Source: Eledone cirrhosa (lineage: Eukaryota). From it: DNA of 64,000 bases. The position numbers and the translations under genes were made by a program. Numbering within the stretch: the stretch's first letter is position 1; every line of letters starts with the position of its first letter. A model generated the notes under the pieces. It saw nothing but the letters and a program-made list of their open reading frames with translations, was not told the origin of the DNA and did no database searches. Shown piece by piece: positions 1 through 64,000 of this stretch. The stretch is from the NCBI GenBank assembly GCA_964016885.1, contig CAXHJY010000743.1, positions 1-64,000 on the forward strand, read 5' to 3'.

Positions 1-2969
<2,969 letters not shown>

Positions 2970-3007
2970 TAAGAGAGTAAAACAAAGAATCCTTTAATAC
3001 ATCAAAA

Positions 3008-3064
3008 GTTTTTATTAGCCGACAATGTTTCGTCCTATTAAGGACTCATCAGGGCAATCAAAAC
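3008..3064 (-). ncRNA. Type I hammerhead ribozyme (left-arm copy)
   Basis: Exact reverse complement of 4011-4067. Confidence 0.85.
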
Positions 3065-3399
3065 AACAAGAGGTAATTTCGGCAGATACAAGCCAGAAAC
3101 TCTGAAGAATATGGAGTTTACATACACTAATGTCTTACAAAGATATACGATAATAAAAATGAAGATAAAAATAATAAAATTATAATAACTAAGGATGTAG
3201 ATAACATTAAGAACCATATTACAAATATAGTCCAAAGTCACCAACTTAAATCTAAACAAATTTGGTTATATAGAGCAGGAATTATATATAACACAGTATA
3301 ATACATTATAATAATAATATATCTATACCAACATTAAAATTCCAAATTAAAAATCAAAAGGTACAATATATACATGTATATATGTGCGCGCGCGCGCAC

Positions 3400-3465
<66 letters not shown>

Positions 3466-4010
3466 CTATTTTCTATTACACAGAAATTAAACCCTATTGG
3501 AAGTTTGAACATCAAAAATATCAAAAATAAGCATGGTAATAGTGAAAATAATGCTAATACATCTACCCAATATACATGAGGCAATATTTTCACTATTACC
3601 ATGCTTATTTTTGATATTTTTGATGTTCAAACTTCCAATAGGGCTTAATTTCTGTGTAATAGAAAATAGATATGTGTGTGTGTGTGCGCACATATATACA
3701 TGTATATATTGTACCTTTTGATTTTTAATTTGGAATTTTAATGTTGGTATAGATATATTATTATTATAATGTATTATACTGTGTTATATATAATTCCTGC
3801 TCTATATAACCAAATTTGTTTAGATTTAAGTTGGTGACTTTGGACTATATTTGTAATATGGTTCTTAATGTTATCTACATCCTTAGTTATTATAATTTTA
3901 TTATTTTTATCTTCATTTTTATTATCGTATATCTTTGTAAGACATTAGTGTATGTAAACTCCATATTCTTCAGAGTTTCTGGCTTGTATCTGCCGAAATT
4001 ACCTCTTGTT

Positions 4011-4067
4011 GTTTTGATTGCCCTGATGAGTCCTTAATAGGACGAAACATTGTCGGCTAATAAAAAC
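4011..4067 (+). ncRNA. Type I minimal hammerhead ribozyme
   Basis: Core CUGAUGA 4023-4029. Stem II GUCCU-UAAU-AGGAC 4030-4043. GAAA 4044-4047. Short stem III AC-AUU-GU. Cleavage triplet GUC 4052-4054. Stem I GUUUUGAUUGCC pairs with GGCUAAUAAAAAC. Confidence 0.87.
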
Positions 4068-4207
4068 TTTTGATGTATTAAAGGATTCTTTGTTTTACTC
4101 TCTTAATTTTTCGGCTCTGTTTAACTGCATTGAGCTATACCTTTTACTGTCATTTCTATAATACGAAGAGGGTGTTTGACTCAAACACGCTCCAGTATTC
4201 TAACCCT

Positions 4208-4290
4208 ATGTATATATATATATATACATGTATATATATATATATACATGTATATATATATATATGTATGTATATATATATATATGTATG

Positions 4291-4344
<54 letters not shown>

Positions 4345-4482
4345 TATGTATATGTATATATATATATGTATATGTATGTAAGTATGTATATGTATGTAAG
4401 TATGTATATGTATGTATATGTATATGTATGTAAGTATGTATATGTATATATATATATATATATGTATATAAGTATGTATATG

Positions 4483-4513
<31 letters not shown>

Positions 4514-4715
4514 GTATGTATCTATATATATATGTATGTATGTGTATATATATGTATGTATGTATATATATATGTATATGTATATATGTATGTATATGTA
4601 TATATATATGTATATGTATATATGTATGTATATGTATATATGTATGTATATGTATATATATATATATATGTATGTATATATATATATATGTGTATGTATA
4701 TGTATATATATGTAT
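4208..4715. repeat. (TA)n/(TATG)n microsatellite
   Basis: Direct inspection. Confidence 0.95.
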
Positions 4716-7088
4716 ATCATCATCATCATCATCATCATCATCAGGTTTAGCGTCCGTGTTCCACGCTTGCATGGGTTTGGACGGGGGTTTTCCCACTTGA
4801 GGCAAGAGTGGTTGTCTTGCTCGCATAGGACTGTCTGGCGGGTTTTCTACAGTTGGATGCCCTTCCTAACACCAACCACATTTACAGTGTGGGGCTGGGA
4901 GGTTTTTACCGTGTTGCCTACACGGCCACATTACAGCGTGGACTGTCTGGCGGGTTTTCTACAGCTGGATGCCCTTCCTAACACCAACCACATTTACAGT
5001 GTGGGGCTGGGAGGTTTTTACCGTGTTGCCTACACGGCCACATTTACAGCGTGGACTGTGTGTTTTTTGTCGTGACACCTACACGATCTCATTTGTTTCG
5101 GCCTGGATGTTGTGGGACCAACATAACTTTACATTGAAAGGGGCGGTGTGGGTGGGGTGGAGGTGGTGGGACGGGGGTGTGTTTTGATAGAGGTGCCTAC
5201 TGACTGTAGTAGGTTTTTACTTTGTATTTAGGTAAGGCGGGTCTTCTCTATTACTGAGTACCGCCAAAGGTCTCGGTCCAGTGACATTGTCTTGGAGAGG
5301 TGTAAGCGTGTGAGGTCGGAATTTATCAGCTCGTCCCATGTTTTTCTGGGTCTGCCTACTCCGTGGCTACCGTCTACCTTTATTGCCCTGCACTTTGTTA
5401 TACAGCTGTCGTCTTTCATGCGCATCACGTGACCGTACCAACGTAGCCTTCTCTCGAGTAAACAACATCTGATCCCTCTTATTTCTAATTTTTTCCTTAG
5501 TTCGTTTATGCTTTGCCGTTCACGTATATTACTATTGCACATCCAGCGGACCATGCAAGCTTCGTTCCTCTCTAGTCTGCGTATATCCTCTGCACACAAT
5601 GCCCAGGTCTCACTGCCATACAGCATTGCTGTTCGTATGCAGGCATCGTATAACCTGCCTTTCATTTTTAGGGAGAACCCTCTAGCGGCTAATAGTGGTA
5701 TAAGCTCTCTGAACTTTTTCCATCCAGTTCTGACTCTAGCTACTGTACTTCAGAGCACCCTCCCCCACTGCTGATTTTGTCACCCAGATAACGGAAGCTG
5801 TCCACTATTTCTATAGAACCCTCTGCGCAGTTGAAGGAGCTAGTATTTTGTGGGCACTTGCTGCTACTCATTGCACCAGAGCACCGGCCACATGTAAAAT
5901 CTATGTTCTTAGTTAGCTTACCTGTGATCCCACTACATCTTTTATGCACCCATACTTTGCATTTGGGACATAAAATGGAGTTTTCTACCTACGCCTTTCC
6001 TACACACTGAGCATGGCCATTTCCCCGATGGGACCGCCGCCTTATTTTCTTTCCTACAAACTAGAACTTTAGTCTTAGCCAGGTTAATTTTAAGGCCTTT
6101 TGATTCTAGGCCGTGCTTCCACGTTTGGAATTTCTTCTCTAGTTCGGTCATTGATTCAGCTATGAGCGTTAGATCATCTGCGTATAGGAGTTCCCATGGG
6201 CAGCCGGTCTTGAACTCCTCTGTTATAGCCTGAAGGGCAATAATAAATAGTAGGGGGCTAAGTACAGAGCCCTGATGGACACCAACTTTTACGCTAAACT
6301 CTTCACTATATTCGTTGTTAATTCTAACCTTACTGACTGTTTCTTTATACATGGCTTGTATAGCTCTCACAAGCCATTCGTCAACACCTAGTTTTCTAAG
6401 AGACCACCAGATTATGGAACGGGGGACTCTGTCGAAGGCTTTCTCCAAGTCGACAAAAGCTAAGTATAGGGGTTTACTTTTAGCTAGGTACTTCTCCTGT
6501 AGTTGTCGTACAATGAAAAGAGCGTCTGTGGTACTTTTGCCTGACACAAACCCGAACTGCATTTCATCTAGATCAATTCTCTCTCTGATTAGTTGCGCTA
6601 TTACTTTTTCCGTGACCTTCATGACCTGGTCGATTAATTTAATGCCTCTATAGTTACTCCTATCTAGGGCATCTCCTTTTCCCTTATAGCAGTTAACGAT
6701 GATGCTGCTACGCCATTCCTTCGGAACAACCCCATTCTGTACGACTTGGTTAACTATCCGGGTGACCATGGTGTGTCCCACCGAACCAGATGCCTTCAGC
6801 ATCTCAGCAACTATTTCCGAAGGCCCAGCCGCCTTACCCGTCTTCATATCTTTGATTGCCTTACTTATTATACTACCTTCAACTAACACTGCTGGTCCCT
6901 CTATTGGATCGATCTGGGGGAGACTGTCTTTCTCCCATTTGTTCTCCTCATTTAGAAGCCTTTCGTAGTGACACTTCCAAGCTACCTTCTTATCAGCGTC
7001 GGTGATGGCAAGTATGCCATCATCGTTAAGTACACACTTCTCCCCGACAATATCACGGTTTTCCTTGACACATTGCCTGGCAATCCTA
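4716..7088 (-). mobile_element. RTE-clade LINE, 5'-truncated, frameshifted ORF2 (RT plus PHD-like finger), (GAT)n tail
   Basis: ORF pieces ~7088-5942, 5949-5740 and 5665-5228 contain [45 protein letters not shown] and GRPRKTW. 3' UTR 5227-4745. (ATC)n on the + strand at 4716-4743. Confidence 0.93.
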
Positions 7089-7170
7089 TGTATATATATG
7101 TATGTATGTATATGTATATGTATATATATGTATGTATGTGTATATATATATATATATGTATGTATGTATG

Positions 7171-7201
<31 letters not shown>

Positions 7202-7208
7202 GTATATA

Positions 7209-7241
<33 letters not shown>

Positions 7242-7289
7242 ATATATATATGTATATGTGTATATATATATATGTATATGTGTATATGT
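7089..7289. repeat. (TA)n/(TATG)n microsatellite between two RTE copies
   Basis: Direct inspection. Confidence 0.9.
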
Positions 7290-7727
7290 ATCATCATCAT
7301 CATCATCGTTTAACGTCCGTGTTCCATGCTTGCATGGGTTTGACGGAGGGTTTTCCCACTTGAGGCAAGAGTGGTTATCTTGCTCGCATAGGACTATCTG
7401 GCGGGTTTTCTACGGCTGGATGCCCTTCCTAACACCAACCACATTTACAGTGTGGGGCTGGGAGATTTTTACCGTGTTGCCTACACGGCCACATTACAGC
7501 GTGGACTGTGTGTTTTTTTGACGTGACACCTACACGATCTCATTTGTTTCGGCCTGGATGTTGTGGCACCAACATAACTTTACATAGAGGGGGCGGTGTG
7601 GATGGGGTGGGGGTGGTGGGACGGGGGTGTATTTTGTTAGAGATGCCTACTGACTGTAGTAGGTTTTACTTTGTATTTAGGTAAGGCGGGTCTTCTCTAT
7701 TACTGAGTACCGCCAAAGGTCTCGGTC
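7290..7727 (-). mobile_element. RTE LINE 3' fragment (same family)
   Basis: Near-identical to the 3' UTR and the last codons ([16 protein letters not shown]) of the copy at 4716-7088; (ATC)n tail. Confidence 0.92.
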
Positions 7728-7759
<32 letters not shown>

Positions 7760-7828
7760 GTATATGTGTATATATATATGTATATATATGTATATATGTA
7801 TATATATATATATGTATATATATATATG

Positions 7829-7859
<31 letters not shown>

Positions 7860-7928
7860 GTATATATGTATATATATGTATATATATATATGTATATATG
7901 TATATATATGTATATATGTATATATATG

Positions 7929-7991
<63 letters not shown>

Positions 7992-8274
7992 GTATATATG
8001 TATATATATATATGTATATATGTATATATATGTATATATGTATATATGTATATATATGTATATATGTATATGTATATATGTATATATGTATATGTATATA
8101 TGTATATGTATATATATGTATATATATATATGTATATATGTATATGTATATATATATATGTGTATATGTATATATATATATGTATATATATATATGTATA
8201 TATGTATATGTATATATATGTATATGTATATATATATATGTATATATATATATGTATATATATATATGTATATG

Positions 8275-8306
<32 letters not shown>

Positions 8307-8324
8307 TGTATATGTGTATATGTG

Positions 8325-8355
<31 letters not shown>

Positions 8356-8970
8356 GTATGTATGTATATATATATATGTATGTATGTATATGTATATGTA
8401 TATATATGTATGTATGTATGTATATGTATATGTATGTATATGTATATGTATGTATATGTATGTATATGTATATGTATGTATATGTATATGTATGTATGTA
8501 TATGTATATGTATGTATATGTATATGTATGTATGTATATGTATATATATGCATATATATATATGTATATATATGTATGTATATGTATATATATATGTATA
8601 TGTATATATATATGTATGTATATATATATATGTATGTATATATATACATGTATGTATATATATATATATGTATGTATGTATGTATGTATATATATATATG
8701 TATGTATGTATATGTATATATATATGTATGTATGTATATGTATATATATATGTATGTATGTATATATATATATATATGTATGCGTATGTATGTATGTATG
8801 TATATATATGTATGTATGTATGTATATATATGTATGTATGTATATATATATATATATGTATGCATATGTATATATATGTATGCATATGTATATATATGTA
8901 TGTATATGTATATATATGTATGCATATGTATATATATATGTATGTATATATATATATATATATTTGTATG

Positions 8971-9001
<31 letters not shown>

Positions 9002-9262
9002 GTATGTATGTATATGTATATATGTATATATATATATGTATGTATATGTATATATGTATATATATATGTATGTATATGTATATATGTATATATGTATATA
9101 TATATATGTATGTATATGTATATATGTATATATATATGTATATATATATATGTATGTATATGTATATATGTATATATATATATGTATGTATGTATATGTA
9201 TATATATATATATATGTATGTATGTATATGTATATATATATATATATATGTATGTATATATG

Positions 9263-9293
<31 letters not shown>

Positions 9294-9336
9294 GTATATA
9301 TGGATATGTATATATATATATGTATGTATGTATATG

Positions 9337-9369
<33 letters not shown>

Positions 9370-9868
9370 ATATATATATATATGTATGTATGTATATGTA
9401 TATATGTATATATATATATATGTATATATGGATATGTATATATGTATATATATATATGTATGTATGTATATGTATATATGTATATATATATATGTATGTA
9501 TGTATATGTATACATATATATATATGTATATGTATATATATATGTATGTATGTATATGTATACATATATATATATGTATTGTATATATATATATATGTAT
9601 ATATATGTATATATATATATGTATATATATTAATTATATATGTATATATATGTATATATATATATGTATATATATTATATGTATATATATATGTATATAT
9701 ATTTATGTATATATATATATATTATATATGTATATATATGTATGTATATATGTATATGTATGTATATATGTATTGTATATGTATATATATATGTATGTTA
9801 TATATATATGTATATGTATATATATATATTGTATGTATATATATATATATTATATATGTATGTATATG

Positions 9869-9900
<32 letters not shown>

Positions 9901-10024
9901 TATGTATATATATATGTATATATGTATGTATATGTATGTATATATATATATATGTATATATATATGTATGTATGTATTTATATATATATATGTATGTATA
10001 TGTATGTATATGTATATATATATG

Positions 10025-10061
<37 letters not shown>

Positions 10062-10148
10062 GTATGTATATGTATGTATATGTATATATATGTATATATA
10101 TATATATGTATATATATATATTATATGTATGTATATATATATATGTAT

Positions 10149-10186
<38 letters not shown>

Positions 10187-10215
10187 TTATGTATTATATA
10201 TGTAGTATATATATG

Positions 10216-10254
<39 letters not shown>

Positions 10255-10309
10255 GTATATGTGTATATATGTATATGTGTATATATATGTATGTATATGT
10301 ATGTATATG

Positions 10310-10343
<34 letters not shown>

Positions 10344-10355
10344 TGTATGTATATG

Positions 10356-10386
<31 letters not shown>

Positions 10387-10440
10387 GTATATATATATAT
10401 GTATGTATATGTATATATATGTATGTATATATATATGTAT
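7728..10440. repeat. (TA)n/(TATG)n microsatellite
   Basis: Direct inspection. Confidence 0.97.
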
Positions 10441-10443
10441 GTA

Positions 10444-10720
10444 GATGTTTTCTCTTTCTCTTAATTTTGAGTATATTTTTGACCGGCCACCTTCCTGGTG
10501 GCAAGGTTGTAAAAGAAAAGAAATTGTCATCCCTTGAATCGCAAGAATGTTTTGCAAATTTTGAAGGTGCCAGCTATCGCAGCCATTTGTAGACTATGAA
10601 TTAGGGAGCTGCGCTTTTTGTCCGCAAATCCAAGTTCAGTCATACTTTGGTCCAAGCGGGTTGGTATATAACCCGTAGCACCAATAATGATGGGTATGAA
10701 GCTAAAGGTGTATCTTAGAT
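10444..10720 (-). mobile_element. 3' end of an R4/Dong-clade restriction-like-endonuclease (RLE) non-LTR retrotransposon
   Basis: Minus frame 10718-10527 reads [63 protein letters not shown]. This fits the R4-type C-terminal pattern IPIVIGALG.IP...LQKAALLGT..I. A short 3' UTR runs directly into (TA)n. Confidence 0.7.
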
Positions 10721-12967
<2,247 letters not shown>

Positions 12968-13229
12968 TACAGCAACAACAACAGCAACAACAGCAACAAC
13001 AACAATAACGACAACAACAGTGTGAACCACTCCTTGATTCATCAACAATAGCTGATCTACTAAATGAAACTATTGACCCCCCAGTAGCCTCTGTCTCACA
13101 GCATGAAACGCCACATCCTTTCTCTGGCCCAGCAGTCCAATCATCACCACTGCCAACATCTCTGCCTACTACTACTACTACTACTACAACATTTTTGTCT
13201 ACTGCTATGTCAAGGAATTTACCTTCTAA

Positions 13230-13700
13230 TACCAGAACAAGAACTCTCCCTCCACAGTCCACAAAGGTCGTCAAATCCTACCCAAACAATCATCCACACC
13301 TCTCACAACACCCACACCCACATACCCACCCACTCGAAACCCCATCATTTGCCGCTACTCTCTACGCTATAGAATATGTACGGATAGTGGCTGCAAATTC
13401 ACCCATTTACCTAGGACAAAACGATCTATCCCCACAAACAGCCACCACCATAATACATACTCTAATTTAACACCAACACAATCACCAATAACTCAAACAA
13501 GGAATCCACAAATCTGCCGTTTTTCCCTGCGAGACAGATTGTGTTTAGACCGGGATTGTCCCTTTACCCATCTCCCGGGGACCCGTCGGATAAATGAAAA
13601 TAAAATTAAAAATAAAAGCAAAAACCATAACCTACATAAAAATAACCACTACCACAGTCACCAACAGTCTTCTAAACAGGAAACTTCTCCTCTTTTTTAG
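13230..13700 (+). pseudogene. LINE ORF1 C-terminal part with two CCCH zinc fingers
   Basis: Stop-free frame lacking an ATG: IICRYSLRYRICTDSGCKFTHL (~13344-13409) and QICRFSLRDRLCLDRDCPFTHL (~13509-13574), both C-x8-C-x4-C-x3-H. Ends TTTTTTAG at 13700. Confidence 0.75.
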
Positions 13701-14888
13701 CCATAATGAATCTGGCAAAAGAACTGGAAAAAAACATTCGAGCTATCACCCAGCACCACCCTCCACTATCACCCCACTGCACAAACTCCCATTGCTGCCA
13801 TTAACAAACAAACAAATTAACAACACACCAAAACAATTAAAACCATCCACTCTCGCCTCTACATTTTTGCTTAACGCCCAAGGCATCAGCCCTTCCACCA
13901 ATACTCAAAAATGGAAGATCAAATTCCTGGAGGACTGATTGATGTCCATCCAAACCACATCCCTTTCTTCGTCCTCACTGAAACCCATCTCAGTAACCTC
14001 CACTTGGAAGCCGAGGTGAAAGTGAAAAATTTCAAAGCCATCCGTGCTGATCGCGCTGGCAGAAGAAAGGCGGAACTGCCATTTATGTCCATAATTCTTT
14101 CTCAACAGAGGCTATGAACATATTCACTAATGGATACTGTGAGGCAGTCACTGTATTCAGTCAAACCAACAACCTATTAGTAGTTGGGCTCTATAGGCCA
14201 CCCCAAACGCCTGTACCATGCTTCAAGGAATGCCTCAACAGCATAAAGTGTTTCATCCAAGAGTGTCACCCTGACAACATCTTAATGATGGGGGACTTCA
14301 ACCTCCCCGGAGTTGACTGGTCCACAAACACCCTGCCACCAGGTTCTTCTGCCTCAACCTCTGACAGGGAAGCTGTGGAATCGCTTCTTGACTTCATGGA
14401 TGATTTCTTCCTATCCCAACTAGTGCTCGAACCAACGAGGTGCCACAAAAACGTCCTAGACTTAATTTTCAGCAATCACACTGACAATATCCACAATATT
14501 GCAGTGGAGAAAACTCTACTCTCTGATCATGACATGGTTCTCTGTGATCTGAGATTCCACCGTCCAATATACAAACCCAATGTCATCTCTCCTGTCCATC
14601 CGTTTGACGCTATGGATTTCCACAATGCAAACTGGGAAGCGATCAGTCATGATCTTGCACATGTCGACTGGTCCTTCACGCACACTCATACACCCACTAA
14701 CATCAAAAAGTCCTGGCAGACATTTGTGGACACTGTTACAAACATATGTGCTAAACACACCCCATTAAGAACTATAAACAAATCTAAGAGCAGAATCCCT
14801 AGAAATAGAAAAAACGCTCATCAGAAAAATTAAGAGAACGAAGAAAAAAATCAACAAGCTGAAATACTGTCAGCAGCAACACATCAAC

Positions 14889-16811
14889 TTGACTGCCATT
14901 TCATCACTAGAGATTAAAAAACATAACCTCCAAAACAACATAATGTCCCTCATCAACAATCAGAGAAGAGCTGAAGAGGCCTGGGCCATTGAGAAGATCA
15001 AACTCAATCCCAAAGTGTTCTTTTCATTTGCAAAAAAACACAAAATCACTGGCTCTACTGTTGGCCCTCTAATTGATGAAAATGGCACTCTTCAAGACAA
15101 TGCTAAAACCATGGGTGAGATACTGCAGAAACAATACTGCTCTGTTTTCAGCAATCCTGATATGGCCGATCTGGGCTGTATCGGCGATGTTACTCCCCAT
15201 TACACCTTATTGGACATAACGTTTGGCGCCCCTGATGTCTTGGCGGCAATAAAGGAAATCAAGCATAATTCAGCAGTAGGTCCCGATAGGTTCCCTGCTT
15301 GTGTCCTGAAGGCGTGTCAACACCAACTTGCTTCTCCTCTTGCCAATCTGTGGCGGAACTCACTAGATGCTGGATATGTGCCAGAAAACCTTCTATCCCA
15401 GTCTGTTGTCCCAGTTTTCAAAAAGGGAAACAAATCCCTTGCCGTGAATTACCGTCCAATCTCACTCACCTCTCATATCATTAAGGTATTTGAGCGAGTG
15501 GTGAGATCGCGAATGACCCACTTCCTTGAGAGTAACAATATGCTGAACTCCAACCAGCATGGATTCCGTAATGGAAGGGATTGCCTGACGCAACTACTGC
15601 ATCACTTTGATGACATTTTGAGAGCCTTGGGAGAGGGTTCCAACACTGATGTTATCTACCTTGATTTCAGCAAGGCCTTTGACAGGGTTGATCATAACAT
15701 TCTACTGAGAAAGCTGTCCAATATTGGTGTCACTGGAAAGCTGCTGCAGTGGATCAAGAGCTTCCTGTCAAACAGAACCCAACATGTTGTAGTTGAGGGA
15801 GTCAAATCAAGCCCAGCCAAAGTCAGTAGTGGAGTCCCACAAGGCACTGTGTTGGGCCCACTTCTCTTCATCATCTATATTAATGACATCACTGACATCA
15901 TCAAACACAGCAACATTAAAATTTTCGCTGATGATTCCAAGCTCCAAAAGGTCATCAATGGCGTGGATGACCGGATAAGCCTTCAGTCAGACCTACTGGC
16001 TGTTACCCAATGGGCAGAAAAGAACAACATGTTACTGAACGAGGACAAATTCGAACTGATCCACTTTGGAAAAGAGGATGCTCTGAAACTCCCGTACTCC
16101 CTTCCCTCCGGGGAAACTCTCGTGGCATCTAACAACATCAGAGACTTGGGAGTAACCGTGGACAGCAACATAAGCTGGACCACGCATATAAGCAGCAAAG
16201 TTGACATGGCCCGCAGAATGTGTTCCTGGATCCTCAGAACCTTCCAGTCGAGAGATTCCCGCACCATTATCCTTCTCTTCTCTACTTTCGCCCGACCACA
16301 CCTTGAATACTGTTGTCCACTGTGGTCTCCCCACACGAAACAAGGTATCATGAAACTTGAAGCTCCTCAAAGGGCAATCACGAAAAAGATAGATGGCATG
16401 TCAGACCTTGACTACTGGGGTCGATTGGAAAACCTGAAACTTTACTCACTCCAACGTCGCCGTGAGCGTTATATTATCTGCATGATGTGGAAAATGTTCC
16501 ATCATCACTGCCCAAATGATGTTGGCATCGCCTTCAAGATACACCCAAGGCTTGGGCCCCGTGCTATCCGTCCCATTCAAAAATCTAAATCGCAACTCAT
16601 AACAACAATACGGCACAATTATTTCACCTCAATCGGCCCTGCTCTCTTCAACATCACACCAGGACACGTCAAAACAGAAACTGACCACTCAAAATTCAAG
16701 AAGTCTTTGGACAAATTCCTCCAAGTAATCCCGGACAAACCACCCACACCCGGATATGTCTCCGCAAACAGTAATTCTCTTCTCGAATGGGCCATGGTGC
16801 CCAAATCCTGA
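14889..16811 (+). CDS. LINE reverse transcriptase (ORF2 C-terminal 640 aa, uninterrupted)
   Basis: [71 protein letters not shown]. Confidence 0.9.
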
Positions 16812-16972
16812 ATTGAAAGACTTCGCCAGGTGGTGCTATTAAGTTAGACATGGCCTGGGCCAATACTGGCCAAAACATTTCAAAGTTATTCAAAGTTATA
16901 TATATATATATATGTATATATATGTATATATATATATATATGTGTATAGATATATATATATATATATGTGTG

Positions 16973-17005
<33 letters not shown>

Positions 17006-17038
17006 GTGTATAGATATATATATATATATATATGTGTG

Positions 17039-17133
<95 letters not shown>

Positions 17134-17184
17134 ATATATATGTGTATATATATATGTATATATATATATGTATATATATATATA

Positions 17185-17406
17185 GTGAAGGTGTGTGGCT
17201 GAGTGGGTAGAGAATTGGATTCGCAATCGTAAGGTTGTGAGTTCGATTCCTGGACCAGGTGATGCGTTATGTCCTTGAGCAAGACACTTTATTTCACGTT
17301 GCTCCTTCTACCTGGAGTTGCGACCGATAGATAGTATTAGCAATTGGAAAGACCAACAAAAGCATTGTTCCCTCGGTCCGATTTGACGAAGGTCGATCGT
17401 TCCTTT
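17185..17406 (+). mobile_element. tRNA-derived SINE head plus ~100-bp atypical tail (copy 1)
   Basis: Pol III A box TGGCTGAGTGG 17196-17206 and B box GTTCGATTCC 17241-17250, followed by the SINE central-domain-like motif GTCCTTGAGCAAGACACTT. Confidence 0.82.
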
Positions 17407-22346
<4,940 letters not shown>

Positions 22347-22568
22347 GTGAAGGCGTGTGGCTGAGTGGTTAGAGAATTGGATTCGCAATCGTAAGGTTGT
22401 GAGTTCGATTCCTGGACCAGGTGATGCGTTATGTCCTTGAGCAAGACACTTTATTTCACGTTGCTCCTTCTACCTGGAGTTGCGACCGATAGATAGTATT
22501 AGCTATTGGAAAGACCAACAAAAGCATTGTTCCCTCGGTCCGATTTGACGAAGGTCGATCGTTCCTTT
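22347..22568 (+). mobile_element. tRNA-derived SINE head plus atypical tail (copy 2)
   Basis: Differs from 17185-17406 at 3 of 222 positions, with the same boundaries. Confidence 0.82.
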
Positions 22569-23249
22569 ATATATATGTATATATATATATGTATGTATAT
22601 ATATATATATGTATGTATATATATATATGTATATGTATGTATGTATATATATGTATATGTATGTATGTATATATATATATGTATGTATATATATATGTAT
22701 GTATGTATATATATATATGTATATGTATGTATGTATATATATGTATGTATGTATATATATGTATGTATATGTATATATATATGTATGTATATATGTATGT
22801 ATGTATATATATGTATGTATGTATATATATGTATGTATATGTATATATATATGTATGTATATATGTATATATATATGTATGTATATATGTATGTATATAT
22901 GTATGTATATGTATATATATATATATGTATGTATGGATGTATATATGTATGTATGGATATATATATATATGTATGTATATATATATATGTAAATATATAT
23001 ATGTATGTATATATATATATGTATATATATATATGTATGTATATATATATATATGTATGTATATATATATGTATGTATGTATATATATATATATGTATGT
23101 ATATATATATATGTATGTATATATATATATATGTATGTATATATATATATATGTATGTATATATATATATATATATATGTATGTATATGTATATATTTGT
23201 ATGTATATGTATATATATATATATGTATGTATATGTATATATATGTATG

Positions 23250-23297
<48 letters not shown>

Positions 23298-23693
23298 TAT
23301 GTATATATATGTATGTATATATATATATGTATGTATATGTATGTATATATATGTACGTATATGTATATATATATATGTATGTATATGTATATATATATAT
23401 GTATGTATATGTATATATATATATGTATGTATATGTATATATATATATGTATGTATATGTATATATATATATATATGTATGTATATGTATATATATATAT
23501 ATATGTATGTATATGTATATATATATATATGTATGTATATGTATATATATATATGTATGTATATGTATATATATATATGTATGTATATGTATATATATAT
23601 ATATGTATGTATATGTATATATATATATATGTATGTATATGTATATATATATATATGTATGTATATATATATATGTGTATGTATGTATGTATG

Positions 23694-23724
<31 letters not shown>

Positions 23725-24123
23725 ATATATATATATATATGTATGTATATGTATATATATATGTGTATGTATGTATATGTATATATATATGTGTATGTAT
23801 ATATATATATATATGTATGTATATATATATATGTATATATATGTATGTATATGTATATATATGTATGTATATGTATATATATATATATGTATATGTATGT
23901 ATATGTATATATATATATATGTATATATATGTATGTATATGTATATGTATGTATATGTATATATATGTATGTATATGTATATATATATATATGTATATAT
24001 ATGTATGTATATGTATATATATATATATGTATATATATGTATGTATGTATATATATATATATGTATGTACATATATGTATGTATGTATATATATATATAT
24101 GTATGTACATATATGTATGTATG

Positions 24124-24178
<55 letters not shown>

Positions 24179-24179
24179 G

Positions 24180-24238
<59 letters not shown>

Positions 24239-24550
24239 GTATATATATATATATATATTTATATGTATGTATATATATATGTATGTATATATATATATGT
24301 ATGTATATGTATGTATATATATATATATGTATATGTATGTATATATATATATATATGTATATGTATGTATATATATATATGTATGTATATGTATATGTAT
24401 GTATATATATATATGTATGTATGTATATATGTATATGTATGTATATATATATGTATGTATATATATATGTATGTATATATATATGTATGTATGTATATAT
24501 ATATATATGTATATATATATGTATGTATATATATATGTATGTATGTATGT

Positions 24551-24616
<66 letters not shown>

Positions 24617-24664
24617 GTATATATATGTATGTATGTATATGTATATATATGTATGTATATGTAT

Positions 24665-24705
<41 letters not shown>

Positions 24706-24711
24706 TGTATG

Positions 24712-24745
<34 letters not shown>

Positions 24746-24781
24746 TGTATGTATATGTATGTATATGTATATATATATATG

Positions 24782-24833
<52 letters not shown>

Positions 24834-25101
24834 TGTATGTATGTATATGTATATATATATATGTATGTATATATATATATGTATGTATATGTATATATAT
24901 ATGTATGTATATGTATATATATGTATGTATATGTATATTTACATGTATATGTATGTATATGTATATATATATATGTATGTATATGCATATTTACATGTAT
25001 ATGTATATATATGTATATGTATATATATGTATGTATATATATATGTATGTATAGATATATATGTATGTATATTTATATATATGTATACGTATATATGTAT
25101 G

Positions 25102-25164
<63 letters not shown>

Positions 25165-25211
25165 ATATCTATATATATATGTATGTATATATATATATAT
25201 ATATATGTATG

Positions 25212-25244
<33 letters not shown>

Positions 25245-25901
25245 ATATATGTATATGTATATATGTATGTATATATATATATATATATATGTATGTATAT
25301 ATATGTATATGTATATATATGTATATGTATATATGTATGTATATATATGTATATATGTATGTATATATGTATGTATATATATGTATATATGTATGTATAT
25401 ATATGTATATATATGTATATGTATATATATATATATGTATGTATATGTATGTATATATATATATATGTATGTATGTATATGTATGTATATGTATGTATAT
25501 ATATGTATATGTATATATATATATATGTATGTATATGTATGTATATATATATATATGTATGTATGTATATGTATGTATATGTATGTATATATATATATTT
25601 ATGTATGTATATATATATATATATATGTCATCATCAACATCGTTTAACGTCCATCTTGCATGGGTTGTATCTATATGTGTGTATATGTATCTATATGCGT
25701 GTATATATATATGTATCTATATGTGTATATATATATATGTATGTAGTTATATGTGTATATATATGTATTTATGTGTATATGTGTGTCTATATATATGTGT
25801 GTATGTATGTATATGTGTGTATATATATATATATGTATCTATGTGTGTGTATATATATATATATGTATCTATGTGTGTGTATATATATATATATGTATCT
25901 A

Positions 25902-25941
<40 letters not shown>

Positions 25942-25968
25942 GTATGTATGTATGTATATGTGTATATA
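22569..25968. repeat. (TA)n/(TATG)n microsatellite with a ~40-bp RTE 3'-end remnant at ~25628-25666
   Basis: Direct inspection; CATCATCAACATCGTTTAACGTCC..CTTGCATGGGTT matches the RTE tail. Confidence 0.93.
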
Positions 25969-27228
25969 CAGGGTGCGGACGATATTTGTTCACGAGATTA
26001 ATGTCTAGGAAAAAATAACACAGTAGTTTTATTTTTTAAGATATATTCATCAAACTTGGGTCAGTTTCTCTTCATGACTTGTTCTTTCGATCTCACTCGA
26101 TAAACCCGCCATTTGCTTTGATGACTGCCTCAAGGCAGACTCGGAACCAGCTACAAGCCTTCGTCACTGTCCCCCGACTTAGGCCCCTAAAGGCATTTGA
26201 GATCCTGGCCTTCAGATCGTCTTTCCTATTGCAGCTAGATCTGTGGTGTCTTGTTCCACTGCACCCCACACAAAGACGTCGAGGGGGCTGCAGTCAGGCG
26301 AGCTGGAAGGCCAGATGTCGGGTGAAGTGTGGTCAACGAAGTTCTCTGACAGCCAAGCTTGGGTCTTTCGGTTGGTATGGCAGGGCGCTGAGTCTTGCTG
26401 CCATGCGTACGGCCTACCTGCAGCTACCTGGTTGATCCAGGGCTTTACTACCTCGCTCAGAACGCGGATGTAGCCATCGGTGTTCAGCTTGAGGCTCTCA
26501 GGGAAGAAGTAAGGTGGCATGACGTCACCTTGACTGCTGACGACACCTAAGACCAATGTTGTCGCTGGAAACTTTGTCTGCATGACTCTGGGCACATCTT
26601 TGGATGAGACACCGAGCCACCTGTTGTTCTGGTTGTTGATCTTCTGGTCTTGGCAGAAGTTTTTCTCGTCGGAGAAAAACCACAGCATGTCTGGCTCCAG
26701 TGTGTGTTTCAACTTGTTGATCAGCTTCTTTGCGTGCTTCAGTCGCTTTTCTTGCATCGCCTTTGACAGAAATTGTCCTTTCCTCATCTTGTATGAAACG
26801 TAGCGAATGTCTTGCAATGGCACGCATCGACTTGCTAGGTTCATTGTTGATGATATCCAGAACTTCAGCGATGAACTCTGGGCTTTCTGAAGGCGTCAGA
26901 TCGTCGATCATGTGTTTTCCTCTCTGATGTTGCTTCATAGTCATATCCCGAATCTTCCAATTCCTTTCTGACCTTTTCCACCATTCTCCTGCTGACGCTG
27001 AGAAAGTCTGAAATTTCCTTATTTGTCCTCCCGGCGCGGATTCCTAGAAGAACTCTGTGTCTCTTCCACAAATTTCGAGGTTCAAAATGATTTATAATCA
27101 ATTATTCTGAAAATAAATAATGGAAATATAGTCACTGTTTTTATGAAGACAAGAGTGACAACGGAAGTAAAGAAAATTTGCATCAAATTAGCAGTTGAAA
27201 ATTGCGAACAAATATCGTCCACACCCTG
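25969..27228 (-). mobile_element. Tc1/mariner-superfamily DD37D (maT) DNA transposon with a frameshifted transposase
   Basis: TIRs CAGGGTG(C/T)GGACGATATTTGTTC at both ends with TA flanks. Transposase pieces at 27101-26865 and 26844-26212 contain WFFSDEKNF, WQQDSAPCH and SPDCSPLD; 37 residues lie between the 2nd and 3rd Asp. Confidence 0.93.
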
Positions 27229-27254
27229 TATGTATATATATATATCTATATGTG

Positions 27255-27287
<33 letters not shown>

Positions 27288-27323
27288 GTATGTATATGTG
27301 TATATATATATGTATATATATTA

Positions 27324-27932
27324 TGTCAGGTCACCAGTTGGTGCTACTGGTAACATGTATCCCAGTACAACCTGTCTCATGGTCGGGTCGTTGGCGACTA
27401 AACTGGCAACCCCACCAAGGTTTCTTGGTGAGGAGGGTGACTTTGGACATCCTGCAGGACTAAAAACAAAACCTGTCAAAGGGAAAAGGAGCTCTTAAGA
27501 GTCAATGGCCATCCAAAATCACCGGGAGAGATGACCCCTTAGCCTTTGTCAAGGCAGAATTATAGGAGAAGGAAAACTCTGATATAACACCTGCAACCCT
27601 GATGGTATCCAATGATGTTGACTTGTTCTTCTTTTTGGTAAATATCATCTTGGTTAAGAGAGTGGGACTGGCTTTGTGCAGTGCTTTGCTCACAATAAAA
27701 GCTTCACGGCACAGGCATTGCTTTATATCTGGAGATCTCTCTGCACTTGTCCTCACATGGTACCATGGGCCCAGCACTATGTGTCAATAATTGTCACAAG
27801 TGTAGTGTTTGTACCAGAGTTTTCAAGTCGCTGGCTGGACTAAAAAGTCACACTCGTTCAGCGCTTCGGTAGGGGTTCTCCTACATGGATATAAAGTAGT
27901 GGCCGTACTCGAAAACGAGTTGGCAGCCACCA
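27324..27932 (+). mobile_element. Probable internally deleted (bipartite) non-autonomous RTE-type element
   Basis: Hairpin-rich 5' part. 27795-27872 reads HKCSVCTRVFKSLAGLKSHTRSALR* (C-x2-C-x12-H, like the C-terminal finger of BovB-type RTE ORF2). 3' hairpin ACTCG-AAAA-CGAGT at 27907-27920. TA tracts on both sides. Confidence 0.55.
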
Positions 27933-28077
27933 TATATATATGTATGTATATGTGTATATATATATGTATGTATGTATATATGTATATGTATGTATATGTA
28001 CATGTATGTATGTGTATGTATATGTGTATTTATATGTATGTATGTATGTATATGTATGTATGTATGTATGTATATGT

Positions 28078-29210
28078 ATCATCATCATCATCATCATCGT
28101 TTAACGTCCGTGTTCCACGCTTGCATGGGTTTGGACGGAGGGTTTTCCCACTTGAGGCAAGAGTGGTTATCTTGCTCGCATAGGACTATCTGGCGGGTTT
28201 TCTACAGCTGGATGCCCTTCCTAACACCAACCACATTTACAGTGTGGGGCTGGGAGGTTTTTACCGTGTTGCCTACACGGCCACATTACAGCGTGAACTG
28301 TGTGTTTTTTTGACGTGACACCTACACGATCTCATTTGTTTCGGCCTGGATGTTGTGGCACCAACATAACTTTACATTGAAAGGGGCGGTGTGGATGGGG
28401 GGGTAATTTTGTTAGAGATGCCTACTGACTGTAGTAGGTTTTACTTTGTATTTAGGTAAGGCGGGTCTTCTCTATTACTGAGTACCGCCAAAGGTCTCGG
28501 TTCAGTGACATTGTCTTGGTGAGGTGTAAGTGTGTGAGGTCGGAATTTATCAGCTCGTCCCAGGTTTTTCTGGGTCTGCCTATTCCTTGGCTACCATCTA
28601 TCTTTATTGCCCTGCACTTTGTTATACAGCTATCGTCCTTCATGCGCATCACGTGACCATACCAACGTAGCCTTCTCTCGAGTAAATAACATCTGATCCC
28701 TCTTATTTCTAGTTTTTTCCTTAGTTCGTTTATGCTTTGCCGTTCACGTATATTACTATTACACATCCAGCGGAGCATGCAAGCTTCGTTTCTCTCTCGT
28801 CTGCATATATCCTCTGCACACAATGCCCAGGTCTCACTGCCATGCAACATTGCTGTTCGAATGCAGGCATCGTACAGCCTGCCTTTCATGTTTAGGGAGA
28901 ACCCTTTAGCGGTTAATAGTGGTATAAGCTCTCTGAACTTTTTCCACCCAGTTCTGACTCTAGCTACTGTACTTTTAGAGCACCCTCCCCCACTGCTGAT
29001 TTTGTCACCCAGGTAACGGAAGCTGTCCACTATTTCTATAGAACCCTCTGCGCAGTTGAAAGAGCTAGTATTTTTTGGGCACTTGCTGCTACTTATTGCC
29101 CCAGAACACCGGCCATATGTAAAATCTATGTTCTTAGTTAGCTTACCTGTGATCCCACTACATCTTTTATGCACCCAAACTTTGCATTTGGGACACAAAA
29201 TGGAGTTTCT
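28078..29210 (-). mobile_element. RTE LINE, 5'-truncated (same family as 4716-7088)
   Basis: ORF 29198-28452 (248 aa) is nearly identical to the copy-1 C-terminus; (ATC)n tail; TA tracts on both sides. Confidence 0.93.
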
Positions 29211-29211
29211 T

Positions 29212-29265
<54 letters not shown>

Positions 29266-29285
29266 TGTATGTATATGTGTGTGTG

Positions 29286-29321
<36 letters not shown>

Positions 29322-30032
29322 GTATGAATATGTATGGTTTTAGGAAAGGCATTCAGCCATAGAAATCATGCCAAAATCTGCATGTGGGCAAGCTGTGATG
29401 CCTCAACCCATTAGTAAGAGGACAGTCACTGCAATTACAGTTAAGTACTGATTTGGTCTGTGATGACCCATCCAACCCATGCCAACATGGAAAAATGGAT
29501 GCCAAATGTTGATGTATGTATGTCATTTTATGTACCATTGTAATGAACATTGGCATGGCTGGCAGGTTAAGCATTTCTCTTCATGATCAAGAGATTCTTA
29601 GTTTAATTTCAATGCATGGTATCCTGAACAAGTGACTTTTACTACAGCTTTAGGTTGACTAAAGCCTTATAAATGAAATTGGGGAAACTCAGCAGATAGA
29701 TTCTCCCTGTAATTGAAAGGTTTAGCCTGATAATTATGTTAAAGATATGTGTGTGTTTGTTTTCTACCAAAGCCTTATTGGTAGAATTTTGTAGATAGAG
29801 ATGGTGTAGAAGCCCTAGTGTGTGTGTTTGTGCATACCAGTATAAATACCTTAAGGTTTTACATCACTAAGGAAGGCAACTCATCAGTGAACTCAATCAT
29901 TCAATAAATAGAATTTTGATATAATTGATTGAAACTCTTGAAGGGTGGCTCCCATCATGATTTATTCAATGACCGAAACCATTAAAAGAGTATAAAATTG
30001 TTTTTTGTTTGGTTTTTTTTTCTTTCATTTAG

Positions 30033-30090
30033 ACCAGAAAATTGGCTTGATGTGTTTTATGTCATGCCTACAGTCTGTTTTTCATATCAG
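30033..30090 (+). CDS. SLC38A7: SLC38A7-like amino acid transporter, internal exon
   Basis: tttcatttAG|...CAG|GTGAGT; reads PENWLDVFYVMPTVCFSYQ and joins the next exon (CHVS) in frame, giving the SLC38 P..CF.(F/Y)QCH motif. Confidence 0.85.
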
Positions 30091-30983
30091 GTGAGTTCTA
30101 TTTATTTTTATTGTAGTGCACTCATTAGTATTTTCTTGTTATATAATACATCCCCCTACCCCTTTCCAGTCTGAGGATGTACCTGTCAATATCTGTGTGC
30201 TACTTCCAACTTTTCCCCACACCAGTCTCAGTAACCTTGCAGAGGTCATGTATGTTGCTTATTTTCCTCTGGCCAAAAAATGTATGCATACTTCAACAGC
30301 ATTCTAATAAATATTGCATGTACAGGTAATCAAAATGTGTATAAATTTTTGTGGACACCCTATATATAATTTATGTAAATTTATTTCATGTTAGAATTTT
30401 TTTTTTAAAGATACACTTGCTACATAATTGACTATTAGTTCCTAAGAGGAATTCAGAGATTTTTTTCTGTCAGAATATTGAAAACACTTTATCTTTCTTC
30501 ATTTCCATTCCATACTTTAGTATACATTGGGCTGTCTTTGAATGGCTCCAGTAGTTTGTCAGTTTTTCTATGAGAAGAGGTTACTAGCCCCTTACTCAAT
30601 TCTTTGGCATTTCTAGAGAAAAGGGTACTGTGAACTGTCTCTTGTAACCATTCTCATGGTACAGTTGCAACTGATTCTGAGAGAGACAGTGATGAGAAAG
30701 AGATGTTGTGAACAGTCAGAGAGAAAAAGTGCAAGAAAACACAGAGAAAACACTTAGTTCTATTATAGATATGCAAACATTAGTATTGCTGAAGTCAATA
30801 GTAGTGAAAACTGAAATTGAAGAGGAAGAAATCTATATTAACGAATGGAAGAATCAGTGCCATGTTATAAATATAACAAGTATTCAAAATTCACTTAAAA
30901 ATAAGGTGGAAATAGTTTGTTTTTTTTTTAATATAATTTTCTCTGCAATGTTTCCTATTACTGTTATAAAATCACATCATTAA

Positions 30984-31192
30984 CCCTTTAGCATTTAAAC
31001 CGGCCATATTTCTATCGCCTCTTTCTGTTCAAACCGGCCATAACTGGCCATTCATACTGATGTTAAGGTATTGTTCTCAAAATAAATAACATCAAAATCT
31101 CATAGATTCGATATTATGAAATAATTATGTGAGGTAAAGCCTTTACCATGAAAATATAATAGTAAATATAGAGTAATATAAATCCTAAAGGG
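30984..31192. mobile_element. piggyBac-like MITE
   Basis: TTAA|CCCTTTAG(C)ATTT ... AAAT(C)CTAAAGGG|TTAA: terminal inverted repeats with a TTAA target duplication. Confidence 0.8.
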
Positions 31193-31258
31193 TTAACATG
31201 TAAAAATTGTTCAAAAGAGGAGGATGGGTAAACTTAGAACAGATTCTTTTGAATGAAA

Positions 31259-32067
31259 TGCATACGAACAGCTGCCTGCATACGAACAACAATGTTGCAT
31301 GGCAGTGAGACCTGGGCATTGTGTGCAGAGGATATACGCAGACTAGAGAGGAACGAAGCTTGCATGCTCCGCTGGATGTGTAATAGTAATATACGTGAAT
31401 GGCAAAGCATAAACGAACTAAGGAAAAAATTAGAAATAAGAGGGATCAGATGTTGTTTACTCGAGAGAAGGCTACGTTGGTATGGTCACATGATGCGCAT
31501 GAAAGACGACAGCTGTATAACAAAGTGCAGGGCAATAAAGATAGACGGTAGCCACGGAGTAGGCAGACCCAGAAAAACCTGGGACGAGCTGATAAATTCC
31601 GACCTCACACACTTACACCTCTCCAAGACAATGTCACTGGACTGAGACCTTTGGCGGTACTCAGTAATAGAGAAGACCCGCCTTACCTAAATACAAAGTA
31701 AAACCTACTACAGTCAGTAGGCATCTCTAACAAAATACACCCCTGTCCCACCACCCCCACCCCATCCACACCGTAAATGTAAAGTTATGTTGGTGCCACA
31801 ACATCCAGGCCAAAACAAATGAGATCGTGTAGGTGTCACGACAAAAATCACACAGTCCACGCTGTAATGTGGCCGTGTAGGCAACACGGTAAAAACCTCC
31901 CAGCCCCACACTGTAAATGTGGTTGGTGTTAGGAAGGGCATCCAGCTGTAGAAAACCCGCCAGACAGTCCTATGCGAGCAAGACAACCACTCTTGCCTCA
32001 AGTGGGAAAACTCCCGTCCAAACCCATGCAAGCGTGGAACATGGACGTTAAACAATGATAATGATGA
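31259..32067 (+). mobile_element. RTE LINE 3' fragment
   Basis: ORF 31253-31645 matches the RTE C-terminus; same 3' UTR; degenerate (ATG)n tail. Confidence 0.9.
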
Positions 32068-32175
32068 AATCACATGGTTAATTTCTAGATATTGATCGGA
32101 GTGAATTTTTAGTAAAGTGTTAGATTTTGATTTCTTGTTTATTTTGGAGACTTTTTTTTTATTTTGTTTTATTTA

Positions 32176-32450
32176 TGATGGCACATGACCTAGTGGTTAG
32201 GGTGTTGCACTTATGATCATCATGTTGTGGGTTCAATTCCCAGACCGAATGACACTTCGTGTCTTTGAACAAGGTACATCATTTCACATTGTTCGAGTTT
32301 ACTCAACTGAAAATCAGTACCAGTAACAGCTGAGGGTTAGCCTTGCAACAGACAGGTATCCTCTTTCAGTAACTTAACACCTAAAAACTGAGATAAGCTC
32401 TGGGCTTTGGCCCAGCCTGTGCAAGCATGAAATAGTAGACATAAAACAAT
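32176..32450 (+). mobile_element. Degenerate tRNA-derived SINE
   Basis: TGACCTAGTGGTTAG (A box) and GGTTCAATTCC (B box); head resembles 17185-17305. Confidence 0.65.
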
Positions 32451-32883
32451 AGCTCTCTTATTTGTTTTTTTAATTACATTTTACTAATAATTTTATATTG
32501 TATAAAAAAAATTGTATATTCTCAAGCAAACAGAATAATTTTCATAACATCTTGAAAAGAATTTATTCCATATATTTTTTTTAAATAATTATTGAATCAT
32601 TGGAAATCGTTTATCCATTAGAGGTGTTTATTAGTAAATTTCTTTAAAAACTGCTTCAGGCACAGGATACTAGACTCTCTAATTTGTCATTCAGGTTTAT
32701 AGTGTTACAAGGGGATATGTTGCTTGTGATTTTAAAAGAATTAGGTATAAGTTATATTATATTAAAAAATTACGATCTTTATTAACTACTCATTTCTGAT
32801 ATTTTATAATAAATGTTTTTCTTTACATAACCAAAACTATAACATTTCTCACAGATATACCATAATTTTTTTCTTTCTTTCAG

Positions 32884-33146
32884 TGCCATGTTAGTATTAT
32901 ACCTATCTACTCTTGTCTAAAACGGAGAACAATATGGGAATTTTCTAAGACGATTGCTGTGGCTATTGCCCTTTGTATAATTACTTACACAGTTATGGCA
33001 ACATGTGGATACTTAACATTTGGTTCCAATATCAAAAGTGACATTCTCTTATCTTACAAAAACCCAGATGTATCGATTCTATTAGCTGTACTTTTAATTG
33101 GCTTCAAGACCTATACTTCCTACCCAATTTTACACTTTTGTGGCAG
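32884..33146 (+). CDS. SLC38A7: SLC38A7-like internal exon
   Basis: ttctttCAG|TGC...GGCAG|GTTTGT; CHVSIIPIYSCL...GYLTFGSNIKSDILLSY...TSYPILHFCGR; phase 0 to 2. Confidence 0.9.
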
Positions 33147-34430
33147 GTTTGTATGTTTATTTTTTTTAATTTAAATTATTTTAAATATTTTGCAATTTTA
33201 TTGTGACAAATTATATATAGGAAAGCAATTGGTAAACTCTAATATTAGTTATTTAGAGCATTCAATGTGTAAAATAAAAATGCAATGAAATTCCTTGCAG
33301 ATCAACAGAAACTCAGAAATTTAAATGTGTTAAATATACAAGCAGTAAGAGTATTTAGCAAGTTTGTGAACAACTCAGACAGCCTGCTATATATAGTTGG
33401 TAGTTGCTTAGACCTGGTGTGTTCCAATTTAGTATACCTATGACCAAAGATATTCCACCTGTGTGTGCATCTAAGACTTCATTATTTAATGTCCTTTTTA
33501 TAAGATGCTAGCAGGTGAAGTGGCTACATAGTTTGTTTGTTGGCTCATGTAGTTGATAGTTTGTTACATTGGTGATCTAATTAGATTTGGAGGTTGTTAT
33601 TGTTAGTGTTACCATACTCAGTATGGGTATTGAATGTGGAAGATCTGGAGAGGCTGGGAGAGAAATAAGGTGAGCATGATCTGTTAGGTGCATAATGTTT
33701 ACTTATATGAATGATTGATTAAATGATGTCTGGATTTTAAAGGTATCAGATGATGTATGGTAGGATAGATGACTATATTGCTACGCACATGTGATAGAAA
33801 TAGAAGCAGAGTACTGGAGGAAACGTTCTGTATACTCTCAGTGAAAAGTGATTAAGTAAAAATGCGAAGAAGGGGTTTGGTTTTGATCTCAGATTGCTGG
33901 GTTTCACGTCCAAGACCACGGAGAATTCAAATGAATATTAGTTTACTCTATATCTACTCTCCACTAGATTCTAATATATATTTTTTGTGCCTACCATTAT
34001 CATCATCATTCATCTATTTTTCCATATTGGCATGGATTGGACAGGTCATTACTGACCAAGTCAGCACTTAGAGTTACTGTACTAGTAGATGAGTAGGAGA
34101 TCACATCTTACATGTTTCAGTTTTAGTATGGTTTCTGCAACTGGATGCCCTTCCTAACACCAACTACTTTACACTGTACTGGATGCATTTTATAGTGGTG
34201 CCAGCACTAAAGAGTATCATATCCTTAATGTGACTGGAGAGTCTTCTGAACACATTTTGGCATTGTTTCTACAGCTGGATACTCTTCACTTTAAAGAGTA
34301 TACTGAGCGAAATTTTTCCTACTTCCATCCAACTTATGTCAAATTTATTTACAATTATTAATTTGACTTTATTAGTTTGAATGAGACAGTCTGCAGCTAT
34401 TAGCATCATGAAATCTTTACATTACTCTAT

Positions 34431-34606
34431 TGGCAGTATCGGTAGAGGGTCGGACGCTATGCTTTGACGCATAGAGTTACGGCCCTTGCCATTCTGAGTT
34501 CAAATCCCGCCGAGGTTAGCTTTGCCTTTCATCCTTACGGGGTCGATAAAATAAAGTACCAGTAATGCACTGGGTAATTGCTGGCCTTGTGCCAATAGTA
34601 GAAACA
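34431..34606 (+). mobile_element. tRNA-derived SINE with a Nin/Deu-like central domain, 10-bp TSD
   Basis: A box TGGCAGTATCGG, B box GAGTTCAAATCC, domain GCCTTTCATCCTTACGGGGTCGATAAAATAAAGTACCAG. ATTACTCTAT is duplicated at 34421-34430 and 34607-34616. Confidence 0.82.
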
Positions 34607-34676
34607 ATTACTCTATATTTACTATTATATTTTTTTGTGGTAAAGGCTTTACCTTACATAATATCAAATCTATAAG

Positions 34677-36879
34677 GAAAACCGTGATATTGTCAGGAAG
34701 AAATGTGTCCATAATGATAACGGTGTACTTGCCCTCACTGATACTGATAAGAAGATAGCCTGGAAGTGTCACTACGAGAGACTATTAAATGAGGAGAATA
34801 AATGGGAAAAAGATAGGCTGCCCCAAATCAATCCAGCGGTGCAAGTTGAAGATAGTATAATAAATAAGGCAATCAAAGATATGAAGACAGGCAAGGCAGC
34901 TGGGCCTTCGGAGATAGTTGCTGAGATGTTGAAGGCATCTGGAATGGTGGGACATACTATGGTCACCCGTATAGTTAACCAAGTAATACAGAATGAGGTC
35001 ATACCAAAAGACTGGCATAGCAGCATCATCATTAACTGCTACAAGGGTGAAGGGGATGCTCTAGATAGGGGAAACTATAGAGGCATTAAGTTAGTTGACC
35101 AAGTCATGAAAGTCACAGAAAGAGTTATAGCGTAACTAATCAGAAAGCGAATTGATCTAGATGAAATGCAGTTTGGGTTTGTGTCAGGTAAAAGTACCAC
35201 AGACGCTCTTTTCCTTGTACGACAACTACAGGAGAAGTACCTAGCTAAAAGTAAACCCCTCTACTTAGCTTTTGTAGAACTGGAGAAAGCCTTTGACAGA
35301 GTCCCCCGCTCTATTATCTGATAGGCTCTTAGAAAACTAGGTGTAGATGAATGGCTTGTGAGAGCTATACAAGCTATGTATTAACAGTCAGTAAGGTTAG
35401 AATTAACAATGAATATTGTGAAGAATTTAGTGTAAAAGTTGTTCATCAAGGCTCTGTCCTTAGCCCCCTCCTATTTATTATTGCCCTTCAGGCTATAACA
35501 GAGGAGTTCAAGACCGGCTGCCCATGGAACTCCTATACACAGATGATCATAGCTGAATCAATGGCTGAACTAGAGAAGAAATTCCAAACATGGAAGCATG
35601 GCTTAGAATCAAAAGGCCTTAAAGTTAACTTGTCTAAGACTAAAGTTCTAGTTTGTAGAAAGGAAAATAGGGCACAGGTGCCCTCAGGGAAATGGCCTTG
35701 CTCAGTGTGAAGGAAAGGAGTAGGCAGAAATTCCATTTTATGTCCCAAATGCAAAGTATGGGTACATAAAAGATGTAGTGGGATCACAAGTAAACTATCT
35801 AAGAACGTAGACTTTATATGTGGCCAATGCTCAGGTGCAATAAGTAGCAAATGTCCACAGGATACTAGCTCCTTCTATTGTCCAGATGGTTCTATAGAAA
35901 TACTGGACACTTTCCGTTACCTGGGTGACAAAATCAGCAGTGGTGGAGGTGGTTCTGAAAGTACAGTAGCTAGAGTCAGAACGGGATGGAAAAAGTTCAG
36001 AGAGCTTATACCACTGTTGGCCACAAAAGGTTTCTCTCTAAAAATGAAAGGCAGATTGTATGATGCCTGTATATGAACAGCAATGCTACATGGCAGTGAG
36101 ACATGGGCATTGTGTAGAGAGGACCTGCGCAGACTGGAAAGGAACGAAGCATGCATGCTCCGTTGGATGTGTAATAGTAATATACGTGAACGGCAAAGCA
36201 TAAATGAACTAAGTGAGAAATTAGGAATAAGAGGGATCAGATGCTGTTTACTTGAGAGAAGACTACGTTGGTATAGCCACGTGATGCGCATGAAAGACGA
36301 CAGCTGTATAAAAAAGTGCTGGGCGATCAAAATTGGTGGTAGTTACGGAGTAGGTAGACCCAGAAAAACCTGGGACGATCTGATAAATTCTGACCTTACA
36401 CACTTGCACATCTCTAAGACAATGTCACTGGACCAGTAATACAGAAGACCCACCTTGCCTATGTACAAAGCGAAACCTACAGTCAGTAGGCACCTCTTAA
36501 CCAAATATACACCCCAATCCACTACCCCTACCCTATCCTCCCACTCCCACCAACACCACCCTCTCTCTATAAAGTTGGTACCACAAGATCCAGTCCCAAT
36601 AAATGATTTAATGAGATCGAGGTGGTGTAGGTATCACGACAAAAAAACACACAGTCCACGCTGTAATGTGACCGTGTAGGTAACACGGTAAAAAGTTCCC
36701 AGTTCCACACTGTAAATGTGGTTGGTGTTAGGAAGGGCATCCAGCCATAGAAAACATGCCAGATAGTCCTATATGAGCGAGACACGGTCACCTGACCAAC
36801 CTTGCCTCAAGTGGGACAACTCCCGTCTAACCCATGCTAGCATGAAAGATGGATGTTAAACGAAGATGATGATGAGATG
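34677..36879 (+). mobile_element. RTE LINE, 5'-truncated, older copy with stops and frameshifts
   Basis: ORF fragments 34839-35135, 35351-35710 and 36083-36439 align to copy 1; (GAT)n tail; ATAAG duplicated at 34672-34676 and 36880-36884. Confidence 0.9.
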
Positions 36880-37555
36880 ATAAGATTTTTATATTTATTT
36901 TGAGAACAATAACTTTTCATCAGTGTGAGTGGCCGGTTTGAACAGAGGTGAGAGAATTCCGGCCTGATACAGCCAGTTTAAAGGCTAAAGGGTTAAGTAG
37001 GGAATGATCTCAAAGTGTTTCATCTTCCCTCCTTTAGATCCCATTGCCAATGGACAATATGAGCTTGACGAATGTTCAGTGTCTTGAATAGTTATCTTTA
37101 GATATGTATATTCAAGACTGGGAAATTTGGCTCTTATATTTATCAAATGAAGTGACCATAGTGAGGTATCATCATCATCATCATCATCACTGTGGGTTAG
37201 ACGAGTTGTCCCGTTGTGAGACACGTCAGATCAGATGATCACGTCTTTCTCATACACAAATAATTTTGGTTTGGTTTTTACGACTGGATGCCCTTCCTAA
37301 TGCCAAACACATTTACAGTGTGGGCTGGGTGCACCAAAAGGACCACTTTATAGTGTGGGAGGGAGGATTTATCAGGTGAGAGGTGGAGGATAGGGATGTG
37401 GGTGTAGGGAAGATAGAGGAAAGGGGTGCATACTGAATGCATGCTTCAATTTCTGCATAGGAGAAGGCTGGTCTTCTGTATAACTACATAATGCCAGATT
37501 AGTTTATTTTTGGTTATTCAGGTTGTTTTAATAATTGTAATCCTTCATTTTGCAG

Positions 37556-37755
37556 AGCTGGTGCAGAAAGTTTATGGTGTTATATATTCAATTTGTCTGC
37601 TATAAGTGCAAGTGTGAATGAAAAAAAGCGACGTATCATAATGACTATAGTTTGGTTTGCAACAACCCTTGTTCTTGCTGTGTTAATTCCCAATATTGGA
37701 GTTGTTATTGCATTCCTTGGAACATTAGCAGCTGTCTTCATTTTTATTTTCCCAG
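37556..37755 (+). CDS. SLC38A7: SLC38A7-like internal exon
   Basis: ttttgCAG|A...CCAG|GTAATT; AGAESLWCYIF...RRIIMTIVWFATTLVLAVLIPNIGVVIAFLGTLAAVFIFIFPG; phase 2 to 1. Confidence 0.9.
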
Positions 37756-38297
37756 GTAATTCTTTTATTTTTATTTTCTTTAGAATATTTCCTATTTGTG
37801 AAATTTATTTGAAATGAAATCTTTCTAATTAATTGTAGGGCACATTTCAAACCTTAAAGATTCAGTTTTTATCTCAAACAGAATTTGTATCACAAGATAT
37901 CTAAATACAGTTACTTCCTATTGACAGCATTATAATAAAATAATAGATATTTATAAAAGAATGAAAAAAATATCATCATTATCAGTGTTTTAACTTAAGC
38001 ACAGATATGTCATGTGATTAAGAAGTTTGTTTCATAATCAGTAGTTTCAAGATCAATCCCACTTGGGCAAGTATCCTCTAGGAAAATTTAGCTGTTATTT
38101 TTAGCAGGTTAAGCAGCTGTCCCAATGTAATTATTAATGAAAGGAAACTGAAAGATGTTTTCTATTTCTCTTTATATTAAACTCTTGTATTCTACCTCCT
38201 ATTCTAAATTAATACCAATGTTTATATTTGTAAAGTCATTTCAAAACAAAAATCCAGATAAATTTATAAATCTTTATTTTTTTTATATATTCTTCAG

Positions 38298-38503
38298 GCT
38301 TATGTATCCTTCAATTAGGTATACATATGGATGATTACCTGGTGTGGAAATCGCGGTTTGCTATAGCCTCTGGAATATTGTTTTTAACTTTAGGTGCTTT
38401 TATTTTTGGTGTCACTTTTACACAAGCCATTCTGAAGAACCTTCATGGGTTTTCTGGGAGTGGATTAGATGATGTCTGTGATAAAAACGTTACATCTACC
38501 TAA
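38298..38503 (+). CDS. SLC38A7: SLC38A7-like terminal coding exon
   Basis: tcttCAG|GC; LCILQLG...GILFLTLGAFIFGVTFTQAIL...NVTST*; phase matches the previous exon. Confidence 0.88.
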
Positions 38504-39850
38504 AAAAAGTATATTTAATTAAATATGAATATGAATTGTTAAATTTTAGTGATTTTCATAACATCCATTTCTTTCATGAAGTTGTTATTGTATTCTGTCA
38601 AAGCATCTTAAATGTGGTTCTGTGTTTAAGGATCCTTTGGATCATGTGATGTTTTGTTTGTGCTATTGTAATATGAATTTTATTATTTTCTTGTATGAAT
38701 TTACAAATGAATATTATTTTTCTTGTATAGTGTGTGTTATATAAGGCATGCTAATATCAATTCTTTTTTTCAATTTCAACAAATTTAGTGATATTATTCA
38801 GTATATATTTATTTACAATTTTGTCTATTAATTTTTATGTAAAATTGCTATTTCCCACTGTAGCTCTTACTTTTTGAACCTTTTTATAAGGATCTCTGCT
38901 GCAAATGCTCGACATTGGTTTATGTAGCATTCAGCAGGTGAAAAATAAGTCTCTCCTTATGGGCTTGACCTTTGCAGGCATCTTTTCCTGACAGAAATGA
39001 ATTGAACTCAGCATTGCACACTAATGAATAACATATCTGTTGTTGATTAAAATAATAAACTATACTACCTCTGTGGTACTTGCTTACATCTATCATTGAG
39101 AATTTTGTCTCTTTGCCAGACACACAAGACATGAACTGCCAACTTCTGTTAACTGTCCAATGCTGTGTATCAATGTTATCATATATTGTCTCACTTTTCC
39201 ACTAAAATCACTCTCTAATTAAAAATATGGTTGATCATGGAACCATCACAAATATATATATATATATAATTTTTTTTTTTTTTTTTTTTTTGATAATTGA
39301 AATATATTCTTAGAGAATTTCATTTTTAAATGTTTTTAAGAATAAAATTTTTTTTACATATTGCTGGAACATTCATTTCTGTGGATGCCCATTCCGCCAT
39401 TAACTACTCAAGTATAAAGTAGGTGTAGAACTTGTTTATCATTCAGGTAAACAGTATCAAACATAGACAATAAGGTACAGTGTTGTGTCTATAGGACTTA
39501 CTCTCTTCTAAGTGAACACAGCCATTGAGAGCCATCTTGATCAAATAGACCATTTCTTTTCTGTTTATTTAACTTGGGATATGTGACAGTATTGGTCACT
39601 GTCACTAATGATATCTAAAACTCTGTTCCTTTATCTAAAACCCAATAGTGTATGTGTACACACCTTCTCCTTTTTCAACTTTACACCTAGAAAATTACTG
39701 GTTAGACTACAGTAGGAAATGAACTGAAGAGCGTTATTTTTTAAGACAACAACTCTTCCAGTACTCTTATCAACTGAGTCAACGAAGGAGTTGCATTGTT
39801 GTCGCTCAGCATGTTAGAAATAGCAGCCAAATCTCCCTCAAATTATACCC

Positions 39851-40705
39851 CATCATCATCATAATGACTGTTTAATGTCCATTTTCCCATGCTAGCAAGG
39901 TTAGATGAGTTGTCCTGTCGTGAGATAGGCCAGGTGAGGTGACCATGCCCTGCTCATTCAAAACTGATTTGGGCTTGGTTTCTACAGCTGCATGCCCTTC
40001 CTAACACCAACCACATTTACAGTGTGGACTGGGTGCTTTTTGGCGTGACACCTATACAACCACTTTACAGTGTGGGCTAGGGACTTTGGTGGGAAAGGTG
40101 TGTGGGGATTGGAGGGGTGAGTATATGGGTGTGTGTGAAGGGAGTGTTTGGACGTGAAAGGGAGGATGGAAGTGAAAGGGGTGCGTACTAGATATATCCT
40201 TCAGCCAGCGCTCATGGGAGGTGTATGGAAAAGAGTGTGAAGGTGGTGCATATATATGTATGCTTCAACCTGTTCTCATAGGAAGGATGGTCTTCTGTAT
40301 TACTGAATAATGCCAGAGATCTCAGTCCTGTGTCATCTCCTTTGAGAGGTGCAATTGTGCAAGGTCAGCTTTTATTACCTCACTCCAAGTCTTCTTACTC
40401 CATAGCTGCCATTAACTTTGAGCGCTCTGCACCTTTTTATACAGTTGTCATTCTTCATACACATCACATGTCCATACCAATGGAATCTCTTCTCCTGCAC
40501 ACTGCATCTGATTCCTCTTATGCCTAGTTTCTTAGTTCGTTCATGTATATTACTATTACACATCCATCAAAATATGTAAGATTCATTTCTTTCCAATCTT
40601 CGCAAGTCCTCTGCACACAGCGTTCAAGCCTCACTACCATGCAAAATTGGTGTTTGTATACATGCATCATACAATCTGCCTTTCATTTTGAGGGAAAAGC
40701 CTTTA
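39851..40705 (-). mobile_element. Degenerate RTE LINE 3' fragment
   Basis: (CAT)n tail, GCCCTTCCTAACACCAACCACATTTACAGTG 3' UTR motif, and peptide MCNSNIHE...GIRGIRC...WYGHVM. Confidence 0.8.
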
Positions 40706-43019
40706 AAGAAAGGACATTGAATTAGAAGATGGAATTACCATAATTAGAATGCTTTTGAAGATAGGTTCCAAAATTATCCATTAATAAGCAATCAGAATCA
40801 AAACCACCTAAAGCTTTCAGTTTGTGTCAATGTTTGTCTTTGCATTCACTTAATCTTTATTATAACAAACTATTCATTTTTAATTTGAAATGTTGTTTAG
40901 CCTCAGTTCAGTCTTAATCAAGAAGACTTATTATCAAAGATATTTCAACCATAATCGTTCCATTTCATTTAAATCATACTGTACTTTGGGCTACATTATC
41001 CAATTTATCCTTCCTTTTTTAAGACAGTAGGTTGCAATTTGAGGATGATTTGGTTGCTATTTCTAGCAGCTAGAATGACTACATGGAGGCTGTTATGAAG
41101 GCTTTTTTTTATGTTATGTATGTATGTGTGTGTATGTAAGAGAGATCAATCATACATACATGTGTGTGTGTAAGTTAAATCATGACAAACTCAAAAACAT
41201 TTGAGTGTTTATTATAATAAAAACCTCATTTTAATATTTTATTTTATTATTCCTTATGTTGTTGAATCCATCTTAATTTGATTTGTTAAATCAAGATTGT
41301 GTAAATTGACTGAACTCCAGTTCATTTTAAGAATTATGTGCAATTTGAAATTGAAAAAAAGAATAGGTTTTCTTATCAGATTCATACTATTTTTCTAAAT
41401 AAAATCCTTTAAAGAAAGTCAACAAACATGTCACTGAAATTGTTTTCAGTTTTATTTTGTTTACAGTGCCTCTTAAATACTCACAAAAATTTACCAAATA
41501 TAAAGGCTAAATATATTTGGGGGCAAAATATTTTTCACTTGAATATATTTGAAAAATTGATTACCACTTTTATAAAGTTTATATTTACACAAAATTGTAT
41601 CTATGTTTATTTTATTTTGTTATATAAATAAATAAGTTTACTGAAATTCTTATTTTCTTTTTGTCTCTTCAATTACATTTCAAATATTATCAGTTTTTGC
41701 TACATCACTATCAGAAAGGAAGGATAAACAATTATATTCCTAGATATTAAAAAGGTAGACAAATTACTTCTTGAATGTCTTTGATATTAGGACTATTCGA
41801 TCAGATGACAATAATGGTTTTCTTACATTAGCACAAGACCACAAATATTTAGAATTATATATCAGATAGATGTAGCTTCATGGTCCCAGCATTACACTGG
41901 GGGATGATGAAGCAGTTGCACTGAAAGAGCCAGTCCAACTTGCAGAGCTTGTTCTCATGGATGGCCATCTCAACCTCAATTGCAGTAAGTAGGGAAGTAG
42001 TTCTGGGACCCAGGATGCAGTCAGTAAATGTCTTGCATGTTTCTCAATATACTATTTCATTTTGTAATTGTTATCCAAGCCTAATTTCTGCATCACACTA
42101 CATTTATAAAATTAACGAACCATACACTACATTTCAAACTGTCAGGGCTTCCAAGACTTGTGTGAAGGAAAACACTAATCAATTTTTTCTTCTCATTACA
42201 AATGTAGCAATTAACATCAATTAAAAATTATTTTTGTCTTACTACAGTAAGTTTGTTAACCAACACTCAACTCACTTGTAAACGTGCTGACATGACATAT
42301 GGTATGTCTTGGGCATTTTAAACCTGGCAGAGCCCATCCGTTCTCCAGCTGATTTATTCCAGAGAATGATAGAAAGGAAAAGATATAGAAGAAGAATTGA
42401 TCTCAGTATGGGACTAGTACTTTTTATCAAACTCTAAAGGACGAAAGACAAAGTTGACCTCGGCAGGATTTGTACATAAATTCACTCTATTATTGAAGCT
42501 CAGCCTTAGTTCACTGCATTTATCTTTAAAGTTCTTAAAAATATCAATTTCATGTGTCCTGCTTGTAATAGAGCACCCAAGATGTCATTCTTTGTAGCAA
42601 TTAAAATCTTCTATTAGAGTACAAATAAAATATAATACTTGTGCTGAGTCAATTGTAGCAGTTGACTCATCTACAGCTATTAAATATGTTGTTTCCTTTT
42701 TAATTATTATGTGAGTAGTTGTTTTGTAATGCCAAGCACTAATTCACATTACCTTATCAGTTATTGTAACTCTCATCTCTCCCAGAACTCTTTATATTTT
42801 TTAGCTATTATGGGAACATATAAAACAAATAAATAAATGGAAACAAGCAAGCAGACATATAAATGACTACAGCTTGATTAAATTATATCTAAACATAAGT
42901 CATGAGGCAACAAATTTTAAGATGTACCTTAAATTTATAAAAGCAACTTTTTTTTTTTATATGGCAAAGCATATAAAATGCATAATTAGTTGAAAAGGTA
43001 GGCTTTGAATACTGTTATA

Positions 43020-43249
43020 CAGGGTGAGTCATATGTAACAGGGCAGTCCAACATTTATATTCTAAATATTTACTAAAATTCTGGTTATACAGTATGAAAT
43101 TATAAACCAAACAAAAGTAGTTACAAAAATATAAAGAGTTTAAAAAGATAGCTCTGTTCCTCAATACATTTGGAAGCAGATGTTCAAAAAGTTATCTGAA
43201 CCTTGCAATAAAAATGCATTGACTGCCCTGTTATTTATGACTCTCACTG
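43020..43249. mobile_element. Tc1/mariner-type MITE
   Basis: TA|CAGGGTGAGTCATATGTAACAGGGCAGTC ... GACTGCCCTGTTATTTATGACTCTCACTG|TA: imperfect ~29-bp TIRs. Confidence 0.75.
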
Positions 43250-44116
43250 TATAATGGTTTCTGATTTAGGCACAAGACCAACAATCTGGAGGAAGGGGAA
43301 AGTCAATTAAATCAACTCCAGTGTATTACTGGTACTTTATTACATTAACCCTCTAATTCATTCTATCAGAGCACTAATGTTGTCTGTGTTGACTCAGCAC
43401 TTTGCAGTGAGTTCAATTGTGGCAGATGTCTCATCCATTACAGGCTAAAGGACTTTTCCACTCCATGTAGTTTCTGATGTCTCACCATATTTACTTTTAG
43501 TCTCAGTGCTTGTACTGCGAGCAGGGCTTTTTATAGCATAGAAAATCTAGTCTTCTGTAATACAGTAAATTGCCAGTCAATTTGATCCTACATCATTCCC
43601 TTCATGAAGTTTAGTTTCTTGAGGTTAGTCTTTACAACTTTGTCCCATGTCTTCCTTGGTCTCCTATTACAGGTTCCATTAACTTCAAACACTCGGGACT
43701 TCTTCATACAACTCTCATTCTGTTTATACACCACATGATATTAACAACACAATCATCTCTCTTACACACTACATTCAATTCCTCTTATACTCATCTTTTC
43801 TCTCTCAGTTCATTAATGCTGTTGTTCACATAAACTAACAATGCATCCATTCCTTTCTTGATGTAATAAACTGACTTTTTCATGCAAATTTCCGGCCTTG
43901 TGCCTAAATTAGAAATCATTATTGTCCTAAATGTGTTTGACCCTAGTGGCCAATAAACAAAACATCATTATTATTCAGGCATGTGGTTTAGTGGTATTTG
44001 TTAATCCAATTACATCTCTAACTAGTGAGTTTTTTATGTCCTTGGCCAGTCTACATAACATTGTAGTATAAAATACTTCTTTTCACTTCGATCTCAAAAT
44101 TCAATGACTAATTACA

Positions 44117-45480
44117 AAGGTGTCATACCCAATGACAGGCATAGCATCATCATTATCAACTGCTACAAGATGCATTAGAGATAGGCATAAAATTGTACCA
44201 GGTTATGAAAGTTACAGAGAGTTAGCACTTGATGAGATGCAGGATAATTACTTTGCTAGCTTTCAATGATCTGGTAAAGGCCTTTGATAGAGTTCTACAC
44301 CCTATAATCTGGTGAATACTAAATAAGCTATGTGTAGATAAATGACTTGTACGATCTATACAAGCTATGTACAGAGGTGCAGTCAGCAAGGTGAGAATCA
44401 ACAAAGAGTTGAGTAATAAATTTAACATTGCAGGTAGGAATACATCTTGGCCCCCTTCTATTTATTATAGTCCTCTAAACCAAACCAACAAATAAATTTA
44501 AGATTGATTGTCCATGGGAATTCTTGCATACTAATGAAGTATCCTTTGCAGCAAAATAGGATTATGGAAGAAAAACCTTTAATCAAAGGGCTTCAAAGTA
44601 AACTAAATAAAAACTAAATTTTTAGTAAGTAGGAGAGAAAACAGGGAACTGGACATGCTCAATTTGTAGGCAAGTAGGTAGAAAGTCCATATGGCATACA
44701 ATGGACACACAAGAGGTATAGCGAAATCACAGGTATGCTGATGGAGAAAGTAAACTTCATCTGTGGAAGTTGCACAGGAGTAATCAGCAGTACCATTATA
44801 CACACCATGAATTCCCTCAAATGCTTAGAAGTTTCACTCAAATTCTTTGATAACTTTTACTACATTGCTTACCTAATTAGCAGAGGAAGTAGATATACCA
44901 AAAGCATAACAGCCAGAGTAAGAAATGAGTGAAAACGCTGAGGGGTTGATCCTTCTGCTGGAAACAAGGCTTCTTCCTCAGAATGAAAGACATTGTATGA
45001 TACTTGTGTTTGAACTGCTATGTTGAATGGTAGCATGACATGCCGAGGATTTATAATGACTAGAAAGAAATCAAGCATGCATACTTCTCTGGGTGTGTAA
45101 TGTTAATATGCATGAACAGCTAAGCACAATCTAACAGAAAAGGTGGATATAAAAAGAATCAGATGTAATGTGCAACTGCATCATCATCATTTCATTTTAC
45201 GTCCACTTTTCCCTACTTGCAAGGGTGGGACGGGAACTGATTCTGGCTTGATTTCTACAACTGGATGCCCTTCCTAACACCAACCTCATTTACAGTGAGT
45301 GCTGGGTGCTTTTTTTTGCTGTTGCATGGGTATGAAAATGTGATACATATAGTGAATAACAGTTGCTTAAAGAAGTGCCAAGCATTTGAAGTGGATGGAA
45401 ACTGTAGAAAAGGAAAACCAAGGAAGACATAGAGCAAAGTAGTCAAGACTGACCTCAGAGGTATCACAGGACCATGATGA
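44117..45480 (+). mobile_element. Highly decayed RTE LINE fragment, interrupted near 45180-45320 by a reversed RTE-type tail
   Basis: Nucleotide similarity to the RTE copies (GCCTTTGATAGAGT, ATACAAGCTATGTACAG, CCATGGGAA, FICGSCTG). Confidence 0.65.
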
Positions 45481-48400
45481 CTGGTGAAACAGTGAGCTGC
45501 ATAAGTCTTGCCCAGTGGGACAAGCATGGTGACACAATCACTGAAATTAATGGCATTGGTGATAGAGATTAAGGTTTATTCACAATCACCTTTTCTTTGA
45601 CTTCATTTTGATACTCATTACACCATGCTGATTAGTAGAAGAGGGAAGGCATCTGATTGGTCCATATCTAATCCCTTGCCAACTCCCACTACTATCCATT
45701 ATATTAAAGTGCCAATATTGGATTGTGTGTGGAGCAAATTGTCAATCACACTGAGGAAAGGGGAAAATAAGATTGTGGGTATGATAGAGCAAGAGAAAAA
45801 GAGCAGTGGTTGTGGTGGAAGCAGCAAATGCTGAAATTTTTTGTTTTAATCTCAAGTCTTATAGAAAGATGGTAAGAGTGTGTGTGTGAGAGAGAAAATG
45901 AAAAGACATTGCTTTTTAAAACTTTGGTCACACTGTGGAAAGGTATGAGTGTGTGCAAGAGAGAGAAAGAGTGGCACTATATGAAAAATATTGTTTATCC
46001 TCAAACTATGAGTAAAATATTCCATTTTGGGAGTTTTGTCATTTTTTTAGTTTATTGAGTTTTGTATATAATATATTTCAAATGCCATATTGATCTTTAA
46101 TACTTGGTGGTTGTTTCTAATTAAGGCTTGGAATTTCTGCATGGTTATTACTTTTATCACTGATTACCATTAACACTACCACTGCAGTGGTGAAACATTG
46201 AACAGAGGAAATATATGGTAAAGAGGATTCTTTAGCCTTGTCAAGTACAAGACAACCTTTTTAGTACTCGTGCCATAAGAAAATGCACCCAGTACACTCT
46301 GTAAAGTAGCTGACAATCCAATAGACACAACTTTGATCTTGCAAAGGATATAACACCCTATCTAGGAGTGGTACGATGGTAAAATATTCCCAGTACAACT
46401 GGTAAAGTGATAGCTTTTAGAAAAAGTATCTGGCCATAAAAACCATGCCAAATTTGGAATGTGATGTGGCACCTCAGCCCATCTATGAGGGCAGTGACTC
46501 TAAATAAAAATTGGGACTGTAAGAGCCCATGCCAGCATAGAAAACAGATGTAAAATAATGATGATGATTTCAAGGAGCCATATTAAAAATCTGAAGTCAT
46601 AAAGAGAGCGAGAGAATGAATGAGTGCTTAGGTGGGGGAGGGGGCATAATTCAGCTAAAGAAGACAAAACAAATTGGAAGTTGGTGTGTTGTTTAGACCC
46701 AGTTAAGCCCTAGGACGACCAGACTTGTGATCAAAGGTATTCCAGCAGTGACCATTCTATTTAATTCCGAGGCATAGTACATCCAGGGCTACATTATCTA
46801 ATGTGTCATTCTTTTCTAAGATGGTAGTGTATGATAGAGGGAGATTCATCTGCTATTTCTAGCAAGTAGAATGACTGCACAGTCTCCCAAAAAATTTGCT
46901 ATGTAGTTTGGTGGTTTACAGTTTCAAGAACAAATCTTCACATTCCTATTATATAAAAAAAAAAAATATCCAATTTCAAAACTAACAAACTATATCATAG
47001 GAATACAACAACGCAGCAAATTATAGACTCACTATATCCGACAAAATTCCCTCAAAACACACACTACCATCTTTAAAAAAGGAAGGACTCATTGGACACT
47101 GTAGCTACTGATATACAAAAAAAAATGGGCTAATCATGGCTTGACTACCTTTGGTCATAGGTCTGTTGAATCATAATTGAACCCATGTCATTAAAGTCAA
47201 AACAATTATCAATTAAAAAATTCAGAAATATTCTCAGAACAAAATCATTTATTTAACCAATCTAATGGTCTGCTTGAGAAAAATATAAGTGGGGAAAGTG
47301 AACACTTCATTTTCGAAATAACTTTTCATCTCCTGATAGGTAATTTTTCTATCACACAATATTATGAATTTCCTTCTAGTGATGTGGATGTAAGATTAAC
47401 ATGTGTTCTATTTATCTTTTCCATCCACTATAAGTGTCATGATCAAGTTCCTGTGATAAAAAAAAAAATCTCCAAGCTCTGATACCCAAGTTCTTGAAGC
47501 CAAGCAATAGCAAAGCAATGTTCAGTGTGGAAATAACAAGATTAAATATACAGATAAAAGGAAGGGCATTTTTAGTTGTTCATATCACACTGCCCAAATA
47601 TTGCCTTTCAAATTATAGATGTATAGTTGTGTTTTAAAAATGCGTTTAAAAAAAGTAATAATTTTTTAATTGATTTTTTTTTGTTTCATAATAAATATCC
47701 ACTGGACTTTCCTAAAATAATAGAAATCTAAAACTAAAAGTTCATTTATAAAATAGTGTTTAAAATGCTTACTGAAATGACATTACTTCCATTCTCATTC
47801 CTTGTCTTTGTTTATTGAGATTAGTTTATCTTAATATAATGTTATCATTGATAAATTGACTAAAATCATAGATTGCCTAAATCTAATATTTGAGCAGAAC
47901 TGTTCACAACTGTGACAATGAATGTTAAAATTTGGGTTTAATTCTTACATCACTATATCTTTATTGAAACACACATTGTTTTTGTTTAAATTAATTTTGA
48001 AAATAAAGACGAATTTAGTAAAATAACTAACAACAGTTTGGAACATAACAGAAGGTCCTTACATGAAAATTTGATATAAGGTTTTTAATTTAGATATGAA
48101 TACTTCAACATGGGGAGGGGGATTATAATAGAACAAGAGATGGTCTGAGATGGGCTAATTATTGCAAATATCCTACATTACTGCAGTTATTAAATCACAA
48201 ATTAATATTGTAAGATAAAAGATATATTTCCTCAACTTCAAATAATTATAGGAAATACACATTGCAATTCAGAGAAAAAAAAAACAAAACAACTAAAGCT
48301 ATAATATATTTACATGGTTTGTTAAAAAAATTAAACATTTTAAAATTCATTTCTTGTAGAATTATCCTAAATAAAAACAAATCTTCTAAAATATTAATAA

Positions 48401-48565
48401 ACAGGATAGAAGTGGGGAGGAAGGCATTCTGACAATGAAAATTTAACCAGTGATATATCAGTTGTCTAAATCAGTTCAAATATTCAATATATAGAATCCT
48501 TGATAAGTGAGTCTTGAATTTTTTTTTTTTTTTTTTTTTTTTTTTCTTTTTCCAATTAAGGCAAT

Positions 48566-49668
48566 TTAGCGAAGTTTCTGAATTAAGCATTGGATCTCAG
48601 GTTTCAAAAATGATTCAGCATTATAACTACTTTCTGGCTGAGTGGCAAGAGAATTAGCTAAATCTTCATCAACAATGAAATTAACCAAAGCAGATGGTGC
48701 AAGGCCAAGTTCAATTAATGTTAAGTCCTCATCAAGTCTCTGTCCTGTTGGATTCACTAAATGGAAAAGTATCCATTCCCATTTTAAATTCTCTCGAATA
48801 AACTGCTGCAGATCACTTAGTTTTTCTTGAGCCTTAAAGGTTCCTTGCAAGACAATGTTATCAGGAAAACGAACACGTATCATAGTGTAACGATAACGAC
48901 GCAATTCTCGTTTTTCCTCACGTGCTCGCATGGCCTTTGTTCGAAGAATTTCAACCTTCTCCAAGTTTTCATTACGTAATTGTTGCTCTCTTTTGAGTTC
49001 AGATGGAGTCAGATTATAGAAGTCATCAGTCACCTCAAAATTTGGCATGCCATGTTGACGATCATACACCTGCAAGGCTCGGTCAAGCTCAGGTCGAATT
49101 GGTTCAGCTGTAAGAAGACAGTCTTTCATTTGGCTCAATAACTCAACATTAAGAGCATTTTCTTCTGGAATGATAAAAAACATTTCTTCAGGTTGATCAT
49201 CAACTTTTAGACTTTTCCTCTCAAAACCACATGTAATTAGAAATTCTTCACTGCCTTCGATATGGTTAACCTTTTCTTGAAAAGCTCGGTTATTAATTCG
49301 GATTTTTCTGAATTTTTCCTCACCGGGGTTGTTAATAAGGTTATCTATATATTTTGTTAAGATTTCAACACAAACCTTCACAGCTTCTTTATTCTTATTC
49401 AGAGTATGAATTATCAGTGTTGAGGCCATATGAGGGTGATTTTCAAGCAAACTATATAGGAATTCTCTGATATATTCATGTATTTCATGTTTAGGAAGCA
49501 CTGCAGGCCCAATGTTAGGACATTTAAATAAAAGGAAGGGGCAACTATTTGTGTCACCTTCATCTAATTCCGCTGAATTGACAGATGGGTTTGGAGACTG
49601 TTCCTGACATGTGGAAGCAGCAACATCTTTACTACGAACACAAGTTTTCATAGTAGGTCGTAATCCCC
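48566..49668 (-). CDS. UBXN6: UBX domain-containing protein 6, large 3' coding exon (PUB and UBX domains)
   Basis: Acceptor ttttaCAG|GG, phase 1. PUB motif KYIDNLINNPGEEKFRKIRINNRAFQEKV. DDFYNLTPSELKREQQ. UBX motif RYRYTMIRVRFPDNIVLQGTF...LIELGLAPSALVNF. Confidence 0.93.
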
Positions 49669-51926
49669 CTGTAAAAATATAACGACAACATTTAATGTTT
49701 TTAGTTTTAATAATTCATTTCTACTTTATTCTAAAGCATGAACCCAATACACTTTGTAAAAGGTTGGTAATAGGAAGGGCATCCAACCATAGAAAAAAAT
49801 GCTAAACAAAGTGTCTGTAAGACATTATAATCTCTCTAGTGATGTTGGCATGATAAAATGCAATAAGTAGAGCATATGTAAGTGAGATGTAGGCCCCTGG
49901 GCAATTGAGAGATCAGTAGCTCCAAAAGAGTACTGACTTCAACTGTGAAAAAAACAATAATGATGATATATATATATACAATGGACCCTCCTATCAAGAA
50001 CAATATATAAGTATTCAATTGTTTGATGAATTGTACAACTTACTGAATTCGCATGTAAAACTGCTGACATACACTCTTTGACATAATTCTCAAGTTGGAT
50101 CAGCATGACAAGGTTGTACCTTTGAATTACAGGTGAGCCCATCAGATAGACTTCCATCTACTTAACTTCACTAACAAGGTTGGGTCAACCTGAGGCTGTG
50201 GCAGAAGACACCCATGATGCCCTGCAGTCGGACTGAACCTGGGATCTCGTGTCAAGTAAACTTTGTAATCATTCAGCCACACCAAGTATATATATATATC
50301 ATCATAACCTTTTAACATCTATTTTCTACACTAATATGGGTTAAACGAGTTGTCCCATTGTGAGATAAGTCAAATAAAATCTTGCTCATACAAAACTATT
50401 TCTGGCCTGGTTTCTATGGCTGGATGCCCTTCCTAATGCCAACCACATTTACAACATGGACTAGGTGCTTTTTATGATGGCATAGGATAACCAAGCCTTT
50501 TTTTTCCTCCTTTACAAAATAGTTTTCCTATGGTCAGATGCTCTTCTTTCTGCTAATACATATTTTATTTTCATGTATAGTGTATACCATAGCTCTTCAC
50601 CCATTGAATTGCTAAGCAGCATAAAGTATTGTTTATGCAGGATGTAAACAAACACCAGTGCTTGCTTTAAACGGTATTGCTATGAAGATGCACAGAAGCA
50701 GACACATACAGACACATATTTGTATCACTGTCATCCTAGCCTGGCCAACAATACAAATGCCATAGTGTTGAAATACGGTTGTGTTGATTCCACAATAAAA
50801 TGCACCTAGTCTATGTTGTGTGGTAGTGGTGGTGCCACAAGAAAATGAATCCAGTACACACTGTGAAATGGTTGCCAAAATGGAATGTATGAGCAAGACT
50901 GTCATCTGACCTGTATGTCTAGCCACAGAATGTAACAATCCATCTAACCAATGCAAGCATGAAAAACAGACATAAAACGTTGATGGTGATGATAATGATA
51001 TATGATGGGTATCCTCACAGAAAAAGAGAAACAAGCTCACTGATGAGACATGAACTATCTATCAATCACTTGCTAAGCAACTGTATAACTGGTTATACTA
51101 GAATGCCTGCCATTCCATTGATACCTCTCTATGTTGCACATTAGTAAAATAGCCTATTCTGACAATGCTAAATGACTGACAAATTATCTGTGAAACATGA
51201 GAGATGGAAGTGCAGAAAATATCTTTATAGTAGGTAACATCATCACCCTCATCATCATCGGTTGGACAAGTTTGAGAAAAAGGAACAATTGTTGTGTATT
51301 ATAGTCAGTAATGTAGTTGCTTGGCAAACAATAGATACAATGCCTGAGTGCTAGTGGTGCACCTATTGCATCTGTTCCATCTCATATTGGTGCTAATGTT
51401 CAATATCGTTTAAATAGTAACTATTTATTGTCTGCCTTGAACAAATTGACACTTTGTAGAAGCATAAAGACTCTTTAGTTTTGGGGAACACAAGGTAGCC
51501 TTCATAGTGCTTGGTGCCACAATAAAATTCACCTAGTATACTCTGTAAATTGGTTGACGAACAAACAGAGACAATGCAGGATCAAAAATACTTTTTAGTC
51601 TGGCCAAGGACAAGACAATCTCTCTACTGTTGATGCTATGATAAAATACATGCAGAACACATTGTAAAGTGGTTGGTATTATGAAAGGCAACCCACCTAG
51701 AAGAACAATAGTTCCCAAGAGAACTGATTTGGACCGTGATAGCCTGGTCAACTCCTGCCAGCATGGAAAGTGGACATAAAATGTTGATATTTAAACAATA
51801 AGTTATTGGTTAAGAAAATATATGAAATTAAAAGTGAGGTAGGAAAGAAAAAAGAGAATCCTCATAATTTAGTTTTAAAGAAAAATAAAGATATAGAAAT
51901 TATGCCTTAGAATAAAAAATATATAC

Positions 51927-52140
51927 CTGATTTAGATTGATTGAACCGTGCAATTGCAGCAGCTGCAGCTCTCTGTTCAGATTCTGTTTTAGGGGCTGAC
52001 TGTGATGATGAAGAGCGAGCACATAAAGTGGAATGCGAAGTTCTCGGAGAATTTTCTTTTTCGCCAGTTAATTTATGACCAGGACCAGCTTTCTTAAAGA
52101 AGTGATCTAGTTTAATCTTATCAAAAAAGTTATTTGGCAT
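51927..52140 (-). CDS. UBXN6: UBXN6 first coding exon (VIM-containing N-terminus)
   Basis: MPNNFFDKIKLDHFFKKAGPGHKL...EQRAAAAAIARF; donor CAG|GTATAT, phase 1; the joined CDS is 438 aa. Confidence 0.9.
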
Positions 52141-52299
52141 CGTGATTTGCTTGATGAGTGGAAATATTAAAATAAAAGATTAATAATTTAGACAATTGAA
52201 TTTTTCAATTTTTAACTTTTAATCCCATGAAATTTAATTTATTTGTTAGAAGTTTCAAAGTTTGTGTTGAATGATGTCTTTTCACTATAGCTAGCTTTG

Positions 52300-52333
52300 T
52301 TAGAAGGTTGCTGACCTTGTGGCTGGTGGATTC
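52300..52333 (-). CDS. Candidate last coding segment of an uncharacterised membrane protein
   Basis: Acceptor atctttaCAG|G; in phase 2 it reads (R)NPPATRSATF*. AATAAA at 52243-52238 lies downstream. Confidence 0.4.
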
Positions 52334-52599
52334 CTGTAAAGATTGGAATTTTAAAAATTGCCATTTTAAAAACAAATCACATATTCAGTATTCTTGTTAT
52401 AAAATAAATGAGTGATAATATTAATGAGTGTTTTAAACAAAAATGTTTCAAATATCCAAATAATTTGATGGAATAACTATATCATACAAAAGTGTCAAAT
52501 AAAAAGAGATTCAACTTTCTTTTTGCCATGGAAAATACCAAGAATCAAATGTAAATTAACTACCAAAATATAAAAGCTAGTGTAAATTGTTTCTAATAT

Positions 52600-52790
52600 A
52601 GGCATAAAGCCTATTGTGGGAGAGGATAGTGGATTATATTGACTCATGTACTAGACTGGTATTTTATTTTATCAACCCTGAAAGGATGAGAAACAAAACT
52701 GACGACAGCTGGATTTGAACTCAAAATGTAAAGAACAAAAACAAATATCACAAGATATTTTGTCCAATCCTTTAACAATTCTAGCAATCC
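52600..52790 (-). mobile_element. SINE with a Nin/Deu-like domain (related decayed copies at ~42405-42475 and ~53490-53740)
   Basis: Reverse complement contains GAGTTCAAATCC and CATCCTTTCAGGGTTGATAAAATAAAATACCAG. Confidence 0.7.
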
Positions 52791-52879
52791 AAAAACATAA
52801 TCAATTAAGAAATAAAAACTTAAGTTAATCAAAAGAATAGACTCAGTACTACTGTACCAATGATTTCTATATGCCCTGC

Positions 52880-53135
52880 CAGACTGGTGAAATTGTGTGG
52901 TTGATGCGCAGCTTGAACATTTGTAGGTCAATGTCTGCAGGAAATGCATAGCTGGGGAAGCAATTGGAAAAAGTTGTAGTCCTGGGAGAAATGTTTAGTG
53001 TTGTGAAGGGAGAAGATGAGACACTGTGAAGATGATGACAGGAGAAATATGTAGGTCCAGTGAGCCTAAGAGAGTTCAGAAGAGCAGACATAGTTTTAGT
53101 AGCAACAAAAGAGGCAAACTGCTTTTGTTTTGATG
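52880..53135 (-). mobile_element. Decayed Jockey/CR1-group LINE 3' remnant
   Basis: Peptide NCFPSYAFPADIDLQMFKLRINH resembles LINE ORF2 C-termini and the copy at 54345-54960. Confidence 0.5.
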
Positions 53136-54344
53136 AGTTCATTATAAAACCACATTTCTTTACACGATTGATGCTCTACTATGCCTGTACCATTTATAAT
53201 TAGTAACATAGCATTTTATCTGAGACAATGCTTTTTAAAATTGTACTATAAGCTCCTCCTTTGTGTTTATATTTTGGCTTCAGCCTTTGACATGTTCATA
53301 AATCACATGTTGCTAAAATATTTACAATTATTACCATTTATCAAAGTCCTGTATGTGTGTGTATATATATATCAGAGAGAAAAAAAGAGAGAGAGACTAT
53401 TTATAACTTAAAAATCGCCTTGCTAACTAGTGTAAAGCTGAAAATACTTAGTTACCTGCTTAAGGACTAAGCTGGTCATCATTTTGTTTTTTGCCAAGGT
53501 CCCAGTTTTCCAGTGATGTGAGGTGGGATTTGAACTTAGAATATACAAAGCTATAATAGATACTGTAAGGTAACCCATCTGATGTGCTAACAATTCGTCT
53601 AATCCACCTCCCTGGATTGGTATTTTATCAACCCCAAAAGGCTGAAAAGTAATGCTGGTCTCAGTAAAATTTGAATTCTGGGCATAAACAGCTAAACAAA
53701 TAATTACAAGGCATTCTATCGAATGATTTTGCCAATTTACTGTCTATTACAGTAATACCTTCTTCGTGTTACCCTATTGAGCACTGATTTGTAATAACAC
53801 TCTTTCCTGGAAATTAATATTTTCACCTTATCATAAACATTCATATAAAAAAATCTGACCATTTTGTCTTGCAACTAACTCTTTCTTCATTTTTTAGAGT
53901 GGGAGAGAAAGATGATGATGATAAAATAAAACAGAGAAAAGAAAAAGATGTTGAAAAATGAACATACTATCAAAGTGGGAATGAGAAAGAGTGTAAACAG
54001 GCATTTGAGGTAAAAAAAAAAAAAAAAAAGGTCATTTTCTTGTGCTCTACTGTCTGTCCTTTTACTCTCCCCTTTTTTCTCTGCCTCACACTATTCCTTC
54101 CTCTCCCTTTCTCTGTACTTTGGAGCATTTTTTTTTTACTCTGCATGTACATCAAAAATTATTTCATTGAAAAAAAGAAACAATATGTATATGTACATAC
54201 ATATGTATGTAAATATGTTTGTGTGGAGGCGATGCATGTGTGATTGCAAACATTCTTACTTGTATGCATACACACACACAAATACATATATACACACATT
54301 AAACGGTATACATTTCGTAGAATTTTTTTTTTTTTATGCCTGGA

Positions 54345-54960
54345 GGCGCTCTTAAATTGAGGAGATTGAATCTGTTGATATTCAGTTTAAATTGATGCAA
54401 GTTGACTTCTACAAGAAAGGCATGTACAGGGAAAGAATAATAGAGGGATAACATTCTGGGGAGGAAAGACTGGGCATAGTGGTTAGAGAAAGACCTGGAT
54501 GACTTAACAAAATATAGATGAGAGGAGGGGCAAGTGAGGTTGGTATGTCTAAGTGAAAGTTGTTGGAAGTCAGCCATATTCAAGGAGCAGAGGCCACTGT
54601 AGTATAATTAGAAAAAGTAGCAAGAGGAGAAAGAACATCCGTAAGCCAGAAGCAGGACTGTGTCTGTTAGTGACTATGCCAATCAGACAAGTGACCTTTT
54701 TCTGGATGCATTCTAGGATGATTGTGTGTGGCAGCAGCTCCATCCCAGATGAGGGAACAGTACTCCATTATGGGTGTTACCTGAGCTTTGCAAAGGATCA
54801 GAGGTTGTTAAGGGCTGAAGTAATTTTCTGGTTTTAAAAAGAAGAGTCTTTCTGATACACATGCTAGTTATGTTTAGGATGTGCATTTGCGATGAAAGAT
54901 CCTTAGTGAAAGCAAGGCTGAACATTTGAAGTGAATGTGCGAGCTCTAATTGCATGCTGT
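54345..54960 (-). mobile_element. Decayed Jockey/CR1-group LINE 3' remnant
   Basis: HYAQSFLPRMLSLYYSFPVHAFLVEVNLHQFKLNINRFNL; upstream ATGGAGTACTGTTCCCTCATCTGGGATGG (MEYCSLIWDG); followed by an A-rich tail. Confidence 0.65.
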
Positions 54961-56383
54961 TCATGTTTAATGGTGATGAAGTGCGATGCAGTTTTAGTTC
55001 TATATACATACAATCAAAAAGCAAATGAACAATAACAAAATGAATCAGATCTTTCACTGATTTGGTTTCAGTCATTCAACTGGAGTGCTGTCATACTTGC
55101 GAACGTCTTAATGAGTTTCAGACATCATATTGATCCCAGTACTCGTTTCAATCTGTTGCTCATTTTATCGAACTACTATGTTATGGGACAAAAGCAAGAA
55201 CATAGACATGGATACACGCATTGAATACAAGTGCTGATTTTCAAATAATATATTTGTACAGAGTTGCAATTAATTTCCAAAGAATTAGCCAACTGAACCA
55301 AAGAATTACTAAGCAACTTCAAGTACGCATTTTAGAGGTTTGCCAAAAATTGCAATTGGTTATTATGGCAGAAACTCACTTGCACAAAAACTCAAGCTAC
55401 AGCTTTTCTTTTAACCTGCCACCCCTATTCCATCTGCATCATACTACTTTTATAATAACTATCACAATCACAACTATTTTCTTAAACACTATCCATTAAA
55501 ATGCGCGGATAGCATCAAGGAATAACCTAAGACCTGGCTCGCAATAAAGATGGATGGAGTAAAGGAAGTGATACACTGCTCTACCATGCTGTAATCCCAC
55601 GACGCTGGGAGGAAAATGCATGTTTTTGACAAAATAAATTATCACCAACCAACAGTACATAAGGCGAGGGTGGGAAAACAAAGGAGTTTCTACAGTGGCA
55701 GACAATTCTTCCACTGATCACATATTATTGTCTTTAAAAAAAGACACGTTTGGATAGTCCTATATATACAGAAAGACGGTATGGTGACGAATACTTTTGA
55801 TCTTAGGTTTGTTCAATCAGAGTTGACCTGATGCTAAACAATAACTTTAGCTATTATTATTCTGTCATGCTACTTATGATACATGCTCAATTCATTCTTA
55901 TTTACAGAATGTTCAAATTGTACAACAGCAGTTTGATAATTCACCAGTTACTAGCTAATGCCTATTTATTATTGTTGTTTTTTTTTCAGTAACTTGATCG
56001 GAGGAAGAAGGGTAGCGCGTATGACACTTTTCAAAGTCCCTGGGTATGGAAAAAATTGCAAGTGTGGACTCCGCTAAAGGCACCAATTAGTGGTGTTAAA
56101 ATGATTAAATCGGCTAGTTAGGAACAGTAACAGTCCGACGGGCTTACACCCAGTTTCCACCTACTAAATTTCACTCACAAGGCTACCGCAGAAGACACTT
56201 GCCCAGAGTAATGTGTAGGGAGGATAAATACTAAACCATGCTGTTACGGAGTCAACTTCTTGACCGTAACAGCTATGTCTGCGCATAGGCCTAATGCGTA
56301 ATCATAAGCATCGAGCTTAGGATTACAGCCTATCCTTTATAGAGAAGCATGCTCCCAAAATACATTTACTTCATTATAATTTC

Positions 56384-56752
56384 CTGGAAACGTTCGGTGG
56401 ATTTGGGCTACTGACAGCGAAGTTCTTGTCTTCACTGGCAGCTCGCCTTACTGAGGTGTCAGGTAATGCCCGTGAGGGTGCCTGGTTATTTCAGAGCCTT
56501 AGCCTCGCCATCACCTGTGGTAATGCTGCGAGCATGTTGGCTTGCCTGAAAGTGTACAATTAACCCCCAAGGTGTGAGGTGTTGCCGCTTGTCGCACTTG
56601 GTGAATTGCCTCCTCCTTTCTTTTCTTCTTTTTCCTTCTTTCTTACCTTTATCATTTTTGTTCATGATTTTATATGTTATGTTATTTATGTATATATTTA
56701 AAACATATTTGCAACGTTATTCTACTGTAAATTTATACAACTGTAATAAAAT
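56384..56752 (+). mobile_element. 3' end of a CRE-clade RLE non-LTR retrotransposon
   Basis: 56384-56563 reads LETFGGFGLLTAKFLSSLAARLTEVSGNAREGAWLFQSLSLAITCGNAASMLACLKVYN* (FQRLSLAIQRGNAAS-type motif); T-rich 3' UTR ends AATAAAA. Confidence 0.7.
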
Positions 56753-57552
56753 ATGTGACCAATTAAGTTAACGGAATAAAGAATACACATCATAAACACA
56801 CACACACATCATAAACGCACACGCACATCATAAACGCAAATTAGTTTCAAGTAAATGAATCTACCGTTGTTGTTATTTAGTCACAGGTTAGCCCTTTTAG
56901 AGCAGGCACAACTATGATCAAAGACTATTCCAGTTATGACCAGATCGTATGTTCTTCCATACACCGAACAAGTTTACTCCTTCGACAATACGGTAGAGCG
57001 TGGTTTGAAGAAAAATTGGCTGCTGTTTCTAACGTGTCAAGCGACCGTGTAGAGGCTTCATCAGCGGATCACACAGAAGATATTTCATTCCATGATAACA
57101 TAAAAAGCAGATCACAGTCTTCTTTATGCTTTCATGGGCGAAGTAATATAATTCTGTAGCTGCGTAAATGTTATTGTAATAGACATTACAATAAATACGT
57201 AGTAATTAGAGTTGAGAGATAACCGCTATGACTAAATATAATTGAGTGTTGCTGCTGTTGTGTAAAACCCATGTCAGCTTTCATCGAGCAGGCATATGGT
57301 CCTGTCGTCATAAATTGCCGCGTTATTGTATTATTTTAAGTGTATGCATAAAATATTTTCTAATACATACATATCTGTGTCTGAAAGATGAGGGGAAGAG
57401 GGGAAATTTGTGCATAGACAACATATCGACTACTGTTTGCTTCTTTTTTTTTTTTTTTTAAACTGTTTTAGGGTTTCCTTAAACGGTTAACACGTGGAAC
57501 AAGTTCAAGACGCAAATTACTACCAATAACTCACTGAAATAATTTAAATAAC

Positions 57553-57646
57553 CTGATTGTTATTGTGTACCAGTCATATGACATGATTTGATCAGGTGAG
57601 ACACCAGTTGAAACAAATAAGCTGGAGTCATTATATGTAATCCATG
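57553..57646 (-). CDS. Candidate internal exon of the uncharacterised membrane protein
   Basis: cctaataaCAG|CA...ATCAG|GTTATT; open in phase 1: (A)WITYNDSSLFVSTGVSPDQIMSYDWYTITI. Confidence 0.45.
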
Positions 57647-58593
57647 CTGTTATTAGGATATTGACAGAAACTCATTTAAATACATTCGGTTCACTGCATA
57701 GTGTAAATTGGTAAAAGTGAATTCAAATATATACAAATGTCTAATATATATATTTATTATACACTAATCTCCGCGTACTACTTTATAAATATCTAACTAT
57801 GTAACATATTTTCGATTTTTATTTTCTTACAAAATGTGTAAATATTTCAGTGTACGACACTAAAATAATGATTTTGACTAAGTTCGCTTAAAAGCAGATT
57901 TTATAGAACATATCACCTTAGATATATCAACATCTGACCGGTATAGATTTTATTTACTTCTGATGACTACTTTTTTTTCGCATGGCTATTAACTTCCTAA
58001 GTGTATCGAATGTCAAGAAAAATGAGTTAGATCGATTAACACAAAATAGAGCCAATACAATTACTTTTCTGCAAAATTCAACAGTGGCGTTATGCCTTTA
58101 AATAAAGTATCCAAGGATATCGGAGACGACTATACCTTGTCATAAATAATGGATTACTTACGTGTACTATTTATATGAAAAAGAAATTATAACATTTTAA
58201 CCTTTCGCCAAAAAAAGACTCTTCTCAGTCTTTCGTTTTTCACTTTCCGACATGGGGGGGGGGGGGGGAAATCACCGGATTTTTATTATAGTTTCATACA
58301 CTGAAAAATTGAGACCATCTAATTACACACTACACTAGAACATTTCTGTTATTTATATATATATATATAATTCAAAGTAAAAGATATATGTGTATATATA
58401 TATCCAAGAGAATACACAATATATTGTATATATACAAAGCACATATTTCAGATGGAAACAATATTGTTTCTTTCTCTCTCTCTATATATATATTTATTTT
58501 AAAGAGTTAAACAAGATTCAATGAGTACATCAAAGAATGAGTTTTACAGTAGATTGAAAGCACTCTACAGTATGATATTTTCCAGAGTTATTA

Positions 58594-58862
58594 ATATTAA
58601 ATTCAAATATTAATAAAATAGATGTTATTGTGATTAATTAAATTTTATTATACATATTTCAGAGGTACTTGAATCAAGTTCAATAGTACGTCCTCATCAC
58701 TACCTTGATTAAATCTTAACCATTTAACATGTCAGGGTATATCATTTTATTTTATCTGACGAGGACGTACTATTGAACTTGATTTAAGTACCTCTGAAAT
58801 ATGTATAATAAAATTTAATTGATCACAAGAACATCCATTTTATTAATATTTGAATTTAATAT
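58594..58862. mobile_element. Inverted repeat (106-bp arms, 57-bp spacer); probable second Penelope-like pLTR pair
   Basis: 58594-58699 is the reverse complement of 58757-58862 with a few mismatches. Outer extension 58367-58397 pairs with 58859-58890. Contains a hammerhead-like core. Confidence 0.65.
58744..58814 (+). ncRNA. Degenerate Type I hammerhead ribozyme
   Basis: CUGACGA 58756-58762. Stem II GGACGUACU/AGUACCUCU with one C-C mismatch. GAAA 58796-58799. UAU-GUA. AU-rich, imperfect stem I. Confidence 0.55.
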
Positions 58863-59523
58863 ACACACATATCTTTTACTTTTGAATTATTATAGCTCTG
58901 GACTAAGTCTATTGAGCTTTTTTATTGAGAAGCACAAAAATCAAACATATTTTATGTTTTGATACCTCACATTTTGTATATTTCCGTGTACTAGTTTATA
59001 AATACCTACTTTCATTTTTTTTCTTGCGACGTGTGGTATGTAATTATCTACTCTAAATATTTTCGCGGATGACAGTAAAATAATGATTTTGACCAGAGAT
59101 TATATCGTCTTATTCAATATATTTGACTGGTATAGGTTTTATTTACATCAGAACAGACTGTGACGATTATTTTAGAGGCAGTCCTGAAACTGAAACGGAA
59201 TTTCCAAAGTGAATGTCTTTAACTTTGCAAATTAAAAGTTGTTTACATATATATATATATATATACACACATTCACTAATCGTCGGTCTATTGTGGGTTA
59301 AATAAAACATATACCAGTCATATATGTTGAGTAAAGCGATATGTTCTATATAATCTTTCTTTGAGCGAACCTGGTCAAAATCATTATTTTACTGTCATAC
59401 GCAGAAATATTTAGAGCAGATAATTAGACAACACACACATATATATATATGTGTATGTATATAAATAGGATAGTAATGGCGGAGGGGAATGATTGTTGAT
59501 AATTCATAATTTCCAGAACTTAC

Positions 59524-59833
59524 CTGATCGTACGAACAGGTCGTTTATGTTAAATCCGTACACAAGCCATGCCAAATGGATGAGAACGATAGTTATGAAG
59601 AAATAAGCAAGCAATCCAAGCAAAACCCTCACTTGAACAGGACTGTTCACAAAGCACAGCCGACCAGGTCCATATGTTGTGTCGCTACTAGCCAAGGGGG
59701 TGTCGCCCTGGTCTGAGTTTGAGATCCCAACAACCGATTGCAATACACCTTCAGCACACGATATAATACGTTCTGGTTTTAGGTAGTCGTATATAATACG
59801 GTAATAAGTGTTCAACTGATTCCAGTTAGACAT
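59524..59833 (-). CDS. Candidate first coding exon of an uncharacterised membrane protein
   Basis: ATG-initiated, 103 codons plus 1 nt, ending at a consensus donor CAG|GTAAGT. Hydrophobic span VLLGLLAYFFITIVLIHLAWLVYG. Locally CpG-rich and not repeat-like. Confidence 0.62.
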
Positions 59834-59879
59834 ACCAGGGAAAACTTGGTTGTAACTTAAATAAAAATTACGTACTAGG

Positions 59880-59960
59880 AGTAAACATGCAAAACCCGAT
59901 TAGTTTTAATAGCGGAGATGCGATTGGTGGGAATGTTTGGCAACCTTAGTTATCGACCTT
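59880..59960 (-). promoter_or_regulatory. Possible promoter of the minus-strand locus
   Basis: CpG-retaining patch with a CCAAT box (ATTGG at 59923-59927) ~90 bp upstream of the ATG at 59833. Confidence 0.3.
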
Positions 59961-60224
59961 CTTACAATTACCTCCCTTCCACAAGTCTTCCATCAGTAAT
60001 TTTACAAAAACATTAATGGAATTATTATTTTGTGTAAGAGTTATAATAGACATTTAAAATACATGTATATCATTACAATTTTGCTTTATTTTGTAATTAT
60101 GCTATACTGTTTTGTTGTACATCTACGATCTGGTTACTGACACAATTTCACTGCAAGAAAGATGTAGATAAATTACGTGATAGATGAACAACAAAATCTC
60201 TTGACACTTTATATTATATGTTGA

Positions 60225-60298
60225 TATGTGTAGGAGATTAAATATGAAATCATCACCATATTATGTGTAGGAGATTAAATATGAAATCATCACCATAT
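60225..60298. repeat. 37-bp perfect tandem duplication
   Basis: TATGTGTAGGAGATTAAATATGAAATCATCACCATAT x2. Confidence 0.9.
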
Positions 60299-60771
60299 TG
60301 TTTTCTTTTTGAATCCATTACTCTTTCAGAACAATGAATCTACACCAAGAAAGTCTTGCTTCAGTCCCGTTAGCAAAGCAATGTTAGCAGAGGCCAAGCA
60401 TAGGAGTAACAGTTCTATCTGCAGTGACTGTGTTTGAAGGCAGTCTGCCAGTTTTATCTTGGTGCTGTTTTTGATTGAGTATGCTTCTCTTCAACAACAA
60501 ACATCAGCTTCTTCTATTACCTTGTTAAACTCTTGTCTAATTCTAACCTCTAGTGAAAGCCATCACTTGCAATATCAAGAGGAGACTGACAGAAAAATAT
60601 TGCTTTACTTTCTGCAGCTGGGTGCCATTTCTAACACCCACTTTACAGAGTGTGCTGTGTGTATTTTATATCGTGACACCAGCACCAGAGAGGTTATGAC
60701 CTCGGCAAAAGTAAGGAATCATTTCTCCATTCATTTGCCAACTGCTTTAAAGAGTGCACTGGGTACATTTT

Positions 60772-63700
60772 AGCATCACCGTTTAACATTCATTTTCCGC
60801 ACGATGGCCTGATTTAGACGAGTTGTCCCGTTGTGAGACAAGTCAGATCAAATAACCATGTCTTGTTCACACACTGTTACTGGCTTGGTTTCTACAGTTA
60901 GACGCCCTTCCTAATGTCAACCCCATTTACAGCATGGACTGGGTGCTTTTTATCGTGGCACCAAAACTACCAACTGACTGGATGCTTTTTTGTCATGTCA
61001 CCAACACGACCACTTTACAAAGTGGGCTGAGTGCTTTTCTCGTGCCACCAACACGACCACTTTACAGGGTAGACTGGATGCTTTTTGTTGTGTCACTAAT
61101 AGGACCACCTTGCAGTGTGGGTTGGGTGCTCTTTCACTAGCATGAATACCTATGATGGACTAGGGTCCTTTGTTGCGTAACCAACATGACCACCTTTTCG
61201 GTGGATAGACTGAAAAGGGCACACAATGACGCTCATACACCCGAGCCACAAATACCCCAATCTTTCTCTCTTGTGCATACACCTGCTCCTTCTGCCCCAC
61301 CTTCACCTACATACAAGATTACGACCCGTTCCGGTCGGAGAGTCCACTGGCCCAAAAAGTTCTGCCAAACTATTTTTATGTGAACTGGCCACTGGAGCCT
61401 TTTTTTTTTTTTTGCTGTTCTTGTTATTTATTGATTTATTGTATTACAATGTACCTCTCATTACCATTTCACTGGATGTATATATATGTTTTTCGTTTCC
61501 TTTTACAACGAACATTTTAAAAGAAATTTGATTTTTTTTTACACATTTCGACACAAACACTTCTTTTCGCTGTATCTCAACTATTGCTTATTCTTTCCAC
61601 CAAGCTATATTCTTCTATTTGCCGGTTTAAAAATTTACCACGTAAATTTGCCGTTGAAAACTGCGCATTTATTCAGAATGCTTATTTCTCTGGTCGCTGG
61701 CCTCTTGACCCTTCCAGGTCAACGCATTCACAACATCAACAACAACACAGCTTCATCAACAACCAAAACCAGCAGAACAAGCCAGAGAATTTATTTCTGC
61801 AGCACTCTTCCTGTGAGAAATTCTCTTCGGAAGTTGGAAATTTCACGTTATACCACAGACCAGAAACCACCTGCATTCATTCTCTGGAACACATTCTTTC
61901 CTGCTGTCATGTGATTGCACACATGTGAACTGTATTTTGAACTTTGACCTCTTCTCTTCCTTTGATTACATTGTATCATAATTTTCATGCCTCTTACATG
62001 CTCGCCATCTTACTCCATGCATGCTTCATTCGATTTTTATGTTTTAAAAATCTGGCGGGAGATAATGTAGCAAGAGTTGCCTCCCTTATGATAATCTCAT
62101 CACCGCTCTCTAGACAGGAAGTAGCTGGAGTTGCTTCCCTTTGGGGGTGACAGACTCCCTGTTGGTCACTTCCGGTCAGACCCTATAAAAGGAACAGGTT
62201 AGGACGATATCTCTCTCTCTCGCCTCCTGAATTCCAAAGTGGTAACACCTGCGACCATAGCATGAGATGATTCCTTTCTCATAATCCTTCGCCACCAAGA
62301 AGAATGCAACCGGCAGCCTAAGAGCCTAAGAAGATGTTAACACCTCCTAGAGAAGATCTCTGTTCTTCTCTACACACTTCAGCCTAGGAGTTGTGATCCA
62401 CGGGTAATGATTCATTTATATTAATCCCTTTGACTTCTGTGAAGTAAAAACATTGTCACAACACACACCGGCATTTATTGTCTTTTGTAATAATTTTATA
62501 TGTACACCGATACCAATCTCCTAAACCTATGATGGACTAGGGTCCTTTGTTGTGTCACCAACATGACCACCTTATAGAGTGGGTTGGGAGCTTTTAGCTA
62601 TTTCAGAAGCATTGTGGGGGAGCATGTCTAACTTTCCGTTTCTTGGGTTAGACGAGAGAGGTGTATCAAATGTGGAAGGTGAGGGGGAGGTATGGTGCAT
62701 GTATGCAGGATGGGGATTGAAGAGGTAGATCTAAGGTGGGGTACTTAGCTGGTGATGGGTGGAGTTTTAAGATGTGGGAAGTGTTGACAAAGTGCTTTTT
62801 GTTATGGGAGCGGGGAGCAGATTTGGACCATATTTTACTTTCCACACTTGTAGGTAGGGGTTGATTGTGATCAGAGAGGTATTATGGGAGCGTCTATCGT
62901 GGGGAGGGGAAGGAGTATGCAAGTTGGACATGAATGAGGGGAGTGGGGTATTTTGTTGATGAGGGCAAGGATATTAAGACTAGGGAAAGTGAATGGGGAG
63001 AGGATGGAAACGCTAGTTGCAGGCTAGTACCCTGTATATGGTTGTTTTACCCTATGCATATGAAGGCAGGTCTTCTGCAGTACAGCATAAGGCCAGAGAA
63101 GTCGTTCCTTTGAGAGATTTAATTGTGCACGGTCAGCTTTTATCACTTCATCCCAAGCTTTTCTAGGTCTTCCTCTTCCATAGCTACCATCAACATTGTA
63201 CGCACTGTACCTTTTATACATCTGTCATCTTTCATATACATCACATATCCATACCACCTTAATCTCCTTTCCTGCACACTATCTAATCCCCCATATGCCC
63301 AGTTTCTCTTTGTTCATTTATGCTTTGTCCTTCATGCATACTACTATTACACATCCATTGAAGCATGGAAGCTTCATTTCTTTCCAATCTTCGTAGTTCC
63401 TCTGCACACAGTGTCCAGGTTTCACTTCCATGCAACATTGTTGTTTGTACACAAGCATCATACAATCTGCCTTTCATTTTGAGGGGAAAACCCTTTGTAG
63501 TTAGCAGTAGATGGTAGCTCTCTGGACTTTTCCTCCTGTTCTCACTCTGGCTACAGTACTTTCAGAACACCCACCTCCACTGCTAATTTGGTCACCCAAG
63601 TAACAGAAGCTGTCGACTACTTCTACGGAGTCCTCTGAACATTTAATAGAGCTTGTTTCTTGTAAGCTCATGCTGCTTATTGCTCCTGTGCCTCTACAAC

Positions 63701-63880
63701 ATATAAAACCTACATTCTTTGCTAGCCTGCCTGAGATCCCCCTACATCTTTTGTATACCCATAGTGTGCATTTGAGACATAAGATGGAATTTCTACTCAC
63801 TCCTTTCCTGCACACAGAGTATGGTTATTTTCCTGAAAGAATCAAGGTCCTGTTTTCTTTCTACTCAATAGAACTTTAGT
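60772..63880 (-). mobile_element. Decayed RTE LINE whose 3' UTR is interrupted by a Gypsy fragment
   Basis: Coding remnants at 63815-63024 (CRKGVSRNSILC, MKGRLYDAC, GRPRKAWD); 3' UTR minisatellite units at 60920-61196 and 62526-62590; tail at ~60772. Confidence 0.8.
61197..62525 (+). mobile_element. Ty3/Gypsy LTR retrotransposon 3' fragment (integrase tail, PPT, 3' LTR 62066-62525)
   Basis: SVDRLKRAH...TTRSGRRVHWPKKF integrase C-terminus; PPT GGCGGGAGA 62054-62062; LTR TGTAG...CTAAA; TATAAAA 62184-62190. Confidence 0.75.
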
Positions 63881-64000
63881 CTAAACTATGCTTCTAGGTC
63901 AGGAATTGCTAACAACAGATCTCTAATCCCCCCCCCCCTGCACTCTAAATTCCTCACTATAATCATTGTTAATTCTAAACTTGCTGACTGCTCCTCTTTA

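What the first reader, a model, noticed from the sequence alone, without database searches (positions are those of the whole stretch)
52140..59833. Hidden spliced membrane-protein ORF ending 159 nt before the UBXN6 start: candidate bicistronic or interleaved locus
Seen: three minus-strand segments with compatible splice phases (59833-59524 with donor CAG|GTAAGT; 57646-57553; 52333-52300) join into a 145-aa protein with one hydrophobic span, ending ...YDWYTITIRNPPATRSATF*. The UBXN6 ATG (52140) follows 159 nt later. That gap holds an AATAAA (52243-52238), a tiny uORF and a pyrimidine-rich AAG acceptor (exon start 52149). A second consensus donor, CAC|GTAAGT, sits at 58161. Inference: either one mRNA carries both ORFs, or a UBXN6 5' non-coding exon lies inside this gene's intron and splices over its last exons. 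The phase-1 donor at 59524 could also join the phase-1 UBXN6 acceptor at 49668, giving a membrane-anchored PUB-UBX isoform. I do not recognise the protein family.
Basis: partly seen in the sequence, partly recalled or inferred. Interest (0 to 1): 0.75.

Follow-up and report, generated by a model that had tools for sequence, protein, structure and literature searches.

The report
Ancient TCTA–UBXN6 two-protein messenger RNA
In this octopus relative, a small membrane protein resembling TCTA is predicted to end 98 bases before the UBXN6 gene starts, and both are likely made from one messenger RNA; the pairing is already catalogued in fruit flies and also appears here in worm-, bryozoan- and crustacean-like records, so it is likely ancient.

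Summary
Exon 59833-59524 encodes a TCTA-like (PF15128) single-pass protein. Cephalopod homologues match a direct join to 52333: 134 aa, stop at 52241-52239, 98 nt before the UBXN6 ATG. The middle exon and the 145-aa tail have no support, and the 'AATAAA' overlaps that stop codon. One RNA-like run gives a spliced contig covering the last TCTA exon, the spacer and UBXN6, unbroken at 52149. The two proteins have consecutive accessions in Octopus vulgaris and Argonauta. A homologous ORF precedes UBXN6 in 10 of 11 metagenome loci that hold the UBXN6 start (annelid-, bryozoan-, crustacean-, insect-like); four begin with the copepod spliced leader. FlyBase lists fly CG42306-Gint3 (UBXN6) as always dicistronic. 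Weak first-AUG context and few AUGs favour leaky scanning. This is a known kind of locus. What is added is the TCTA identity of the first ORF and conservation across protostomes. The 59524>52333 junction was not seen in reads, and translation is untested.

The parts
59524..59833 (-). ORF1 (TCTA-like) coding exon 1, residues 1-103 plus one base; hydrophobic span about 70-92; start context cctggtATGT; donor CAG|GTAAGT
   Evidence: Pfam PF15128 E 4.3e-5, 23.7 bits; 86% and 80% identical to O. vulgaris and Argonauta proteins; the only hit above threshold of a non-cephalopod ORF1 profile among 1203 window ORFs; one match in the genome
   Evidence: homologue tails; X4 depth mostly 3-8 in the part laid, up to 56000; the junction itself was not seen in reads
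52239..52333 (-). last coding part of ORF1 (31 codons and TAA), first part of the shared exon 52333-51927
   Evidence: spliced X4 contig begins at 52336, the acceptor plus CAG
52141..52238 (-). 98-nt AU-rich spacer between the two ORFs, with a 7-aa uORF (52228-52205)
   Evidence: inside the X4 contig, bin depth 95; folding no better than shuffles, z -1.0
51927..52140 (-). ORF2 (UBXN6) first coding part; start context atcacgATGC; donor CAG|GTATAT
   Evidence: homologues P0004, P0006; GT-AG joint in X4 only
49669..51926 (-). UBXN6 intron, 2,258 nt
   Evidence: joint with GT..AG ends at depth 91.7 in X4, absent from X1-X3
48566..49668 (-). UBXN6 second coding exon (PUB and UBX domains); whole protein 438 aa
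   Evidence: PUB 87 bits, UBX 24 bits, both over cut-off
   Evidence: X4 record 23, 1312 nt, depth 93

Best explanation
This is likely a bicistronic gene: one spliced mRNA likely carries first a predicted 134-aa TCTA-like single-pass membrane protein and, 98 nt after its stop, UBXN6, and UBXN6 is likely reached by ribosomes that leak past the weak first AUG. Shown: the last ORF1 coding segment, the spacer and the first UBXN6 segment lie in one exon of a spliced contig of an RNA-like run; the ORF1-UBXN6 order recurs in cephalopods and in other protostome records; the fly pair is curated as always dicistronic. Inferred: the 59524>52333 junction (from homologues), one promoter upstream of 59833, translation of both ORFs, and leaky scanning with re-scanning after three 6-8-codon out-of-frame uORFs. 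The pairing likely dates from before the arthropod-spiralian split and would tie the output of the two proteins together.
For: Own species: X4 has exon bins at depth 76-96 against 2-8 in most non-repeat intron bins, and a GT-AG joint that X1-X3 lack; one 1556-nt contig runs from 52336 through the ORF1 stop, spacer and UBXN6 ATG into exon 2. Cephalopods: consecutive accessions CAI9716141.1/CAI9716142.1, GAB1597387.1/GAB1597388.1, GAB1600917.1/GAB1600916.1. Other animals: of 15 UBXN6 loci, 11 hold the start codon and 10 of these have a 111-155-aa hydrophobic ORF ending 9-108 nt before it; a profile from cephalopod ORF1s ranks those 10 first among 980 ORFs (E 1e-8 to 0.025, 8 of 10 under 3e-5). 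Eight are intron-free and four begin with the calanoid spliced leader of PMC4664967 Table 1. Spacers of 5 (fly), 9, 15 and 16 nt leave no room for a poly(A) site and promoter; 0 of 9 spacers scanned hold AATAAA or ATTAAA. ORF1 dN/dS is 0.025-0.042 among three copepod records. Fly Gint3/CG42306: 'all di/polycistronic'. Leaky scanning: A at -3 in 10 of 11 ORF2 starts against 3 of 10 ORF1 starts; AUG density 6.2 against 14.6 per kb, lower in 9 of 9 transcripts; internal Met 6 of 912 against 63 of 3099 residues, p 0.002.
Against: A contig across two ORFs does not prove single molecules; no long read, and the 59524>52333 junction was not examined in reads. X4 is not on record as RNA (kind '?'); its behaviour says so. 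One sample, one study. The window's exon 1 alone is under Pfam's cut-off (23.7 against 27), and 3 of 4 copepod ORF1s have no Pfam hit. Out-of-frame AUGs are not depleted against shuffles of ORF1's own codons (18 seen, about 21 expected in 10 transcripts) and only mildly against ORF2 codon usage (11 against 19.5, p 0.03). The taxa are related, so these p-values are generous. Three AUGs remain between the two starts in the window. The window's stop overlaps an AATAAA. L005 has only 58 nt before UBXN6 and shows no ORF1.
Confidence: 0.72

Rival explanations
1. Same bicistronic mRNA, but UBXN6 is made by re-initiation after ORF1 terminates, or by internal ribosome entry, not by leaky scanning.
For: Very short spacers in fly (5 nt), L004 (9), L015 (15) and L003 (16) suit termination-coupled re-initiation. 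Some AUGs remain in ORF1. PMC4528330 (passages) says most fly dicistronics do not meet scanning requirements.
Against: Spacer length varies from 5 to 108 nt and frame varies; 6 of 7 spacers fold no better than shuffles. ORF1 is 111-155 codons, long for re-initiation (PMC2276209 passage). Kozak asymmetry and Met scarcity are not predicted by it.
Confidence: 0.17
2. Two tightly packed genes with separate mRNAs: ORF1 polyadenylated after the AATAAA, UBXN6 from its own 5' exon (58162>52149) or freed by trans-splicing at 52149.
For: AATAAA at 52243, AAG acceptor with 16 of 22 pyrimidines at 52149, consensus donor at 58162. O. bimaculoides has two RefSeq transcripts for the same UBXN6 protein. Two copepod spacers hold TTTTCAG.
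Against: X4 contig unbroken across 52243 and 52149 (contigs drop rare variants, and the loose-end table was cut). The 58162 donor lies in a stretch matching two other genome places at 74-82%. No AATAAA in 9 other spacers; spacers down to 5 nt; leader-bearing contigs hold both ORFs.
Confidence: 0.07
3. A membrane-anchored TCTA-PUB-UBX fusion (59524>49668) is a real, functional product.
For: Both sites are phase 1 and the frame is open for 470 aa. O. bimaculoides isoform X2 (389 aa) shows the exon-2 acceptor taking another upstream exon.
Against: 0 of 128 UBXN6 proteins match the ORF1 profile. None of the 120 listed of 271 UBXN6 hits of 201-641 aa carries PF15128. The X2 N-terminus is not TCTA-like. 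The profile search of representatives gave no fused form (4 hits).
Confidence: 0.03
4. The reader's three-exon 145-aa protein is the product.
For: Splice phases fit and the frame is open.
Against: Weak donor; 1 of 16 such pseudo-exons.
Confidence: 0.01

Closest known systems
Drosophila CG42306-Gint3/armless (CG5469) dicistronic locus (PMC2276209; PMC4528330 File S1; PMC4219662)
   Same: ORF2 is UBXN6. ORF1 is a roughly 120-aa protein with one hydrophobic span followed by W-x-x-YG-x-x-I-x-x-x-F, as in the ORF1s aligned here (read by eye from the supplement). Short stop-start gap on one mRNA.
   Different: Spacer 98 nt against 5 nt. The cephalopod C-terminal tail lacks the arthropod LKLP-x-EH motif. 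In what I read of the three papers the uORF is traced only to Diptera and is not called TCTA.
TCTA family (Pfam PF15128; human TCTA, 103 aa, PMC4439957 passages)
   Same: Small protein, one hydrophobic span, AW-x-x-YG motif; the four cephalopod orthologues tested pass Pfam's cut-off (27.7-33.3 bits).
   Different: Longer N-terminus. Human TCTA and UBXN6 lie on different chromosomes (3p21 and 19p13; recalled, not checked), so the human gene is not paired with UBXN6.
Leaky-scanning bicistronic mRNAs of green algae (PMC11892635, abstract and outline)
   Same: Weaker Kozak context at ORF1 and few AUGs before ORF2.
   Different: Unrelated genes; there the mechanism was tested by mutation, here it is inferred.
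MOCS2A/MOCS2B conserved bicistronic transcript (named in PMC2276209 and PMC4528330 passages)
   Same: An ORF pair on one mRNA kept across distant animals.
   Different: MOCS2 ORFs are subunits of one enzyme; no functional link of TCTA and UBXN6 is shown.

Membership tests
TCTA family (PF15128) | Pfam score over the curated cut-off (27 bits) | tested here: inconclusive
   Window exon 1: 23.7 bits, E 4.3e-5. 4 of 4 cephalopod orthologues tested pass; of 10 other ORF1s, 2 pass, 5 match under cut-off, 3 have no hit.
TCTA family (PF15128) | small protein with one hydrophobic span followed by AW-x-x-Y | tested here: met
   Hydropathy peak 2.5 starting at residue 70; A, W and Y invariant in 24 of 24 rows; TCTA clusters rank 1 and 3 in the Atlas for P0001 at 0.84 and 0.83, a lead only.
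TCTA family (PF15128) | orthology to vertebrate TCTA in a tree | not tested
   No vertebrate TCTA sequence was returned.
UBXN6 | PUB domain followed by UBX domain | tested here: met
   PUB 87 bits, UBX 24 bits; groups with Octopus and Argonauta UBXN6 at 100/100.
Dicistronic mRNA (FlyBase sense) | both ORFs on one processed mRNA | tested here: inconclusive
   Own species: one spliced contig holds the ORF1 end and UBXN6, but not ORF1 exon 1, and is no single molecule. Relatives: 8 intron-free contigs hold both whole ORFs, 4 with a spliced leader.
Dicistronic mRNA (FlyBase sense) | ORF1 is a selected protein-coding frame | tested here: met
   dN/dS 0.025-0.042 in 3 copepod pairs; 86% identity to O. 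vulgaris against 73% for UBXN6 exon 2.
Dicistronic mRNA (FlyBase sense) | both proteins translated from that mRNA | not testable with these tools
   Needs ribosome profiling or reporters.
CG42306-Gint3 orthologous locus | ORF1 homologous to fly CG42306 | tested here: inconclusive
   Not scored. By eye the fly uORF shares the post-helix motif with all ORF1s and its C-terminal motif with L015; L015 and insect-like L008 match the cephalopod profile at E 0.013 and 3e-5.
Leaky-scanning bicistron | weaker start context at ORF1 than at ORF2 | tested here: met
   A at -3: 3 of 10 ORF1 against 10 of 11 ORF2; the other ORF1s have G (5) or T (2).
Leaky-scanning bicistron | AUG depletion before ORF2 | tested here: inconclusive
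   Total AUG and Met are low; out-of-frame AUG is low against ORF2 codon usage (p 0.03) but not against ORF1's own codon shuffles.

The most novel reading that the evidence does not exclude
TCTA, a human gene with no settled molecular role, is a membrane partner or adaptor of the UBXN6-p97 pathway. The two were co-translated from one mRNA in the protostome (perhaps bilaterian) ancestor, have been kept so from flies to octopods, and were split only on the way to vertebrates.
Probability: 0.25. Interest if true: 0.75.

Novelty: new member of a known kind. Interest (0 to 1): 0.45.

Why it matters
It corrects a gene model and brings out a protein that annotation easily hides in the UBXN6 5' UTR: no O. 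bimaculoides or O. sinensis ORF1 came up, although their UBXN6 did. It extends a dicistron described from Diptera to cephalopods and to annelid-, bryozoan- and crustacean-like records, which makes it a very old two-protein animal mRNA. It names the first ORF as TCTA-like and so gives a testable lead, the p97-UBXN6 pathway, for a poorly understood human gene. It also means that RNAi against invertebrate UBXN6 would lower both proteins.

Tried and rejected
The ORF listing on the whole window was too long; done by script. No RNA holder listed. Reads could be laid only on 47500-56000, so junctions 59524>52333, 59524>57646, 58162>52149 and 59524>49668 were not directly examined. The Atlas does not hold the window protein; structure look-alikes of P0001 were all under TM 0.35. 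The representative search reached only cephalopods plus one repeat artefact, P0126. The wide ORF1 search returned 33 proteins, 5 cephalopod and 28 close to insect-like L008 (the named ones are ants), and no deuterostome or vertebrate, so the state outside protostomes is open. L012, L013, L014 and L016 lack the UBXN6 start and were dropped from the 10-of-11 count; L005 is counted as a miss. A squid-like spliced ORF1 (P0131) and a full-length UBXN6 (P0133) share a longest-contig length of 4034: a hint only, the contig could not be fetched. Spacer structure is not conserved. The bacterial promoter scan is irrelevant. The X2 N-terminus of O. bimaculoides has no match in the window. The middle pseudo-exon is single-copy. 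Nothing lies on record nearby from this scan. No recognisable host gene among ORFs of 80 aa or more in the 10 kb beyond the window, only retroelement-like pieces judged by eye.
Full report
Observation. The model is nevertheless not the supported one. Exon 59833-59524 matches Pfam T_cell_tran_alt (TCTA, PF15128; E 4.3e-5, 23.7 bits, cut-off 27). Its close homologues are an Octopus vulgaris protein (141 aa, 86%) and an Argonauta protein (127 aa, 80%). Both continue after the exon-1 end with GIQQPQ, which is what the window gives when 59524 is joined straight to 52333 (GIHQPQ; 134 aa; stop 52241-52239). That segment has a weak donor and is 1 of 16 stop-free pseudo-exons in the intron. The gap to UBXN6 is therefore 98 nt, and the AATAAA overlaps the ORF1 stop. 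UBXN6 is 52140-51927 plus 49668-48566, 438 aa, with PUB and UBX domains. The tree places the window next to Octopus and Argonauta.

Own-species transcript. No run was listed as RNA. Of four runs laid on 47500-56000, X4 behaves as RNA: exon bins at depth 76-96, most non-repeat intron bins at 2-8, and a GT-AG joint over 51926-49669 that X1-X3 lack. Its 1556-nt contig starts at 52336, the acceptor plus the CAG shared by intron end and exon-1 end, and runs unbroken through the ORF1 stop, the AATAAA, the 52149 acceptor and the UBXN6 ATG into exon 2. So 52333-51927 behaves as one exon. Limits: contigs are not molecules and drop rare variants; this is one sample; exon 1 lay outside the stretch laid, so no junction from 59524 or 58162 was seen. 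CpG o/e is 0.5-1.15 over 55.5-60 kb and 0.15-0.53 over 51.5-55.5 kb, weakly in line with one promoter near exon 1.

Conservation. ORF1 and UBXN6 have consecutive accessions in O. vulgaris and in both Argonauta copies. Eleven hold the UBXN6 start; 10 have a hydrophobic ORF of 111-155 aa ending 9-108 nt upstream (L015 counted as a 137-aa open stretch), and L005 has only 58 nt there. By tree or best match the carriers are annelid-like (L002, L003), bryozoan-like (L004), crustacean-like (L006, L015 near Daphnia), copepod (L007, L009-L011) and insect-like (L008). Homology holds both ways: a profile from 8 non-cephalopod ORF1s finds only exon 1 above threshold among 1203 window ORFs (E 1.5e-7), and a profile from 5 cephalopod rows ranks the 10 ORF1s first among 980 ORFs. 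Eight carriers are intron-free. Four start with the calanoid spliced leader printed in Table 1 of PMC4664967 (passages), so they look like mature mRNAs holding both ORFs. Genomic L003 has the window's layout: a phase-1 intron after the helix (one codon off), then one exon with ORF1 end, 16-nt spacer and UBXN6 start, then an intron after about 72 codons. ORF1 dN/dS is 0.025-0.042 among three copepod records.

What is in print. Gint3/armless (CG5469) is the fly UBXN6 orthologue (PMC4219662, passages). PMC2276209 (passages and supplement passages) lists a 121-aa conserved uORF on it, traced to Aedes. PMC4528330 File S1 (part 1 and row search) lists Gint3 and CG42306 as 'all di/polycistronic', 5 nt apart, unrelated. 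By eye the fly uORF has the same post-helix motif; I did not score it. In PMC4219662, UBXN6 alone rescued the RNAi phenotype and CG42306 did not, while CG42306 over-expression removed the tarsal region (supplement legend). That argues against ORF1 being needed for the Wingless role, but shows it is active. PMC4439957 (passages) says TCTA is conserved from Drosophila to humans. I found no paper linking TCTA with UBXN6 or extending the pair beyond Diptera: TCTA+UBXN6 0 papers; full name+bicistronic 0; CG42306 2 (one read in passages, one listing only); UBXN6+bicistronic 2 listed, unrelated by abstract start; TCTA+p97+interact+endolysosom 3 listed, not read; 0. Most subscription papers and FlyBase itself were not searchable.

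Mechanism. Leaky scanning is the best guess, by the signatures named in PMC11892635 (abstract and outline). A at -3 occurs in 10 of 11 UBXN6 starts and 3 of 10 ORF1 starts. AUG density before the UBXN6 start is 6.2 against 14.6 per kb in UBXN6, lower in 9 of 9 transcripts; with one copepod kept the ratio is 0.39, while six control triplets give 0.72-1.4. Internal Met is 6 of 912 against 63 of 3099 residues, and the window's ORF1 has none. Against: out-of-frame AUGs are not depleted relative to ORF1's own codon shuffles, three 6-8-codon uORFs remain in the window's model mRNA, and the taxa are not independent. Re-initiation or internal entry remains open; no conserved spacer fold was found (1 of 7 strongly folded).

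An interleaved UBXN6 exon (58162>52149) is not the main path: the contig is unbroken there and the donor sits in a stretch matching two other places. The fusion frame is open (470 aa) but no such protein was found among 128 UBXN6 sequences. Either could exist as a rare isoform.

Verdict. A real feature with a corrected model: a likely bicistronic TCTA-like/UBXN6 gene, the cephalopod counterpart of fly CG42306-Gint3. New member of a known kind; the family assignment and the depth of conservation are the additions. Interest 0.45.

Noticed in passing
window 37503-37814 (+), perhaps also 38270-38500: Exon of an amino-acid transporter (Aa_trans, E 2.7e-4) on the opposite strand, converging on UBXN6; the second ORF has no Pfam hit.
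   Followed up: partly
window 14778-16808 (+) and 26215-27043 (-): A LINE-like reverse transcriptase ORF of 677 aa (E 2e-31) and weak Tc1/mariner-like transposase pieces (E 0.08).
   Followed up: partly
window 59834-59845 against P0131, P0132, P0138: The codons just before the ORF1 ATG read Pro-Gly in the window and in squid-like homologues: a conserved start context or a non-AUG extension.
   Followed up: no
P0127 (O. bimaculoides XP_014772240.1): RefSeq isoform X2 replaces the first UBXN6 coding exon with an unrelated 22-aa start; no match in the window.
   Followed up: partly
L002:429-539: This spacer forms a long hairpin (z -5.0, 0 of 200 shuffles as stable) that holds its two AUGs; the six other spacers folded do not.
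   Followed up: no
L007, L009, L010, L011, first 60 nt and spacers: Each has an extra ATG a few bases before the ORF1 start; L007 and L009 have TTTTCAG in the spacer, a possible second trans-splice acceptor.
   Followed up: no
GAB1597387/8 and GAB1600916/7: Argonauta has the whole pair twice on different scaffolds, nearly identical: duplication or haplotigs.
   Followed up: no
window about 1-26000: Many kilobases of AT/AC microsatellite arrays mixed with retroelement fragments.
   Followed up: no
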